Source of the DNA: a virus
Virus record (IMG/VR): IMGVR_UViG_3300010885_023630
Span: 62,981-126,980 of that record
Reading direction: 5' to 3' (one strand)
Length of the DNA: 64,000 nt
Of this stretch, positions 1 through 64,000 are shown in pieces (positions within the stretch are counted from its first letter, which is position 1; the number at the start of each line of letters is the position of its first letter). The translations under genes and the position numbers were made by a program. Below the pieces are notes generated by a model, which did not search any database, was not told the DNA's origin, and was given only the letters and a program-made list of their open reading frames with translations.

Positions 1-204
1 GGCTCGATGGAAAATGCCAACGTAAATATCACTGGGTATACAATTTATGACGCAACTGCCAATGTGGCGTTGTACGCAAATACAGTAGCCGGCGGAGGGT
101 CTGGATTATTTGTTAACACAGGTACAACTCAACCAAACGTTGCTACCAAACAAGAATTAATTACCAAGAGCCGAGCTCTTGCTTTCAGCCTTATTTTAGG
201 ATAG
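1..204 (+). CDS. C-terminal part of a virion structural protein (probably truncated by window edge)
   Basis: Frame is open from base 1. Gly/Thr/Asn-rich; ends in a 'RALAFSLILG'-type tail similar to the giant fibre's 'LGYSIIFGF'. Confidence 0.55.
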   Translation, partial: GSMENANVNITGYTIYDATANVALYANTVAGGGSGLFVNTGTTQPNVATKQELITKSRALAFSLILG

Positions 205-214
205 GATTATTTAA

Positions 215-529
215 ATGGCATTCACTAATACATCAGTAACTACAACAGCTGGTTCAATCTATACCGCATCTAGCGCAAGCGGAAGTATTATTACAACAAT
301 TCATTTGTGTAACTATACCAACACACCTGTAACAGCAAATATCTACGCTGTACAGAACGGTGGAACACCAAATAACAGTTCTATCATTTATTCAAATGTC
401 AGTATAACCGCATACAATACATTGATCATTAATACAGAAAAATTTATTTTAGAGGCAGGCGATAAGATTTATGCTAACGTAAGCGCAAACGCTAGTGTAA
501 CAGCAACAGTGAGCGCATACGGAATTTAA
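215..529 (+). CDS. small virion structural protein
   Basis: AGGA Shine-Dalgarno; beta-rich, Thr/Ser-rich; lies in the structural operon. Confidence 0.6.
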   Translation: MAFTNTSVTTTAGSIYTASSASGSIITTIHLCNYTNTPVTANIYAVQNGGTPNNSSIIYSNVSITAYNTLIINTEKFILEAGDKIYANVSANASVTATVSAYGI

Positions 530-531
530 CG

Positions 532-957
532 ATGGCACGATTTCTTAAGAACCCAGACCTAGCACCGGGTACCTTGGCGGCCAAACTTCCTATTGCTGGC
601 AATGCCCTAGGCGATGCGCCAATTACTGGTCTAATCAGATTTAACCAGGACAATAATAGAATTGAATTTTATTACAACAATCAATGGAATCAAGTTGCCA
701 AGATTGGCACAGTACAATTGGTTGTAGACGACCTAGTAGGTGATGGTACGCAACAAGTATTCCATATGGCACAGGCAGAATCGGATCCTAAAGCTATAGC
801 AGTATTCATTGGTGGCGTTTACCAACAACCTAATACCAATTATACGGTCAATGGAACTGAGTACATTACTTTTACTAGCCCGCCACCAGTACCATCTGGT
901 ATTAGTCCAAACAGAATTACTATAATTCATAATATTAATAGTACCAACGCTACCTAG
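532..957 (+). CDS. virion structural protein
   Basis: 'GLIRFNQDNNRIEFY' and 'VFIGGVYQQP..YTV.G..ITFTSPP' modules, shared with neighbouring fibre genes. Confidence 0.65.
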   Translation: MARFLKNPDLAPGTLAAKLPIAGNALGDAPITGLIRFNQDNNRIEFYYNNQWNQVAKIGTVQLVVDDLVGDGTQQVFHMAQAESDPKAIAVFIGGVYQQPNTNYTVNGTEYITFTSPPPVPSGISPNRITIIHNINSTNAT

Positions 958-965
958 GAGCTCGA

Positions 966-2933
966 ATGGCAATCGGACGCATTACCGGACCAATGCTATA
1001 CGGCAACCTGGAACGTCAGGGTGTTGATTTAGCGATAGACGGAAATTTAGTTTACGCTGACGTAACTAATCGCCGTGTTGGTATTAATACATCCTCTCCT
1101 CAGTACGCACTAGATGTCCTTGGAAACGCTCATATAGGTAATCTATATGTTCAAGGTAATCAATTAACTAGCGACACAGGGATAATCAACTTTGGATTAC
1201 CTGCTAATATTTCGTTAGCTGGAGGAACCCCGTACGATGTGTTGTACACAGACGGAAATGGAAATTTAGCATTTGCCAACTTAAACGTAATTTCGGGATT
1301 AGATGCGTTTACCGGTAATAATATTATCTTAGGATCTAATACAGCCGGTTATATGGTAAGTAATGCTGTAACACTTACTACTAATACAACAGTGACAGAC
1401 GGATTAGCACAGATAAACTATGTACTAGGTAAACTAGTACCACCAAGCCCTCCACCGTTCCCTGGAGCAAACACACTGGCATTAACAACTAGTACCACTT
1501 CGGCCTACATGACTAATTATGTACAGCCAGATAATTCTGGATGGGGTAATTTAAGTATAGCCGCTGGTGCCGCAGTTAACGCGGTGCGTACAACCACATA
1601 CGCAACAGGTACAACTATCAGCGCAGTTGGACCGGGTAACATGGGTACTGTAACAGCATATCTCAACGGCAGAGATGCCGGCAACGTAACCTTAACTGGA
1701 ACCAGCAGTGGAACATATAGCAATTTAATTATAGCCAACAACCAAGATTACCACAATGTGGTCAGCACAGTTACGGCCGGTTTCTGGTATAGTTTTGATG
1801 CCAGGGCGGCAGGTAATGCGCCAACTGGTTGGAACAGAGTACACATCAGAGATTCGGGAACAGGTGGCAATACCAACGTAGTAACTTGGTTTTACGATTC
1901 GGCTGCTCCAGGAACACCAACATTTAGTAATACCAGCATATCGTTAACAACAAATACAGTTACATATTCTAGCACTATACCAATGTTAACCAGTGGTGCT
2001 CAGGCAACGCTTAAAGGTAATGTGGCGGTACTAAGCGGCAATACCTATCCACAATCAACAAACCTAACATCATCTACAGCTGCAGGTGGTGCGTTTCAAG
2101 CACCAACATCTGTAACGTATGCCGCTGCCGGTATAACAACACCATTGGCACAAAATTTATATGTAAGCTCAGGTAGCGCATATTTCCAAACAACTTCTAG
2201 TATTATCGCATCTGGGTTTGGGTCAAGTCCCACAGGTCCTTCACTAACAGTTAATAACAGCTACAATACCGGCTCGGCAACATTTAGCCCTGGGGTAACA
2301 ATACTATATAAAAATGGTACTGGTAATAACATTGAAGAAACTAGTATTCCTGTAACCAGTGTGGGCACAGGATCTGGCAATGCTTACCGTATTGTAAATC
2401 CTGGTTCAAGCGACACTCCTGCGTATACAGGAAGCGAAGCGGCATTTAATAGTACAACAGGACCTTTCTACACATACGACGCAACCAACGTAGCCGCAAC
2501 AATAAAATTTGATCAAACAAATTATTCAACTGGGTATTGGCCCGTCGGCCCTAACTTGTCCGCACAAGCGGCCAGTCAGTACTTTACATTTAAGTTTGTG
2601 CGTACGGCTGTTAGTAAATTTAATATTTCCTGGACCGGCACTATTGCCGGCCTATGGGTGGCATTACCTGGACAAAGTAATACCTATTCTGGACTTAACG
2701 GATGGTATACTATGAGTAGTCCTTACGCAGGCTCTGGAATCCCGGGAACAGTTGGCGGTAACGGAAGCAACGGATGTAGTGTGGGCGGATTTAGTTTAAC
2801 TGGCGGTAGCTACACAGCAACATTTGGTACGCTAAGTTCCAGTAACGCAACCGGCAATGAAATTTATGTAAGAATTAAATTAACAAGTGGACAAAGTATT
2901 TCTGCTTTAAGCATAGTGGCGGCAACTAACTAA
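966..2933 (+). CDS. tail fibre / virion structural protein
   Basis: 655 aa; 'RVGINTSSPQYALDVLG' fibre motif; G/T/S/N-rich. Confidence 0.7.
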   Translation: MAIGRITGPMLYGNLERQGVDLAIDGNLVYADVTNRRVGINTSSPQYALDVLGNAHIGNLYVQGNQLTSDTGIINFGLPANISLAGGTPYDVLYTDGNGNLAFANLNVISGLDAFTGNNIILGSNTAGYMVSNAVTLTTNTTVTDGLAQINYVLGKLVPPSPPPFPGANTLALTTSTTSAYMTNYVQPDNSGWGNLSIAAGAAVNAVRTTTYATGTTISAVGPGNMGTVTAYLNGRDAGNVTLTGTSSGTYSNLIIANNQDYHNVVSTVTAGFWYSFDARAAGNAPTGWNRVHIRDSGTGGNTNVVTWFYDSAAPGTPTFSNTSISLTTNTVTYSSTIPMLTSGAQATLKGNVAVLSGNTYPQSTNLTSSTAAGGAFQAPTSVTYAAAGITTPLAQNLYVSSGSAYFQTTSSIIASGFGSSPTGPSLTVNNSYNTGSATFSPGVTILYKNGTGNNIEETSIPVTSVGTGSGNAYRIVNPGSSDTPAYTGSEAAFNSTTGPFYTYDATNVAATIKFDQTNYSTGYWPVGPNLSAQAASQYFTFKFVRTAVSKFNISWTGTIAGLWVALPGQSNTYSGLNGWYTMSSPYAGSGIPGTVGGNGSNGCSVGGFSLTGGSYTATFGTLSSSNATGNEIYVRIKLTSGQSISALSIVAATN

Positions 2934-4609
2934 TGACTATATCACAAGCACAAACCGTTGACCTACTAAACAAGAAATTAGCTTCTTTAGCTAAGACTGA
3001 CGTTTCTACGGCCAAAGGCCCAAGCAATGAAACAATCGCTAGTCCGCTACTGGTACCCGGCAGTACAATTTGGCAATTAGATTCTCAAATTGTTAGCACA
3101 CCCACTTTGCCAACCAGTAACTCAAGTGTAGTTACCGTATACAGAGACAGTTTAAGCACAACAATCCAATGTACCAGAGATGGGACTGCGTCGGGCACTA
3201 ATCAGACCTGGTTAACAAATCTAATAGATTGGGTACCGCCAAGTTTTGGCTCAGGTTACCAAATCCAATTATATGCAGCACCTGTGGGTTATTCTGCGAA
3301 TGTAATGACATCGGGGGTATCGTTGGCGCAGGCCGGCTCAGGTAATAATGATTCTTGGACATTTGATTATCAAGCCGGGGTTATTAACTTTGCCGATACA
3401 ACGGTCCCAACATCGGTAACATGGAACGGCACAACAGGCAATGTGGTTTATGCAGTTGGCGCACGTTATACTGGCACCAAAGGTATTGGTAATTTTACAA
3501 ACGGTATACAAGTTGGTAACGTTAGTGTTATTGGTAACGTTATTTCCAGTACCGTTGGTAATTTAGTAATACCACAAGTGACAACAAGCAATATTGGCAT
3601 TAGCGGTGGATATATTAGTAATGTGGCAAACCTTTATGCTACCACAGGTAGTATAACTAATTTTAGTTCCAGTAACGTACAAATTACAGGCGGTAATTTA
3701 ATTAATATGGCCTTGGAGAATATTACTACGCTTCAGGCAACAAACTTTAGTACAGCCAATGCTCAGATCACAGGTGGTAATTTAATTAATATGACCTTGG
3801 AGAATGTCACAAGTCTTCAAGCAACAAACTTCAGTACAGCCAATGCTCAGATAACAGGTGGTAATGTAACAGCTGGTACTATTACAATATCTAATAGTAG
3901 TATTAGTAGTCCTGACGTAATTACATTTTATTCTGCCGGCGGAGCAATTACTTTACCTGTGGGTGGGAATATTGCTAGACCCAATAGCCCAGTAGCTGGG
4001 GAAATTAGGTTTAACACTGATTACCAGTCTGTTGAATTTTACAACGGCCAGGGTTGGATTAACATTATCAACAGCATTGATGGGCAAAACTTTTACGGTG
4101 ATGGTGTTAATAACACATATATATTAAATCACTTTACTACCAGCTCCGGTGTTCTAGTAAGTATTAACGGTACAGTACAGCAACCAGGATTTGCTTATAA
4201 CATTTCTGGTACACAGATTACATTTACAGAAACACCGTTAGCGTCAGACCAAATTGATATACGTTATCTAGCGGCCAGTACGGCCAACGCCAACGATATT
4301 ACTGTGATTGACACAGGCAATGTCACAGTGGGAACAGGAGCAACAACCTTTGATGTATTTCCTACTAATATGTACAGAAGCGTAAAGTACACGTTAAGCA
4401 GTACTAATGGAGTTGACCAACAAATATCAGACGTTTTAGTAATTCATAACGGAACTAATAGTTTTATAACTACCGTATCAAATTTAAGAACAGGGTCAAA
4501 TTCCCTAACATTTACTACGTCTTTAGCTTTGGGCAATGTTACTGTACAAGCCACAGGAACCACAGGAAATAACAAAGTTAGAATACAACGTACATATTTC
4601 CAGGTGTAA
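2933..4609 (+). CDS. tail fibre / virion structural protein
   Basis: 558 aa; translationally coupled (TAATG); internal 28-aa repeats; 'GEIRFNTD..EFYNG' module. Confidence 0.7.
   Translation: MTISQAQTVDLLNKKLASLAKTDVSTAKGPSNETIASPLLVPGSTIWQLDSQIVSTPTLPTSNSSVVTVYRDSLSTTIQCTRDGTASGTNQTWLTNLIDWVPPSFGSGYQIQLYAAPVGYSANVMTSGVSLAQAGSGNNDSWTFDYQAGVINFADTTVPTSVTWNGTTGNVVYAVGARYTGTKGIGNFTNGIQVGNVSVIGNVISSTVGNLVIPQVTTSNIGISGGYISNVANLYATTGSITNFSSSNVQITGGNLINMALENITTLQATNFSTANAQITGGNLINMTLENVTSLQATNFSTANAQITGGNVTAGTITISNSSISSPDVITFYSAGGAITLPVGGNIARPNSPVAGEIRFNTDYQSVEFYNGQGWINIINSIDGQNFYGDGVNNTYILNHFTTSSGVLVSINGTVQQPGFAYNISGTQITFTETPLASDQIDIRYLAASTANANDITVIDTGNVTVGTGATTFDVFPTNMYRSVKYTLSSTNGVDQQISDVLVIHNGTNSFITTVSNLRTGSNSLTFTTSLALGNVTVQATGTTGNNKVRIQRTYFQV
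3661..3866 (+). repeat. about 2.4 copies of an 84-bp (28-aa) in-frame tandem repeat
   Basis: NFSTANAQITGGNLINMxLENxTxLQAT repeated at the DNA level. Confidence 0.8.
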
Positions 4610-4660
4610 CTTAAATGAATATGTTTTTGCTAAATACGTTATACCCAGGAGCTCTTTAGC

Positions 4661-7600
4661 ATGGCCAACTTAACAAGAATACAGAATAACCAGATTACCG
4701 ATAGTACAATCCAGGCCAGCGCAAAATTGGCGTCCGGGTCAATTACCGGTAATTTACTAGCAAGTACAGTAACGTTTAACAGTAATATTACCATTCTTGG
4801 TAATTTAACAGTTGCAAATAATTACGTACAATTAAACTCAATTAACACATATATCAATGATCCATTGGTTGTTTTTAACAACGGATACAACGGATCTCCC
4901 AGCTACGATATTGGTATTTTAGTTAATCGTAACTTACAAACACTAAGCGGATACGGTGGGGTTAATACAGCTTTTGTATGGAAAGAAGCAGATTCAGCAT
5001 TTGAAGCAATTGCCACCACAGAAACAGGAACACTAGCTGGGTCAATTAATAATTCGGGTTGGGCAAACATTAAGACTGGTAATGCCACAATCAATGGAAC
5101 AGCCACAATTACTAGCATTTTGGGAGTGACCGGAGATGCAACATTTACTACAGGTAATATTGCTGGCTTACAAGTTAAAGCTCTTGGTAATGTAACACCC
5201 GGGACTGGCGCATTTACAACTGTAAGTACTACCGGCAACTTAACTGTTGGCGGCCTGATGTCGATTACCGGCAACATTGTACCAAGCGCAAACGTAACGT
5301 ACAGTTTAGGTACACCAACTAACAGATTTAAAGATTTATGGTTAAGTGGAAGCACAATGTATCTAGGCGGCTTTGTGTTGTCTGAAGACGTTAACGGAAA
5401 TATAAATCTTACAACAAATAACGGCAATCGTCTAACAATAGTTGGTACGGTTGCAAACACAGTAATTACAACAGGCAATATTGTAGCACCATACCACTTG
5501 GGTAATATAGTAGGTGCTATTGCTACTCATACAACCATTACCACTGCTGGACTACAAGCACAGGCAATTGGTAACGTAACAGCAGGAACTGGCGCATTCA
5601 CAACAGTTACAGCTGGCGGATTACAAGCACAGTCAATCGGTAATATAACACCCGGTACTTATGTATTCACAACTGGATCGGTAGCTGGACTACAAGCACA
5701 GTCAATTGGTAACGCAACACCGGGAACTGGTGCGTTTACTACACTAACAGCAAGTGGCGTTACACAAGTAACAAATGCCACAGCATCTACAGCAACTAAT
5801 AATGGCGCATTGGTAGTAACCGGCGGTGTCGGTATTGGTGGCGATTTAAATGTTGGCGGCCAAACATTGTTAACTGGCAACGTAAGCATTGGTGGTAACT
5901 TAACAGTAACAGGTCAAAGCGTAAGCATTGGTTCTACTTCGTTAAGTATCAATGATCCAATTATTAATTTACATACACCAAGTGATCTAACACCATTAAC
6001 AAGTAACGATGGTGCTGATATTGGTATTAAATTCCATTACTACAACGGAGCCGATAAAGCGGCATTCCTTGGAATGGCCAATGACAGTAAGATGTTAGAA
6101 TGGTACGACTCTGGTAGCGATACTGGTAACGTTTTCTCTGGCACAAACTACGGTGGCATTAAAGCTGGTCGTTTAATATTATCTAATGCGTCGGTACTTG
6201 GCGGTGGCCTATCAGCCAATACCGGTACATTCCAAGTTTATGGCGATGGTAGTATCAATGGTAATTTATATGTTGGTGCGGCATTCCTAGCAGGCACAGC
6301 AAGTTTTGCCGCTATTAATAGCACCGTAATTGGTAATATAACACCTGCTGCCGGCACATTTACATACGTAACTGTTACTCAAGGGTTTAGCTCAGCCAAC
6401 GCTCGCATTGTTGGCGCACAAAGTTATATTGGTGGTGGCACACAAATTGCTAACGTAAGTGCTCAATATGGTACATTCCCTAATTTATCAAGTACCAACG
6501 TATTAGTCAGTGGCGGTAGCTTAACTAATTTAACACAAGTAACAGCTACAAACGTTGATGCCGGCACAATCGTAACAACAAACCTTGGTTCAGGTAATGC
6601 CCGTATCGCTGGCGGTTACGCAGATAATTTTGCAATTGGTTCTAACACAGCGGCCACAGGTAGATTCACAACATTAACTTCAACTGGTGTAACAACAAGC
6701 TCTGGTAATTTGGTTGCTAATAGTCAAGTTAACAGTACAAACAGCACAAGCGGAGCATTGACAGTGGTCGGTGGCGCAGGTATTGCCGCTAACGTATTTG
6801 TTGGTGGAGCAACAACATTTGGTTCTAATCAAACTGCTGGCTACGATCACATTGTTATGGGCAAGAATGATGCTACTCTAATGTGGGCACGTAGTGGCGT
6901 TGTATATGATCAAGTATTAATTGGCAACACCGCAACAGTTTCTAACCTGGTACGTGGTGCTAAGTTGATTGTTAACAGCACAGACTCAATGATACTACCT
7001 GCTGGTACTAATGCTCAAAGACCAAGCAGTACACTTGGTTCTGACACAGAAGGTATGTTCCGATATAACACAACGGCCCATGCTCCAGAATATTTTAATG
7101 GCACAACTTGGCAAAGTATTGTACCAAACTATACTGTTATTACAGACGAAACATTTACTGGTACTGGATCACAATACAACTTTACACTTGGAGCATCATC
7201 AACTACAGCTGGAACCATTGTAGCAATTAACGGTGTTATACAGTTCCCAACTTTTGCCTACTCGGTAACAGGAGCAACACTAACATTTACTGAAGCACCA
7301 CTTACTACTGACGTCATTGACGTTAGAAGATTAACTACAACAAGTCAAGTTACTACGTTAGCCAGTGTAAACGGATACATGACGATTAGCACTGATAATA
7401 ACGGGGTATACATTAGCACAGGAACAGTTGCTCCGGTGGTAACAACGTCTTGGAATACCAGCGGCGCAGAAGTTAACTCCACCGGTAACGCAGTAGTAAC
7501 CACAGCAAGTACACCAACAGTGGTTGATAGTTTTGATGCTACACTATACAGCTCGGCAGAATACACAATCACATCAACAATTCAAGGTACAAATGTACGT

Positions 7601-7792
7601 GAAATTGTCAAAGTATTGGCTGTACACAACGGTACATCAGCAAACATAACAAGTTTTAGTCGTTCGACAACATCGGGTAACACACTAACAACATTAACTG
7701 GCGCAGTTTCTGGCAGTAATTTCCAGTTATCAGCAACAACGACAAACAACAATACTGTATTGAGAATTCGTAAAAATTATCAATCTTTATAA
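4661..7792 (+). CDS. long tail fibre protein
   Basis: 1043 aa; repeated 'GLQAQAIGNxTPGTGAFTT' and 'TGALVVxGGxGI' motifs; AGGAG Shine-Dalgarno and upstream TAAATA. Confidence 0.75.
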   Translation: MANLTRIQNNQITDSTIQASAKLASGSITGNLLASTVTFNSNITILGNLTVANNYVQLNSINTYINDPLVVFNNGYNGSPSYDIGILVNRNLQTLSGYGGVNTAFVWKEADSAFEAIATTETGTLAGSINNSGWANIKTGNATINGTATITSILGVTGDATFTTGNIAGLQVKALGNVTPGTGAFTTVSTTGNLTVGGLMSITGNIVPSANVTYSLGTPTNRFKDLWLSGSTMYLGGFVLSEDVNGNINLTTNNGNRLTIVGTVANTVITTGNIVAPYHLGNIVGAIATHTTITTAGLQAQAIGNVTAGTGAFTTVTAGGLQAQSIGNITPGTYVFTTGSVAGLQAQSIGNATPGTGAFTTLTASGVTQVTNATASTATNNGALVVTGGVGIGGDLNVGGQTLLTGNVSIGGNLTVTGQSVSIGSTSLSINDPIINLHTPSDLTPLTSNDGADIGIKFHYYNGADKAAFLGMANDSKMLEWYDSGSDTGNVFSGTNYGGIKAGRLILSNASVLGGGLSANTGTFQVYGDGSINGNLYVGAAFLAGTASFAAINSTVIGNITPAAGTFTYVTVTQGFSSANARIVGAQSYIGGGTQIANVSAQYGTFPNLSSTNVLVSGGSLTNLTQVTATNVDAGTIVTTNLGSGNARIAGGYADNFAIGSNTAATGRFTTLTSTGVTTSSGNLVANSQVNSTNSTSGALTVVGGAGIAANVFVGGATTFGSNQTAGYDHIVMGKNDATLMWARSGVVYDQVLIGNTATVSNLVRGAKLIVNSTDSMILPAGTNAQRPSSTLGSDTEGMFRYNTTAHAPEYFNGTTWQSIVPNYTVITDETFTGTGSQYNFTLGASSTTAGTIVAINGVIQFPTFAYSVTGATLTFTEAPLTTDVIDVRRLTTTSQVTTLASVNGYMTISTDNNGVYISTGTVAPVVTTSWNTSGAEVNSTGNAVVTTASTPTVVDSFDATLYSSAEYTITSTIQGTNVREIVKVLAVHNGTSANITSFSRSTTSGNTLTTLTGAVSGSNFQLSATTTNNNTVLRIRKNYQSL

Positions 7793-7824
7793 GTATATAA
7801 TAGCCAACAGGGAGATATGGAACT

Positions 7825-8127
7825 ATGGCAAATAGCAACTTTGTAGTACACAACGGACTCACAGTAGGTCCGTTAACAATTGACGCCGCAACTGGTACAG
7901 TTAGCACAACCGGCGCTCTTGGCACAAATTATCTTAATTCATCGCAATCAACATTTCCGGGCAACACCGGTAACATCGATTACATGGTTAATGGTGGCGT
8001 TGAGTCTTATGTAGGCGCAAACGTAGATCCCTTTGGTGCTTCTCTTAGTACGTTAACTTGGTATGATTGTATGAACCCAAATAACGTATTAGTTACACTA
8101 GAATTAGGGTCGAACTCGTCGATCTAA
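7825..8127 (+). CDS. small virion protein
   Basis: 100-aa ORF in the structural operon; Shine-Dalgarno-like sequence upstream. Confidence 0.55.
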   Translation: MANSNFVVHNGLTVGPLTIDAATGTVSTTGALGTNYLNSSQSTFPGNTGNIDYMVNGGVESYVGANVDPFGASLSTLTWYDCMNPNNVLVTLELGSNSSI

Positions 8128-8157
8128 GATAAATAACATTAATAAGGATAATTTAAA

Positions 8158-8826
8158 ATGCCAACACAAGTACAATTTAGACGTGGAACAGCTACCCAAA
8201 GTAACGCTTTTACAGGGGCGGCTGGTGAAATTACAATCGATACAACAGCTCAATCCATTCGTGTACACGATGGTTCAACAGCTGGTGGTAGCCAATTGCT
8301 GTCAGCAGGTGGTACACAAACATTAACAAACAAAACAATTGGTGCCGCTACTATTTCTGGTAACTTAACACCAAGCTCCAACGTTGCGTTTAACGTTGGT
8401 AGCGTAAGTAGCTGGTTTAACAACTTTTACGGTTCTGCTGTACACGCATTATACGCTGACTTGGCAGAAAACTACTTGGCCGATGCTTATTATCCAGCTG
8501 GTACAGTTGTAAAACTAGGCGGCTCTGCTGAGATTACTCAAGCTACTAACAATAGTACTGCTGTTTTAGGAGTTGTATCTGCTAACCCAGCATATTTGAT
8601 GAATGGTGGTTTACAAGGTTCTTATGTAACACCAGTAGCGTTAGTTGGTCGCGTTATGGTTAACTGCCGTGGACCAGTAAACAAAGGTGACATAATGGTT
8701 GCTGGTGACGGTGGCTATGCTATCCCTAATAACAGCCCAGCAAACGGTGCTATGATTGGTAAAGCGGTTGGTTTTACATCAGCTCCAGGATTTAGCGAAG
8801 TTGAGGTTGTAATCGGTAACGGTTAA
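8158..8826 (+). CDS. tail fibre-associated protein: Mtd-type N-terminal domain and chaperone/peptidase-G2-like C-terminus
   Basis: 'QVQFRRGT...FTGAAGEITIDT' N-terminus; 'YADLAENY...GVVSANPAYLMN...VALVGRV...KGD' C-terminus. Confidence 0.7.
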   Translation: MPTQVQFRRGTATQSNAFTGAAGEITIDTTAQSIRVHDGSTAGGSQLLSAGGTQTLTNKTIGAATISGNLTPSSNVAFNVGSVSSWFNNFYGSAVHALYADLAENYLADAYYPAGTVVKLGGSAEITQATNNSTAVLGVVSANPAYLMNGGLQGSYVTPVALVGRVMVNCRGPVNKGDIMVAGDGGYAIPNNSPANGAMIGKAVGFTSAPGFSEVEVVIGNG

Positions 8827-8851
8827 TAACTTAACAAGTTTTAAACACAAT

Positions 8852-8880
8852 AAAGGGCGCACCATGCGCCCTTTTCTTTT
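8852..8880 (+). terminator. intrinsic terminator
   Basis: AAAGGGCGCA-cca-TGCGCCCTTT followed by a T-rich tract. Confidence 0.85.
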
Positions 8881-8915
8881 AGCGATAAATATATAAAAGA
8901 TCACGGAAAAAGTAA

Positions 8916-10067
8916 ATGGCATTAACCCGTCCCAATTATAACAACTTAAACACTACTATTGAAGTATTGTTAGATCCGATAACGGTCTTAAACGGCAATT
9001 CAAAAGCGGCCAATTTAGACATTGGTTTCATAATGAATCGCGACAGCGGTTTAACAGCATCAAATGTCGCATTGTACTGGTCAGAAACAACCCAAAGTTT
9101 TGTACACGCCTTTACATCAAACTCAGGAATAACAAATACCCCAATTACCGCCAGCAGTTACGCACCTGTCACAGTTGGCGGAATTAATACCTCCGGTAAT
9201 ATATTAACAATTGGCGCAACTTTATTACGTCTTGATCAAGACATAAAGTACCCTTACACATTTGATATTGGAACTTACGGTCACTATATAGGTGGCGAAG
9301 CTAATACTACAGTACATACCGGGGTAGTACGCAATCATAATAACGATACCTGGACATTTTTTGGCAATTTAGCAACTGAACCAGTTAACGGAGCAGTAGT
9401 TAATTGGAACGATACTACAATTATCTATGACCCAATTAAAGCAGGTCAGTTAACTTTAGCAAATACCACAGTAAGTACAAGCTCAACAACAGGAGCATTA
9501 GTAGTCGGCGGCGGCGCAGGCATTGCTGGTAACTTATATGTTGGCGGAAACTTAACAGTAGCCGGCACAGTAACATTTACAAACAGCGTAATAGAAACTA
9601 GTACAGAAACTGTACTTGGAGTAGAAATTGTTGGCGGAAACTTAGTAGCAAATTCTGGAGTAGCAAGTACAAGTACTACAACAGGTGCCTTGGTTGTACA
9701 AGGTGGTGTTGGTATTAGCGGCAATTTAAACGTAGGCGGTACTATTGCTGGTGTCAGTAACGCTTACGTAGACCGAGGCGTCGACTTAAATGACTGGAAT
9801 ACGGTCACTACAATGGGCGTTTATTTGGTAAATAGAAGTAGTTGGTCTGGAACTAGCAATACACCGTTAAATTCGATGAATTTTTATGGTGCCTTGGAAG
9901 TTATAAACTCCGGAAACGTGAGTATAACTCAAAATTACAGACCTTACGATAGTAGTTCTACTAGCAGTAAAAACGTTTATTGGACTAGGAGCAAGTTCAA
10001 TAGTACGTGGACCGGATGGGTAGAAATTATTAACGGAGCAGAAGCATTAGATGGCGGTAGTTTTTAA
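8916..10067 (+). CDS. tail fibre protein with knob-like C-terminal domain
   Basis: 'STTTGALVV.GG.GI' repeats; C-terminal 'DWNTVTTMGVY...YWTRS...WTGW'. Confidence 0.7.
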   Translation: MALTRPNYNNLNTTIEVLLDPITVLNGNSKAANLDIGFIMNRDSGLTASNVALYWSETTQSFVHAFTSNSGITNTPITASSYAPVTVGGINTSGNILTIGATLLRLDQDIKYPYTFDIGTYGHYIGGEANTTVHTGVVRNHNNDTWTFFGNLATEPVNGAVVNWNDTTIIYDPIKAGQLTLANTTVSTSSTTGALVVGGGAGIAGNLYVGGNLTVAGTVTFTNSVIETSTETVLGVEIVGGNLVANSGVASTSTTTGALVVQGGVGISGNLNVGGTIAGVSNAYVDRGVDLNDWNTVTTMGVYLVNRSSWSGTSNTPLNSMNFYGALEVINSGNVSITQNYRPYDSSSTSSKNVYWTRSKFNSTWTGWVEIINGAEALDGGSF

Positions 10068-10080
10068 AGGATAAGAAAAA

Positions 10081-11634
10081 GTGGCAAACACAATATTACA
10101 TAAACGATCGAGTACGCAAGGTAAAGTACCGTTAACTGGTAACCTGTCGCTTGGTGAATTGAGCATTAACACCTTTGACGGTCGTTTATATACCTTAAAG
10201 AACGATGGCTCTGCTACTATTGCCGACTTAAGCCAAAATGATAAAATTACCTTAAGCGGCGACGCAACAGGTACAAGTACCAACCCTGCCGCAGGTTCTA
10301 ATTGGAGTAACTTAGCAGTAACATTGGCAAGCACTGGCGTTGTTGCTGGTAACTATGGTAGCCCAACTTCTATTCCGACAGTTGTTGTTGACGCAAAAGG
10401 TCGTGTACTAAGCGTAACAACAAACGCAATCAGCTCATCAATTACTTTGGGTGCCAGTTCTGGTGCCAATGGATCGGTATCTACTGGTGGTACATTAACA
10501 CTATTAGGTGCCGGTGGTATTACAACCACAGTGGCATCTGGCACATACACAATTACAGCAAGCGGTACATCGCCGACTGCTAACGTTAGCTTATACGATT
10601 CAATTAGTACTACTCCTGCGACAAGTACTGTTTATTATCCACAGTTGTCAAGCACATTAAATGGCAATACACTAACACAGGCCAACGTTAATTTAGCATT
10701 TAACCCTGGCGTTGGCCAAGGTACGTTATATATTCCGCAAGTTGTTGCTACTACTGTAGTGGCGTCAACAATCGGTAATGCTACCAGTGCCATAATTGGT
10801 ACAACTGCCGCAATCGGTACAGTTAACGCTAACCAAATTAACGCGGCAACAATTGGTAATACTGGAGCAGTAATTACTGGTGCCACAGTTACTACAACAG
10901 GTAACGTTGTTGTTGGACAAAACTTAACAGTTACAGGTAACTTAACTGTACAGGGCCAAAATACTATTATTGGTTCTCAAGATTTAACAATCAATGACTC
11001 AGTAATTAATTTACATACCTTTGCTAACTTGGCACCATTGAGCGGTGACGATGGCAGAGATATTGGTTTAAAATTCCACTACTATAAAACCAGTGACAAC
11101 CTGGCATTCCTGGGTTGGGCTAACGATACTGGCTATTTAGAATATTATGCCGCTGGATCGGAAAGCAACGCCAACGTTTTTGCTGCCGGCACATATGGTA
11201 CAATTAAATCTGGCGAATTAGTTTTAGCCAATTCAACAGCAAGTACAAGTACAACAACCGGCGCATTGCGTGTTGCTGGTGGAGCAGGCATTGGCGGTGC
11301 GTTATATGCTACTCAAGTTTATGATAATGGTAATCGTGTATTAACAACCGCAACTACACACGGTAACGCGGCAAGCGGAACAGATGTTACAGTAAGTGGA
11401 GCTTATAATAATTTAACGTTAACATTGGTTAACATAGCTTCAGCCGGAACATATGGTAATGCTACTTATAGTCCAGCTGTTACATTAAACACAAAAGGTT
11501 TAGTAACTAGTATTTTGCCAACGTTAATTACACCAGCGTGGTCTAGTATTACAGCTACACCAACTACACTAAGTGGTTATGGTATTACAGATGCGTTAAG
11601 CACCAGCTCAACAGTTGATGGTGGTGTTTATTAA
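10081..11634 (+). CDS. tail fibre protein
   Basis: GTG start with AAGGA; 'ILHKRSS..GKVP...L.LGELSIN' N-terminus; 'TPTTLSGYGITDA' fibre motif. Confidence 0.75.
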   Translation: MANTILHKRSSTQGKVPLTGNLSLGELSINTFDGRLYTLKNDGSATIADLSQNDKITLSGDATGTSTNPAAGSNWSNLAVTLASTGVVAGNYGSPTSIPTVVVDAKGRVLSVTTNAISSSITLGASSGANGSVSTGGTLTLLGAGGITTTVASGTYTITASGTSPTANVSLYDSISTTPATSTVYYPQLSSTLNGNTLTQANVNLAFNPGVGQGTLYIPQVVATTVVASTIGNATSAIIGTTAAIGTVNANQINAATIGNTGAVITGATVTTTGNVVVGQNLTVTGNLTVQGQNTIIGSQDLTINDSVINLHTFANLAPLSGDDGRDIGLKFHYYKTSDNLAFLGWANDTGYLEYYAAGSESNANVFAAGTYGTIKSGELVLANSTASTSTTTGALRVAGGAGIGGALYATQVYDNGNRVLTTATTHGNAASGTDVTVSGAYNNLTLTLVNIASAGTYGNATYSPAVTLNTKGLVTSILPTLITPAWSSITATPTTLSGYGITDALSTSSTVDGGVY

Positions 11635-11710
11635 GATTTAAAGCCGGGAGATTTTTATCTCTTAGCCGTTGGTTTTTACCGACACATAACGGGCCTTATT
11701 AGGTTAGGAA

Positions 11711-12832
11711 ATGGCGAACACAGTTTTATTAAAACGTAGTTCGGTGGCCGGTAAGGTCCCACAAACTACAGACTTATCGTATGGTGAACTCAGCATAAAC
11801 TATGCTGATGGTGTTCTCTGGTATAAAAAATCCGATAATACAGTCAATCCTCTTAACTCCGTTGTCTACGGAGGAACAGTCAATGCCCTTACCTACACTA
11901 ATGCGTCAAACGTATTAGTAAACTCGTCGGCATTAACATTTAACCCAAGCGGTAACATATTAACAGTCAGTGGCAACATAACAGCCGCTAACGTCTCTAC
12001 GGCCGGATCTATTAGAGCCGCAGGCCCATTAGGGCAGTCAGCATTTATCAGTGCTGGTAATAACCAACTTGGAGGTGTTGGGTATCATGGCTTCTTAGAA
12101 GTTACTAACACGGCTGCAACTAATCCTAACAAGTATTTCCGTTTAGATAGTGCTGGTACTATTCAAATTATCAATAGTGCCTATAGTCAAACTATATTCA
12201 ATTTAACTGACGCAGGCGATTTTACAGTTCCGGGTAAAATTACATCTGGTAACGTAATCAGTTCCGGTTACGGATCGTTTGCTGGAACATTTAATGAAAG
12301 CACAACCACAGCTGGTGTATATGCTGGTATTGCTGGATCACCACCAGCAAGTCCTCGCATTGGTTTGTTTAACGGTAATAGCGCACAAAATTGGCAAATA
12401 GATAACTACAACGGTTCATTCCGCTGGTTTACTCCTGGTGTGTCAAGAATGTCGTTAGATGGCAATACCGGCCAACTAAGTGTAACAGCTACAGTATCAG
12501 CAGACAAATTTACTACTACTAGTGGTATATTCTGGGCCAACGGAGCCGCATATTCAGCTGGTGGCGGCAGTAGCTTCACTGGTGGTATTATCGCCAGCGA
12601 TATCTATCCCAATGCCAACGTAACTGTAAATTTAGGACAAGCGGCCTCGCGTTATTGGTCTAACGTATATACAAGTAATGTAATTGTTAGTAACGGCATA
12701 TTTTGGGCCAACGGGACTACATTTAGTTCTGGGGCCGCAGATTCGCTAAATAGCTATATTGATGGTGGCGGCGCCACAACTGTATATTATGCAGCAACAG
12801 ATGTAATACTAGATGCGGGAGCTTCACACTAA
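11711..12832 (+). CDS. tail fibre protein
   Basis: N-terminus paralogous to 10081 ('LLKRSSVAGKVP..L.YGELSIN'). Confidence 0.7.
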   Translation: MANTVLLKRSSVAGKVPQTTDLSYGELSINYADGVLWYKKSDNTVNPLNSVVYGGTVNALTYTNASNVLVNSSALTFNPSGNILTVSGNITAANVSTAGSIRAAGPLGQSAFISAGNNQLGGVGYHGFLEVTNTAATNPNKYFRLDSAGTIQIINSAYSQTIFNLTDAGDFTVPGKITSGNVISSGYGSFAGTFNESTTTAGVYAGIAGSPPASPRIGLFNGNSAQNWQIDNYNGSFRWFTPGVSRMSLDGNTGQLSVTATVSADKFTTTSGIFWANGAAYSAGGGSSFTGGIIASDIYPNANVTVNLGQAASRYWSNVYTSNVIVSNGIFWANGTTFSSGAADSLNSYIDGGGATTVYYAATDVILDAGASH

Positions 12833-15800
12833 TGGCAACAAGAATTCAGGTTAGACGCGATACACTTGCGAATTGGACATTATTTAATCCAATACTTGCC
12901 AACGGTGAAATCACCTATGTAACAGACACAGCTTTTATCAAAGTTGGTGATGGTACAACAGCATGGAATAGTTTACCGTATGCTACACAAATTGGTAACG
13001 TTTCCCTTGGCCCAACCGGCGCAGTTACTGGCGGATCTGCTACCTTTGTTGCCAACATCACTGGCGGTAACATTATTGCCAACACAGCAACATACAGCGC
13101 ACAGTATAATTATGCCAACGGCGTTTCAATCTTAGCATCGTTTAACTCGTTTGCTTCTTATGCCAATGCTAACTTAGGCACAGCAACTACAAACATCTCA
13201 GCATTACAAGCCAACGTTGGCGCATACGAAATTTATGCCAATGCCAACTTAGGTACGGCCACTACAAACATTACTACGTTGTTTAGTAATGCCGCAAGTC
13301 AACAGACTACAATAAATTTACATGATGCCAATTTAGGCACAGCAACTACAAACATTACTACATTGTTTAGTAATGCCGCGGCACAGGCAACTACCTTAAA
13401 CATTCATGACGCTAACTTAGGTACTGCTACTACAAACATTCAAACTTTAAGTGCCAACATTGGCGCTTATGAGTTATATGCCAATACAAGCCTTTCAACA
13501 CTAACTGCTAATGCCGGTACACAACAAGCATCTATTGACAGTTTAAGAACAACTGCCAATGCCAACACAGCCGCATACTTGGCCGCTGGTGTTGCTACTG
13601 TTAAAGTTACAAATAGTACAGAAGCAACTGGAGCTGCAACCGGAGCATTCCAAGTCACTGGCGGAGCCAGCATTGGTGCTAACTTATACATTGGCGGTAA
13701 CTTAATTGTTTCTGGTAATACATACGAATTACAAACAGAAATTATTAGTCAAAGCGTTGTTGTTGCCGCTAACGTAACTGCTGGCGCATACTTCTACGCA
13801 AACGGCACACCATTAAATTATGGTAACGTACAAGCTGCCGCTTACTTGGCAAGTAATACTGATCCTACTATCAGTAACCTAAATGGCAATGCCGCGGCCC
13901 AGGCAGTATCTATTAACGCTATCAATGCTAACTTAGGTACAGTAGTTGCTACAACGATTCCAGCAATCAACGCTAACATTGGTACAATAGTTGCTACTAC
14001 TATACCTACTATCCAAGCTAACCTTGGTGCGTATGAATTCTGGGCTAACACAAACTTTGCCTATGCGAATACAACATTCGCAACAGGCGCAAGCACATCG
14101 GCAATACAAGCCAACTTAGGTGCTTACCAAATTTATGCTAATGCCAATTTAGGCACAGCAACAACTAACATTACTACCCTGTTTAGTAATGCCGCAAGCC
14201 AACAAACATCAATTGACAGTTTAAGAACTGGTGCTAATGCCAATACCACAGCGTTCTTAACTACACTGGCATTTACAGCCCCAACTGCCAACGTCAGTTT
14301 GTACGATAGCGTAACTCCTACAACTACTAACGCAATTTTCTATCCACAGTTAGTAGATAAAACTTCTGGTAACGTTGCTGGTTATACTGCTGGACTATCA
14401 TATAATCCAAGTACTGGTTACTTGTATGCTAATTATGGCACATTTAATAGTGTCTATGCCGCTGCCTTTGGCAACTTAAACTCAACCTTTACTGGCGCAA
14501 GTATTAGCACAACCAACGGTTACATTGGTACAATTAATGCCTCGACTATCAATGCCGCAACTATTGGTAACACTGGTGCTACACTAACTGGTACTCTATC
14601 AACTGCTACACAAAATAGTGTAACTACAATGACTGGATTGACCTTAATTGGTACAGCCAGTCAAACAACAACAGTAGCAGGCAATTTAACAATTGGCGGC
14701 AACTTATCAGTTACAGGTCAAAGTGTAAGTATTGGTTCAAGTACATTAAGTGTTGCTGATCCAATTATTAACTTACACACAGCTAGTGACTTAACTCCGT
14801 TACTAAGTAACGATGGCGCAGACATTGGTCTCAAGTTTCATTATTATGACACAGCGGATTCGGCAGCATTTGTTGGTCGTGCCAACGATACAGGATTTTT
14901 AGAGTGGTACAGTCGAGGTAGCGACACTGGTAACGTATTCACTGGAACTGCCTACGGCACAATTAAGACAGGCGCACTTTGGTTAGCTAACACAACTGCT
15001 AGTACTGGTACAACTTCGGCTACTGCTGGCGCATTATACGTAGCAGGCGGAGCCGGTATTGCTGGCGCATTAAACGTTGGCGGTACTATTACAGCCGCAG
15101 GTGTTAACTTAGTAGCAACAATCAATTCCCAAGACGCTAACATCGGTACTATTGTTGCTACTACTATCCCGGCTATTAATGCCAACATCGGTACTATTGT
15201 TGCTACTACTATCCCGGCTATTAATGCCAACTTGGGTGCGTATCAAACGTTTGCTAACGCCAATGCCGCAAGCCAGCAAACACAGATTAATAACATTGTC
15301 ACAACTGCTAATGCTAACGTCGCGGCCAGCTTACAAAACTTTACAACTAATATTGTAAGCACAGCAAACGTTACAGCCAATAACTTTGTGGGCAATAATG
15401 CCACAATCAATGGCGCAAACAATACTGCCATGACTATTGCTGACGGCGGTACTGGTATTGCAAACTGGACTCTAAAGCGTTACACTCAAGGTAATCCGTT
15501 ATTCTCTACAGTTGAAGGTAACGGTACTGGATTGTTCTTTAAACCTGATGGTACTGTTATGTATTTTTCAGGTCAGACCGGTGACCGTATAAGTGAATAT
15601 GCGCTGTCAACTCCTTGGGATATAACTACTGCTACTAACGTGGCTGCGTCTGGAACAAGTATTCTATCACAGGATACTAGCAATCGTGCTATATTCCTCA
15701 AGTCAGACGGTACTAAGATGTACATGCAAGGCAGTGGCACTCAACGTGTGTACGAATATACGTTGAGTACTGCCTGGTGGAGTAATACTGCCAGTAACGT

Positions 15801-18800
15801 AGGAGCATTTGTTGGTAACGCCTGGTACGGTACTACTCCAAACGGATTACAGTTCAATTCAACTGGTAGTCGGATGTATGTAGCAAACAGCGCAGGTAAC
15901 ATACAGGTATTTTCACTGTCAACTCCTTGGTCAGTAAACTCAGCCAGCTACAACAGCTATTTCTATGCTAACAACTCAGTAGAAAGCGCATATCAAGGAT
16001 TTAGCTTCAACAGTTCTGGTAACAGTTTGGTTCTAGCAGGATCTACTGTCAGTAAAGGATTTGTACAGTATAATCTAGCCACACCGTATGATTTGACTAC
16101 AGCGGTCTATGCTGGCAGACAGTACTACAGAGATCCAGTTGGCGGCGATAATGGTGCTTCTGGTGTATATGGTATATATTATGCCGATTCAGTTAACAGC
16201 GTGTTTGCACTGGACCAGACCAGTGACGTGGTATCACAATGGAGTACCAATACATCGGGTGTCAAGGTAACCAGCACTGGTACTACATTATTTGACGGTA
16301 ACATAGTAAACTTAGCCAACGTGGTAGTGGTCCAACCAGGTATATCAGCAGGCCAGCCAGGATACGTAAACATATTTGGTAACATCATCGCCAGTGGGGT
16401 CACACAAAACCATTACATTGGCGGCACGATAAATTTTAGTACGATCTCAGGCACATCAGTTTCGGTCACGAATATTACGGCAACTGGTAACAGCACGATC
16501 AACAGCGGCACTGGTACCAGTTTAACTAGCTTGGTTACAGGCGCAGTTGCATCTGGCAGTATAAAACTCGTTAATTTGGCCACCGGTGGTGTAGCAGGTT
16601 CTAACAGCAACGTTACAATTGGACCAACACTAGGTGTTGGTAATGTGTTCTTCCAAACAGCAACAACGGTTAATATTGCCAATGCTACGGCCTCAACAAG
16701 TACTACTTCAGGAGCATTTGTAGTAGCTGGCGGTGTTGGTATCGGTGGCGATGTGTTTAGTGGCGGTAATTATAATATTGGTTCATACAATCGTGCAGTA
16801 CCAACAATTTATTACAGCAATTCGGCAACAGGACAATATTCGGCACATTTAGTACAACGAGCAAACGTTGAGCTTTGGTTAGCTGGTGCTAACCCTTCAG
16901 AAAACTATGTTATTAGAAATAATGCCACAACAGATTGGCTCACAGTAGCAAACGTCACTGGTAACGTTGTATTAAGTTCAACTACTACAAGCACAAACAC
17001 AACAACTGGTGCATTGGTTGTTGGCGGCGGAGTTGGTATTACTGGTTCTCTTTACGCAAGCAGTCTAGGATCGTTTGCTGGTGGGGTTATAACCAACCAA
17101 CTATCATCAAGTAGCGCATCGGCAAGACTATACACTGATGTTCAATCTAACGTTACAATTGGTGGAACTACAAGCAACGTTACTATTCTTGGTAACTTAA
17201 TTGTTTCTGGCAACATCTACGAACTACAAACAGAAATTATCAATCAAAGTGTCGTTGTTGCCTCTAACGTGTCAGCAACATTGTTTACCTATGCCAACGG
17301 CACTGATATTACAACACAAATTAGTACTTTGCGTAGAGGTGCTGGTCTAAGTAACGTAAACATTGCCACAGGTAATGACGTAATTACATTTGGTGTTTAC
17401 AACCCTTCTACAGGAACAGCGGCAAACTCATTTACGGTTTGTTCAAACATTGTTCACGTTAACACAAACTTACGTGTATTTAACAACTCACAGTTAGACG
17501 GAACTCTTGGCGTTGCTGGCAATGTTATTGTTAGTAACATTGCTGGTTCAAACTTTACATGGAGCAACGGTGTAAGTATTTTACAAGGAGTCGGCGGCAC
17601 CTATACCAACTCTAACGTGGCCGCTTACTTGCCAACTCATACCGGTAACATAACTGGCGCAAACTTTATTGGTAATATTCGTTCACCTGGATTGACCAAT
17701 ATAGTCTACATAACCGGTAACCTTATTCCAAGTCAAAGTAACGTATACAGTTTGGGTAGCGCAACCAATTGGTTTACTGGACTATACATCAGCGGTAACA
17801 CAATTAACCTAGGTGGTCAAACAATTAAATCCACATCAACTGGTTTTAGTTTCCAAACAGCAGGTGGTGGACGATTTGACTACGATGATACCTACGGTGG
17901 TTTCACAAACTTCTACTCAGCAGGCGGACAACAACCCGATCCTGCTCAGATGTACAATTTAAAACTGACCGGTGGATACGCTACTCAAAATGCCACAACT
18001 GGTGCGTTAGTAGTCAACGGCGGTATTGGCCTAAATGGCAATCTGTATAGTAGTCAAAACATATTTGGCGCAGATTTTATCTTAACTGGTACCGGGCAAT
18101 CAATTTCTACCGTTTATGCCGGCAATACTTATGTTCAGAGTTTAGTCACTACAGCTAACACAGGTGTTGTAAATTATGTAAACACCAAAGTAAATGCTGT
18201 ACAAGATGGATTAAATTTTGCCAATGCTTCTCTTACAGCCGCTAACTCAGCAATAATTGTTGCCAACACATCAATGCGTGGTTATGTAGATACTGCCAAC
18301 ACCAGTATGAAAGCGTATGTTGATGGACAAATTACTGCTCAAAGTACAGCAACAGTCTCGTACGTTGCTGGTGTAAACAATGCCATAACCACAGCAATTA
18401 ACTCTAACATTACTACAGTTAACTCTGCTATTACAACTGCCAACGCTGGTGTAGTAAGTTATGTTGATGCTAAATTTGGTAGCTTATCAACTGGAGCTAA
18501 TGCTAACACGGCCGCTTACCTGAGTAACTATTCAGGTAATGTTGTAGCTGGTAACATTCTGGCTACTGGATTTTACTTTGCCAATGGAACACCATTTATC
18601 AGCGCCAGCGGCGGTAGTGGAACATATAGCAATGCCAATGTAACAAGTTATCTACCAGTTTACTCTGGTAATATTAGTGCCACAAATGTTAATACTACAT
18701 CTCTATACGCTACAAACATATATTCTACATATAGTAATGCTACGCTAACACAATCGTATCAGCCATATATTACCACAGTTGGTAACTTAGCAAACTTAAC

Positions 18801-19920
18801 AGTTGCTGGAAATATTACAGCCACTAATATTGTAGTAGGCACACCACTGCCATACACACAACGTGATGCGGCATTACGCATTGGGGCCAACACTAACAAC
18901 CGTGCTCAGATTGCTATACAAAATACCAGCAACGGATACAACGCAACCACAAACTTTGTGGCCTACGCAGACAACGGCGACGACGGCAATGCTTATGTAC
19001 AAACTGGTATTGTAAGTTCTGGTTATGTTGTAGGCGGCAATGAATTATTATACCCAGCTGATGCTTATGTAACAGCACGTGGTCCATTGATTCGTCCTGG
19101 TAACTTAATTACCCGGGGCGGTAACTTATTGATCAGCACAGCCACAGCTAGAGATATTATATTCTCTACAAACGGTGCTGGGGTTGCCAACCAAGTTGGT
19201 CGTTTTGTGAATACACAAGGTTTGGTAATTTACCCAACAACACAGTCTGCCAACGTATACACAGGTGCGTTGGTTGTACAAGGCGGCGCCGCAATACAAA
19301 AAGATGTTTACGTTGGCGGCAACTTATTTGTTGCTGGTAATACCACAACCATTAATACATACGTACAAACTGAATATGTAACAGGCAACGAAGTTGTTGC
19401 CGGTAACCTTATTGCCAACTCTGGTATAAGTAGCACAAGCACCACAAGCGGTGCTGTTCAAGTTCTTGGCGGTCTTGGTGTAACTGGTAACGTGTATGCG
19501 GGCACAGTTAGAACTGGTTCAGTATACGCCACTGGATTATATTGGGCAGGCAACGGCAACGTTATTAGCACAGGCGGAACTTCTGGCAATATTACCTTAC
19601 GCGGCAGTTTAACAGACGTTGTAATTCAAAATCCAGAGGCAAACGACATTTTAACATGGAATGGTGCCTACTGGGTTAACAATGCGCCGGGTGCGGCGTC
19701 TGTTGCCAGTACTATCTTTATTCCACAGGCCACAAGCGATCTAGGTTTGGTTACAGACCTTGGAGTCTCGCACACAGAAGACAACGGCACAGTAACCGAA
19801 ATTGCGGCATTTGCGTATGACATGGGCGTTTTAAGATTAGACGGTGTTGTGTCACTAAATAACTTAGACCAATCTGTTAAGTCAGATTATTTAGGTTACT
19901 CAATTATTTTTGGATTTTAA
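12832..19920 (+). CDS. giant tail fibre/spike (2362 aa): Mtd-type N-terminus, coiled-coil repeats, beta-propeller-like insert
   Basis: 'RIQVRRDT.ANW...NPILA.GEI' N-terminus; 'ANANLGTATTNITTLFSNAA' repeats; 'YxLSTPWDITTA' repeats. Confidence 0.8.
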   Translation: MATRIQVRRDTLANWTLFNPILANGEITYVTDTAFIKVGDGTTAWNSLPYATQIGNVSLGPTGAVTGGSATFVANITGGNIIANTATYSAQYNYANGVSILASFNSFASYANANLGTATTNISALQANVGAYEIYANANLGTATTNITTLFSNAASQQTTINLHDANLGTATTNITTLFSNAAAQATTLNIHDANLGTATTNIQTLSANIGAYELYANTSLSTLTANAGTQQASIDSLRTTANANTAAYLAAGVATVKVTNSTEATGAATGAFQVTGGASIGANLYIGGNLIVSGNTYELQTEIISQSVVVAANVTAGAYFYANGTPLNYGNVQAAAYLASNTDPTISNLNGNAAAQAVSINAINANLGTVVATTIPAINANIGTIVATTIPTIQANLGAYEFWANTNFAYANTTFATGASTSAIQANLGAYQIYANANLGTATTNITTLFSNAASQQTSIDSLRTGANANTTAFLTTLAFTAPTANVSLYDSVTPTTTNAIFYPQLVDKTSGNVAGYTAGLSYNPSTGYLYANYGTFNSVYAAAFGNLNSTFTGASISTTNGYIGTINASTINAATIGNTGATLTGTLSTATQNSVTTMTGLTLIGTASQTTTVAGNLTIGGNLSVTGQSVSIGSSTLSVADPIINLHTASDLTPLLSNDGADIGLKFHYYDTADSAAFVGRANDTGFLEWYSRGSDTGNVFTGTAYGTIKTGALWLANTTASTGTTSATAGALYVAGGAGIAGALNVGGTITAAGVNLVATINSQDANIGTIVATTIPAINANIGTIVATTIPAINANLGAYQTFANANAASQQTQINNIVTTANANVAASLQNFTTNIVSTANVTANNFVGNNATINGANNTAMTIADGGTGIANWTLKRYTQGNPLFSTVEGNGTGLFFKPDGTVMYFSGQTGDRISEYALSTPWDITTATNVAASGTSILSQDTSNRAIFLKSDGTKMYMQGSGTQRVYEYTLSTAWWSNTASNVGAFVGNAWYGTTPNGLQFNSTGSRMYVANSAGNIQVFSLSTPWSVNSASYNSYFYANNSVESAYQGFSFNSSGNSLVLAGSTVSKGFVQYNLATPYDLTTAVYAGRQYYRDPVGGDNGASGVYGIYYADSVNSVFALDQTSDVVSQWSTNTSGVKVTSTGTTLFDGNIVNLANVVVVQPGISAGQPGYVNIFGNIIASGVTQNHYIGGTINFSTISGTSVSVTNITATGNSTINSGTGTSLTSLVTGAVASGSIKLVNLATGGVAGSNSNVTIGPTLGVGNVFFQTATTVNIANATASTSTTSGAFVVAGGVGIGGDVFSGGNYNIGSYNRAVPTIYYSNSATGQYSAHLVQRANVELWLAGANPSENYVIRNNATTDWLTVANVTGNVVLSSTTTSTNTTTGALVVGGGVGITGSLYASSLGSFAGGVITNQLSSSSASARLYTDVQSNVTIGGTTSNVTILGNLIVSGNIYELQTEIINQSVVVASNVSATLFTYANGTDITTQISTLRRGAGLSNVNIATGNDVITFGVYNPSTGTAANSFTVCSNIVHVNTNLRVFNNSQLDGTLGVAGNVIVSNIAGSNFTWSNGVSILQGVGGTYTNSNVAAYLPTHTGNITGANFIGNIRSPGLTNIVYITGNLIPSQSNVYSLGSATNWFTGLYISGNTINLGGQTIKSTSTGFSFQTAGGGRFDYDDTYGGFTNFYSAGGQQPDPAQMYNLKLTGGYATQNATTGALVVNGGIGLNGNLYSSQNIFGADFILTGTGQSISTVYAGNTYVQSLVTTANTGVVNYVNTKVNAVQDGLNFANASLTAANSAIIVANTSMRGYVDTANTSMKAYVDGQITAQSTATVSYVAGVNNAITTAINSNITTVNSAITTANAGVVSYVDAKFGSLSTGANANTAAYLSNYSGNVVAGNILATGFYFANGTPFISASGGSGTYSNANVTSYLPVYSGNISATNVNTTSLYATNIYSTYSNATLTQSYQPYITTVGNLANLTVAGNITATNIVVGTPLPYTQRDAALRIGANTNNRAQIAIQNTSNGYNATTNFVAYADNGDDGNAYVQTGIVSSGYVVGGNELLYPADAYVTARGPLIRPGNLITRGGNLLISTATARDIIFSTNGAGVANQVGRFVNTQGLVIYPTTQSANVYTGALVVQGGAAIQKDVYVGGNLFVAGNTTTINTYVQTEYVTGNEVVAGNLIANSGISSTSTTSGAVQVLGGLGVTGNVYAGTVRTGSVYATGLYWAGNGNVISTGGTSGNITLRGSLTDVVIQNPEANDILTWNGAYWVNNAPGAASVASTIFIPQATSDLGLVTDLGVSHTEDNGTVTEIAAFAYDMGVLRLDGVVSLNNLDQSVKSDYLGYSIIFGF
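15139..15231 (+). repeat. exact 45-bp tandem duplication (NIGTIVATTIPAINA x2)
   Basis: Two identical copies of aacatcggtactattgttgctactactatcccggctattaatgcc. Confidence 0.9.
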
Positions 19921-19929
19921 AGGAAAAAA

Positions 19930-22830
19930 ATGGCACGCCAGCTTATTGAAAAATACGTTTTTACACCCGGAGCAGCCGGTTATGGAACGTTAAAGTTCCC
20001 AGGTAAAGTTGACTTAACTCAACTATTGATTATTGCGAATAAAACAGCGCAGACAAACATCTACGCTATCGGTGATGCCACTCGTAACGGCTCAATCAGT
20101 TACGACCCATTTGATACCAGCTTTACTTCCTATCCAAGTGGACAAAATTATACATTTAATCCGGTTACTAGTGAACTAGCTGGTGTCAGTACTGTAGTAT
20201 TTGCCGCTGACACTTCTACTATGTTGTCAACGGATAAAATTGCGATTTATACTGATGCTCCAAAACACTTAGGCAACATTATTCGTCCGTATGCGTTTGG
20301 TGTTGATGCTATTGAGCGTATGCGTGTAGCGCAACCACAGTCATTGATCGACGCTGACTTTGAGTACGGTCTACAGCCCACTAAGTGGCAGAACTATTCA
20401 GATATTCGAAACATTCCGGGTATTTACGAAAAGCCGGGCTTGGACTTGTTCGTAACAGCTATCCAAACAGACGGCGGTAACCCAAGTATTATTACAGTTG
20501 ATTGTAGTCAAGGTCACGGTTTAAACGTAGGCGATGCTGTTATCATGTTCGGTCTTGGTAATGCTACAGCTTATGCTCGCGCTGAAGGTGCGTTCGTTAT
20601 TGCTGCCGTACCAAGCTCAACACGTTTTCAATTCTATGCCAAAGGTATTGTTGGAACATTAGGACAATCACTATTTGCTGGATCAAGCTACGCACGTCGT
20701 GGCGGTTTTTATGCCGGATCTAACTTGCCTATTACAAACTATTATAGCGATGGCGGCAGTCCAAGTAAAATTACAGTTGTTTGCGGAGCGAACCATGGTT
20801 TAGTTCCTGGTGCCCCTGTTGTTACCGTATTAACATCCTCTGGTACTAACCATGGCTTAGCGGCCGGTAACTTCTTTGCTGAAACAGTTCCGTTTGGTAA
20901 CACATTTACCTATACAGCTCGAGTTGGCGGCGCAGTATCTAACACATCAATCGCAGGAAATACATTTACACGCTCAGATGCTTATGTTCAACACAGACCG
21001 TTTGACGGTGGCGTTAACTTGGGTACATTCCTACCAAGTCACGGTGCGTCTATTAGTCGTCAAACTAAAAAATATATGCGTTACCAATCTGGTAAAGGCA
21101 TTTTGTGGACATCGGGTGTGCTGTTTAACCCTGTTCTTAACCTAGACCAAATTAGCGCAAGTGGTACCGGCGTCGGCGCAACTATTACAGTTATCACTGA
21201 AGTTGACCACGGTATGCAGGCAGGTGCTATTGTTGAAATTGCCGGTGTTATTACCTCAGGCTACAATGGTACATACGGCGTCCAATCTGTTACCAGTGAA
21301 AATACATTTACTGTTACAGCATCAAATACATTGGGAAGTGCCAATGCGATTCTTACAACATTGCCTCGTGTTACAGTTAAAGGTTGGCACGGAGCAACCA
21401 CACGATGCGGGCCATTTGATGATCAAAACGGATTGTTCTGGGAATACGACGGCCGAGAACTTGCAGTAGTTAAACGGTCGGCAACATATCAGTTGTCGGG
21501 TGTTATTGCTGTTACTCCCGGAAGCCAAACTGTCGTTGGTACCAACTGCCGTTTTACACAACAGTTAAAGCAAGGCGATCGTATTGTTATTCGTGGCATG
21601 ACCTATATGGTTGGTACCATCGCAGATGATAACAGTTTAACAATCAACCCAGAATATCGTGGGGTTAACGCATCTAGTCAAATTAAGTATACACTAGTAA
21701 TTGACCAACGCATTCCACAAAGTCAGTTTAACATTGATAAACTTGATGGCACTGGTATTAGCGGCTATAATTTATATGTTTATAAGATGCAGATGTTGGG
21801 TATCAGCTTCAGCTGGTATGGCGCGGGCTTTATTGACTTTATGTGTCGTGGACCAGACGGTAATATGATTATGGCACACCGCATGAAGCAAAACAACATC
21901 AACGACGAAGCGTACATGCGTACAGGTAACAGTGCAGTGCGTTATCAAGCTATCAACGAATCTGTTAAGGATCGTTTGGCCGTTGCGTTAACAGACTCTG
22001 CTACTAGCGTGACCTTATATGATGCTAGTCGTTTCCCAGTAACTGGCGGTACAATCTTAGTTGAAAACGAGTTAATTAATTACACAGGTGTTTCGGGTAA
22101 TACCTTATCTGGATGTACTCGTGGCGCCAGCTTCAGTATGTTTATCGGTGGATCTAATAAAACTTTTACTGGCGGAGCCGCAAGAGCACACGCAGTGGGC
22201 AACGGATACACCGGTGTCACCTTAATCAGTTGTACAGCGGCCCCAATTGTTAACCATTGGGGTAGTAGTTATATCATGGACGGTAACTTTGATGAAGATC
22301 GCGGTTACTACTTTAACTATGCGGCAGTTGGTAATACACTAACTGCTCAACAAAGTAAGTCGGTATTCTTCTTGCGTTTATCCCCATCGGTTAGTAACTC
22401 TATTGCGGGTGCGTTCGGGGATCGAGACCTTATTAATCGCGCACAGTTGTTGCTACAAAAATTACAGGTACAGTCAGACCAGTCGGTTCAGGTTTATGGT
22501 ATTTTAAACCCGAGCAATATTGACGCTAGCCAATTAACATGGACAAACGTAAATACTACCGGCCTGGGATCACAACCATCATTTGCCCAAATTTCTACTA
22601 CAGTTAATACAACAGCCCAACCGGGCGAACAGAACTTTAGTACACTTGGACAACCGTCGGGATTTAGTGAAATTGACTTGTCAAGTCTTAAAGAATTAAC
22701 AAATTCCGCTATTGGCGGGTACAGTAACTATCCAGACGGACCGGACGTTTTAGCAGTTGTTGTTAAAAATCTGTCAAATAGCACAGTAAACGTAAACGTC
22801 AACCTGTTCTGGTCCGAGGCACAAGCATAA
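19930..22830 (+). CDS. conserved virion structural protein (baseplate/tail-associated)
   Basis: 966 aa; 'SLIDADFEYGLQPTKW' and 'RQTKKYMRYQSGKG' motifs typical of large aquatic myophage structural proteins. Confidence 0.65.
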   Translation: MARQLIEKYVFTPGAAGYGTLKFPGKVDLTQLLIIANKTAQTNIYAIGDATRNGSISYDPFDTSFTSYPSGQNYTFNPVTSELAGVSTVVFAADTSTMLSTDKIAIYTDAPKHLGNIIRPYAFGVDAIERMRVAQPQSLIDADFEYGLQPTKWQNYSDIRNIPGIYEKPGLDLFVTAIQTDGGNPSIITVDCSQGHGLNVGDAVIMFGLGNATAYARAEGAFVIAAVPSSTRFQFYAKGIVGTLGQSLFAGSSYARRGGFYAGSNLPITNYYSDGGSPSKITVVCGANHGLVPGAPVVTVLTSSGTNHGLAAGNFFAETVPFGNTFTYTARVGGAVSNTSIAGNTFTRSDAYVQHRPFDGGVNLGTFLPSHGASISRQTKKYMRYQSGKGILWTSGVLFNPVLNLDQISASGTGVGATITVITEVDHGMQAGAIVEIAGVITSGYNGTYGVQSVTSENTFTVTASNTLGSANAILTTLPRVTVKGWHGATTRCGPFDDQNGLFWEYDGRELAVVKRSATYQLSGVIAVTPGSQTVVGTNCRFTQQLKQGDRIVIRGMTYMVGTIADDNSLTINPEYRGVNASSQIKYTLVIDQRIPQSQFNIDKLDGTGISGYNLYVYKMQMLGISFSWYGAGFIDFMCRGPDGNMIMAHRMKQNNINDEAYMRTGNSAVRYQAINESVKDRLAVALTDSATSVTLYDASRFPVTGGTILVENELINYTGVSGNTLSGCTRGASFSMFIGGSNKTFTGGAARAHAVGNGYTGVTLISCTAAPIVNHWGSSYIMDGNFDEDRGYYFNYAAVGNTLTAQQSKSVFFLRLSPSVSNSIAGAFGDRDLINRAQLLLQKLQVQSDQSVQVYGILNPSNIDASQLTWTNVNTTGLGSQPSFAQISTTVNTTAQPGEQNFSTLGQPSGFSEIDLSSLKELTNSAIGGYSNYPDGPDVLAVVVKNLSNSTVNVNVNLFWSEAQA

Positions 22831-22855
22831 ATACGTATTATAGGGAAGAAGATAA

Positions 22856-23842
22856 ATGTCAACACAAGTACAATTTAGACGAGGAACAACGACACAGAAC
22901 AACGCATTTACCGGTGCGGTCGGTGAACTTACAGTTGATACGGATCTAAAAACCCTACGTTTACACGATGGTTCAACTGCTGGCGGCGGCGCAATTATTG
23001 TTAACACTGCAGCGGCACAGCAATTATTAAACAAAACTATGGCCAGCGGTTCTGTATGGAACGGTACTGCTGTACCTTTGGCATACGGTGGTACTGGTAG
23101 CTCGCTAACTGCCACAGCTGGTGCGTTGATGTATTCAACATCAAGCGGTGCTGGACTTACACTTGCTGGCTTAACTGGTCAGATTTTAGTTTCTGGTGGT
23201 ACCGGTGCTCCTACTTGGGTTAACGGTTCTACGTTAACAATTGGTACAGCCCAAACTGCTGTTACTGCTCAAAACATTGCTGGTGGTAGTGCTGGTCAGT
23301 TGATGATTCAGTCTGATACCGGTGTAACATCGTTTATTACTGCTGGCGCAACTGGTACGTTCTTACAGTCCACTGGTGCTGGTTATGCTCCAAGTTGGGC
23401 GGCTGGTACAGTTACATACGGTAATACAACTGTAGCACTTGGCGCCAACAGCCAAGTATTCTACGGAACACAAATTATTCAAACTGGTAACGTATATGCA
23501 GCCAACGTTATTCAAGACGGTGGCGCAATTATTGCCAACAACGCAAACGTCGCTGTCAGTAGCGCAAATACATTAACTGTTTTCGATACATTCTCAACAT
23601 CACAATACCGTAGCGCAAGATATTGGATACAGGCTTCGTATAGTGGTACATATCAAGCTATGGAAGTAATGTTGGTACAAGACGGCACAACACCTGTAGT
23701 TAGTACGTTTGGTGTAACGCGAACAAGTGGTAACTTAGGTACAGTTGCAGCAAATATTGCTAGTGGTAATACTACAATAAGTTTTATTGCCGCTAATGCT
23801 AATACTACTGTTCGTGTAATGAAAAATTACTTCTCAGTATAA
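22856..23842 (+). CDS. tail fibre-associated protein with Mtd-type N-terminus
   Basis: N-terminus paralogous to 8158; C-terminal domain paralogous to the C-termini of 2933 and 4661. Confidence 0.7.
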   Translation: MSTQVQFRRGTTTQNNAFTGAVGELTVDTDLKTLRLHDGSTAGGGAIIVNTAAAQQLLNKTMASGSVWNGTAVPLAYGGTGSSLTATAGALMYSTSSGAGLTLAGLTGQILVSGGTGAPTWVNGSTLTIGTAQTAVTAQNIAGGSAGQLMIQSDTGVTSFITAGATGTFLQSTGAGYAPSWAAGTVTYGNTTVALGANSQVFYGTQIIQTGNVYAANVIQDGGAIIANNANVAVSSANTLTVFDTFSTSQYRSARYWIQASYSGTYQAMEVMLVQDGTTPVVSTFGVTRTSGNLGTVAANIASGNTTISFIAANANTTVRVMKNYFSV

Positions 23843-24582
23843 TGCAAAAATTAAAAAAACTTTATCGCTCAAATTATGTTAGCGAAAACGTCATCACCGA
23901 ACTAAGATATGAAAACGGTGAATGGACACCTTCAGTTGAAGCAGTACCAAATCAAGTTTTTAATACACATACTACTAGTCAGGCCATTGCTATCGGCAAC
24001 GGCGAAAGTAGATTACAGTTTGATCTCGCACATATAGCAAGACACAAGGGCGGACTGTTCGGAGCCGATAGATTACAAAGTTACGGATGTAATGCCCTAT
24101 ACAGAGATTTTACACCAGATTTCTTAGTAGCAGTGGGTGATACTATTGTAGAAGAGATTGCCAATTCTGGATTTTGCGATGATCATATTGTTTATGCTCA
24201 CGGTCAACATTTATCACAATATTCAGAAAAATTTTATTTAATACCGCAAAATGTTAGTTATGATGCCGGCTCTCTTGCTGTGTATCTTGCTTGTTTTGAT
24301 GGCCACAAGAAAGTGTTTCTACTTGGATACGACGGATATGATATGCCGGGCCCGGTCAACAATGTCTATAAAGATACCAACGGCTATCCTGCCGGCACAG
24401 AAATACACTCAGAAAACTTTTGGAATTTATCTTTACTTTCAGTGATTCAAACTTATCAAGACGTTGATTTTGTCAGCGTAATGCCAACACCCAATTGGTA
24501 TGTTCCAACTGAAATTGCCAAACAAACAAACTTTAGACAAGTTGATTTTAGAAATTTTGTATTAGAAGCCGATATTAATTAA
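23842..24582 (+). CDS. hypothetical protein, MAF/DUF115-like (glycosyltransferase-related) fold
   Basis: 'AIGNGESR', 'YGCNALYRDF.PDFLVA.D' and 'VFLLGYD' motifs. Confidence 0.5.
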   Translation: MQKLKKLYRSNYVSENVITELRYENGEWTPSVEAVPNQVFNTHTTSQAIAIGNGESRLQFDLAHIARHKGGLFGADRLQSYGCNALYRDFTPDFLVAVGDTIVEEIANSGFCDDHIVYAHGQHLSQYSEKFYLIPQNVSYDAGSLAVYLACFDGHKKVFLLGYDGYDMPGPVNNVYKDTNGYPAGTEIHSENFWNLSLLSVIQTYQDVDFVSVMPTPNWYVPTEIAKQTNFRQVDFRNFVLEADIN

Positions 24583-25010
24583 TTTAATATTGATTCTAAA
24601 ACTTTAATTTTTTTCTTTACAATATCAAAATTAAAACTACGCCATAGCCCAGGATGTAACGGTCTTGGATGATCGTTTATCTCAACCCAACAATATCCTC
24701 TATGTTCATCGTTAAGTACAGGTACAAACTCGCTGTCTACGTTAACTAAGAATGTATAATATACAAACTTTCTATTATCGGCTGTAAAAGTTTCCAATGG
24801 AATAAATTTTTGTTTAGAAAAATCTTGTCCAATTTCTTCTTGGATTTCTCTAGTCAAGGCTTGTGTTACTGTTTCTTTGGGTTCAATTTTACCACCAACA
24901 ATGCCCCAAGACCCTGCGTGTTTACTTTTATTTCTTAGTAAGAAAAGATATCGATTAGTAGCGCGAGCATATACCAATGCCCCTACCCCTTCAGTATGTG
25001 TTTCGCCCAT
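24579..25010 (-). CDS. NUDIX hydrolase
   Basis: Nudix box GGKIEPKETVTQALTREIQEEIG. Confidence 0.9.
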   Translation of the reverse strand: MGETHTEGVGALVYARATNRYLFLLRNKSKHAGSWGIVGGKIEPKETVTQALTREIQEEIGQDFSKQKFIPLETFTADNRKFVYYTFLVNVDSEFVPVLNDEHRGYCWVEINDHPRPLHPGLWRSFNFDIVKKKIKVLESILN

Positions 25011-26390
25011 TTAGATAATTAAACTCCAACGTCCAGCTGGATATAATCCTTCGTAGCTCTTGACCCACGACTCCCCAGTCCATCGATATTGAACGGTTGT
25101 TTTTAAATTTGAAATGTACTGGGAATTGGCTTCACGACGGCTGTCAAACGCCACAGTCCAGTAACTACCATTCCACTCAATGATGTCGTTTGCGTTGGCA
25201 AGCAATTCTGTGCCCGGTGTACCGGCCCATGCTAATGCGCTTTCACTACCAACAGCACCAATTGGGTTTAAAATTAGATAACGTGTACCTGTTGCTGGAT
25301 TTAAAATATTACTGTCCACAGTTACATTTTTTGGGTCAATGATAGCATTAACAGGAGGTAACGTATTTGCTGGTAATGTCTCTGGAAAAGCAGTAAACAA
25401 TAATTGCGTATGATCTGTTGGGTTATAAGCAACTGTGCCTGCTATTTCGTGTGTACCGTCTGGGTAATCAAATGTTAATCTAATCTGGCTAATACCATTT
25501 GTCAACGACCCAAATATGTTTACAGCATCGGCCCAACTTGCTAGATCACCGTGAATTTGACCATCAACTACACTAGCCCTCTTATATAAAGTTAGTGTAT
25601 TGCCAACATATACAATTTCATAATCAAGCGGAGTAACTCTTTGTCTGCTCATTAAGCCACCTAGTTTTGCAATCAACTCTGGATCTAAGTCACCGTTGGC
25701 ATCGTACACACTGGCAATAATTTGAGCAACAACTCCCATCTTCTTGACCTTGGCAGGCAAGGTTAACCAAATTGGTAATTCAAAACTTAATGTGGCAATG
25801 TCGATGCTCTCGTCACCGCCCATTGGAACAGCACGACTTGTATAGTTTACACCTGTTAATAGCACTACACTTAGACTTGTCCAGTCTACAAAATTATCTG
25901 TGCTTTGTATTTCTAATCCGGGATTAAACAGCGGCAGTATCTGTTCAATCAACTGATGTTTCTGTTCTGTATTACTGGTCCAAATATCAACTTTCATTGA
26001 CAGTTTGTATGGAGCCGGCATCATTCTTTCAACTGTATATAATCCGTCTTGAGTATTTGTGTAATCTTGAGTAGCGTGATCGTATTTGCGTTCGCGCACA
26101 CGAAGAGAACCTTCAAAGTAAGGATTTTGTACACGATCTCTTTCGTAGTCCAATGCCGAGATGTAGACAGCCATTGCTGGTACAGAGTTTAATGTGTTTT
26201 CGCTGTTACCGCGCAGTATCATTGCCGCCTGGCGACTAATATCGCCATAGTACACAGGCACAGTTTGTAAAGCACGTTGGGTACCGTTGGTATTATTACC
26301 AAACTCTACTTGAAAGTTTGATAGCATACGAATAAATTGTATAACGAATCGGCGAATTTGCTTATCGTATGAAAACTGTACAGGCGCCAT
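25011..26390 (-). CDS. gp15: tail sheath stabiliser/terminator protein (T4 gp15-like) with C-terminal extension
   Basis: 'YDKQIRRFVIQF', 'PAPYKL...DIWT...QLIEQILPLFNP'; adjacent to neck genes. Confidence 0.7.
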   Translation of the reverse strand: MAPVQFSYDKQIRRFVIQFIRMLSNFQVEFGNNTNGTQRALQTVPVYYGDISRQAAMILRGNSENTLNSVPAMAVYISALDYERDRVQNPYFEGSLRVRERKYDHATQDYTNTQDGLYTVERMMPAPYKLSMKVDIWTSNTEQKHQLIEQILPLFNPGLEIQSTDNFVDWTSLSVVLLTGVNYTSRAVPMGGDESIDIATLSFELPIWLTLPAKVKKMGVVAQIIASVYDANGDLDPELIAKLGGLMSRQRVTPLDYEIVYVGNTLTLYKRASVVDGQIHGDLASWADAVNIFGSLTNGISQIRLTFDYPDGTHEIAGTVAYNPTDHTQLLFTAFPETLPANTLPPVNAIIDPKNVTVDSNILNPATGTRYLILNPIGAVGSESALAWAGTPGTELLANANDIIEWNGSYWTVAFDSRREANSQYISNLKTTVQYRWTGESWVKSYEGLYPAGRWSLII

Positions 26391-27541
26391 TAATTATCTG
26401 CTTTCGGTCTTAGTGCTTGACTCAACGGTTGACGTTCGTTAAATGTATTTCCGTTGTTGTCTACATATTGTCTAGTATTATTTACGTAACTCATACGTTG
26501 TGTCTTATTATCTGCGCCCGGAGTTAAGTTTGTACGAACGTTGTCTTCTATCTTGTTCCAACGCATACCATCAAATCTAAATAAACGATTTGGCAAATAG
26601 TCTAAGCGTAAGAAATAATCCCCTTCACCGGCATTGTTAGGAAAGCTAATACCTGACCCGGTAATAATTCCATTTGGCGCCTGTCCGTTGCCGGTTAGGT
26701 AACCTTCTACTTTTTGTGTTGGAGTTGGAGTCGCCTGAACACTAACTTCAAAGTCAACTGTTATATCTGTGTTGTCGGCTAAAATTGAATTGCCAACTTG
26801 TACATCTGTAACTGAGTCATAATATGGCGTAGTATCGTAACCACTCTTAGGAACGTCTAGTTCTGCTTGCACAACAATAGAATCGTTAATATGTTGGTAC
26901 GTACTCAGAGTACTTAAAATGTCACTGGTTTTAGTACTAGCCGTACCAGCCACAATTTGATTAAGAATGTCTTTGTACTCCTGACTATCTACTAAGGGAT
27001 TAAGTTTAACTCGCCATAAATGTGGCCACCAAGTTGGACTAAAGCCCTCCGAAGCAAAACTAGCATCACCCACTACATAATAACGTTTTAGAGCAATGGG
27101 CACATCTTGGTCTAAGGCATCGTAATCTTTTAAATGTTGTAACTCTAGTACGTCACCGGCAACTAGTTTACGACCAATTTGATCAACCATGTCACGTAAA
27201 TGGAATACCATAAAGATAGTTCCGGTTTGTAAGAACAGGCCAAATTGGCTTAGGTCAAAGTCCTGATCGCCACGTTGATAGATGCCACGCATTTTATAAA
27301 GATTGTGGTCATACTTACGATCGCGGTTTTCTACCCATAATAAATCTTGGATGTTTTTTTCGCTTTGATTAATGTAATCAGGTACAGTAGCATCTGTGCT
27401 ACCGGTTTGTTCAACGGTTCCTAGGTACTTGTTTAAAAGTACACCAGTTCCACCAATGGTAAACATTTCGGATATGCGTCTATCCATAAACTTATAATCA
27501 TTTGTGTGGGCACCGTCTTTCCAAAGACTTAAACGTGGCAT
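26390..27541 (-). CDS. gp14: neck/head-closure protein (T4 gp14-like)
   Basis: Start revised to MPRLSLWK (AGGA Shine-Dalgarno, upstream TAAATA); 'FDLSQFGLFL', 'GRKLVAGDVLEL'. Confidence 0.6.
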   Translation of the reverse strand: MPRLSLWKDGAHTNDYKFMDRRISEMFTIGGTGVLLNKYLGTVEQTGSTDATVPDYINQSEKNIQDLLWVENRDRKYDHNLYKMRGIYQRGDQDFDLSQFGLFLQTGTIFMVFHLRDMVDQIGRKLVAGDVLELQHLKDYDALDQDVPIALKRYYVVGDASFASEGFSPTWWPHLWRVKLNPLVDSQEYKDILNQIVAGTASTKTSDILSTLSTYQHINDSIVVQAELDVPKSGYDTTPYYDSVTDVQVGNSILADNTDITVDFEVSVQATPTPTQKVEGYLTGNGQAPNGIITGSGISFPNNAGEGDYFLRLDYLPNRLFRFDGMRWNKIEDNVRTNLTPGADNKTQRMSYVNNTRQYVDNNGNTFNERQPLSQALRPKADN

Positions 27542-27571
27542 AGCTAATCCTATATTGTAGTATTTATGGGT

Positions 27572-27600
27572 TTGACCCATTAAGGGTTTTAATGTATAAT
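27572..27600 (+). promoter_or_regulatory. sigma70-type promoter (probably leaderless transcript)
   Basis: TTGACC-17 nt-TATAAT, with ATG at 27607. Confidence 0.75.
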
Positions 27601-27606
27601 ACCAGT

Positions 27607-27858
27607 ATGGAAGATACAATTCGCCGTATAGACGAGCTATTTTTTAAGATTATTACTTGTAAACAAGAGCACCAGCGAGATCTTAAGCGTTTATGGCACC
27701 GCTGTAAAGACATAATTACCGAAATTAGTCGAGAAGATGTAATATGTCGTAGAAAAGGGCGGGACACAGTACGCAAGTTAGAATTGGTAGCGGAATTGGA
27801 TGAGGCTATAAATACCCTGGAGCAATACCTTGTATTTGCTACACTTTTAGGCGGTTGA
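27607..27858 (+). CDS. hypothetical protein
   Basis: Helical 83-aa ORF starting at the predicted +1 of the promoter. Confidence 0.6.
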   Translation: MEDTIRRIDELFFKIITCKQEHQRDLKRLWHRCKDIITEISREDVICRRKGRDTVRKLELVAELDEAINTLEQYLVFATLLGG

Positions 27859-27883
27859 CTAAATATTCCCAAAATGCTATACT
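27855..27883 (+). promoter_or_regulatory. sigma70-type promoter (probably leaderless transcript)
   Basis: TTGACT-17 nt-TATACT, ATG 7 nt downstream, no Shine-Dalgarno. Confidence 0.75.
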
Positions 27884-27890
27884 ATAGATT

Positions 27891-28415
27891 ATGTTGATAT
27901 TTTTAGATACAGAATTTACAGATTTTCCTGAGTCCGAGTGCGACTTGATCTCCATTGGATTAGTTGACGAAAACGGTAGGGAATTCTACGCAGAAAGCAC
28001 ACAGTACCGGCAAGAGGCCTGTAGCCAATTTGTGCGCGATGTGGTAATACCTTTATTGGGTAAACATCACAATCGTGTAGTGGATAACTATTTTGGCATT
28101 GCTAAAAAGTTAAATGAATGGTTAAAGTTTTACGACAATCCACACGATGTTGTTACTATCTGCTTTGACTACAATACAGATTGGGCATTAATGGCTCGTA
28201 TGCTATTATTGCTACCTGAAGAAGAATTGTTTGACAACATCCAAGCAAAAAACATTTGGGGCGACTTAGACAAACAAGCCTTAGATTGGTTTTGGATGGA
28301 ACGAGACACAATAGGCTGGCAACAGCACATGGCATTATATGACGCACATGGAAATAGATTTGCGTACAAGCCTTTAGTAAGAAATCGTCATAATGAACTT
28401 AACGGAGAACAGTAA
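27891..28415 (+). CDS. DEDDh 3'-5' exo(ribo)nuclease (DUF5051-like)
   Basis: 'IFLDTEFT', 'LISIGLV..G.EFYAE', 'HMALYDA'. Confidence 0.8.
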   Translation: MLIFLDTEFTDFPESECDLISIGLVDENGREFYAESTQYRQEACSQFVRDVVIPLLGKHHNRVVDNYFGIAKKLNEWLKFYDNPHDVVTICFDYNTDWALMARMLLLLPEEELFDNIQAKNIWGDLDKQALDWFWMERDTIGWQQHMALYDAHGNRFAYKPLVRNRHNELNGEQ

Positions 28416-29587
28416 TGGCAACAGTAGCTGGTATTAAAATTAAATCCAAGGCAAAAACACAACGCAACCCATTGATGGTTGATGAAAAGTACACAGGCGG
28501 TGAGCCAGTCTGGGACACCGAACGTGCCACAGCATTTGATGATGCCACATTTGACCATTTTATGCGTCAAAGTTTTTACTACTACAATTACTATTACAGC
28601 CAAAAAGATTGTAAAAAGTATGTGATAGAGTGGATGAAAACACCTGAGCTTAAATTTACAGCCGGGGATATTAAAACATTTCAGCGTAGCCCAGATAAAG
28701 CAATTGAAATGACAGCGTGTAGTCTTATTATGGCAAATCGCGTTGGTATGCCATTCCGTGGACGTCACGTTGAATACATTAAAGGTTGTATTGCTCGAGC
28801 AATTACTAGCACAGCCGATGAAGTTGAAGAAATAGTAGCAGACAAACCTAAAGCATACGTTCCTACTATTCAAGACCGCATGAACGAAAAGACAGCAGAT
28901 ACAATTGGCGAGCTTGAAGGTCATTATGATGAGTTTATAATGAATTCTAAGTATCAGTTTAAGTGTTATGATTTCTTAGTTGCCAACAACGTGCCGCAAA
29001 GTCAGCTTAGTAAATACGAAGCAGTTTATCAGGCACGATTTGACGAGCTCAAAGCCGCATACGAAAAACAAGATCCTCAATTGGTTGAAGGCTACAGCCA
29101 CCTGAAGGCCGCAGACTTTAAACGGTTCTTTACTTTCCTTGATCAAATCTTAAACGACATACAACAATATCGTGGAGTCAAGAAAGCCACCAAAAAAGTA
29201 CGTGCGCCCAAGTCTATTAGCAAGGAAAAAGTAGTTAGCAAACTCAAGTATGCCAAAGAAGATAAAATATTGCGTCTTGTAAGTGTGAACCCAGTTGATA
29301 TCATTGGCGCCCAAGAGCTTTGGGTGTTTAATATTAAAACTCGTAAACTGGGCAAGTATGTTGCTGATAGTTTACAAGGACCATTGCGTATTAAAGGTAC
29401 CAGTGTCGAAGGATTTGATCCTTTTAAATCTAACAGCAAAACATTGCGTAAGCCCGAAGAAAAGCTCAAGGAGTTTGCCAAGGCTACAAAAGTCCAATTA
29501 CGCAAGTTCCTGGAAGATATTAAAGCCACTGAAACTAAACTCAATGGGCGTATTAGCACAGATGTAGTGCTACTTAAAACGGCATAA
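28415..29587 (+). CDS. hypothetical protein (390 aa, basic C-terminus)
   Basis: Long coupled ORF with phage-like codon usage; no motif recognised. Confidence 0.6.
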   Translation: MATVAGIKIKSKAKTQRNPLMVDEKYTGGEPVWDTERATAFDDATFDHFMRQSFYYYNYYYSQKDCKKYVIEWMKTPELKFTAGDIKTFQRSPDKAIEMTACSLIMANRVGMPFRGRHVEYIKGCIARAITSTADEVEEIVADKPKAYVPTIQDRMNEKTADTIGELEGHYDEFIMNSKYQFKCYDFLVANNVPQSQLSKYEAVYQARFDELKAAYEKQDPQLVEGYSHLKAADFKRFFTFLDQILNDIQQYRGVKKATKKVRAPKSISKEKVVSKLKYAKEDKILRLVSVNPVDIIGAQELWVFNIKTRKLGKYVADSLQGPLRIKGTSVEGFDPFKSNSKTLRKPEEKLKEFAKATKVQLRKFLEDIKATETKLNGRISTDVVLLKTA

Positions 29588-29630
29588 CGTTCTTGTGTAC
29601 AGTAATAAATACTGTACATAGGAACTAATA

Positions 29631-30545
29631 ATGGCCACCCCATATCCAAACACACCAACTGCTGAACCCGGCTTTGATATACACAATAACTTCACAGCCA
29701 AGAGTTTATTTAACCCTGCCACAGGTAGTCAAAGTGGCCCACATATCGCCTTTGATGGATCGGTTTTAAGCAGTAACGACGCCCAAAGAGCCGCAATTAC
29801 AGACTACATACGTATGCGCTTAGGCGACGGCATCGTTGATGTTGAATTAGACAAAGAACACTATGAAATGGCAATCAATCAAGCACTGATTAAGTATCGC
29901 CAAAAAGGACAAAATTCTGTAGAAGAAAGTTACGCAAGTTTACAGCTTCTACCGGAAACACAAGAATACATACTGCCTAAAGAAGTACAAAACGTTAGAG
30001 CAATTTATCGCCGGGGTATCGGTAGCGTAACAGGAACAACAGCAAGTCAATTTGAACCGTTCAGTTCTGGCTACTTGAACACTTATATGTTAGTAGCCGG
30101 TCGTGTTGGCGGCCTGGTAAACTACGAACTGTTTGTGGACTACCAGAAACTAGCGATGAAGATGTTTGGCGGTTATATGAACTTTACATTTAACCCAGTA
30201 ACAAAGAAACTTACTATTATACGTAAGATGCCTTTCCAGGGTATAAACCCTCCCTTAGATCAGCAAGAGTCTGTATTGCTTTGGTTATACAACGTCAAAC
30301 CAGATCAAATGATTTTCAATGACACTTATGCGTTTCCTTGGATACAGGAATATGCTTACAGTTTTGCCAAACGCATTGTAGGTGAAGCACGTAGTAAATT
30401 TAGCAGTATTGCCGGCCCACAGGGTGGCACTACAATGAATGGCGATGCTTTAAAGCAAGAAGCCACGGCCGAAATGGAAAAGCTAGAAGACGAATTAAAA
30501 ACCTACATTGATGGCTCGGTTCCACTAACTTGGGTAACGGGATAA
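29631..30545 (+). CDS. gp13: neck protein / head-tail adaptor (T4 gp13-like)
   Basis: 'YIRMRLGDGIVDVELD', 'WIQEYA...K...GEARSKF...GPQGG..MNG'. Confidence 0.8.
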   Translation: MATPYPNTPTAEPGFDIHNNFTAKSLFNPATGSQSGPHIAFDGSVLSSNDAQRAAITDYIRMRLGDGIVDVELDKEHYEMAINQALIKYRQKGQNSVEESYASLQLLPETQEYILPKEVQNVRAIYRRGIGSVTGTTASQFEPFSSGYLNTYMLVAGRVGGLVNYELFVDYQKLAMKMFGGYMNFTFNPVTKKLTIIRKMPFQGINPPLDQQESVLLWLYNVKPDQMIFNDTYAFPWIQEYAYSFAKRIVGEARSKFSSIAGPQGGTTMNGDALKQEATAEMEKLEDELKTYIDGSVPLTWVTG

Positions 30546-30553
30546 GTATTACT

Positions 30554-30922
30554 ATGAAAATTACAGAAATTATTGTTGAATCAAGATTGCCTTTGGACCA
30601 GGTTTCTGCAACCCCTGGTATGAAAATTCATAAAGAGTTACAAAGTTCAGACCCGTATAATTCTTACAAGTTTGGTGTAAACTTAGCCGGCGCCCCGGAG
30701 TTCCACCACCCACCCGATTTAGAAGGTCCAGCTGGGCAGGCATTGGTTACAGTTGCCTACACAGATGCTTGCGAAGCCATCATTGATGCTACAGAAAAAG
30801 CCCACGGTGTATCGAGCAAACGTATTAGCCCACGCGGAAGCCAAGAAGCCGCTGACGTACACAAGGTTAGTCCGCACCGTTCGGTTGGCCCGATTGCACT
30901 TAACCGTAAATCCAAAAAATAA
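30554..30922 (+). CDS. hypothetical protein, probable internal head protein
   Basis: Start revised to MKITEIIVE; TAAGTA 5 nt upstream. Confidence 0.6.
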   Translation: MKITEIIVESRLPLDQVSATPGMKIHKELQSSDPYNSYKFGVNLAGAPEFHHPPDLEGPAGQALVTVAYTDACEAIIDATEKAHGVSSKRISPRGSQEAADVHKVSPHRSVGPIALNRKSKK

Positions 30923-30978
30923 TTTGACTTAACCAGCAATTTATGTAATAATGCTCTTACTAACTAAGGGCATTTTTT

Positions 30979-31593
30979 ATGATCATCGGTATCTGCGGAT
31001 TTATTGGTAGCGGTAAAGACACTATAGCTGACTATTTGGTTAACTTCCACGAGTTTAGACGTGATAGTTATGCCGGAACTCTCAAAGATGCTGTAGCGGC
31101 TGTATTTAACTGGGATCGTGAGCTATTAGAAGGACGCACCAAACAAGCCCGCGAATGGCGAGAACAAGTAGATCCCTGGTGGGCCAACCGCTTGAACATG
31201 CCTACCCTAACCCCTAGACTAGTACTACAGCTCTGGGGAACGGAAGTGTGCCGTAAAGGGTTCCATGACGATATTTGGATTGCTAGTGTAGAGAACAAAC
31301 TGCGTACCAGCCGGGATAATATTGTTATTAGCGATTGTCGTTTCCCTAACGAAATTAAAAGCATTAAACAGGCCGGCGGCAGAGTCATCTGGGTTAAACG
31401 AGGAGAATTGCCTAGCTGGTATATTATGGCAGGCAAAGCCAATACAGGTGATATAGTAGCTCAGGCCAAACTCAAAGAGCTTGGTGTACACATCAGTGAA
31501 ACTGCCTGGGTAGGCACAGAGTTTGATGCGGTCATTGACAACAACGGTAGTATTGATGATCTATATACAGCAGTTAAAAGTCTGGTACAATAG
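30979..31593 (+). CDS. gp1: deoxynucleoside monophosphate kinase (T4 gp1-like)
   Basis: P-loop GFIGSGKDT; 'PRLVLQLWGTE'; 'ISDCRFPNE'. Confidence 0.9.
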   Translation: MIIGICGFIGSGKDTIADYLVNFHEFRRDSYAGTLKDAVAAVFNWDRELLEGRTKQAREWREQVDPWWANRLNMPTLTPRLVLQLWGTEVCRKGFHDDIWIASVENKLRTSRDNIVISDCRFPNEIKSIKQAGGRVIWVKRGELPSWYIMAGKANTGDIVAQAKLKELGVHISETAWVGTEFDAVIDNNGSIDDLYTAVKSLVQ

Positions 31594-31924
31594 GGGCAGG
31601 TTTCCACGCAACCTTGGATTTATACAGCTCTTGCTGACAATTTAAACAAACAGTTTTATAGTTAATCCAATTGTTATTCTTTAAATTCCCATCGACATAA
31701 AACACATTAGACTGTGATGCTAACTTAAATTTAAAGTTACACAACTCACAACGATCCTTCTTTTTATAACCTGATTTAACCCATGCCGGTGCTTCGGGTT
31801 TATTTTTCCTGCCAGACCTAATACAACCAGCACAACTATTTCGATAGTGTGTTATACCTTCGCGGATATAGTTAACAGCCACAGGGTTTTTGGTACATAT
31901 AGGGCATAAATCACGTTTCAGCAT
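31574..31924 (-). CDS. Cys-rich zinc-binding, degenerate HNH-like protein
   Basis: Four CxxC pairs; 'VDGNLKNN...NYKTVCLNC'; TAAATA 5 nt before the ATG. Confidence 0.6.
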   Translation of the reverse strand: MLKRDLCPICTKNPVAVNYIREGITHYRNSCAGCIRSGRKNKPEAPAWVKSGYKKKDRCELCNFKFKLASQSNVFYVDGNLKNNNWINYKTVCLNCQQELYKSKVAWKPAPIVPDF

Positions 31925-32025
31925 ATAGCTATTTAAGTCAAACCTTCCCAAAGGCTCCTGTAAACGGCATCATTTTGAACCTTTAGAATAAATAACTTTA
32001 ACATGTATTATAAAGGAAAATAACC

Positions 32026-35000
32026 ATGGCACTAGTATCCCCAGGAATTCAAATTTCCGTAAACGATCAGAGTCAGTACGTTAACAGTAACGTAGGATCT
32101 GTACCATTAGTAGTACTAGCAACAGCTCAAGATAAGACCTATAACGGCCAAATGGCTACAGGAACTACTAAAGCAAATGCTGGAAAATTAATGAGCTTTA
32201 CAAGTCAACGAGACTTAGTAACAGCGATGGGAACACCTACTTTCCAACTTAGCGCCGCTGGCACACCATTACACGGTAACGAACTAAACGAATACGGTTT
32301 GTTAGCCGCTTACTCGGCATTAGGCCTAACTAACCAGTTATATGCTATCCGCGCCGACATAGATTTAAATCAATTAACAGGTACAAGTAACCGCCCAATT
32401 GGTATGCCAATTGACGGACAGTATTGGTTAGATACTGCCAATAGCGAATTTGGTCTATACGAATTAGCAACTAACGCAACAACGTTAGCACAAGGATTTT
32501 CCCATATTGATCCTTTGGAAATTACAGATTCAAAACAAGTATCAAACGACAATGCTTATGCTTATGCCGTTCCAACTCCTCTTGCTAGTGTGGGACAAGT
32601 TGGTAGCTATGCTTTAGTTCTAGTTAATACAGACGGAACAACAGCAACTACAATTCGTTTGTTTTACAAAGCAACATCAACATCGGTTGCTGGATTATCT
32701 AATTCTTGGGTACAAGTTGGTTCTACTGCTTGGCAAAAAACTCGCCCAGTGGCAACTGGTACTACTGCCAGCCCAACAATTCCGTTAGGAAGTATTTTAA
32801 CTTTTGCTAACTACAGCCCAATTACAACTACAAGTAACACAACAGTTTCTGGATTAGCAACAGACATTAACAACGCGGCTATTCCGGGTGTATTTGCCAA
32901 CGTAGACAGCACAGGTCACTTGATGCTGTTTGTAACTAGTGCTGCAAAGAGCGCAGGTAATAGTGCTACAGCCGACGGTAAAATTACAATTACTTCATTC
33001 TTATCTAACACAGGTGCTAATTTATTAACAGCCACAACAGGCGTTGGTATTGCTGCCGGTAGCTATTATTGCCCATATTTCTTTTATGGCACATACGCAC
33101 AACAACCAAGCGGTGGCTGGTATTCTACAGATGCTCAACCACGTCCAAACGGTTCTATCTGGTTTAAAACAACCTCAACAGGTCAGGGTTTTAATTTAGC
33201 ATACAAACAATGGAATGGTTCGTTGGAAAAATGGGACGCATTAACAGTTCCGTTATACACATTCCAATCTGACGCTATCTATGGTTTAGATCCATCGGGC
33301 GGCGGTATTAATATCCCACACGGTCAAGTTATAGCCATAGTTGGTGTTACTGATACTACTGCTAACGGCATTAAATTACAAGCACAATTGCCACAAACAG
33401 TGGCCACAGGTAAAGGCGGCCAGTTAGCATCGGCCACAGCATTTACAGCTGGTAATAGCTTTAACTTAGTATCAACTACGCCTGGAGATGCTAATACAAG
33501 AACTTATACTATTACTTTAGCCGGCACAGGCGCAACAGATTTTGTTAGCGCAATTTTAGCGGCTAATATTCCGTACGTAACAGCTCAATTTAATAACGCA
33601 GACGGCCCATACGGCAGTATTAGTATTTCGCACACAGCCGGTGGCACGATTAACTTAACCAACGTAACTGGTACTCCATTGACAGCGGCACAATTTGTAA
33701 CAAACAAAGGTAGTGGTTTTATTGTAAATACGCTACTTGCTACGCCAACAGTTTCTATCAGTAACTGGACACAGTTATTGGCAACTACTAAAATTGGCGA
33801 TAGCGCACCATACACATCGCCAGACGATGGTACAATGTGGTATTATAGCAATTTAGCCGAAGTTGACATCATGGTCAACGACAATGGTTGGAAAGGCTAC
33901 ACACAAGTTGTATCAGACGCACGTGGATTTAACCTAACTAACACAGACCCAGCAGGTGTTATTGTTAGCGCAGGTTCTGCTCCAGTATTACAGAGCGATG
34001 GCACACAATTAGTATCAGGCGATTTATGGTTAGACAGTAGCGACACAGTAAACTACCCAGCATTGTATCGTTACAACGCAATAACAAGAGCGTGGACAAG
34101 TATTAACAATACAGACTCTGTTTCGTCAAATGGTATTGTATTTGCTGATGCTCGTTGGGACGCAGGCGGTACTGCTGACGTTATCAGCGGCAGCTTACCA
34201 ACAGTGGCATCGTTGTTAGCAAGTAACTACACAGACCTAGATGCTCCAGATTATCGTTTATACCCACGTGGAGCATTGTTGTTTAACACACGTCGCTCAG
34301 GATATAACGTTAAGAAGTTTGTAAGCAACTACTTTAACAGCACATCGTTCCCTAACGCAAGTCTCCCAGCAATTAAAGATACTTGGGTAAGTGCTAGTGG
34401 TTTAGCAAATGATGGTTCAATGAACGCAGGCGGTAATGCTCAACGTTCAATGATTATACACGCACTACGTAGCGCAATTGACAGCAACTTAACAGCTCGT
34501 GAATTAATTTACGGTTTTAATTTGTTAACTGTTCCCGGTTATCCAGAAGTTACAAGTAACTTGGTAACACTAAACAACGATCGTGCTAACACAGGTTTTA
34601 TTATTGCTGACACACCAATGTCGTTGAAGCCAAACGCAATTGATATCACGTCATGGGTTTCAAATTCAACAGGCAAAGGTTTGCCAAAAGTAACAGCATC
34701 TGATCCATACACAGCAATTTACTACCCAGCAGGTTTAACAAATGACTTAGCAGGTAATAGCGTAGCTGTACCAGCTAGCCATGCGGCATTACGTACATTC
34801 TTGTACAATGACCAAGTTAGCTATCCATGGTTTAGTCCAGCTGGCGCAAACCGCGGTTTGGTAAGCAATTTAAACGATGTTGGTTACATTGATTCGGCAA
34901 CAGGATCATTTGTACACAACGGCGTTAACCAAGGTCTACGTGACGCACTACAGCCATTGAAGATTAACCCAATCGCTCAATTGCCAGGAACTGGTATTGT

Positions 35001-35376
35001 AATTTGGGGACAGCTAACTCGTTCTGCAGACACTACTGCACGTGGTAGTGTTAACGTAGTTCGTTTAGAAAACTACTTACGTACAATCTTTGCTTCTATA
35101 TCAAATGGTTACTTATTTGAGCCAAATGATCAACAAACAAGAACAAGTATTGCTCGCCAAATTGAAGGTGCGTTACACGACGTACTAAGCAAGCGTGGTG
35201 TATACGACTTCTTGGTAATATGTGATAGTAGCAATAATACACAAAGTACGATTGCTAATCAGCAGTTGTATGTAGACATAGCTATCGAGCCAATGCGTGA
35301 TGTTGAATTTATTTACATTCCGATTGCGCTATATAACCCTGGTGAGATTTCGACCTTCCAGGCGGCATCCACTTAA
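32026..35376 (+). CDS. gp18: tail sheath protein (T4 gp18-like) with large inserted domains
   Basis: 'LVSPGIQISVND' N-terminus; 'YPWFSPAGANRG', 'INPI...G.GIVIWGQ', 'VNVVRL', 'LFEPND' C-terminus. Confidence 0.93.
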   Translation: MALVSPGIQISVNDQSQYVNSNVGSVPLVVLATAQDKTYNGQMATGTTKANAGKLMSFTSQRDLVTAMGTPTFQLSAAGTPLHGNELNEYGLLAAYSALGLTNQLYAIRADIDLNQLTGTSNRPIGMPIDGQYWLDTANSEFGLYELATNATTLAQGFSHIDPLEITDSKQVSNDNAYAYAVPTPLASVGQVGSYALVLVNTDGTTATTIRLFYKATSTSVAGLSNSWVQVGSTAWQKTRPVATGTTASPTIPLGSILTFANYSPITTTSNTTVSGLATDINNAAIPGVFANVDSTGHLMLFVTSAAKSAGNSATADGKITITSFLSNTGANLLTATTGVGIAAGSYYCPYFFYGTYAQQPSGGWYSTDAQPRPNGSIWFKTTSTGQGFNLAYKQWNGSLEKWDALTVPLYTFQSDAIYGLDPSGGGINIPHGQVIAIVGVTDTTANGIKLQAQLPQTVATGKGGQLASATAFTAGNSFNLVSTTPGDANTRTYTITLAGTGATDFVSAILAANIPYVTAQFNNADGPYGSISISHTAGGTINLTNVTGTPLTAAQFVTNKGSGFIVNTLLATPTVSISNWTQLLATTKIGDSAPYTSPDDGTMWYYSNLAEVDIMVNDNGWKGYTQVVSDARGFNLTNTDPAGVIVSAGSAPVLQSDGTQLVSGDLWLDSSDTVNYPALYRYNAITRAWTSINNTDSVSSNGIVFADARWDAGGTADVISGSLPTVASLLASNYTDLDAPDYRLYPRGALLFNTRRSGYNVKKFVSNYFNSTSFPNASLPAIKDTWVSASGLANDGSMNAGGNAQRSMIIHALRSAIDSNLTARELIYGFNLLTVPGYPEVTSNLVTLNNDRANTGFIIADTPMSLKPNAIDITSWVSNSTGKGLPKVTASDPYTAIYYPAGLTNDLAGNSVAVPASHAALRTFLYNDQVSYPWFSPAGANRGLVSNLNDVGYIDSATGSFVHNGVNQGLRDALQPLKINPIAQLPGTGIVIWGQLTRSADTTARGSVNVVRLENYLRTIFASISNGYLFEPNDQQTRTSIARQIEGALHDVLSKRGVYDFLVICDSSNNTQSTIANQQLYVDIAIEPMRDVEFIYIPIALYNPGEISTFQAAST

Positions 35377-35405
35377 AATGGTAAATAAGAGTACAGGAGA
35401 ATAGT

Positions 35406-36020
35406 ATGGCCATAGCAAGTTTAAATAAATTTACAGTTCCGTTATCAACAGATCAAAGTGCTGGACACCAAGGTTTGTTGATGCCAAAATTAAAGTATCG
35501 CTTCCGTGCGGTATTTACAGGATTTGGCGTTGACAAAACAACAACAGAACTAACAAAACAAATCGTTGATATTAAGCGTCCAAACGTAAACTTCAACCCA
35601 ATTACAATTGATGTTTACAACAGCAAGGTATTTTTACAAGGTAAGCCAGAATGGCAAGAAACTACGGTTAACTTCCGTGATGATGCTACTGGTGCTGTAA
35701 GCAAGTTGGTTGGTCAACAGATCCAGAAGCAGTTCGACTTTATGGAACAAGCAAGTGCAGCAAGTGGCGTTGATTATAAGTTCTCAATGACATTTGAAAT
35801 GTTAGACGGTGGTAATGGTCAAACAACTCCAACTGTACTAGAAGCTTGGGACCTAGAAGGTTGCTTCTTAAGTTCTGTAGACTACGGCGATATGGCTTAC
35901 AACAGCAATGATCCTGTACAAATTGCTTGTAATATTAAGTTTGATAACGCTGTCCAAACAGCCGGACAAGGTGTTGGTACTACACTAAACGTACCACGCA
36001 CAAACGGTCCAGTAAACTAA
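35406..36020 (+). CDS. gp19: tail tube protein (T4 gp19-like)
   Basis: Follows the sheath; 'LLMPKLKYRFR', 'W.LEGCF', 'YNSNDPVQI'. Confidence 0.85.
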   Translation: MAIASLNKFTVPLSTDQSAGHQGLLMPKLKYRFRAVFTGFGVDKTTTELTKQIVDIKRPNVNFNPITIDVYNSKVFLQGKPEWQETTVNFRDDATGAVSKLVGQQIQKQFDFMEQASAASGVDYKFSMTFEMLDGGNGQTTPTVLEAWDLEGCFLSSVDYGDMAYNSNDPVQIACNIKFDNAVQTAGQGVGTTLNVPRTNGPVN

Positions 36021-36040
36021 TATTCACTTTATTGAGTAAG

Positions 36041-36071
36041 AAGCCCGGTCATAAAAACACCGGGTTTTTTT
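36041..36071 (+). terminator. intrinsic terminator
   Basis: AAGCCCGGT...ACCGGGTTT followed by a T tract. Confidence 0.85.
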
Positions 36072-36087
36072 ACGGATAAATAATAAT

Positions 36088-37590
36088 ATGAGCATTAACC
36101 ATTTACTTCGTCAGCAAGGTAGTACTACTATACGTACATATCGTCATGCGGCGAGAATCTTTACTGATAGTAATTTTCGTTTAAGTCCCAAGTATGGATT
36201 TTTATATTATGTTGAATTTGACTTGAACAAAGACATTACCAGTATTAGTAATCTCCAGGCCCAAGAAATGGGAATGATTGTTAAAAGCGTTAACCTGCCA
36301 AAGTTTACAATGCAGGTCAAAGAACACAATGCTTACAATCGTAAAAACTATGTTCAAAATAAAATTACATACGATCCAGTAAACATTGTATTCCATGATG
36401 ACCAAGCAGATAATGTAAGAAGTTTCTGGTACGACTATTATAGTTTTTACTATAGAGATCCAGACTATGCTGACTCTACATATACTGCCTCACACAAATA
36501 TCAAAGTCGCCCTACATTCAATTGGGGTTATACTCCGAGACCTACTGTGGGTTATAATAACGCATATGGCAATCAACCGTATCAATATATTTTAGCAATA
36601 CGTATCTACAGTTTATATCAAAAGAATTTTAGCGAATACGAATTAATTAATCCTATTATTACTAAGTTTGGACACGGCGAACACAATGCCAGCGAAGGAC
36701 AATCTCTACTAGAGAATTCAATGAGCATTCAATTTGAAACTGTCAAGTATCTAACAGGGTATGTGACAGAAAACACAGTTGGTGGTTTTATTGATCTACA
36801 CTATGATAGAACCAACAGCCCTATTGCTCCTAACGAAGGAGTAAACATCATCGACAACGGTCAAGGTGGTTACACACAAGCAACAGATAAAATAACAGAC
36901 TTGGCAATCAATGCGGCAACCTATGTACAACTAGCTCCACCGTTATTTACTCCATTGGGTATAGTTGGTCCTGGCGCATTTTCAACACAACTCGGTAATG
37001 GCGTTCAAGCGTCAGTGGTCAACGGAATTTCAAATTCAGGAGGCTTTGCTATACCAAGTCTTGGTGGATTAACAAATGGATTAACTGCTGGTGCTGTGTT
37101 ATCGCAACAGCTAACTGCCGCAACAGCAAGTATTGCCGGAACTATTACCAGCCAGGCTACTAACGCAGTAGTAGGCGGCATTGCTAAAGGGCTTGGTCCA
37201 AATGGTAGTGCCATTGTTGGACTTGTTGCTCAGGCAATAGCCAATCCTAAGTTGGCATTGGTAACCGTAGAGAACATGGCAATTTCTTATGCTGTAAATC
37301 AAATTTCATCTAAAATTATTAGCAGTACAGGCACCTTCTTTACTGGTCTTGGTAACGATATAGCTAACAGTGCATTTTTAAAGAGTATAACTGATAATGT
37401 TACAACTCCAATCAGCAATTGGTGGAGTACTACTATTTTTAATCCATCCAATTGGTTTACGCCAGCTTCTACTACAACAAGCAGTATAGTACCAAATCTT
37501 GATGTAGCGGCATTTGAGCTTGGTGGTGGCGCTGGCGCTGTAGTATTGTCAGACACACCGTCTATAGCGTCTACAATATTTGAGGCATAA
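36088..37590 (+). CDS. tube-like baseplate/tube initiator protein (gp48/gp54-like)
   Basis: Tube-fold N-terminus ('VKSVNLPKF', 'YDPVNIVFHDD'); low-complexity C-terminus. Confidence 0.6.
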   Translation: MSINHLLRQQGSTTIRTYRHAARIFTDSNFRLSPKYGFLYYVEFDLNKDITSISNLQAQEMGMIVKSVNLPKFTMQVKEHNAYNRKNYVQNKITYDPVNIVFHDDQADNVRSFWYDYYSFYYRDPDYADSTYTASHKYQSRPTFNWGYTPRPTVGYNNAYGNQPYQYILAIRIYSLYQKNFSEYELINPIITKFGHGEHNASEGQSLLENSMSIQFETVKYLTGYVTENTVGGFIDLHYDRTNSPIAPNEGVNIIDNGQGGYTQATDKITDLAINAATYVQLAPPLFTPLGIVGPGAFSTQLGNGVQASVVNGISNSGGFAIPSLGGLTNGLTAGAVLSQQLTAATASIAGTITSQATNAVVGGIAKGLGPNGSAIVGLVAQAIANPKLALVTVENMAISYAVNQISSKIISSTGTFFTGLGNDIANSAFLKSITDNVTTPISNWWSTTIFNPSNWFTPASTTTSSIVPNLDVAAFELGGGAGAVVLSDTPSIASTIFEA

Positions 37591-37591
37591 T

Positions 37592-37978
37592 ATGTCTAAT
37601 CAAATCACAACAGCAACTAATTTATCTGGTCCAGATATTTCTGTATCTCAAGACAACAGTAGAAAATATTTTAATAATTTTTACAGTATTGACTTTGCTA
37701 CTTCAAGTGAAGCCAATGATGCTATTGTAGCATTTTTTGAACAGTCAACTGGTAATAAAGAAACAGCAAAAAATATGGCCGCGGCAGTGATTTATACAGC
37801 ACTGGCACAAGGCAATGATCCATTAAAGATTTTAGATGACTTTCAAAAATTAGCACCGGGTGCTTTAAGCAACTATCTGGCAGGATTTTTAAACATCAAT
37901 AGAAGTCCTACTAGTGTTCTAGCAGTAAGAACCACAAAGGTAAACAATCCTTATATAGCCAGAAGTATAATGGTGTAA
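37592..37978 (+). CDS. hypothetical (baseplate-region) protein
   Basis: ORF in operon; start revised to MSNQ. Confidence 0.55.
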   Translation: MSNQITTATNLSGPDISVSQDNSRKYFNNFYSIDFATSSEANDAIVAFFEQSTGNKETAKNMAAAVIYTALAQGNDPLKILDDFQKLAPGALSNYLAGFLNINRSPTSVLAVRTTKVNNPYIARSIMV

Positions 37979-37979
37979 C

Positions 37980-38414
37980 ATGAGCAAATATGCCCAAGGC
38001 AAATATCAAATATTAAATCCAGCAAAATATGTAGGCAACAAAAGTCCAACATATCGTTCAAGCTGGGAACATGTCTTTATGAAGTTTTGTGACAACAACC
38101 CAAATATTATACAATGGGCAAGCGAGGCTGTACATATAAATTATCGTAACCCATTGACCGGTAAAAATACCATATACGTACCGGATTTTCTTATTACATA
38201 CGTTGATGCCAGCGGTAATCAAAGTGCCGAAGTAATTGAAGTAAAGCCTCGAAAAGAGACCACATTAGAAGGTGCTAAGAACATTCGTGATCAAGCGGCG
38301 GCAATACTTAATATGGCAAAATGGGAAGCGGCCCAACGTTGGTGCGCGGCACACGGATTAAAGTTTCGGGTAGTTACGGAAGATATGATTTTCCACCAGG
38401 GTCGCGGCAAATAA
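37980..38414 (+). CDS. gp4: head completion nuclease (T4 gp4-like, TnsA-type)
   Basis: 'NPAKYVG...YRSSWE..FMKFCD', 'YVPDF', 'IEVKP', 'KWEAA'. Confidence 0.9.
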   Translation: MSKYAQGKYQILNPAKYVGNKSPTYRSSWEHVFMKFCDNNPNIIQWASEAVHINYRNPLTGKNTIYVPDFLITYVDASGNQSAEVIEVKPRKETTLEGAKNIRDQAAAILNMAKWEAAQRWCAAHGLKFRVVTEDMIFHQGRGK

Positions 38415-38422
38415 ATATTGCT

Positions 38423-38914
38423 ATGACTAAGAAACTTGAAGAACTTTTTAACCTACCGTCGGTCGATGCTACCCCAGAAGAAGCAGAACAAGCCATTGCT
38501 GAAAACCGTGAATTAATCACAGAAGTTGATTTAGCAATAGACAAAATAGATGCCGCACTTCCTACAGTACGCGATCTAGACACAGCAGATAGCGAATTAG
38601 ATGAGCTTGCTACACTAGCCAAAAGTAAAGCAGAAGATTTAATAGATTTAGGCATGAATGTAGAGCCACGCTTTAGTGGAGTTATACTACAAACAGCTGG
38701 TATGCTATTGGGTCATGCTATTACAGCTAAAACTGCCAAACTAGACAAAAAGTTACGTATGGTTAATTTACAGCTACAAAAAGCCAAATTAGATCATCAA
38801 ATTAAAAAAGATGCTGGCAAAGCACAGGATGACGTTGGCACAATCGATGGGCAAGGTATTGTTTTAGATCGCAACGATCTACTAAAACAGATACTTGCCA
38901 ACAAGGACAAATAA
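38423..38914 (+). CDS. hypothetical protein, possible terminase small subunit
   Basis: Acidic helical N-terminus, 'DLGMNVEPR', coiled coil, C-terminal 'RNDLLK'. TerS assignment is inference. Confidence 0.45.
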   Translation: MTKKLEELFNLPSVDATPEEAEQAIAENRELITEVDLAIDKIDAALPTVRDLDTADSELDELATLAKSKAEDLIDLGMNVEPRFSGVILQTAGMLLGHAITAKTAKLDKKLRMVNLQLQKAKLDHQIKKDAGKAQDDVGTIDGQGIVLDRNDLLKQILANKDK

Positions 38915-38948
38915 CCCAATTGGGCTAAATATTGAATATAGGAATATA

Positions 38949-39536
38949 ATGATGAAACCGTTTCAAACTTACATTTTTGAACTAAACAAACCGTACGAGT
39001 TTCGTATTAAACTTGCTGGCGTCGAGCCCAAGGGCGAAACAATGGACCATATTAAAAATGCTCTCGAAGCATATCAACTTGAGAGCATATCAGCAGTAAA
39101 AAGTTTACCGATTCAAGAACACCGTGAATTCCCACAATGGGGCGGTGCGTGTGAGTGCTGGACATTTGACATCAAACTTGCTTATCCAGCAACAACAGTA
39201 ACAGTACGTCAATTGATTAAAGAACGTGCTCGCATTAATGCTGATTGGATTAGTGTGCGTAATTTAAATGAAGCAATTGATACCGACGAAGCCGAAGCAC
39301 GTGGTCAAGACCAGGTTGGCGCCTTGCTAGACGAAACAGAATTAAAAGATGCGCCTAACGCACAAGAACTGGCCGGTCAAAGTCGTATTGGTAGTTTATT
39401 AAAAGAATTAGAATCACGTAAGTTTGAATTTGCTCAAGAAAGCAAAGAAGCAGGCAAAACAACAAACGATGCGTCAATGGGCAACAAGAGTCCAATGGGA
39501 ACAACGCAAAATAAAGTTTATAAAGCAAAAGGTTAA
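38949..39536 (+). CDS. hypothetical protein, probable internal head protein
   Basis: Start revised to MMKPFQTYIFE (AGGA Shine-Dalgarno); N-terminus resembles the T4 capsid-targeting sequence. Confidence 0.6.
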   Translation: MMKPFQTYIFELNKPYEFRIKLAGVEPKGETMDHIKNALEAYQLESISAVKSLPIQEHREFPQWGGACECWTFDIKLAYPATTVTVRQLIKERARINADWISVRNLNEAIDTDEAEARGQDQVGALLDETELKDAPNAQELAGQSRIGSLLKELESRKFEFAQESKEAGKTTNDASMGNKSPMGTTQNKVYKAKG

Positions 39537-39540
39537 GAAA

Positions 39541-42033
39541 ATGAGCAAGAATCATCCACACGACAACATGTATTCCATTCTTGGAAAACTAGCGGCACTA
39601 CAGCCAACACCTCAAGAAAAGCATGATGCTAAAGTACAGCAGATTCGCGAAAGCGTTGAAAGTCAAGGATCTATACTTAAAGGTCTACGTGATGTTAGCT
39701 CAACAGAAGCTCGACTAGCCAAACAATTTGCTGAAAGTGATTTTAGTAAACTAAGCAACAAGATTCAAAAGTCTGGTAAGAGCAAAGATTCAGCTGATGC
39801 TATTGCCGCTACTATTGGTCGTGAAAAGCTAGGACAAAAAGAAATGACACGTCGTAGTGTTGCTGGTCGTAAAGATGAAGCAGTTCGTATTGCTGGTAAC
39901 ACCAAAGGTCCAGTTGGTCACTACTCACAAATGAAACACGTTGGTAAAGATGGTAGCCCTGAAGCACAAGCACATCGTGATGCTACTGCCGGCATGGCCA
40001 AGTCGGCACGTGCCGCTGGTAGCAAATTACCTTTTAACAAAACTACAGAGCCAACGGGCAAACTTGCCACTGGCGGTTATAATGCTATGACCAAAGGTGT
40101 AACACCTATTAGAACTAGCGCAGAAGAATGTGCTATGTGCGAATCTGGTACATGTACAGAGCATATGAACGAAGACTTACAAGCCGACGCCGGACAGTAC
40201 TATACAAATGCAGCCGACTTCTTTGGTAAATTTGAAGCAGATACATTTGACAGCACAAAAGAAAGTCCTGATGGCATGCAGGTTCATGGTTATGTTGATG
40301 GTCAGTGTGTGATGGCATGGCAGTACAAGACCGCAAAGAAAATTGGCGGCTGGGGTAACTATAACTCACAGATGTTGGAAGCAGAAAACCAGGGTTTAGT
40401 AGCTGGTAAGTTTTACCTTGTTAGTGATTATGGCAACGGAGTTGGTAGCCATGTATTTAATAGTTATGATGAGGCCAGAAACCATTGGGGCACCTTAGGC
40501 GGTCGCGCACAAGACGAATACTATATTGCTCAATTTGATGGAAAAAACTTAAATTCCCAAGATGGCAGCGAGCAAGACCTGCCAGAAGGCGAAATTACAC
40601 ACAAGCCTGGTGTAACAACACACCGTAAAACAGATTTCCCAGGTTATCCAACTGATGATGGTGACGACATCGAAGACGCAAACAAAGGCAAGCGCGGCCG
40701 CCCACGCAAGCATGCCGTTAAAGTAGCTAAGACTGATGCCGAAGGCAATAAACTAGGACGCGGTCGTCCAAAGAAAGATGCCGCACCAGTGTACAGCAAA
40801 ATGAATGATCCGTTTGGTCGTGTACCAAACAAAGCACCTAAGACTAAACTCAAAGGCCGCACACATACAATGGCAGAAGCAATGGACAAGTTAAGTCAGC
40901 GTTTCTCTCGTATTAGCGAAGGTATTAACTTTGCTGAATTGTTAAAGTCCAAGCATCAAACAGTCGATGAAATGTTGTCAGAGTTACAACAAGACATCAA
41001 ACAATTTAAAGACACAGGTCACTGTTCTGAACTATTAAAAGATTGTATGGAAATCAAAGGCTACCACGGTAAAGTAGTTGCCGATGAAGCAACTAATCCA
41101 AGTAACCCATTTTATAAAAAACAGAATGACTACAACTTACCACCAGCAATGCGTGGGCACGGTACAGCAGATTATACATTACCGGACGTAAAAGCACATG
41201 ACAATATTGAACGCGATCATTATCGCGATCGTGCCGGACTTCCTCCACTAGATACATCATTGGAAGAGGAATTATCCGAACTAGCTAAGTTAGCTGGATT
41301 AAGCGAAGTTAGCCGCGGCGACTATATCAAACAAAAAGACACAGAAGCAGAACATTCTGGCAAAAACAAATTTCAAGCATTTGGTCAAGAGTTTGATACC
41401 GATGAGATCACCGAAGAACCCAACGAAGGCAATACATTTACCAAAGGTTTAGAAGACGACGATGTTGAAATTGGCGACAAAATTCCTGGTACTAACGCTG
41501 TTAAAAAAGTAGACATTGACGAATCAGTTGAAGATACTATTAATGTTGCTACAAACATGAGTAGCAACGGTGACAAGAATGTAACAGTTACAGCCAATGG
41601 CAGTCAAGCGGCAGAGCTATTACAAATGTTACGTATTGCCGGTTTAGGCAATGGACAAGCCGCACAAAATTTACAAGGTCAAGCCGACACTCCAATCAAT
41701 GCTCAAGTTGACGGCGAAGAAGGTATTGAAGTAATCGAACTACCAGCTCAAGAACCCGAAGTAGACGAAGCTGAAACTCACGTTGATGATGCTGGTGCTA
41801 ACCCAGTTAATGCTCCTAACGAGAAATATATGTCAATGAAGGGTTCTACAATGGGCCCAGGCGAAGGTGACTCGGGTGAAAAGGCAATGAATCCAGATCG
41901 TCCAACCAAGAACAACGGTGACAACGCATTGGCAACTCCTCCAACACGAGCACAAAAAACTCTTATCGCAGTTTCTGCTTTAGAGTCCAAGTTGGCCGCT
42001 GAATACGAAAGTATCAAAAAACTTTCTGCTTAA
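39541..42033 (+). CDS. large acidic, disordered protein with AT-hook-like motifs; probable internal head/core protein
   Basis: KRGRPRK and GRGRPKK; many xxE segment boundaries; LAKLAGL motif. Confidence 0.6.
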   Translation: MSKNHPHDNMYSILGKLAALQPTPQEKHDAKVQQIRESVESQGSILKGLRDVSSTEARLAKQFAESDFSKLSNKIQKSGKSKDSADAIAATIGREKLGQKEMTRRSVAGRKDEAVRIAGNTKGPVGHYSQMKHVGKDGSPEAQAHRDATAGMAKSARAAGSKLPFNKTTEPTGKLATGGYNAMTKGVTPIRTSAEECAMCESGTCTEHMNEDLQADAGQYYTNAADFFGKFEADTFDSTKESPDGMQVHGYVDGQCVMAWQYKTAKKIGGWGNYNSQMLEAENQGLVAGKFYLVSDYGNGVGSHVFNSYDEARNHWGTLGGRAQDEYYIAQFDGKNLNSQDGSEQDLPEGEITHKPGVTTHRKTDFPGYPTDDGDDIEDANKGKRGRPRKHAVKVAKTDAEGNKLGRGRPKKDAAPVYSKMNDPFGRVPNKAPKTKLKGRTHTMAEAMDKLSQRFSRISEGINFAELLKSKHQTVDEMLSELQQDIKQFKDTGHCSELLKDCMEIKGYHGKVVADEATNPSNPFYKKQNDYNLPPAMRGHGTADYTLPDVKAHDNIERDHYRDRAGLPPLDTSLEEELSELAKLAGLSEVSRGDYIKQKDTEAEHSGKNKFQAFGQEFDTDEITEEPNEGNTFTKGLEDDDVEIGDKIPGTNAVKKVDIDESVEDTINVATNMSSNGDKNVTVTANGSQAAELLQMLRIAGLGNGQAAQNLQGQADTPINAQVDGEEGIEVIELPAQEPEVDEAETHVDDAGANPVNAPNEKYMSMKGSTMGPGEGDSGEKAMNPDRPTKNNGDNALATPPTRAQKTLIAVSALESKLAAEYESIKKLSA

Positions 42034-42034
42034 C

Positions 42035-42427
42035 ATGAAACAATATCGCATAACCAGTGAACACTTTGTTCACCAAGGTGAAACTGGTGATGCGGATGCT
42101 GTCATGGATTCCACAGACTTATATCAATTAAAAAAGTTGGCTGGTATTACTGGCTTGTTTGAAGCTGAAGCTGGAATGTACACTGGTAATAACACAGTAC
42201 CACAAGCCGCCGAAACCGGAATTGAAAGTCCTGTGGGTAGCAATATTAGTTTTACAGCGCAAGAACGTAATGCGCTACTTAAAGAATTTCACGTAATGCC
42301 AGGAACAGATCTTTGGTTTATTATTAATTTTACTAAACCATTCTTCAATGGTAGCCTACGCAGTAAAGTTGATGAATACTTAAAGCAACATCCTGAGTAT
42401 CGCCCAAAACCCGATCCTGGCAGTTAA
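42035..42427 (+). CDS. hypothetical protein
   Basis: Directly follows 39541; 'LKKLAGI' motif. Confidence 0.6.
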   Translation: MKQYRITSEHFVHQGETGDADAVMDSTDLYQLKKLAGITGLFEAEAGMYTGNNTVPQAAETGIESPVGSNISFTAQERNALLKEFHVMPGTDLWFIINFTKPFFNGSLRSKVDEYLKQHPEYRPKPDPGS

Positions 42428-42951
42428 GCCGCTTCTTTTTCCCTGCCTAAGTATTTGTACCACGAATCTTGTTTAACATTAAACGGCATTTGCTTCCATG
42501 TGTTAACAAGACGATAGTAATCTGGCTTGTAAGGTTTCATTTTAGGTTTGATTAACTTACTACCCTTGGCGTGGTTACAGCTCTTACAGCTGGTAACACA
42601 GTTCTCCCAAACCGTTTTCCCGCCAGACATACGCGGAATAACATGATCAATAGTTAGTTCTTCGTAATCAAATACTTCTTCACAATATTGACATTGAAAT
42701 AAGTCTCTCATGTATAAGTTATAACGGCTGAACTTGACATTTTTTTTATAATGGAAGTAATCCTTGGTCACACAGACACTAGGAACATTTATTGCTAAAC
42801 GTTCGCTATGAATTATCCAATTTGGATAAGTTTCAAGCACATGAACACGGCCCAGGTACATTAACTTGATGGCATGTTGCCAGTTAATAACGCTTAGGGG
42901 TAATACACTAATTGGTTCGTAATTACTATTGAGTAGTAGAGTGTCGGACAT
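42424..42951 (-). CDS. HNH endonuclease (McrA-like)
   Basis: 'RDLFQCQYC', 'LTIDHVIPR..GG...WEN.VTSC..CN..KG'. Confidence 0.92.
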   Translation of the reverse strand: MSDTLLLNSNYEPISVLPLSVINWQHAIKLMYLGRVHVLETYPNWIIHSERLAINVPSVCVTKDYFHYKKNVKFSRYNLYMRDLFQCQYCEEVFDYEELTIDHVIPRMSGGKTVWENCVTSCKSCNHAKGSKLIKPKMKPYKPDYYRLVNTWKQMPFNVKQDSWYKYLGREKEAA

Positions 42952-43017
42952 TTGATAAACCGTTTGTAAATTGAAGTTAAATATACTTATACCTACAAGT
43001 ATAACACAAATAAGACA

Positions 43018-44580
43018 ATGAGTAAAGATTTAGAAACAGCAATTATCAAGGCACCGTATAAACGGATGTCTTACACCGAACACCAAATACAGGAACTAGC
43101 CCGTTGTGCGGATCCTGTAAATGGACCGCGGTATTTTATGAGCAACTACTTCTTTATTCAACATCCGACTAAAGGTAGTATTCAATACCACCCGTTTGAG
43201 TATCAGTGCCGACTAATCGATGCTTATCACACTAATCGTTATAGTATATCATTAATGCCCCGACAGACTGGCAAAAGTACCAGTGCCGCGGGCTACTTGT
43301 TGTGGTATGCTATGTTTGTTCCAGATTCGACTATTCTAGTGGCCGCACACAAATATATTGGCGCCCAAGAAATTATGCAACGTGTTCGTTATGCCTACGA
43401 AAATTGCCCAGATTTTATTCGAGCAGGTGTGACCAGTTATAACAAAGGATCATTGGACTTTGAAAACGGATCACGTATAGTAAGTCAAACAACAACAGAA
43501 AATACAGGTCGTGGTATGTCTATATCACTCTTATATTGTGACGAGTTTGCGTTCGTTCGACCTACTATCGCTAGTGAGTTCTGGACTTCTATTACACCTA
43601 CCCTGGCAACTGGTGGTAAATGTATTATTACATCAACACCTAACTCAGACGAAGACCAATTCGCACAAATCTGGCGTCAAGCTAATAATTGCTTTGATGA
43701 ATTTGGCAACGAAACCCCATTGGGTAAAAATGGCTTTAAGGCTTTCCGTAGTAACTGGCGCGAACATCCTGATCGTGACGCAAAATGGGCTGCAGAAATG
43801 TTAGCCCAGCTCGGCGAAGAACGCTTCCGCCGTGAAATGGAATGCGAATTTATTATTTTCGACGAAACATTAATTAATCCGTTGTTCCTAGCAGAGATGG
43901 GTGGCATAGATCCCATTGAAAAGCAAGGGCAAATACGTTGGTATAAAAAGCCCGAGCGCGACAAAACCTATGTGGTAGCACTAGATCCAAGTTTGGGCAC
44001 AGGATCAGATCCCGCGGCAATACAAGTGTTTGAAATGCCCGGACTTAAACAAGTAGCTGAGTGGAGTCATAATAAAACGATCGTACAGCGACAGGTTGTT
44101 ATACTTAAAGAAATTTGCCAGTACCTGGCTGATGTATCTGGTAGCAATAATATATATTATAGTGTTGAAAACAATACCTTAGGTGAAGCCGCTTTGGTAT
44201 GTATTAGCGAGCTGGGAGAAGAAAACATTCCAGGAACATTCCTAAGCGAACCTAAAAAAGGTGCCGCTGGACATCGCTACCGCAAAGGGTTTACTACAAC
44301 AAACAAGAGCAAACTAAGTGCATGTAGCAAGTTAAAGAGTCTAATAGAAACACGTAGACTAGTTATTGCTAGTAAAACTTTAATTAGCGAATTAAAGACA
44401 TTTGTAGCAAGTGGTAACAGTTTTGCGGCAAAAATAGGCGAACACGACGACTTGGTAATGAGCGCATTGTTGGCTATACGCATGATTATGCTTTTACAAC
44501 AGTTTGATTCCGGGCTAGATAATGAACTCAAAGACAGCATAGATAACTTCATTGAACCCATGCCCTTCATTATGATTTAA
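43018..44580 (+). CDS. terL: terminase large subunit (T4 gp17-like)
   Basis: Walker A 'PRQTGKST', Walker B 'LLYCDEFAF', motif III 'ITSTPN', nuclease 'ALDPS' and 'HDDLVM'. Confidence 0.95.
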   Translation: MSKDLETAIIKAPYKRMSYTEHQIQELARCADPVNGPRYFMSNYFFIQHPTKGSIQYHPFEYQCRLIDAYHTNRYSISLMPRQTGKSTSAAGYLLWYAMFVPDSTILVAAHKYIGAQEIMQRVRYAYENCPDFIRAGVTSYNKGSLDFENGSRIVSQTTTENTGRGMSISLLYCDEFAFVRPTIASEFWTSITPTLATGGKCIITSTPNSDEDQFAQIWRQANNCFDEFGNETPLGKNGFKAFRSNWREHPDRDAKWAAEMLAQLGEERFRREMECEFIIFDETLINPLFLAEMGGIDPIEKQGQIRWYKKPERDKTYVVALDPSLGTGSDPAAIQVFEMPGLKQVAEWSHNKTIVQRQVVILKEICQYLADVSGSNNIYYSVENNTLGEAALVCISELGEENIPGTFLSEPKKGAAGHRYRKGFTTTNKSKLSACSKLKSLIETRRLVIASKTLISELKTFVASGNSFAAKIGEHDDLVMSALLAIRMIMLLQQFDSGLDNELKDSIDNFIEPMPFIMI

Positions 44581-44593
44581 GATAAATAGTTTT

Positions 44594-46051
44594 ATGTCTA
44601 AAGAAATAGAATCCATCTCATCCGCGTTATTTGATAAAATACGCTCACGTTTTCCTAACGTAACGTTGGGCAACGAAAAAGCTCAGGCTGAAACAGACCC
44701 CACTGAAGCACGTTTTTTTAATTTTACTTACACCGGTAAGGACGGTGCTGAGTTCGGTACAGTAACAATTAGTCTAATAGACGAAACTAGTTTAAAAGTA
44801 TATTACGGACAAAACATTTCTTCCGAAATGGACCGAGAACACCGCAAAGAATGGTACGAATTTTTACGCAATTTAAGAATGTTTGCCAAGCGCAATTTGC
44901 TTACATTTGACACCAGAGATATTAACAAATCAAACTTAGATTTAAAAGACATTAAGCAACAAGCTAAAGTAGACGACGTATCAACAACGCAAGATGTGCC
45001 AATGACGGAAAGCAAGTTGTATGGCACATCACGTAACAGCTACGCAGATATGGATCAATGTCGTTTATTGATCAAACACGAAGGTTTAGTTAGTGACGAA
45101 AAGCGCGGTGACCGCACAAGAAAAATTAAAGAAATTTTTATTGAAACACCAATTGGCGAACGTTTACTAGTACCATTTAAAAACCTACATGGTGCCCGCG
45201 CCATGTGTCGCCATATTAACGAAGGCGGCACAACACATGATGATATGGCAGAGTACATTATCAACATTGTAAAAGAAATGTCTGCTATGCGTCATTTTGT
45301 TCGTGCTACAAAAAACCGTCAATTTGAAGATGCTGAGACAGCAGAAATGTCCCAGGCGGCTATTCAACACTATAGCGAATTAAAAAGCACACTAAAACAT
45401 TTACACAGCAAACATCACTATGACGAGTTTATGGAAACATTTGTTCCGGAAGCTCTAGAAGAAGATAACATTGATGTTGACGCACTACGCGAACGTTTTG
45501 TTAAAAAAGTATACGACGATAGATTTACTGAAGCATTACCAATTGTATATAAAGCACATAAACGTCTCAAGGCACAGCCGCATGGACAACTAGGCAATGA
45601 ACTAGAAGAGTGGGCAGATACGGTGTACGAAGATACTTGGACTCGTCCAGACTCTGAAGATAAAATTAAAGCACTACAACAATTTTTACAAACGCCCAAG
45701 GCTGTTGGAATTGACGGTATAGATGCTTTGGCTGACATAGAACAAATCATTGGCGACGATGACTTACACGATGCCATTTATCAATTAGCACAAGGACAAG
45801 GTCCGGATGCTGACGCTCGTAGCCTGGTCAAAACATGGCTAGAACACAACATGCCCGACCTTTTAAACCAATTGGCAATTGGCCCAAAAAATGTTGATGC
45901 GGCCCATACAAACACTCCACCGGTGAGTCCGGCACAAGCACACCCTAATGATACATATGGCGCAAGTTCATTAGATGAGCCAAACGTAAATGAATCCAAC
46001 GACAGTCTGGACTTTATCCGCAGTTTAGCAGGAATTACTCGCACACGTTAA
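44594..46051 (+). CDS. hypothetical late protein (485 aa)
   Basis: TAAATA 5 nt before the ATG; ends 'DFIRSLAGI'. Confidence 0.65.
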   Translation: MSKEIESISSALFDKIRSRFPNVTLGNEKAQAETDPTEARFFNFTYTGKDGAEFGTVTISLIDETSLKVYYGQNISSEMDREHRKEWYEFLRNLRMFAKRNLLTFDTRDINKSNLDLKDIKQQAKVDDVSTTQDVPMTESKLYGTSRNSYADMDQCRLLIKHEGLVSDEKRGDRTRKIKEIFIETPIGERLLVPFKNLHGARAMCRHINEGGTTHDDMAEYIINIVKEMSAMRHFVRATKNRQFEDAETAEMSQAAIQHYSELKSTLKHLHSKHHYDEFMETFVPEALEEDNIDVDALRERFVKKVYDDRFTEALPIVYKAHKRLKAQPHGQLGNELEEWADTVYEDTWTRPDSEDKIKALQQFLQTPKAVGIDGIDALADIEQIIGDDDLHDAIYQLAQGQGPDADARSLVKTWLEHNMPDLLNQLAIGPKNVDAAHTNTPPVSPAQAHPNDTYGASSLDEPNVNESNDSLDFIRSLAGITRTR

Positions 46052-46070
46052 TACTACGATAAGTAGTGTT

Positions 46071-47099
46071 ATGGAGATAATAAAATCAACTAACGGCTTT
46101 CCGTATTCTTGGAAAGCCGGGCGTGTCGAACAATTAATACGCAATATATTAGAAACTAAATGTCGCACTCAACTCGACGTTGACCGTGTGATGTTTATTA
46201 ATCCCACTTGGCTACACGAAAATGATATTACCCAAAATATCAGAGATGCTGACCCAGAGTTTATTATATGTCATAACTTTGTCGACCCAGCAGTACCAAA
46301 AATATTTGAAGCAATCGAACAATCGGGGATACCATATCTTATTATTGGTAATGCCGCACAATGTCGTCTAGACTTTTGGGCAATGGTATGTGACTTGTAT
46401 TTTCAAAACTACGAAGAACATGATGTTGCTATACTACCAACAGCACGTAAGTATATCTGCTTAAATCGTAAACCACATCCACATCGCATTGCTATAGTAG
46501 ATCAACTGTTGGCCAATGGTCTGCGTGACGAAGGATTTGTAAGTTTAGGATTGCCCGGCAACCGAGCTATTACAATAGATGAAACATTTGAAGATAGTCA
46601 AGGTATTCGAGATGAATATGGCAACTTAGGCGTTGATGAAACTTTTGTAAGTCGTAAAATACTAAATGATATCTTTAGTGTTGGCAGTCCAACGGTATGG
46701 AATAACAGTTTGCTCTGTTTAGTAACAGAAACAGAATTTAGTAACACATACCCACAAAATTTCTTTACCAGTGAAAAAACATTTAAGCCTATAATAGGCA
46801 TGCGCCCGTTCTTTGTGTACGGGCAAGCACCATTACGTCAGTATCTCAAAGAACAAGGTTTTGATATATTTGAAGACGTATTTAATTATAAAAGCATTAA
46901 TGAAAATGCCCACGATCCTGAACGTTATGTACAATACTCGCAAGTGGCAATGGACGCAATACGTAAAATTAAAAACCCTGCTGAAGAATATAAAAAATAT
47001 TTTGGTCGTTGTCAAAATAATAAAAGACGATTTCGCACATACGTATACGAGCAATGGGATCGTTTAAACAATTTAGATCTAACACAATATGTCAAGTGA
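46071..47099 (+). CDS. glycosyltransferase-like protein (paralog 1)
   Basis: 'CLNRKPHPHR', 'LVTETEF...FTSEKTFKPI...PF...G...LK..GFD.F'; C-terminus resembles GT10/GT-B. Confidence 0.55.
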   Translation: MEIIKSTNGFPYSWKAGRVEQLIRNILETKCRTQLDVDRVMFINPTWLHENDITQNIRDADPEFIICHNFVDPAVPKIFEAIEQSGIPYLIIGNAAQCRLDFWAMVCDLYFQNYEEHDVAILPTARKYICLNRKPHPHRIAIVDQLLANGLRDEGFVSLGLPGNRAITIDETFEDSQGIRDEYGNLGVDETFVSRKILNDIFSVGSPTVWNNSLLCLVTETEFSNTYPQNFFTSEKTFKPIIGMRPFFVYGQAPLRQYLKEQGFDIFEDVFNYKSINENAHDPERYVQYSQVAMDAIRKIKNPAEEYKKYFGRCQNNKRRFRTYVYEQWDRLNNLDLTQYVK

Positions 47100-47853
47100 T
47101 GTACTAAAAGTTCCTGACTGGTCGATGATTGATAATCCAATATCATTCAAGCACCGTAGTGACACGCTATTAATTACAGTAGGTGATTCGTGGACCTACG
47201 GCGATAGTTTAGGAAATACTAAGGTACGCAATGGCGTTGATGATACTGAGTATAGATTAAATCATGTGTTTGGAAATATCATGTCTGAAGCAATGGATGC
47301 TAGTTGGTACAATATAGCATTACCTGGTGGCTCTAATTTTTTAATGCTAACATGGTTAGAAGAAATAATTATGATGGGTCTACATCCATACAATGAAATT
47401 ACCTGCGTTGTTACCCTAACAGAATCAGGCCGCCATGAAGAATTAAAAATGATGAATAGATCATTGATTACTCAACAGGCAGTATTAAATGATATATTAG
47501 CAAGAACATACTATGTAATTAAAGTATTAGCCAAACGATATCCTAATATACATTTTATTACAGCACATAATTTTACAGATGGCAACAATAGCACTATAGA
47601 TTTATGCGAACTAAGTTGGTTAGAAGTACTGTTAGACAAAACAATACAAAACGATACACGTATTGTAATCAGTGATCACATTGAGCAAATGAATTATGAT
47701 GCACGTTACCCTGATGTATTTGATATTATTGATCGTGCCAATGCCAGAATTGATTTGCTAGACTCTTGTGTGTATTGTAACAAAGAAGACAGTCGACATC
47801 CAACCGAAGAGGGACATGCCTTGTGGGCAGAATATTTACTTAATCAACTATAA
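47089..47853 (+). CDS. SGNH/GDSL-like hydrolase
   Basis: 'VGDSWTYG' block I; 'DSRHPTEEGH' block V. Confidence 0.7.
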   Translation: MSSDVLKVPDWSMIDNPISFKHRSDTLLITVGDSWTYGDSLGNTKVRNGVDDTEYRLNHVFGNIMSEAMDASWYNIALPGGSNFLMLTWLEEIIMMGLHPYNEITCVVTLTESGRHEELKMMNRSLITQQAVLNDILARTYYVIKVLAKRYPNIHFITAHNFTDGNNSTIDLCELSWLEVLLDKTIQNDTRIVISDHIEQMNYDARYPDVFDIIDRANARIDLLDSCVYCNKEDSRHPTEEGHALWAEYLLNQL

Positions 47854-48812
47854 TGGAACAAGCAATTACAGTAACCGATAACGAAATAGTTATCCTAGCA
47901 CAGTTCTTCATACACAAGGACTATTCTATTACTAGAAAAGATTTGCTACTAGATATCATTAGCAAATATTATCGTGGACAAAAAATACGAGTTAAGCTAC
48001 TTGATGGCGAAAATCATCGCTTTAGTGGGTTTGAAGAAGCATTGCGATATGTTTGTGGAGCATTATTAATTCCTTACAGCCATGTAACGTTAGAAACACA
48101 TTGTCCAGACGACGGGATATTCAATACAGAAGTTTTAAGATTGGGAATTTTTATTAGTGTCGGCAGATATCTACCGGCAGATTTTGATCGTAACATAGAC
48201 AATGCCAAGTTCATTGGAACTACATTGGGTAGATACAATGTTAGTCGTTTACGTCTAGCATATGAATTAGATACTGCTTTCCCAAACGATTCATTTATCA
48301 CGTTTCAATCTAAACCACATTTTATAAATGACCAGTACAGGCATTTTAGCGATGTATACCAAGCAGAACTAGAATGGTTTAATCAAAAAACATTTGATCA
48401 AGATTTAATTAGCAATCATTACATGGGAATGATTGATTGGCAAACAGCCTGCTCTCATTATGGTAACATTTGGAACAAATACCAAATTGAAGTCATTTCC
48501 GAAACTGACTGTATGGACAATTTTTGGTTTACTGAAAAGACCGCTAACTGTTTAGCAACCGGCAAACCGTTTGTGTTGGTCAGCGGACAAGGCAGTTTAA
48601 AAAGATTAAAGATGATGGGTTTCCAAACATTTGATGAAATTTTGGACGAATCATATGACACAGCACCGGATCCATATGCTAGAATTAAGAGGTTGACACA
48701 AAGTCTACAAGTGCTGTATACTAGCCCAAGTAAAGCAGATTTAATCAGTCAGCTTTACCAAAAGGCACACCAAAATATTGAACTCTATCAACAATACTGT
48801 AAACGGCAATAA
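47853..48812 (+). CDS. glycosyltransferase-like protein (paralog 2)
   Basis: 'VISET...FWFTEKT...GKPF..GFQTF...DESYD'. Confidence 0.55.
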   Translation: MEQAITVTDNEIVILAQFFIHKDYSITRKDLLLDIISKYYRGQKIRVKLLDGENHRFSGFEEALRYVCGALLIPYSHVTLETHCPDDGIFNTEVLRLGIFISVGRYLPADFDRNIDNAKFIGTTLGRYNVSRLRLAYELDTAFPNDSFITFQSKPHFINDQYRHFSDVYQAELEWFNQKTFDQDLISNHYMGMIDWQTACSHYGNIWNKYQIEVISETDCMDNFWFTEKTANCLATGKPFVLVSGQGSLKRLKMMGFQTFDEILDESYDTAPDPYARIKRLTQSLQVLYTSPSKADLISQLYQKAHQNIELYQQYCKRQ

Positions 48813-48920
48813 AAGTTTAAATTATTGTTTGACAAAGCTAAATATAATAGTATACACTACGGTGTGTGCGTTGAGACAATCTCAAAACAATCATGGCACA
48901 TTTTATAAAGGAAAAACATC

Positions 48921-49895
48921 ATGGCAATGACATTAGCAGAAATTAGATCGAAGTTACAAGCAAACGAAAACCGCGGTAGCGGCAATCAATCAGGTGGCGA
49001 CAACGCCATTTATCCACATTGGAATATAGCAGAAGGCACAACTTCTCGTTTACGGTTCCTTCCAGACGGTAATACAAAAAACAGTTTCTTTTGGGTAGAA
49101 CGAGCAATGATTCGTTTGCCATTTGCTGGCATCAAGGGCCAAGCAGATAGCAAGCCTGTAGTTGTACAAGTACCTTGTATGGAAATGTATGGCGAAGCCT
49201 GCCCAATCTTGGCAGAAGTTCGTCCATGGTTTAAAGATCCAGCTCTAGAGGAAATGGGTCGTAAGTACTGGAAGAAAAAATCTTACTTGTTCCAAGGTTT
49301 TGTTCGTGAGAACGCACTTGGTGATGATAAGACTCCGGAAAATCCAATCCGTCGTTTTGTTATTAGTCCACAGATTTTTAATATCATTAAAGCGGCTTTA
49401 ATGGATCCAGAGATGGAAGAATTGCCAGTTGATTATCAACGTGGCTTGGATTTCCAGATTGTTAAAACAAGCAAAGGCGGCTACGCCGACTACTCAACAA
49501 GTAAGTGGTCACGTAAAGAGTCGGCATTGAATTCCGACGAAGCTGGCGCAATTGAACAGTTTGGATTGTTTAACTTGTCAGACTTTTTGCCTAAGAAACC
49601 AGGCGAAGTAGAACTTAAAGTTCTTAAGGAAATGTTTGAAGCATCAGTAGATGGTCAACCATACGACTCTGACAAGTGGGGTGCTTACTTTAAGCCGGCT
49701 GGATTCCAAGGCGGCAATGAAAAAGCATCATCGGATGATACTCCTGCTCCGGTGGCAAAAGCCGCTCCGGCACCAGTTGTAGCCGAAGATGAGGACGAAG
49801 CTCCTGCTCCAACAGCACCGGTTCAAGCCGCGAAACCTTCTAGCGCAAAAGCTGAAGATATTTTGGCAATGATCCGTAATCGCAAAACACAGTAA
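48921..49895 (+). CDS. gp32: single-stranded DNA-binding protein (T4 gp32-like)
   Basis: 'LRFLP', 'CPI', 'YWKK', 'G.DF.I.K..KGGYADY..SK'; acidic/PA-rich tail. Confidence 0.9.
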   Translation: MAMTLAEIRSKLQANENRGSGNQSGGDNAIYPHWNIAEGTTSRLRFLPDGNTKNSFFWVERAMIRLPFAGIKGQADSKPVVVQVPCMEMYGEACPILAEVRPWFKDPALEEMGRKYWKKKSYLFQGFVRENALGDDKTPENPIRRFVISPQIFNIIKAALMDPEMEELPVDYQRGLDFQIVKTSKGGYADYSTSKWSRKESALNSDEAGAIEQFGLFNLSDFLPKKPGEVELKVLKEMFEASVDGQPYDSDKWGAYFKPAGFQGGNEKASSDDTPAPVAKAAPAPVVAEDEDEAPAPTAPVQAAKPSSAKAEDILAMIRNRKTQ

Positions 49896-49910
49896 TCGAT
49901 TACTAAGTAA

Positions 49911-49932
49911 CACAAGGGGGAAACCCCTTGTG
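49911..49932 (+). terminator. perfect hairpin after gp32 (terminator or mRNA stabiliser) overlapping the next GTG start
   Basis: CACAAGGGG-gaaa-CCCCTTGTG with GNRA loop; no strong U tract. Confidence 0.55.
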
Positions 49933-50526
49933 TCCTCTATCGTGCTAATCGACTATAACCACAACAAACCTTTATATATCATCGGAGACGGTGTAGTTAC
50001 TGATGGGCTTGTTGAGTATATTCAACGAGAAACATACAGCCAAGTTAAGGCTATAACTAAAGAAGAATTTTTAACATTAGACGCTGATAGTCAATGTATA
50101 GTTGGCTTTTGGAATTTTGAATATCGTAAAAACTTTTTTAGTTATGCCCTTACATATCCACGTAAATGGCCAATATATATACACAAAGACGCCTTTGTTG
50201 CTGATTCAGCACAGATGGGACGTGGAACAGTTATCTATCCAATGGCTAGTATTCTAAACAGCGCAGTTATAAATGACTTTGGCCTAATAGGATGTAATAC
50301 ACATATCGGTCACGGAACCAACTTAGGCAATAATAATATTTTAGCGCCAGGAACTATTATTGGCGGAAGTACAAGAACAGGCAACAACATATACTATGGA
50401 ATGTCTAGTTCAGTTAAAGATAAACTGTTGGTATGCGACAATGTTAAATTTAACATGACCAGTCGTGTTACTAAAGACGTACTAGAACCGGGTACATATT
50501 TTAATAATAGGAAGTTACATGACTGA
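49930..50526 (+). CDS. hexapeptide-repeat sugar O-acetyltransferase (NeuD/PglD-like)
   Basis: 'IHKDAFVA' followed by left-handed beta-helix hexapeptide repeats. Confidence 0.8.
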   Translation: MSSIVLIDYNHNKPLYIIGDGVVTDGLVEYIQRETYSQVKAITKEEFLTLDADSQCIVGFWNFEYRKNFFSYALTYPRKWPIYIHKDAFVADSAQMGRGTVIYPMASILNSAVINDFGLIGCNTHIGHGTNLGNNNILAPGTIIGGSTRTGNNIYYGMSSSVKDKLLVCDNVKFNMTSRVTKDVLEPGTYFNNRKLHD

Positions 50527-51490
50527 GTTAGTTGAACATTCCTTCCCTCCACGTCCCGGGTATCCTAACGTATTTGAATTAACTACAATACCAAACGAAA
50601 TTTGGATCGGCGACCATTGTAACGGTTTCCTGCCTGATAGAACAAACGCAGTATTCAACTATGTATCTGCTATGGCTAAACAGCCAACTACAGTACACTA
50701 TTGTCAAGTATTTGACGAATCAGTTAAAAGCAAATATCCTAATTTAAATTTTAAATTTAGAATGTTTAACCCGATGTGGCAAGCATTTGAAAATTACACA
50801 GCTAAACCTGATCACGAGTTTAAAAATTTTGTTTGTAGCTTTAATGGCAGTCCACACGCATCACGTAAATTACTAACTGCTGGCCTACATAAGTTTGGGT
50901 GGTTTAATCCTACATACTGTAGTAAAAATTTTATAGCTTCTCGTAATGAAATTGATGGCGAAATACAAAATCATTGCCCCGCTGAATTAGAACCTATATA
51001 TCGTAAATTTATTCTTAGTGACAGACCTGATGCTGATCAATTTTACAATACATCAAGCGGGTTTGGGTTTGTTAGACAAGACCACGGCTCTAATGTAAAA
51101 GGTTTACAAAACAAATTAACACAATCATTTGTACACGTTGTTAGTGAAACAGTTGGGCATAGTTATTATCCTTATGTTACTGAAAAGTTTTTATATAGCG
51201 TAGTAACACGTGGATTATTTGTTGCCTATGCTCAACCAGGGTGGCACAAACACCTGGCACAATACTACGGATTCAAACCTTATACACGATTGTTTAATTA
51301 TACATTTGATTCAATTGAAAGTCCTGTGGTACGTTTAGTTGAGTTGTTTAGTATGTTATCTAAGTTTAGTAAATTATCAGAATACGATTGTCACGACCTA
51401 TACTTAATGGAACAAGATACTATTAACTATAACTACAATCACTATTTTACTAAAGGCTATTTAAAGGTGCTACATGACCAATTACAATAG
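50519..51490 (+). CDS. glycosyltransferase-like protein (paralog 3)
   Basis: 'VCSFNGSPHASR', 'VVSETV...YVTEKF', 'GFKPY..F.Y.FD'. Confidence 0.55.
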   Translation: MTELVEHSFPPRPGYPNVFELTTIPNEIWIGDHCNGFLPDRTNAVFNYVSAMAKQPTTVHYCQVFDESVKSKYPNLNFKFRMFNPMWQAFENYTAKPDHEFKNFVCSFNGSPHASRKLLTAGLHKFGWFNPTYCSKNFIASRNEIDGEIQNHCPAELEPIYRKFILSDRPDADQFYNTSSGFGFVRQDHGSNVKGLQNKLTQSFVHVVSETVGHSYYPYVTEKFLYSVVTRGLFVAYAQPGWHKHLAQYYGFKPYTRLFNYTFDSIESPVVRLVELFSMLSKFSKLSEYDCHDLYLMEQDTINYNYNHYFTKGYLKVLHDQLQ

Positions 51491-52277
51491 CACTAATCCT
51501 GTTATACTACAGTTTACTAGATTTGCTGGTGGTAAGTTCTTTGGACAATGTTTAGCATTAAGCAGACACGCAGTACCACAAGATAGAAAAATGGCAGAAT
51601 ACCTAATGGAAAATCCGTTAGACTACGAGTATAGGATTAACTGTTTAAAAGTAACGCTACCACCAAGCCGCGAAGAAATGGGCAATTGGATTAACAAATA
51701 TGAGTTAGGTGATACTCAACTATTTGGCCCATCACATGAACAATGGAAGGATAAAGGTAAACGTGAAGCCAATACAGTAACTGAACGTTTATCTAATAGC
51801 AAGTACAAGTTTTTTATTGTAAACCACGCCTATGAAAATTTACCAAATTTATTAAATGTTTGGCCCAACTCTACAATAATATTGTTTACTAATTTTAGAA
51901 AGTTCTTTGACGTAGCATCAGTTCTTAAATCTAAGAGACCAGAAACAATAGCAGAACACGCAGGCAATTACTATGAAGAACATTACAATATGTTAAAAGG
52001 CCCAAGTTGGCCTGTGTGGAAAGAATTTGAAACCGCGTTGTTTGACACACGCAATCTAGTAGGATACGAAACGGCAGTACTTGAGGATATCAACAAGTAC
52101 TACAAAATGAATCAAGTTAATGCACCTGTTATTAACTTTGATGTTGACGGGTGTATATTTGATGGAGACCGATTTACTGAAGAAATAAAACGGTTATACG
52201 ATATTCTGGGATTTGATGATTTTAACTCAGAATTAATCACGAGCATTTGGAAATCATATATAGCTTTACACCGTTAA
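51474..52277 (+). CDS. hypothetical protein, possibly sulfotransferase/P-loop-like
   Basis: 'FTRFAGGKF' N-terminal loop; 'Y..LKG.SWP' motif. Confidence 0.4.
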   Translation: MTNYNSTNPVILQFTRFAGGKFFGQCLALSRHAVPQDRKMAEYLMENPLDYEYRINCLKVTLPPSREEMGNWINKYELGDTQLFGPSHEQWKDKGKREANTVTERLSNSKYKFFIVNHAYENLPNLLNVWPNSTIILFTNFRKFFDVASVLKSKRPETIAEHAGNYYEEHYNMLKGPSWPVWKEFETALFDTRNLVGYETAVLEDINKYYKMNQVNAPVINFDVDGCIFDGDRFTEEIKRLYDILGFDDFNSELITSIWKSYIALHR

Positions 52278-52279
52278 GG

Positions 52280-52308
52280 TAGACTTAAATCAAAAACAGT
52301 AGTATACT
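52280..52308 (+). promoter_or_regulatory. sigma70-type promoter of the uvsX operon
   Basis: TAGACT-17 nt-TATACT. Confidence 0.55.
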
Positions 52309-52331
52309 ACATAAAACTTATAGGAACAATT

Positions 52332-53456
52332 ATGGCAATCACAAAACCTTTTGATGTATCAAAATTTCGCAAAAGCATTACTAAAAGCATCGACGGTATC
52401 TCCGTTGGCTTTACTGATCCTACAGACTGGATCAGCACAAACAATTACGCATTAAACTATTTGATCAGTGGAGACTTTAACAAAGGTGTTCCGCTAGGTA
52501 AAGTTACTGTGTTTGCTGGCGAGTCTGGCGCAGGTAAAAGTTTTATCTGTTCGGGTAACTTGGTTGCTAACGCACAGAAGCAAGGAATTTATGTTATCCT
52601 GGTAGATAGCGAAAACGCACTTGATGAAAAGTGGTTACACGCACTTGATGTGGACACAAGCGAAGACAAACTTCTCAAACTTAACATGGCCATGATTGAC
52701 GATGTGGGCAAGATGATTAGCGAGTTTGTTAAAGAATACAAAGTACTACCAGAAGATCAACGTCCCAAGGTTTTGTTTGTAGTTGACTCGCTAGGTATGT
52801 TGTTGACACCAACAGACGTTAACCAGTTTGAAGCAGGTGACATGAAAGGTGACATGGGTCGTAAGCCCAAGGCACTGGCTGCACTTGTACGTAATTGTGT
52901 AAATATGTTTGGTAGTTTAAATATTGGTTTAGTAACAACAGCACACACATACGCAAGTCAGGATATGTTTGATCCTGATGACAAGATCAGCGGTGGACAG
53001 GGTTTTATCTACGCTTCCTCTATTGTTGTAGCTATGCGTAAGTTGAAGTTGAAAGAAGACGAAGATGGCAACAAGATCTCAGAAGTTAAAGGCATCCGTG
53101 CCGCTTGTAAGATCATGAAAACACGTTACGCTAAACCTTTTGAATCAGTACAGGTTAAGATTCCGTATGAAGAAGGTATGAATCCCTACTCTGGTCTAGT
53201 AGACTTGTTTGAAGGAAAAGATCTTCTGAAGAAGGAAGGTAATAGTTTGGTATATACATTAGCCACAGGAGAAATCATTAAGAAGTTCCGCAAGGCATGG
53301 GAACGCAATGATGATACTTGTCTAGATCAAGTAATGGCCGACTATGTTGCTAATCCACATCAGAAACAATCTGTTGTTGATGAAATTGAAGCTGAAGTAG
53401 AGGCTATTGTTGAAGAAAAACCAAAGAAGTCTAAAAAAGAGGAAACAGCAGAATGA
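52332..53456 (+). CDS. uvsX: RecA-like recombinase UvsX
   Basis: Walker A GESGAGKS; 'DSENA'; 'VVDSLG'; 'SGG.G..YASS'. Confidence 0.93.
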   Translation: MAITKPFDVSKFRKSITKSIDGISVGFTDPTDWISTNNYALNYLISGDFNKGVPLGKVTVFAGESGAGKSFICSGNLVANAQKQGIYVILVDSENALDEKWLHALDVDTSEDKLLKLNMAMIDDVGKMISEFVKEYKVLPEDQRPKVLFVVDSLGMLLTPTDVNQFEAGDMKGDMGRKPKALAALVRNCVNMFGSLNIGLVTTAHTYASQDMFDPDDKISGGQGFIYASSIVVAMRKLKLKEDEDGNKISEVKGIRAACKIMKTRYAKPFESVQVKIPYEEGMNPYSGLVDLFEGKDLLKKEGNSLVYTLATGEIIKKFRKAWERNDDTCLDQVMADYVANPHQKQSVVDEIEAEVEAIVEEKPKKSKKEETAE

Positions 53457-53689
53457 GTATAGATATTGATGTACTAAGCGAAATGTATACTGTGCTAAAG
53501 CAGTATATTCCAGTTAAAGATCGTCAAGAAGCCGCCGATAATCTTATGAGCATAATGGTTGATATGTTGGGCGATATTGAACTTAAAGAGTTTGGCGCAA
53601 CAGACTCTATCTTACAACGTGCTCTTAAAGAATATACAGCATCTGATACGGACGAAGACGAAGACGAACCTTACGACTACGAAGATTAA
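53453..53689 (+). CDS. hypothetical acidic protein
   Basis: Coupled ORF between uvsX and uvsY. Confidence 0.65.
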   Translation: MSIDIDVLSEMYTVLKQYIPVKDRQEAADNLMSIMVDMLGDIELKEFGATDSILQRALKEYTASDTDEDEDEPYDYED

Positions 53690-54144
53690 TGTGGTATAAT
53701 AAGGTAGTTGGTAACCTAGGCGAGATTCCCGAGTTCATTGAATACTATGAAGGGGAACTTGCTTCAGCACGGGGTGATGTAAAGATTCGTGGCAAAGTTG
53801 AAAAAGAACTCAGCAACTTACCTGGCGAAACAGAACATAGATTTAATCAATTACAGGAAATTGAAGCGGTATTAGAATTTTTAAATATTCAACTACGTAA
53901 AATTCGACAAAAGCATTATAAAAAATATTTAGAAGGCTACGCCAGAGCATTAACAAGTCGCGATGCTGAAAAGTATGCCGAAGCCGAGGATGAAGTAATT
54001 GATATGGAAACAATTATTAACGAAGTTGCGCTACTACGTAACAAGTGGCTAGGTGTAATGAAAGGCATTGAAAGTAAAAATTTTATGCTAGGACACGTGG
54101 TTCGTTTAAGAACAGCAGGCATGGAGGATATTACAGTATCATGA
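53689..54144 (+). CDS. uvsY: recombination mediator UvsY-like
   Basis: Helical; 'KYLE.Y', 'KYAEAE.E', 'MKGI..KNF.L...V.LR.AG'; located next to uvsX. Confidence 0.75.
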   Translation: MWYNKVVGNLGEIPEFIEYYEGELASARGDVKIRGKVEKELSNLPGETEHRFNQLQEIEAVLEFLNIQLRKIRQKHYKKYLEGYARALTSRDAEKYAEAEDEVIDMETIINEVALLRNKWLGVMKGIESKNFMLGHVVRLRTAGMEDITVS

Positions 54145-54395
54145 CAGACTGGAAAGCTCGAGCAGATCAACTACTAGAAGAATTTAATTTGTGTATCAAA
54201 GCAAAACCAAAAAATAATGCTATCAGTATACAGCTAGAAAAAGACTCTGTGGCAAAATTTGCGTATCATCTAAGTACGCAACGCTCGTGGGGCGGCGAAA
54301 ATGAAATAGCCGAAGCATGTCATCAACTTGAACCAAGATTAGAAGAACTTAAGAAAAAATTAATTATAGAAATATTACAACATGGCCCTATTTAA
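54141..54395 (+). CDS. hypothetical protein
   Basis: Coupled ORF (ATGA overlap). Confidence 0.6.
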   Translation: MTDWKARADQLLEEFNLCIKAKPKNNAISIQLEKDSVAKFAYHLSTQRSWGGENEIAEACHQLEPRLEELKKKLIIEILQHGPI

Positions 54396-55137
54396 AAATC
54401 AATACGAAAGCCACGAGCATAGCTTAGAATTACTGAATGCTATCTACGGGTACGATACATTCTTAGACAATGTAACCACTGTAGCAGATATGGGGTGCGG
54501 CGCAGGACTTGATACCGAATGGTGGGCCACATTAAAAACACGTGACGAACCACCGGAACCACGCAACTATAAAGTTTATGCTGTTGATCAAAACATAAAT
54601 CAAATTGAGCCCGATATACTTGCCGCCAACCCTAATATTATTCCAATTGGTGGCAACTTTGAAGAACGTCGTGTACCGGTTGCTGTTGATTTAATTTGGA
54701 GCCATGATAGTTTTCAGTATACTCGAGATCCTGTTAAGTGTCTAACTGCATGGAGGAATACTTTAAATCTTAACGGTATGCTACTACTAGCAATTCCTCA
54801 AACTACCTTTATACAGAATAATCGATTGGTAATAAGCAATCATAGTCATCAATATTATAGTTATAATATTCTAAACTTAATGTACATGTTGGCCATTGCT
54901 GGCTTTGATTGTAGAGATGCGTATTTCTATCGCAAAGAAAACACTCCTTGGTTATACGCGGCGGTATATGCCAGCCCATACGGCCCTTTAGAAGGCCACG
55001 CAACATGGTATGATCTAGCAGAACGTAATTTAATCAATGACAGCGTAATTAACAGCGTAAACAAATACGGATATGCTCGTTTAGAAGATGTTGTAGTAAG
55101 TTGGTTGGATAAAAATTTATATCAAATAGTAAGCTAA
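54382..55137 (+). CDS. class I SAM-dependent methyltransferase
   Basis: 'VADMGCGAG' motif I; 'DLIWSHDSFQY'; 'L..NGML'. Confidence 0.85.
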   Translation: MALFKNQYESHEHSLELLNAIYGYDTFLDNVTTVADMGCGAGLDTEWWATLKTRDEPPEPRNYKVYAVDQNINQIEPDILAANPNIIPIGGNFEERRVPVAVDLIWSHDSFQYTRDPVKCLTAWRNTLNLNGMLLLAIPQTTFIQNNRLVISNHSHQYYSYNILNLMYMLAIAGFDCRDAYFYRKENTPWLYAAVYASPYGPLEGHATWYDLAERNLINDSVINSVNKYGYARLEDVVVSWLDKNLYQIVS

Positions 55138-55889
55138 TGAAAATTGTTATAGTAACTGGCGGCTTTGACCCAATACATTCTGGGCATATTAGCTATTTAA
55201 ATCATGCCGACCATCTAGGCGACCATGTTGTGGTTGGACTAAATTCGGACTCTTGGCTAGAGCGTAAAAAAGGTCGTGCGTTTATGCCCTGGCGCGAACG
55301 TATGATAGTATTAGACAATCTTCACATGGTAGGAGAAGTTGTCGAATTCAATGATGACGATGGATCTAGCGTAGATGCCATACGTAAAGTAAAAGAAAAA
55401 TACCCCAACGACCATATTATATTTGCCAATGGTGGCGACCGTACAAAAGATAACATTCCCGAAATGGTATTCGATGATGTAGAGTTTGTATTTGGTGTAG
55501 GCGGAGAAAACAAAGCCAATAGTAGTAGCTGGATTCTTGAAGAATGGAAAGCACCTAAGACAGAACGTCCTTGGGGTTACTATCGTGTACTACACGAAGT
55601 AGTTGGGACTAAAGTTAAGGAATTAACAATTAATCCTGGGCAAAGTATAAGTTTACAACGACATCAATTCAGACATGAATTCTGGCACGTTTCTGAGGGT
55701 GCTTGTACAGTAGAACAACGCATGGCCAGCGGATACGTATTGCCCAGTATAGAAATGACTAAACATCAACAGATTAGCATAGCAGTAGGGGACTGGCATA
55801 GGATATATAATCCATATGATGTACCTTGTAAAATAGTAGAAATACAGTATGGCGCACAATGCGTCGAGGCTGATATAGAACGTAAGTAA
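55137..55889 (+). CDS. nucleotidyltransferase (HIGH family, RfaE/TagD-like) fused to a mannose-6-phosphate-isomerase-type cupin
   Basis: 'TGGFDPIHSGH', 'ANGGDR'; 'RPWG.Y', 'SLQRH..R.E.W', 'EIQYG...E.DIER'. Confidence 0.88.
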   Translation: MKIVIVTGGFDPIHSGHISYLNHADHLGDHVVVGLNSDSWLERKKGRAFMPWRERMIVLDNLHMVGEVVEFNDDDGSSVDAIRKVKEKYPNDHIIFANGGDRTKDNIPEMVFDDVEFVFGVGGENKANSSSWILEEWKAPKTERPWGYYRVLHEVVGTKVKELTINPGQSISLQRHQFRHEFWHVSEGACTVEQRMASGYVLPSIEMTKHQQISIAVGDWHRIYNPYDVPCKIVEIQYGAQCVEADIERK

Positions 55890-55902
55890 TAAATACTATA
55901 CT

Positions 55903-57363
55903 ATGAGATATACACAGTTTAAAAAAATTGACGAAACTCCCGAGCAAGTTCGCGCTGAGATCGAGAAAAAGATTGAAAAAATCCCAGACGAGCCAGACTT
56001 GGTTGATGTATTAAAGTTTACCAACAAGTTTGCCCTTAAAAAGGACGTCTCAGCATTTACTACATTACGTAACTACAAAGATTTAGTTGCTAATGTATTC
56101 TTACAGGCCCTGGCGAATGCCAACTTGGACGAGCCCACAGTTAAAAAGTTTTTAAATAAATTAAGCACCGATGGCATCCTAAACGAAAAACTATTAATGA
56201 CTCCGGGTAAAGTAAACACTTACACAGAGTTAATTGATAAAGAATGGCAAACTACTTTTAATTTAATTAAAGGAGATTTGTTTGAAAAGATTTCTGGTAA
56301 GATTGGTGAAATGGGCGATGTTGGTAAAGGCGAGTACTTGTTAGATATTATTAGCCCACATGTTAATCGTCGTGGCGCACCTGGTGACTTGGATGTAGGT
56401 GGCGTTAAGATAGAATTAAAAGCTGGTGAAAGCGGTCGTGTTGGTCCTGCTGGCAGTCAAAGTCTAGTTGGTCGTTTCCAGCGTGAGTTCTTGCCTGCTG
56501 TTAAACACCTAGTACCTGCTTCGAGGTTAAAGATGATCCCCAAGGACAGTACAGAATTGGGCAAGATGTTTAACTTAAAACAAAACATGAGTGGCTTTAC
56601 TGCATTCTTTGGCAACGCCAAAGCAGTCAAAGAAGCATTAGCAGTGGCATTAAAAATGCACTACCCAGATTACAATGTAAAGACCATTGCCAACGCGGTA
56701 GTTGATGGAGCAGGTAACATCGATGGACAAAAACTCAAAGCAGAAATGCTTAAAGCATCGTTTACGGTATATCGTAATGCCAAAGAGTTTGATGGTATTA
56801 TCATTATGGATAGTGCTGTTACTAAATTCCTATACATTGACAGTCCCGAGTCTATGTACAATGCGGCTCCTATGCTTACTGTATCATTCCCAAGTTGGGT
56901 AGAAACACAAAGTAACGCAATGAAAGTTACATTGGGTGTCAACGCCGGTGTTGAAAAACTAGAAGTACCTAGCTTACCTCCACAGACTGCTAAGAAACCT
57001 AGTGCCGCCAAACAACAAGAACAATTGAGTCAGTTAGCAGCCAAGGTCCAAGACTATTGTACAAAACTTGCCGCTCAGTATAAAGTAACTGACCTACAAA
57101 CTATACAGTCGATGATAGAATTTGTAGTTAGTGAACTTACACGTGGTGTTGATGCTACTAAGATTAGACCAAAACTAGTTAAACGATTTGAGTTGGCCAA
57201 GAATCTTGCGGCACAAACAGAACCACCGGCGGCCGCACCAGACCAAATTGTTGCCGCACCAGCGCCAGCACCCGGACAAAGTCCAAATGTAATGGCACCA
57301 TCTGATCAAGTAGCACAAAGACAAAAACGAACTGCCCCACAAGCGGTAAGAGAACGTCGATAA
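55903..57363 (+). CDS. late protein with putative PD-(D/E)xK nuclease-like core
   Basis: 'GKGEYLL...GDLDVGGVKIELKA'; Pro/Ala-rich tail; TAAATA upstream. Confidence 0.5.
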   Translation: MRYTQFKKIDETPEQVRAEIEKKIEKIPDEPDLVDVLKFTNKFALKKDVSAFTTLRNYKDLVANVFLQALANANLDEPTVKKFLNKLSTDGILNEKLLMTPGKVNTYTELIDKEWQTTFNLIKGDLFEKISGKIGEMGDVGKGEYLLDIISPHVNRRGAPGDLDVGGVKIELKAGESGRVGPAGSQSLVGRFQREFLPAVKHLVPASRLKMIPKDSTELGKMFNLKQNMSGFTAFFGNAKAVKEALAVALKMHYPDYNVKTIANAVVDGAGNIDGQKLKAEMLKASFTVYRNAKEFDGIIIMDSAVTKFLYIDSPESMYNAAPMLTVSFPSWVETQSNAMKVTLGVNAGVEKLEVPSLPPQTAKKPSAAKQQEQLSQLAAKVQDYCTKLAAQYKVTDLQTIQSMIEFVVSELTRGVDATKIRPKLVKRFELAKNLAAQTEPPAAAPDQIVAAPAPAPGQSPNVMAPSDQVAQRQKRTAPQAVRERR

Positions 57364-57368
57364 AACAC

Positions 57369-57397
57369 TTGACACACAATCCTGTTTAATATACAAT
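57369..57397 (+). promoter_or_regulatory. sigma70 promoter for tRNA-Ile2
   Basis: TTGACA-17 nt-TACAAT. Confidence 0.85.
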
Positions 57398-57406
57398 AAG
57401 AACTTA

Positions 57407-57483
57407 GGGCCTATAGCTCAGTTGGTTAGAGCAGAGGACTCATAATCCTTTGGTCCCTGGTTCGAGTCCAGGTGGGCCCACCA
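57407..57483 (+). tRNA. tRNA-Ile2 (CAT, lysidine type)
   Basis: Cloverleaf; loop CTCATAA; resembles bacterial ileX; CCA encoded. Confidence 0.85.
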
Positions 57484-57494
57484 AATTGAAAACT

Positions 57495-58265
57495 ATGTTT
57501 TACGAAAAATTACCATTTACCATTGACGTTGAGCGAGCTAGATATGATTTAAATCATACTATATTGCCTCTTGGTGAACCTGTAATGCAAGGTGCCGAAT
57601 ACAACAGCACAGAGTATCATGGTTTTGGTGGGTACAGCGTTTTAAGCAGGACTGGAGATTGGCGCGATGGTTGGGAAATGGGACATATTGCTCACTCAGA
57701 AGCAAGACAGTATGTTTACCCAGACGGTATTCCTAACTATCGTGCGTTAAAGTATTTGAATTTTTCGCATGGGTTTGAACACAATACACCTACACAGGCG
57801 TATGTGGGAGAGATTCAGCGAATTGTTGAACAGTTGGCCAATAATGGATTTTATCCTAGACGGGCTCGTATAAGTTTAATGAAAGCAGGAGCAGTAACAA
57901 CAGTACATCAGGACGGATCAATTGATTCGTATATGGCAAGAGTTCATATACCTATTGTAACAAATGACGCTTGTATACATAGTTGCGAAGGAATAGATCT
58001 TCATATGCCGGCTGATGGTAGCGTATATATAATGTGGGTTAATCGGTTACATCAAGCAGTGAATACATCCACGCAAGATAGATATCATATATTGATGGAT
58101 GTGTATGATACAAATGGATTAACAGAAAATTTTAAATACGCAAAGGACATAAGTATACTACAACAAGAAGCAGATGCGTTTAGGCAAAAACTTGATGTTA
58201 TTACTTTATCTCCGGAAGAAATTGTAACATACGACGCTATAAAAGCTCAATTTATAAAGAAATAA
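57495..58265 (+). CDS. aspartyl/asparaginyl beta-hydroxylase-like 2OG-Fe(II) oxygenase
   Basis: HxD 'HQD', 'RVHIPIVTN', 'H.AVN....RYH'; start revised to MFYEK. Confidence 0.8.
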   Translation: MFYEKLPFTIDVERARYDLNHTILPLGEPVMQGAEYNSTEYHGFGGYSVLSRTGDWRDGWEMGHIAHSEARQYVYPDGIPNYRALKYLNFSHGFEHNTPTQAYVGEIQRIVEQLANNGFYPRRARISLMKAGAVTTVHQDGSIDSYMARVHIPIVTNDACIHSCEGIDLHMPADGSVYIMWVNRLHQAVNTSTQDRYHILMDVYDTNGLTENFKYAKDISILQQEADAFRQKLDVITLSPEEIVTYDAIKAQFIKK

Positions 58266-58266
58266 T

Positions 58267-58351
58267 GCCCCGATGGTGGAATTGGTAGACACGCTGGTCT
58301 TAGAAGCCAGTACCGCAAGGTGTGCGAGTTCAAGTCTCGCTTGGGGCACCA
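58267..58351 (+). tRNA. tRNA-Leu (TAG)
   Basis: Cloverleaf with long variable arm; CCA. Confidence 0.95.
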
Positions 58352-58369
58352 ATCAAATAGGAAACTGAT

Positions 58370-58771
58370 ATGTTAGAATGTTTAATCGCAGGCGATTCAA
58401 TAGCAGTTGGGGTTGCCAATGTAAGAAAAGAATGTGTCGCTTATGCCAAGGGTGGGATAAACTCCAAACAATGGCTAGATACAAATATTCAAAATACTCC
58501 TTTAATGGCCAAACATGTAATTATTAGTCTTGGCTCAAATGATCACAAGTATATTAAAACTGAAGAAGAGTTGCGTACCGTCAGACAGCTAACCAAAGCT
58601 GATAGAGTATACTGGGTATTACCCAGTACTAAATTTCCAGTTCAACGTGATGCTATTTGGCGAATTGCCAACGAGTACCACGATACCGTACTTAAAACTG
58701 AACGTATGCAAGCAGACAACGTCCACCCAAGTTGGGCCGGATACAAGGAAATAGCCAAGGCATCCGAATGA
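58370..58771 (+). CDS. small SGNH hydrolase
   Basis: GDS; 'SLGSND'; 'DNVHP'. Confidence 0.8.
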   Translation: MLECLIAGDSIAVGVANVRKECVAYAKGGINSKQWLDTNIQNTPLMAKHVIISLGSNDHKYIKTEEELRTVRQLTKADRVYWVLPSTKFPVQRDAIWRIANEYHDTVLKTERMQADNVHPSWAGYKEIAKASE

Positions 58772-59280
58772 AATGGGTTTCTGTAATACAGGAAATGATA
58801 CCTGAGTACGCCAAGGATGCTAAGATAAACCTTGACACAGTACTTAACAATGGCACAATACCCGCTGATGAATCTGAGGGTATAGCACTATCAGCGGCTC
58901 TTGCTACCGGTAATACCAAGTTAACAGCACTTATACAAAGCGATATGGAAAACGCAGTAGAGCGTGATGCGGCCTTGGGCATCGGTGTTTTAATGGCACA
59001 AAACAATGTATGGTATTCGTATGTTGATATGACACGAGATTTACAATTATCAGCATTGCCGGCTATGTTGCGTATGAGTATTACTGCCAACAACGGTGGA
59101 ACAACTAAAGAACGTTTTGAAGCATACAGCTTGGCCGCAAGTATTGTGGGAAAATGTCAATTTTGTACTAAAACGCACTACGACAACTTAAAAAAGTTAG
59201 GATATACAGTAGAGCAACTTCGTGATCTTGGACGTATTGTGGCTACCATTAATTCAATAGCAAAAGTTCTAAATAGCTAA
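58768..59280 (+). CDS. ahpD: alkyl hydroperoxide reductase AhpD
   Basis: 'IPEYAKD.K.NL', 'MAQNNVWY', 'FE..SLAASIVGKCQFC..H'. Confidence 0.9.
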   Translation: MKWVSVIQEMIPEYAKDAKINLDTVLNNGTIPADESEGIALSAALATGNTKLTALIQSDMENAVERDAALGIGVLMAQNNVWYSYVDMTRDLQLSALPAMLRMSITANNGGTTKERFEAYSLAASIVGKCQFCTKTHYDNLKKLGYTVEQLRDLGRIVATINSIAKVLNS

Positions 59281-59289
59281 CAAAACACA

Positions 59290-59318
59290 TTGACACAGTA
59301 TAGCGTTTAATATACAAT
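59290..59318 (+). promoter_or_regulatory. sigma70 promoter for tRNA-Leu(TAA)
   Basis: TTGACA-17 nt-TACAAT; flanks nearly identical to the promoter at 57369. Confidence 0.85.
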
Positions 59319-59342
59319 AAGACTTTAGTTAGCATACAAAAT

Positions 59343-59429
59343 GCGAGTATGGCGAAATAGGTAGACGCAAGAGACTTAAAATCTCTCGGGGGAGACCCCA
59401 TGCCAGTTCGATTCTGGCTACTCGCACCA
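59343..59429 (+). tRNA. tRNA-Leu (TAA)
   Basis: Cloverleaf with long variable arm; CCA. Confidence 0.95.
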
Positions 59430-59521
59430 TAAATATACTGTATAAAGCCCGGGATAAACACGCTCGGGTTAGCTAAAACGGCTAAATAAATACATATATA
59501 CACTCCCGGGAGAATTCCAAG

Positions 59522-60496
59522 ATGACAACACCAAGAAAAGTACGCTGGCTAATCGCACATGAGCCACAAGAGCTATTTGTACGTACAGCTCGAGCTTTTT
59601 CACAAGAATTAGAAAAGCGTATTCCAGGACAGATCGCAATTGAAATTGTAACAGTTCCAGAGTACATTAAAGAACACGAAGGTTCTAAGAACCTACAAAC
59701 AATTCTAGACGAAAATCTAGACAAGCAAGGTGTAGCAGTTGAAGCCCTTTTTGATGCGTTACGTGACGATATCCAAATGAGCCAAACACAGGTTAGCGTA
59801 GTTGGTTACAAAGACCGTGCTTTCCACGCATTGGATTTACCATTCTTATTTGACAATCATGAACACGTTAGCCGTGTACTAGAAGGTCCAATTGGTGAAG
59901 AAATTTGTGCCAACTTAGAAAAAGTTAGCGATGTTAAAGGCCTAGCATTTACATACTCGGGCGGTTATCGTGTGGTTGGTTCTAACCACAAGATTGAAGA
60001 CCTAGCCGACTTGGCTAGCCAAAAGGTTATTGTTAGCAACCGTGGTCCACGTGCCGATACATTTGAATCAGTTGGTGTAGAGCCTGTTGTTGTTAGCCCA
60101 CATTTGTGGGGCGGATACGACACAGTTCCAGAAGGTGGTGCCGCTAATGCTATTGAAACTACATACTTACGTTTTAAAGGTACACACATCCTTAAAACTA
60201 ATCACAGTATTTTCATGACAACCATCTTGACCAACAAGGCATTTTGGGAAAGTCTAACAGCAGAACAGCAGACAGCATTTGAAGAAAGTGCTAAAATTAC
60301 AGCACGTATTGAACGTCAGTGGGCCATTGCCGATGCTGAGAAGTTCGAACAAGACGCATTAGCAAATGGCATTGAGATCACTGAACTATCAGAAGAAGAT
60401 ACAAAGACAATGAAGCACAAGTCACGTTACACTTACTTGAAGTTTGATGCGGAAAATAATCGTAGTGATTTGATCAAAAGAATCCGTTTAAGCTAA
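59522..60496 (+). CDS. dctP: TRAP transporter solute-binding protein DctP-like, lacking a signal peptide
   Basis: 'ALDLPFLF...HV.RVLEGPIG', 'GGYR', 'FWESLTAEQQ..F'; no hydrophobic N-terminus. Confidence 0.8.
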   Translation: MTTPRKVRWLIAHEPQELFVRTARAFSQELEKRIPGQIAIEIVTVPEYIKEHEGSKNLQTILDENLDKQGVAVEALFDALRDDIQMSQTQVSVVGYKDRAFHALDLPFLFDNHEHVSRVLEGPIGEEICANLEKVSDVKGLAFTYSGGYRVVGSNHKIEDLADLASQKVIVSNRGPRADTFESVGVEPVVVSPHLWGGYDTVPEGGAANAIETTYLRFKGTHILKTNHSIFMTTILTNKAFWESLTAEQQTAFEESAKITARIERQWAIADAEKFEQDALANGIEITELSEEDTKTMKHKSRYTYLKFDAENNRSDLIKRIRLS

Positions 60497-60502
60497 TAGA
60501 GG

Positions 60503-60531
60503 TTGACAACAAAAGGTAAATAAACTACAAT
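60503..60531 (+). promoter_or_regulatory. sigma70 promoter (with embedded TAAATA late motif) heading the leader/ncRNA/tRNA region
   Basis: TTGACA(60503-08)-17 nt-TACAAT(60526-31); TAAATA at 60517-22. Confidence 0.85.
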
Positions 60532-60541
60532 AGATACTATT

Positions 60542-60673
60542 ATGAAACTAAGAACTTGTAAACATTCCATAAGTAACCAGCCACAATTAGGCGTGTCAGC
60601 CTATTGGCCTACTTTTGCGATGTCAACAATTATTAGTGATAATCGTGAACCACTAGTCGGGGGTCTCAGTTAA
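60542..60673 (+). CDS. putative attenuator leader peptide MKLRTCKHSISNQPQLGVSAYWPTFAMSTIISDNREPLVGGLS (43 aa)
   Basis: Translated by hand. All 20 amino acids occur by codon 36, with 34 distinct codons. The stop lies inside the antiterminator 5' arm. Confidence 0.65.
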   Translation: MKLRTCKHSISNQPQLGVSAYWPTFAMSTIISDNREPLVGGLS

Positions 60674-60710
60674 CGTATAGTACCTAACAGTATTTTAACT
60701 AAGACCTCGG
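60657..60710 (+). promoter_or_regulatory. putative antiterminator hairpin
   Basis: GGGGTCTCAGTTAA (to 60673) pairs with TTAACTAAGACCTC (from 60695) at 13 of 14 positions; the 3' arm is the terminator's 5' arm. Confidence 0.7.
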
Positions 60711-60738
60711 AACTAAACACTCCGAGGTTTTTGTTTTT
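60701..60738 (+). terminator. intrinsic terminator (conditional, attenuator)
   Basis: AAGACCTCGGA-9 nt-TCCGAGGTTTT followed by TGTTTTT. Confidence 0.85.
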
Positions 60739-60752
60739 ATAAGGAAAAGAAA

Positions 60753-60905
60753 ATGTTGAAAACTGATAAACCAAAAGTTTTGCCTAGTCAGTATACAATA
60801 ACGCAGGCACAAAAACTTGCGTTGATAGAAGGCAAACTACAACGAGCCGAAGCTCACGTTAAGGCATTAACAGAAATTGTTGAAAAGCTGGAACGTAAGA
60901 AGTAA
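60753..60905 (+). CDS. 50-aa basic, helical protein MLKTDKPKVLPSQYTITQAQKLALIEGKLQRAEAHVKALTEIVEKLERKK
   Basis: AAGGA Shine-Dalgarno; first gene after the attenuator terminator; below the ORF-track length cutoff. Confidence 0.7.
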   Translation: MLKTDKPKVLPSQYTITQAQKLALIEGKLQRAEAHVKALTEIVEKLERKK

Positions 60906-61053
60906 GCTCAAAGTGTGTAAGGGAAACGAGGTCCCAGTCTGCACTTAAAACATGGACAAACGGGCGGACAGTATGATGAAAGCGTTGGCGATAACACGTG
61001 AGTAAAACTACTGGTCAGGGTATTAACCCTGTCTATGGCTTGGCAACAGGCCA
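60906..61053 (+). ncRNA. putative structured non-coding RNA
   Basis: No convincing ORF. Stems AAGTGTG/TGCACTT, CAGTA/TACTG, CAGGG/CCCTG and TATGGC/GCCATA. Confidence 0.4.
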
Positions 61054-61148
61054 TATCTTAAAGCGTATTAGACGAGAGCGTCCAAAGGTCCTGAACACCT
61101 TGTGGGGCAGGGCACGGAATCACCGTGACACTAGTATGCTTTAAGATA
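61054..61148 (+). ncRNA. long-stem-closed multibranch (cloverleaf-like) RNA A
   Basis: 18-bp closing stem TATCTTAAAGCGTATTAG/CTAGTATGCTTTAAGATA enclosing three hairpins. Confidence 0.55.
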
Positions 61149-61250
61149 CACTTTAGAAGAACATGCCTAAGCACCACATTGATAAAGTGGATTGCCAGAG
61201 CAGCCGGATATAAACGGAAAGTAGGTTGACAATCCTACCACTAAAGTGTA
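61147..61250 (+). ncRNA. long-stem-closed multibranch RNA B
   Basis: Perfect 10-bp TACACTTTAG/CTAAAGTGTA stem; inner hairpins include T-arm-like GTAGG-ttgacaat-CCTAC. Confidence 0.45.
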
Positions 61251-61254
61251 AAAT
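61226..61254 (+). promoter_or_regulatory. possible internal sigma70 promoter just upstream of tRNA-Tyr
   Basis: TTGACA-17 nt-TAAAAT, embedded in RNA B. Confidence 0.55.
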
Positions 61255-61263
61255 TGTTTTATT

Positions 61264-61350
61264 GGAGATGTAGGAAAATTGGTAACCCCAGTGGACTGTA
61301 AATCCGCCGCCCGCAAGGCACTACTGGTTCAACTCCAGTCGTCTCCACCA
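61264..61350 (+). tRNA. tRNA-Tyr (GTA)
   Basis: Cloverleaf, long variable arm, CCA. Confidence 0.95.
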
Positions 61351-61359
61351 ATTTAATTT

Positions 61360-61436
61360 CGGAGTGTAGCACAGCCTGGTAGTGCGCCTGGTTTGGGACC
61401 AGGAGGTCCAAGGTTCGAATCCTTGTACTCCGACCA
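61360..61436 (+). tRNA. tRNA-Pro (TGG)
   Basis: Cloverleaf, CCA. Confidence 0.95.
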
Positions 61437-61444
61437 TGTTTTAT

Positions 61445-61520
61445 TGGCCTATAGCTCAGTTGGTAGAGCACTTGACTGTTAATCAAGGTGTCCCTGGTTC
61501 GAGCCCAGGTTGGCCAGCCA
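61445..61520 (+). tRNA. tRNA-Asn (GTT)
   Basis: Cloverleaf, CCA. Confidence 0.95.
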
Positions 61521-61705
61521 AATTTAGTCCCGCAAAGGCTATGACGTTCAATCCCTAGAATGTTATCCTCAAACTTGCGAGGCGGGTGTAAGTCCCGTCA
61601 TTAAAAACTGATACACAGGATGGCGTTGTGTACAGCGGATATTCAGCCTGAGGACTGTCGTCCAATAGTTAAAAGACTATATGATATCACTTTAGGGAGT
61701 GATGC

Positions 61706-61816
61706 CATATAAAAACACATCTATGATCTGGGATATGCGAATGCGTACATAGAAACTAAGATCCCACTTGTTAGTGGGTACGGGAGTGAAAATCTCCCTA
61801 GGTGTGTTTTTATATG
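61706..61816 (+). ncRNA. long-stem-closed multibranch RNA C
   Basis: 18-bp stem CATATAAAAACACATCTA/TAGGTGTGTTTTTATATG; inner CCCAC/GTGGG and T-arm-like GGGAG-tgaaaat-CTCCC. Confidence 0.55.
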
Positions 61817-61821
61817 TCTAT

Positions 61822-61898
61822 GCCACCATAGCTCAGTTGGTTAGAGCACCGTCTTGATAAGGCGGGGGTCCATGGTTCAAATCCATGTGGCGGCACCA
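61822..61898 (+). tRNA. tRNA-Ile (GAT)
   Basis: Cloverleaf, CCA. Confidence 0.95.
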
Positions 61899-61921
61899 GT
61901 ATATTAAGATAAGTAAACAAT

Positions 61922-61997
61922 GGGGGTATAGCTCAGCTGGGAGAGCAGTAGCTTTGCAAGCTAAAGGTCGTCGGTTCGATCCCGTCTACCTCCACCA
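61922..61997 (+). tRNA. tRNA-Ala (TGC)
   Basis: Cloverleaf with G3-U70 pair, CCA. Confidence 0.95.
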
Positions 61998-62015
61998 AAC
62001 ACAAGGAGAAGCTGT

Positions 62016-62159
62016 ATGTCAAAGAATGAAGACACTTTAAACAAAGCATACGGCAACATGCCTAAGGACGTTGGTTTTATTGTTGATCTTGATTGGTTAC
62101 CTACGTGGAGAGGCTTTAAGTATTACTACTATAAGTTAATACGTAAAGCAACAAGATAA
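62016..62159 (+). CDS. 47-aa hypothetical protein within the tRNA array
   Basis: AAGGAG Shine-Dalgarno; MSKNEDTLNKAYGNMPKDVGFIVDLDWLPTWRGFKYYYYKLIRKATR. Confidence 0.7.
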   Translation: MSKNEDTLNKAYGNMPKDVGFIVDLDWLPTWRGFKYYYYKLIRKATR

Positions 62160-62165
62160 GATTTT

Positions 62166-62252
62166 GGAGGGTTGGCCGAGCGGTAAGGCAACAGATTGCT
62201 AATCTGTCATCCAGCAATGGGTGGATTGGTTCGATTCCAATACTCTCCGCCA
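62166..62252 (+). tRNA. tRNA-Ser (GCT)
   Basis: Cloverleaf, long variable arm, CCA. Confidence 0.93.
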
Positions 62253-62257
62253 TTTAT

Positions 62258-62333
<76 letters not shown>

Positions 62334-62338
62334 AGTTT

Positions 62339-62414
62339 GGGTCGTTAGCTCAGTTGGTAGAGCGTCTGCCTTACACGCAGAATGTCGGCAGTTCGAACCT
62401 GTCACGACCCACCA
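62339..62414 (+). tRNA. tRNA-Val (TAC)
   Basis: Cloverleaf, CCA. Confidence 0.95.
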
Positions 62415-62420
62415 GTTTAT

Positions 62421-62497
62421 GGCTCGGTAGTTCAGTCTGGCAGAACGTTGGTCTCCAAAACCAAATGTCGGAGGTTCAAATCCTTCCCGGGTCGCCA
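62421..62497 (+). tRNA. tRNA-Trp (CCA)
   Basis: Cloverleaf, CCA. Confidence 0.93.
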
Positions 62498-62507
62498 ATA
62501 TAACTAT

Positions 62508-62585
62508 AGTGCGGTGCCAGAGTGGTCCAATGGGTCGGATTGCAAATCCGTAAAGCCGTGAGTTCAAATCTCACCCGCACTTCCA
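62508..62585 (+). tRNA. tRNA-Cys (GCA)
   Basis: Cloverleaf, U73 discriminator, CCA. Confidence 0.9.
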
Positions 62586-62591
62586 ATCTTA

Positions 62592-62667
62592 GGTAATGTA
62601 GAACAATTGGTAGTTCACCTCCTTCATACGGAGACTGTTACTGGTTCGAGTCCAGTCATTACCACCA
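62592..62667 (+). tRNA. tRNA-Met (CAT), elongator type (Ile2 not excluded)
   Basis: Cloverleaf; paired 1-72; lacks the GGG/CCC initiator anticodon stem. Confidence 0.75.
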
Positions 62668-62669
62668 CA

Positions 62670-62746
62670 CGGCCCTTAACTCAATTGGATAGAGTGCTAG
62701 TCTTCGAAACTGGAAGTTGGGAGTTCGAATCTCTCAGGGCTGACCA
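62670..62746 (+). tRNA. tRNA-Arg (TCG)
   Basis: Cloverleaf, CCA. Confidence 0.92.
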
Positions 62747-62805
62747 TACTTGAGTAGTAGAATATTTTCACATATATAACATAATTAAATTTTAAGGAGT
62801 CGTTG

Positions 62806-63204
62806 ATGGAAGTTCATATAGATGCTAGTCCAAAACTGAGTAAGTATATAGAATCGTTGCTTCCATCCTTAATGGAACAGACTGGATTAAACAGAAGTAA
62901 AAAATTTCTATACATCAAAACAGATAAAGATATAGATGCAGCTGGGCAAACAATTCCATTACCTGGTATTGACACATACCTTATTGTGTTATGTCCTACT
63001 AGAAACTATATTGAGTTGGGTCTTACACTAACACACGAATTAGTACACGTTAGTCAAATGACCAAAGGCATATTAAAAATAACTCCCAAGGGCCGTAAGT
63101 GGAAAGGTAAATTTTATCCAAATAAGTATCCTTATCTTTACCAGCCATGGGAAGTACAAGCATTTAGTAAACAGGAAATTATTTTTCGCAGAGCAATAGA
63201 TTAA
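62806..63204 (+). CDS. HExxH zinc metallopeptidase-like protein
   Basis: 'LTHELVHVSQ' and 'Y..QPWEVQA'; AAGGAG Shine-Dalgarno. Confidence 0.75.
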   Translation: MEVHIDASPKLSKYIESLLPSLMEQTGLNRSKKFLYIKTDKDIDAAGQTIPLPGIDTYLIVLCPTRNYIELGLTLTHELVHVSQMTKGILKITPKGRKWKGKFYPNKYPYLYQPWEVQAFSKQEIIFRRAID

Positions 63205-63209
63205 ATTGT

Positions 63210-63283
63210 TGGGGGTTAGTTAAATGGTATAACCACGGATTTTGATTCCGTTATTAGAAGTTCGATCCTTCTACCCTCTGCCA
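63210..63283 (+). tRNA. tRNA-Gln (TTG)
   Basis: Cloverleaf with 1-72 mismatch, CCA. Confidence 0.9.
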
Positions 63284-63436
63284 AAATTTAGGAAGACCGT
63301 CTGGTATAAATGCAGGCGGTTTTTCTTTGGGGAAAAATACTTTAAATTCTTTTACGCAGGTATGTGTAGCACCCGGAGTATATTCTCCTTGCGCTATTTT
63401 AATAAGATCGTTAGTAGCATCTTCGGCGGTTATCAT
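63254..63436 (-). CDS. 60-aa hypothetical late protein, antisense within the tRNA array
   Basis: TATAAATA 5 nt before the ATG, the same geometry as other late genes; 3' end overlaps tRNA-Gln. Confidence 0.55.
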   Translation of the reverse strand: MITAEDATNDLIKIAQGEYTPGATHTCVKEFKVFFPKEKPPAFIPDGLPKFWQRVEGSNF

Positions 63437-63463
63437 ACAATTATTTATAGAGTTCCAAACAAA

Positions 63464-63553
63464 GGAAGTGTGGCAGAGTCCGGCTTATCGCACCAGTCTT
63501 GAAAACTGACGGCCCGAAAGGGTCCGTGGGTTCGAATCCCACCGCTTCCGCCA
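63464..63553 (+). tRNA. tRNA-Ser (TGA)
   Basis: Cloverleaf, long variable arm, CCA. Confidence 0.95.
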
Positions 63554-63625
63554 ATTTATTCATTTGTGTCAACTAAGTTAGCTCTTTAGGCGTTGTATAT
63601 ATGTTACATACAACCAGAGGCTTAT

Positions 63626-63760
63626 ATGTCACCAATGTTACTTCAAATCAAAGAGTGTCTGAGTAGAAACTTAGATGCTATTGAAATATCGCGCCGTTTA
63701 CATATTGACATTGAATATGTACGAGCCGCAATTGAAATTATAAATCAATTGTCAACTTAA
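63626..63760 (+). CDS. 44-aa helix-turn-helix-like protein
   Basis: GAGG Shine-Dalgarno; MSPMLLQIKECLSRNLDAIEISRRLHIDIEYVRAAIEIINQLST. Confidence 0.6.
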   Translation: MSPMLLQIKECLSRNLDAIEISRRLHIDIEYVRAAIEIINQLST

Positions 63761-63999
63761 TAGCTGTCAATGGTGTAAGTTTTGAAAAAATCCAAAGCTT
63801 CATGATACGAAATATTAAACGGTGTAACCGACATAATATATCTATTCTGGTTGCTGTTGTTGATAACACAATGTTTGTGCTGGGTATTAAACAGCATAGG
63901 GCTGTATAAAATATACGGACATTCAATTATATTATAGTTCAGTCTAGTAGTAGGCTCTCTAAAAAGAGTTAGACTGTTGTGAACAATATTTAATAAAAA
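63757..63999 (-). CDS. C-terminal part of a cupin/2OG-Fe(II)-oxygenase-like protein (start outside window)
   Basis: Frame is open to the window edge: '...PMLFNTQHKHCVINNSNQNRYIMSV...'; similar to the C-terminus of 57495. Confidence 0.6.
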   Translation of the reverse strand, partial: FLLNIVHNSLTLFREPTTRLNYNIIECPYILYSPMLFNTQHKHCVINNSNQNRYIMSVTPFNISYHEALDFFKTYTIDSY

Positions 64000-64000
64000 A

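Follow-up and report, generated by a model that had tools for sequence, protein, structure and literature searches.

What controls the main block of tRNA genes in a giant freshwater phage, and could the short ORF that lies ahead of this block, between a promoter and a terminator, act as a sensor of translation? The phage is represented by record IMGVR_UViG_3300010885_023630 (127 kb), from which we analysed one stretch of 64,000 nt (positions 62,981 to 126,980 of the record; hereafter the window). We consider the element to be a ribosome-dependent (leader-peptide) transcription attenuator, with a probability of roughly 0.6; the small gene, the structured RNA and the main tRNA block behind it are probably switched on when ribosomes decode slowly.

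Parts of the element and its relatives

The window carries the following features in and around the element, numbered from its first letter.

57407–59429, + strand: tRNA-Met(CAU), tRNA-Leu(UAG) and tRNA-Leu(UAA), upstream of the proposed switch
60503–60531, + strand: sigma-70-type promoter TTGACA-17-TACAAT matching the consensus at 11 of 12 positions (−35 TTGACA at 60503–60508, 17-nt spacer, −10 TACAAT at 60526–60531)
60517–60523, + strand: TAAATAA motif within the promoter spacer, conserved family-wide
60542–60673, + strand: near-leaderless 43-codon leader ORF (MKLRTCKHSISNQPQLGVSAYWPTFAMSTIISDNREPLVGGLS) encoding all 20 amino acids
60580–60608, + strand: mid-ORF hairpin over the QP.LG..AYW codons, pairing GCCA/UGGC and UAGGC/GCCUA
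60632–60657, + strand: hairpin ATTAGTG/CACTAGT, a predicted fold of the source phage only
60660–60673, + strand: antiterminator 5' arm GGGGUCUCAGUUAA, consisting of the last four codons and the stop TAA
60695–60708, + strand: antiterminator 3' arm UUAACUAAGACCUC, the last 4–8 nt of which double as the terminator 5' arm
60701–60738, + strand: intrinsic terminator with a CCUCGGA/UCCGAGG stem (−14.5 kcal/mol)
60753–60905, + strand: 50-aa ORF, the first gene past the terminator, with Shine-Dalgarno sequence AAGGA at 60741–60745
60911–61220 (approximate ends), + strand: conserved structured RNA with motifs AACGAG (60925–60930) and ACGGGCGGAC
61226–61254, + strand: second sigma-70-type promoter, directly 5' of tRNA-Tyr
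61264–63553, + strand: array of 14 tRNA genes (Tyr, Pro, Asn, Ile, Ala, Ser, Gly, Val, Trp, Cys, Met, Arg, Gln, Ser)

These parts agree with the original prediction, which had named a consensus sigma70 promoter heading the element, a near-leaderless 43-codon ORF with 20/20 amino acids in 36 codons, an antiterminator made from the last codons and the stop and set against the terminator at 60701–60738, the downstream 50-aa ORF, structured RNA and 14 tRNA genes, and a second promoter-like sequence at 61226.

The leader ATG begins 10 nt past the −10 hexamer and about 3 nt past the predicted transcript start, and the ORF starts without a Shine-Dalgarno sequence. Across 31 relatives, the spacing between −10 and ATG was 6–11 nt. 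A promoter scan overall returned 21 sites versus 19.7 in shuffles, i.e. not above chance; all four of the sites matching at 11/12 positions (57369, 59290, 60503 and 61226) were on the + strand and immediately 5' of a tRNA gene or the leader ORF. In distant relatives, TAAATAA is placed 5–8 nt upstream of the ATG without a −35 element, suggesting a possible role as a promoter element specific to the phage.

Loose contig ends and partial matches gave the first sign that relatives have the terminator module and the RNA motif in common, which led to pattern scans. With the terminator alone as anchor, six unique relatives were obtained besides the window. A TTGACA/TACAAT-type promoter was present in 6/6 of them, and all of these leaders, the window's included, had an ATG 7–11 nt past the −10, 39–43 codons and 20/20 amino acids. 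The close-relative set comprised 32 unique leaders with a median pairwise peptide identity of 38%; an extra, 33rd close leader (L040), also encoding all 20 amino acids, is outside the 32-leader counts. One pattern scan gave 51 stretches, in which 17 loci (nine distinct places) were chance matches without family features; the chance-match loci were L012/57/58, L013, L016, L017, L018/23/46, L019/51, L022/37 and L048, and two other loci (L053 and L056) were truncated by the stored locus end.

A second sample, for which the downstream RNA was the sole anchor, comprised at least 120 stretches, with 94 unique loci among the matches listed, indicating that the putative switch element is widespread. 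A scan of a genome collection with the downstream-RNA pattern gave seven stretches, one of which was a true member (L173), located on a 5.9-kb contig in a bin labelled Bacteroidota, with a leader of about 17 amino acids as read by eye; the other six were chance matches within genes. The nearest cultured phages were PA5oct-like jumbo phages with 54% terminase identity, a distance that ruled out DNA comparison with them. No relatives turned up among GenBank phages, whether DNA or the neighbouring DctP-like protein served as the query. Searches of viral and metagenome contigs with the 324-aa and 486-aa neighbours and with an alignment of the 50-aa ORF gave no related loci, and an exact 17-mer of the antiterminator arm used as a query found nothing.

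Competing hairpins at the end of the leader

The antiterminator of the window was paired at 13 of 14 positions. In the alignment of relatives, 96% of cells were paired and seven of the 14 pairs had changed on both sides, a covariation score reached by 0 of 500 shuffles; other subfamilies had the same antiterminator topology with different sequences. The core stem of the terminator (60705–60711/60721–60727, extendable by A-U pairs) encloses a conserved loop of 9 nt (ACUAAACAC) and is followed by UUUUUGUUUUU, with the T-run at 60728–60738; the terminator sequence occurs once in the 127-kb record. Nucleotides 60705–60708 are common to the antiterminator and the terminator core stem, and an overlap of 4–10 terminator-arm positions was found in 31/31 relatives, in all of which a T-run follows the covarying terminator stems. 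The stop codon lies within the 5' arm in 14/14 GGLS-type leaders and within or just past the arm in the others. Exceptions in the RNA-anchored sample were L095 and L155 (2/94 among the matches listed), which had the ORF and a hairpin with no T-run, and L070 and L083, in which the T-run was reduced to TTT.

We folded both RNA states in an equilibrium model. Unconstrained folds contained the full terminator in only 4/31 sequences, the antiterminator being favoured in 27/31, whereas a ribosome modelled at the stop codon (masking to stop+9) freed the terminator in 31/31. The counts from a codon-by-codon equilibrium stall scan were set aside because, wherever the terminator can compete thermodynamically, a minimum-energy structure takes no account of the order in which the RNA is made. 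With a strict footprint, the Glu of the conserved D-R-E motif, and often its Asp or Arg as well, is so near the antiterminator arm that a ribosome stall there should favour termination, and the whole amino-acid set falls within the predicted read-through stall zone in only 5/31 leaders.

Two further hairpins lie within the leader. The conserved mid-ORF hairpin at 60580–60608 had a mean fold z-score of −2.6, with 28/31 sequences below −1.5 and no pairs changed on both sides, and is a candidate RNA-polymerase pause or synchronising hairpin. The pause hairpin of the original prediction, ATTAGTG/CACTAGT at 60632–60657, is present in the predicted fold of the window but is not conserved: the equivalent region of the relatives had a mean z-score of −0.32, with 4/31 below −1.5. 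No conserved anti-antiterminator (1:2 pairing) was found in the family.

A sequence of events can be proposed from these structures. The transcript would begin a few bases 5' of the ATG, placing the start codon at the RNA 5' terminus, so that a ribosome could load once the RNA emerges. By default, the last four codons and the stop would pair with the sequence just 5' of the terminator; this antiterminator would withhold the terminator 5' arm, and the polymerase would go on to transcribe the 50-aa gene, the RNA and the tRNA array. A ribosome passing through the 43 codons without delay would cover the antiterminator 5' arm while the terminator is being synthesised, the terminator would form, and transcription would stop at about 60738. 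A contig from an RNA library (run X10, 229 nt, 0 differences) spans 60695–60923, across the terminator, with DNA carry-over possible and the ends of transcripts invisible in it; no RNA contigs were found over 60538–60694.

Amino-acid coverage of the leader

The leader encodes all 20 amino acids within codons 1–36, and even within one 31-residue stretch. It uses 34 distinct codons, as predicted, of which 24 fall among the first 26; seven amino acids are single-copy, and there is no run of codons for any one residue. A count of complete 36-residue windows, named beforehand as a check, found them to be rare in this genome (33 of 35,163 windows of its long ORFs, 0.09%); random 36-codon strings were complete in 343 of 200,000 cases. 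Searches of Pfam and PHROG with the 43-aa product gave no match.

The reading frame was open in 32/32 relatives and the other two frames in 0/32. Twenty of the 32 unique close leaders encoded 20 amino acids, nine encoded 19, two encoded 18 and one encoded 17. Independent-draw nulls with conserved columns fixed gave 0.9–3.2 complete leaders of 32, and a phylogenetic simulation from a complete ancestor gave 3.0 on average and never more than 15 over 5000 runs; complete sets are thus far commoner than chance or shared descent explains. In the RNA-anchored sample, a composition-blind rule found leaders at 63/94 loci, corresponding to 61 unique peptides, of which 36 were complete and 15 had 19 amino acids (all among the matches listed). 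A looser rule, which at the 26 loci missed by the first chose whichever ORF candidate had the largest number of distinct residues, gave 55/84 complete leaders among the matches listed, as against 11.5 expected with uniform and 3.9 with pooled composition; because of this choice the figure is biased, and the unbiased one is 36/61. Clustered at 50% identity, the looser-rule leaders formed 45 groups, of which 29 contained a complete leader, and only three of the 94 loci were leaderless (both counts among the matches listed).

Rare residues change column among the close leaders: Cys occurs in at least five contexts, K and I positions are exchanged between L024 and L045, and L011 has no D or P at the SDREP motif but contains both elsewhere. 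The short ORF and its stop position were kept and the stem covaried while the peptide drifted, as the original prediction had anticipated for relatives, and every computational test named beforehand for the all-amino-acid attenuator came out in its favour. Comparison of the leaders indicates that they are under selection for a complete amino-acid set, which is a clear signature of functional selection in an otherwise drifting peptide. With every amino acid present in the leader, the ribosome would be delayed whenever any one charged tRNA, or the supply of ribosomes, ran short, and the downstream genes would be induced.

A leader need not be complete, and completeness does not reflect which tRNA genes a phage carries. 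Twelve of the 32 close leaders lack one to three amino acids, mostly Cys, and three phages with Cys-less leaders (G001, G005 and G002) carry tRNA-Cys, one of them being a complete 354-kb genome with 49 tRNAs of all 20 specificities. The idea that a Cys-less leader marks a phage without tRNA-Cys was rejected on these genomes, a fourth (G003) being a 12%-complete fragment; the link had seemed promising on short loci and failed on whole tRNA regions. A general skew of the leaders towards rare codons was likewise rejected, only CTA being raised (0.35 versus 0.19 of Leu codons). The predicted match between phage tRNAs and leader codons is real, with 16/17 in-window tRNAs having a cognate codon, but is about what the use of 34/61 codons would give and is uninformative for that reason.

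These exceptions bear on a reading in which the element gauges transcription–translation coupling or ribosome availability in general, the complete set sampling average speed and single amino acids not being sensed individually. The default-on design (antiterminator in 27/31 free folds) would react whenever translation is lost, loading at a leaderless start couples the ribosome to the RNA 5' end, and the 12/32 incomplete leaders, together with completeness that does not track tRNA genes, fit it as well. We nevertheless regard this reading as unlikely, since selection for completeness exceeds even that expected from uniform composition (55/84 versus 11.5 among the matches listed) and compensated moves of single-copy residues are difficult to account for if the individual amino acids do not matter.

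The leader also contains blocks conserved in both peptide and nucleotide sequence (QP.LG..AYW and INSDRE) and has a pN/pS of about 0.53 in close pairs, which a pure composition sensor leaves unaccounted for. Arrest peptides such as TnaC and SecM halt translation on sensing a ligand or the state of the ribosome. If the conserved W ... S-D-R-E-P near the C-terminus stalled in the ribosome tunnel in the same manner, the stall position would set the switch; AYW is invariant, S and R occur in at least 80% of the 32 leaders, the pN/pS of close pairs fits such a peptide, and the D-R-E motif falls precisely on the edge of the antiterminator arm. The blocks are conserved at synonymous sites too (the Ala codon GCC is invariant and the Gly codon GGC nearly so) and overlap a predicted hairpin, so that it may be the RNA that is constrained. 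Distant subfamilies keep the complete set with different motifs, and D and P are missing from the motif in L011 and L027, making an arrest peptide quite improbable.

Genes behind the terminator and possible role

The 50-aa product matched nothing in Pfam or PHROG and had two relatives at the protein level (P0001 and P0002); an ORF of 46–58 aa was detected at its position in 23/31 relatives. Rfam covariance models gave no match over 60503–61225 with E up to 1; hits with E > 0.4 for the leader and the downstream RNA were rejected as hairpin-like noise. Same-strand tRNA genes followed the element in 23/31 relatives, and opposite-strand ones were absent within 2.5 kb; the element thus keeps a constant place ahead of the main tRNA block. 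The tRNAs upstream of the switch in relatives were only Met, Arg(UCU), Leu(UAA), Leu(UAG), Ile(UAU) and one suppressor-like Pyl(CUA), so the partition into upstream and downstream tRNAs seen in the source phage recurs in the family; in complete relatives the tRNA set covers all 20 specificities. In the source phage, tRNA-Met and tRNA-Leu(UAA) have strong promoters of their own (57369 and 59290), which places them outside the control of the switch.

Since the strong promoter at 61226 follows the switch and precedes the tRNAs, the switch can here only add to tRNA expression, and given this bypass, the sure targets in the source phage are the 50-aa gene and the conserved RNA. A strict-consensus promoter between the terminator and the first tRNA was found only in the window, L007 and L010 out of 31. 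The conserved RNA would be the most constant target of the switch.

An independent small gene, encoding either the 43-aa peptide or a ~200-nt trans-acting RNA, with a promoter of its own and closed by an ordinary terminator, would leave everything downstream unregulated, its hairpin serving only to stabilise the 3' end. The promoter and terminator do bound a unit of ~200 nt that folds more stably than its shuffled versions (z = −3.3), and the tRNAs of the source phage have their own promoter. The hairpin, however, covaries, and in each of the 31 relatives it and the terminator compete for 4–8 nucleotides that both need; most relatives lack a consensus promoter between terminator and tRNAs, and a folded functional peptide is hard to reconcile with 38% identity and retention of all 20 amino acids; we give this reading only a slim chance. 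A chance ORF adjoining a terminator has a negligible probability: about 2/347 short ORFs (36–50 aa) of the 127-kb record, the leader included, encode 20/20 amino acids, so that one such ORF per genome is expected, but the conservation of ORF, frame and completeness in dozens of diverged relatives refutes it.

Leader-peptide attenuation is a textbook mechanism, known from amino-acid operons and from a small number of stress regulators. In trpL, hisL, pheL, leuL, thrL and ilvL, the position of the ribosome on a short leader ORF selects the antiterminator or the terminator, and a ribosome terminating at the stop codon blocks the antiterminator. These leaders repeat one to three regulatory amino acids in runs and govern the biosynthesis of that amino acid, and a further upstream 1:2 pairing makes transcription terminate when translation is absent. 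The phage element likewise has a short 5' ORF, a terminator ahead of the genes it would regulate, a mutually exclusive antiterminator and a stop codon positioned to occlude it. In contrast to the classical leaders, it has all 20 amino acids in place of a codon run for the pathway amino acid(s), and absence of translation should give read-through. A full-text literature search found no leader-peptide attenuation before tRNA genes or in phages.

The closest published analogue is the mycobacterial whiB7 attenuator, in which a uORF is followed by an alternative antiterminator and Rho-independent terminator, efficient translation leading to termination and impaired translation to read-through (PMC10274678). 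The whiB7 uORF responds to translation stress in general and to starvation for many amino acids, and its composition sets which starvation is sensed, removal of the Trp or His codons abolishing the matching response (PMC10274678). Completeness, the conserved property of the phage leader, is not conserved in whiB7, the M. tuberculosis uORF lacking several amino acids (PMC10274678). The whiB7 uORF is Ala-enriched and its output is a transcription factor, whereas the phage leader has 2 Ala in 43 residues and precedes tRNA and RNA genes; the phage element is thus no Ala-rich uORF before a whiB7-family gene. It is also phage-borne and near-leaderless, and has no sequence relationship to whiB7.

Extra tRNA genes are also kept quiet and induced on impaired translation in the Anabaena trn L-array, where control is exerted at the promoter by the repressor TrcR on direct repeats (PMC8421152, PMC10272220). 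The array thus resembles the phage element as a tRNA block induced under translation impairment and differs in its promoter-level repression; the terms "attenuat", "leader peptide" and "terminator" had no occurrences in PMC8421152. In the vmlR, msrD/mef and yxjB attenuators, stalling on a leader ORF reportedly relieves premature termination and likewise senses impaired translation, but it involves drug-bound ribosomes at specific peptide motifs, the output is a resistance gene, and a complete set is not known to be a feature.

A more specific form of the attenuator reading, to which we give somewhat short of an even chance, is that the element is a universal gauge of charged-tRNA supply, releasing most of the tRNA set, the RNA and the small protein from reserve only when decoding of any amino acid slows. 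Depletion of tRNAs by host anticodon nucleases, by starvation or by the phage's own demand would then lead to release. The tRNAs for AGA, UUA, CUA and AUA codons and tRNA-Met would stay outside the switch and be constitutive. Completeness rather than sequence would be the selected property of the leader peptide, and the removal of one codon should cost one response. The element would thereby provide a self-regulating tRNA supply and may act as a counter-measure to tRNA-targeting immunity.

If true, this attenuator would explain how the big tRNA sets of large phages are regulated and would tie them to translation stress, perhaps to tRNA-cleaving defences; it would also be a compact natural sensor of translation speed usable in synthetic biology.

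Anatomy of the proposed leader switch and collection of its relatives

The 126,980-nt IMG/VR virus record, of which the window is the final 64 kb, was 36% complete (CheckV) and belongs to a jumbo myovirus carrying tail sheath, tail tube, terminase, and UvsX-like genes. Its nearest cultured phages are PA5oct-like (terminase identity 54%), and near-identical DNA was present in runs labelled freshwater or lake metagenomes. The original prediction placed an attenuator sensing all tRNAs ahead of the phage tRNA genes, and the anatomy that it described, a promoter, a 43-codon ORF, an antiterminator, and a terminator, was confirmed.

60503-60738, + strand: the switch, from promoter to terminator
60517-60523, + strand: TAAATA(A) motif 5' of the leader ATG
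60660-60673, + strand: antiterminator 5' arm GGGGUCUCAGUUAA, codons 40-43 plus the stop
60695-60708, + strand: antiterminator 3' arm UUAACUAAGACCUC, pairing with GGGGUCUCAGUUAA; its final bases are also the terminator 5' arm
to 60738, + strand: terminator, stem CCUCGGA/UCCGAGG with the 9-nt loop ACUAAACAC (60712-60720), then UUUUUGUUUUU

The leader ORF is preceded by a TTGACA-17-TACAAT promoter, and its ATG lies 10 nt past the -10 hexamer without a Shine-Dalgarno sequence. The TAAATA(A) motif is kept among relatives (L066, L069, L071, L073, and L079) at two spacings from the ATG, 15–22 nt inside a sigma-70-type promoter or 5–8 nt without a -35 element. This motif resembles a T4-type late promoter element, so the leader may be transcribed from both host-type and phage-type promoters. 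One leader subfamily (L068, L100, L101, L104, L110, L148, and others) is not leaderless, having a sigma-70-type promoter and a hairpin, with an A-rich stretch (AAAGAGAAAACAAA) separating them from the ATG; its leaders encode 19–20 amino acids.

Ordinary homology searches found no relatives. When metagenome contigs were aligned to the region, the terminator module and an RNA motif near 60912-60967 proved to be present in other phages as well. Relatives were then collected by scanning viral contigs for three patterns. Scan 1 used the antiterminator 3' arm and terminator only (10 loci, six unique), scan 2 the promoter spacer and Ala-Tyr-Trp codons (51 stretches), and scan 3, which ignored the leader, only the downstream RNA (at least 120 stretches).

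Amino acid coverage of the leader peptide

As originally described, the leader uses 34 different codons, and 36 codons suffice to cover all 20 amino acids. Such coverage was rare in coding windows of the same length (33 of 35,163 36-residue windows from the long ORFs of this genome). Random strings reached it at a rate of 0.17%, and among the 347 short ORFs of the record it was found in 2. Taken alone, it is rare, yet within chance for a reader scanning a genome. Codon choice showed no rare-codon skew, CTA excepted. The predicted match between phage tRNAs and leader codons holds for 16 of 17 in-window tRNAs but carries no weight.

All six unique scan 1 relatives have the promoter, an ATG 7–11 nt past the -10 hexamer, and an ORF of 39–43 codons, and all six of these terminator-anchored ORFs encode the 20 amino acids. 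Scans 1 and 2 together gave 32 unique leaders of 38–51 codons, whose pairwise identity had a median of 38%. The leader frame was open in 32/32 and the other two frames in 0/32 (mean 4.2 and 4.7 stops), with a pN/pS of approximately 0.53 between close pairs. What is conserved in the ORF is the reading frame, not the peptide. Twenty leaders encoded 20 amino acids, nine encoded 19 (Cys absent in eight, Leu in one), two encoded 18, and one encoded 17; most leaders stayed complete while the peptide drifted, in line with the original prediction. The L040 leader, outside the 32, is also complete. Independent draws were made with eight conserved columns kept constant, among them the Ala, Tyr, and Trp demanded by scan 2. 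The expected number of complete leaders was 0.9 under genome composition, 2.2 under family composition, and 3.2 under uniform composition, and 20 were reached in 0 of 20,000 runs. In simulations along the family tree that began with a complete ancestor, 3.0 leaders were complete on average and never more than 15 (5000 runs).

Relocated residues in the alignment show how completeness is kept. Cys occupies no fewer than five contexts, L011 no longer has D and P in the S-D-R-E-P block but has both elsewhere in the leader, a K/I swap distinguishes L024 from L045, and L042 combines loss of E at one site with a D-to-E change at another. Cys-less leaders do not mark phages without tRNA-Cys, which G001, G002, and G005 (relatives' longer tRNA regions or genomes) carry.

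Among the matches listed for scan 3, 94 unique loci had 450 nt or more of upstream sequence. A composition-blind rule (TAAATA motif, first ATG within 25 nt, ORF of 25–75 codons, terminator within 110 nt) identified a leader in 63 of these 94 and, among them, 61 unique peptides, 36 complete and 15 with 19 amino acids. A looser rule, biased since the most diverse ORF candidate was kept, added 26 loci and gave 55 complete among 84 unique peptides (45 clusters at 50% identity) in the matches listed, against 11.5 expected under uniform composition and 3.9 under pooled composition (maximum 11 in 4000 runs). Whole subfamilies with unrelated peptides and different 5' ends still keep the complete set. 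The T-run is missing from L095 and L155, which do have the ORF and hairpin, and is only TTT in L070 and L083; in L090, L113, and L142 (3/94 among the matches listed) the RNA stands behind its own promoter with no leader.

Antiterminator, terminator, and proposed attenuation

The entire 208-nt unit folds more stably than shuffles (z = -3.3), and the antiterminator is kept in the predicted fold when the ribosome is absent. Among the 14 GGLS-type leaders, 96% of cells in the 14-bp antiterminator were paired, both sides had changed in seven of the 14 pairs, and the stop codon lay within the helix in 14/14; the covariation score was reached by 0/500 shuffles, and sliding the partner by 1–3 columns lowered pairing to 19–50%. 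Other subfamilies have different arms, e.g., AGGGUCC...GGACCCU or GGGGAUUAUAGAA...UUCUAUAAAACCCC, and all share a topology with the 5' arm within the last 0–39 nt of the ORF. The terminator stems also covary (CCUCGG/CCGAGG, CCCUGG/CCAGGG, CCCUAGG/CCUAGGG, CCCCAGG/CCUGGGG), and the T-run is present in 31/31 complete sequences of close relatives. Across the 31 relatives, the stem varies around an A-rich loop of conserved sequence, A(C/U)UAAA(A/C)AC; such loop conservation is unusual for an intrinsic terminator. The core of the original prediction, an attenuator, is supported by the relatives' leaders and by covariation.

When both RNA states were folded, the terminator was fully formed in 4/31 free folds and in 31/31 with the RNA masked to 9 nt past the stop, mimicking a terminating ribosome. 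This agrees with the predicted switching, and the modelled design is on by default and turned off by timely, complete translation. Leader-peptide attenuation is the most likely mechanism. A ribosome would load on the 5'-terminal AUG and trail the polymerase; on reaching the last codons before the terminator 3' arm is made (approximately 60 nt on), it would keep the antiterminator 5' arm single-stranded, and transcription would stop at the T-run. Any delay, whether caused by a shortage of charged tRNA for any one of the 20 amino acids, too few ribosomes, or an elongation block, would let the antiterminator form first and the polymerase read through. In the conserved D-R-E block, a strict footprint model puts Glu at the edge of the antiterminator arm, and only 5/31 leaders hold the whole amino acid set where a stall should yield read-through.

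Only this phage has the pause hairpin proposed at 60632-60657, which is not conserved in relatives. Another hairpin, 60580-60608 over the QP.LG..AYW codons, is conserved and stable (mean z -2.6; 28/31 below -1.5), with no covariation found across relatives. It may be the cause of GCC-UAU-UGG and GGC being invariant even synonymously; a pausing or synchronising role is a guess.

Four structural features place the switch among the leader-peptide attenuators, from which it differs in having a complete amino acid set instead of a regulatory codon run, no demonstrable 1:2 hairpin, and RNA genes as proposed targets. Experimental work on the whiB7 uORF (PMC10274678) shows that a device of this type can respond to many amino acids, the composition of the uORF deciding which. 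The whiB7 uORF works alike, but it is Ala-rich, its completeness is not conserved, and its output is a regulator. In Anabaena, a tRNA array (PMC8421152, PMC10272220) follows a similar logic, with extra tRNAs that are induced when translation is under stress, but it uses a repressor. In searches of openly accessible full texts, we found nothing on tRNA-gene attenuation or such phage leaders.

Downstream RNAs and partition of the tRNA genes

In the window, the switch is followed by a 50-aa ORF, the structured RNA, a promoter, and 14 tRNAs.

60753-60905: 50-aa ORF directly 3' of the terminator, Lys/Glu-rich, with a good Shine-Dalgarno sequence
60911-61220: conserved structured RNA
61226: second promoter, ahead of the tRNAs

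The 50-aa product matched no Pfam or PHROG family and had two close relatives (98% and 84% identity) in the protein collection. A 46–58-aa ORF was detected 3' of the terminator in 23/31 close relatives, sharing an AEAH(V/L)(K/Q)AL-like motif; in seven of the eight other loci, the RNA starts 18–31 nt past the terminator (the eighth is incomplete). The RNA lies ahead of the tRNAs, either directly behind the switch or behind the small ORF. It was detected as a motif within 450 nt in 24/31 relatives and occurs in at least about 118 loci among the viral matches listed (e.g., L002:310-490). It comprises the blocks AGUG...GGNAACGAGNNCC...CACUAUAA...AACGGGCGGAC...AGUAAGA and several covarying hairpins, and has no Rfam match. 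Its pattern gave seven hits in the bacterial genome collection, only one of them real.

Same-strand tRNA genes lie at most 2.5 kb downstream, with none on the opposite strand, in 23/31 close relatives. The second promoter at 61226 in the original prediction is present, so the tRNAs of this phage are probably not solely switch-controlled; a strict-consensus promoter between terminator and first tRNA was found only in this window, L007, and L010 among the 31.

tRNA genes upstream of the switch, counted in the 27 loci with enough sequence
Met(CAU): 15/27
Arg(UCU): 10/27
Leu(UAA): 10/27
Leu(UAG): 3/27
Ile(UAU): 3/27
Suppressor-like (Pyl, CUA): one

Host-like genes also lie among the upstream tRNAs of the window (57450-60496), and none of the four matched GenBank phages.

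57450-58265: Asp/Asn beta-hydroxylase-like protein
58370-58771: GDSL-like fragment
58732-59280: carboxymuconolactone-decarboxylase-family protein
59522-60496: DctP-type TRAP solute-binding protein (Pfam E = 1e-31)

ARAGORN reported permuted tmRNA-like genes in the relatives L047 (11173-11613), where the gene lies immediately 5' of the leader promoter, and L052 (11362-11791), where it lies approximately 1.6 kb upstream. It also reported a suppressor-like CUA-anticodon tRNA, labelled Pyl, in L052 (11805-11880) and G001.

G001, a complete relative of 354 kb, carries 49 tRNAs spanning all 20 specificities. The broad tRNA set sits downstream of the switch; upstream tRNAs are nearly always Met(CAU) or readers of AGA, UUA, CUA, and AUA, and in the corresponding region of the window (57369-59429), those for Met and Leu(UAA) have strong promoters of their own. 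This split by the switch suggests that the phage tRNAs form one constitutive and one conditional class.
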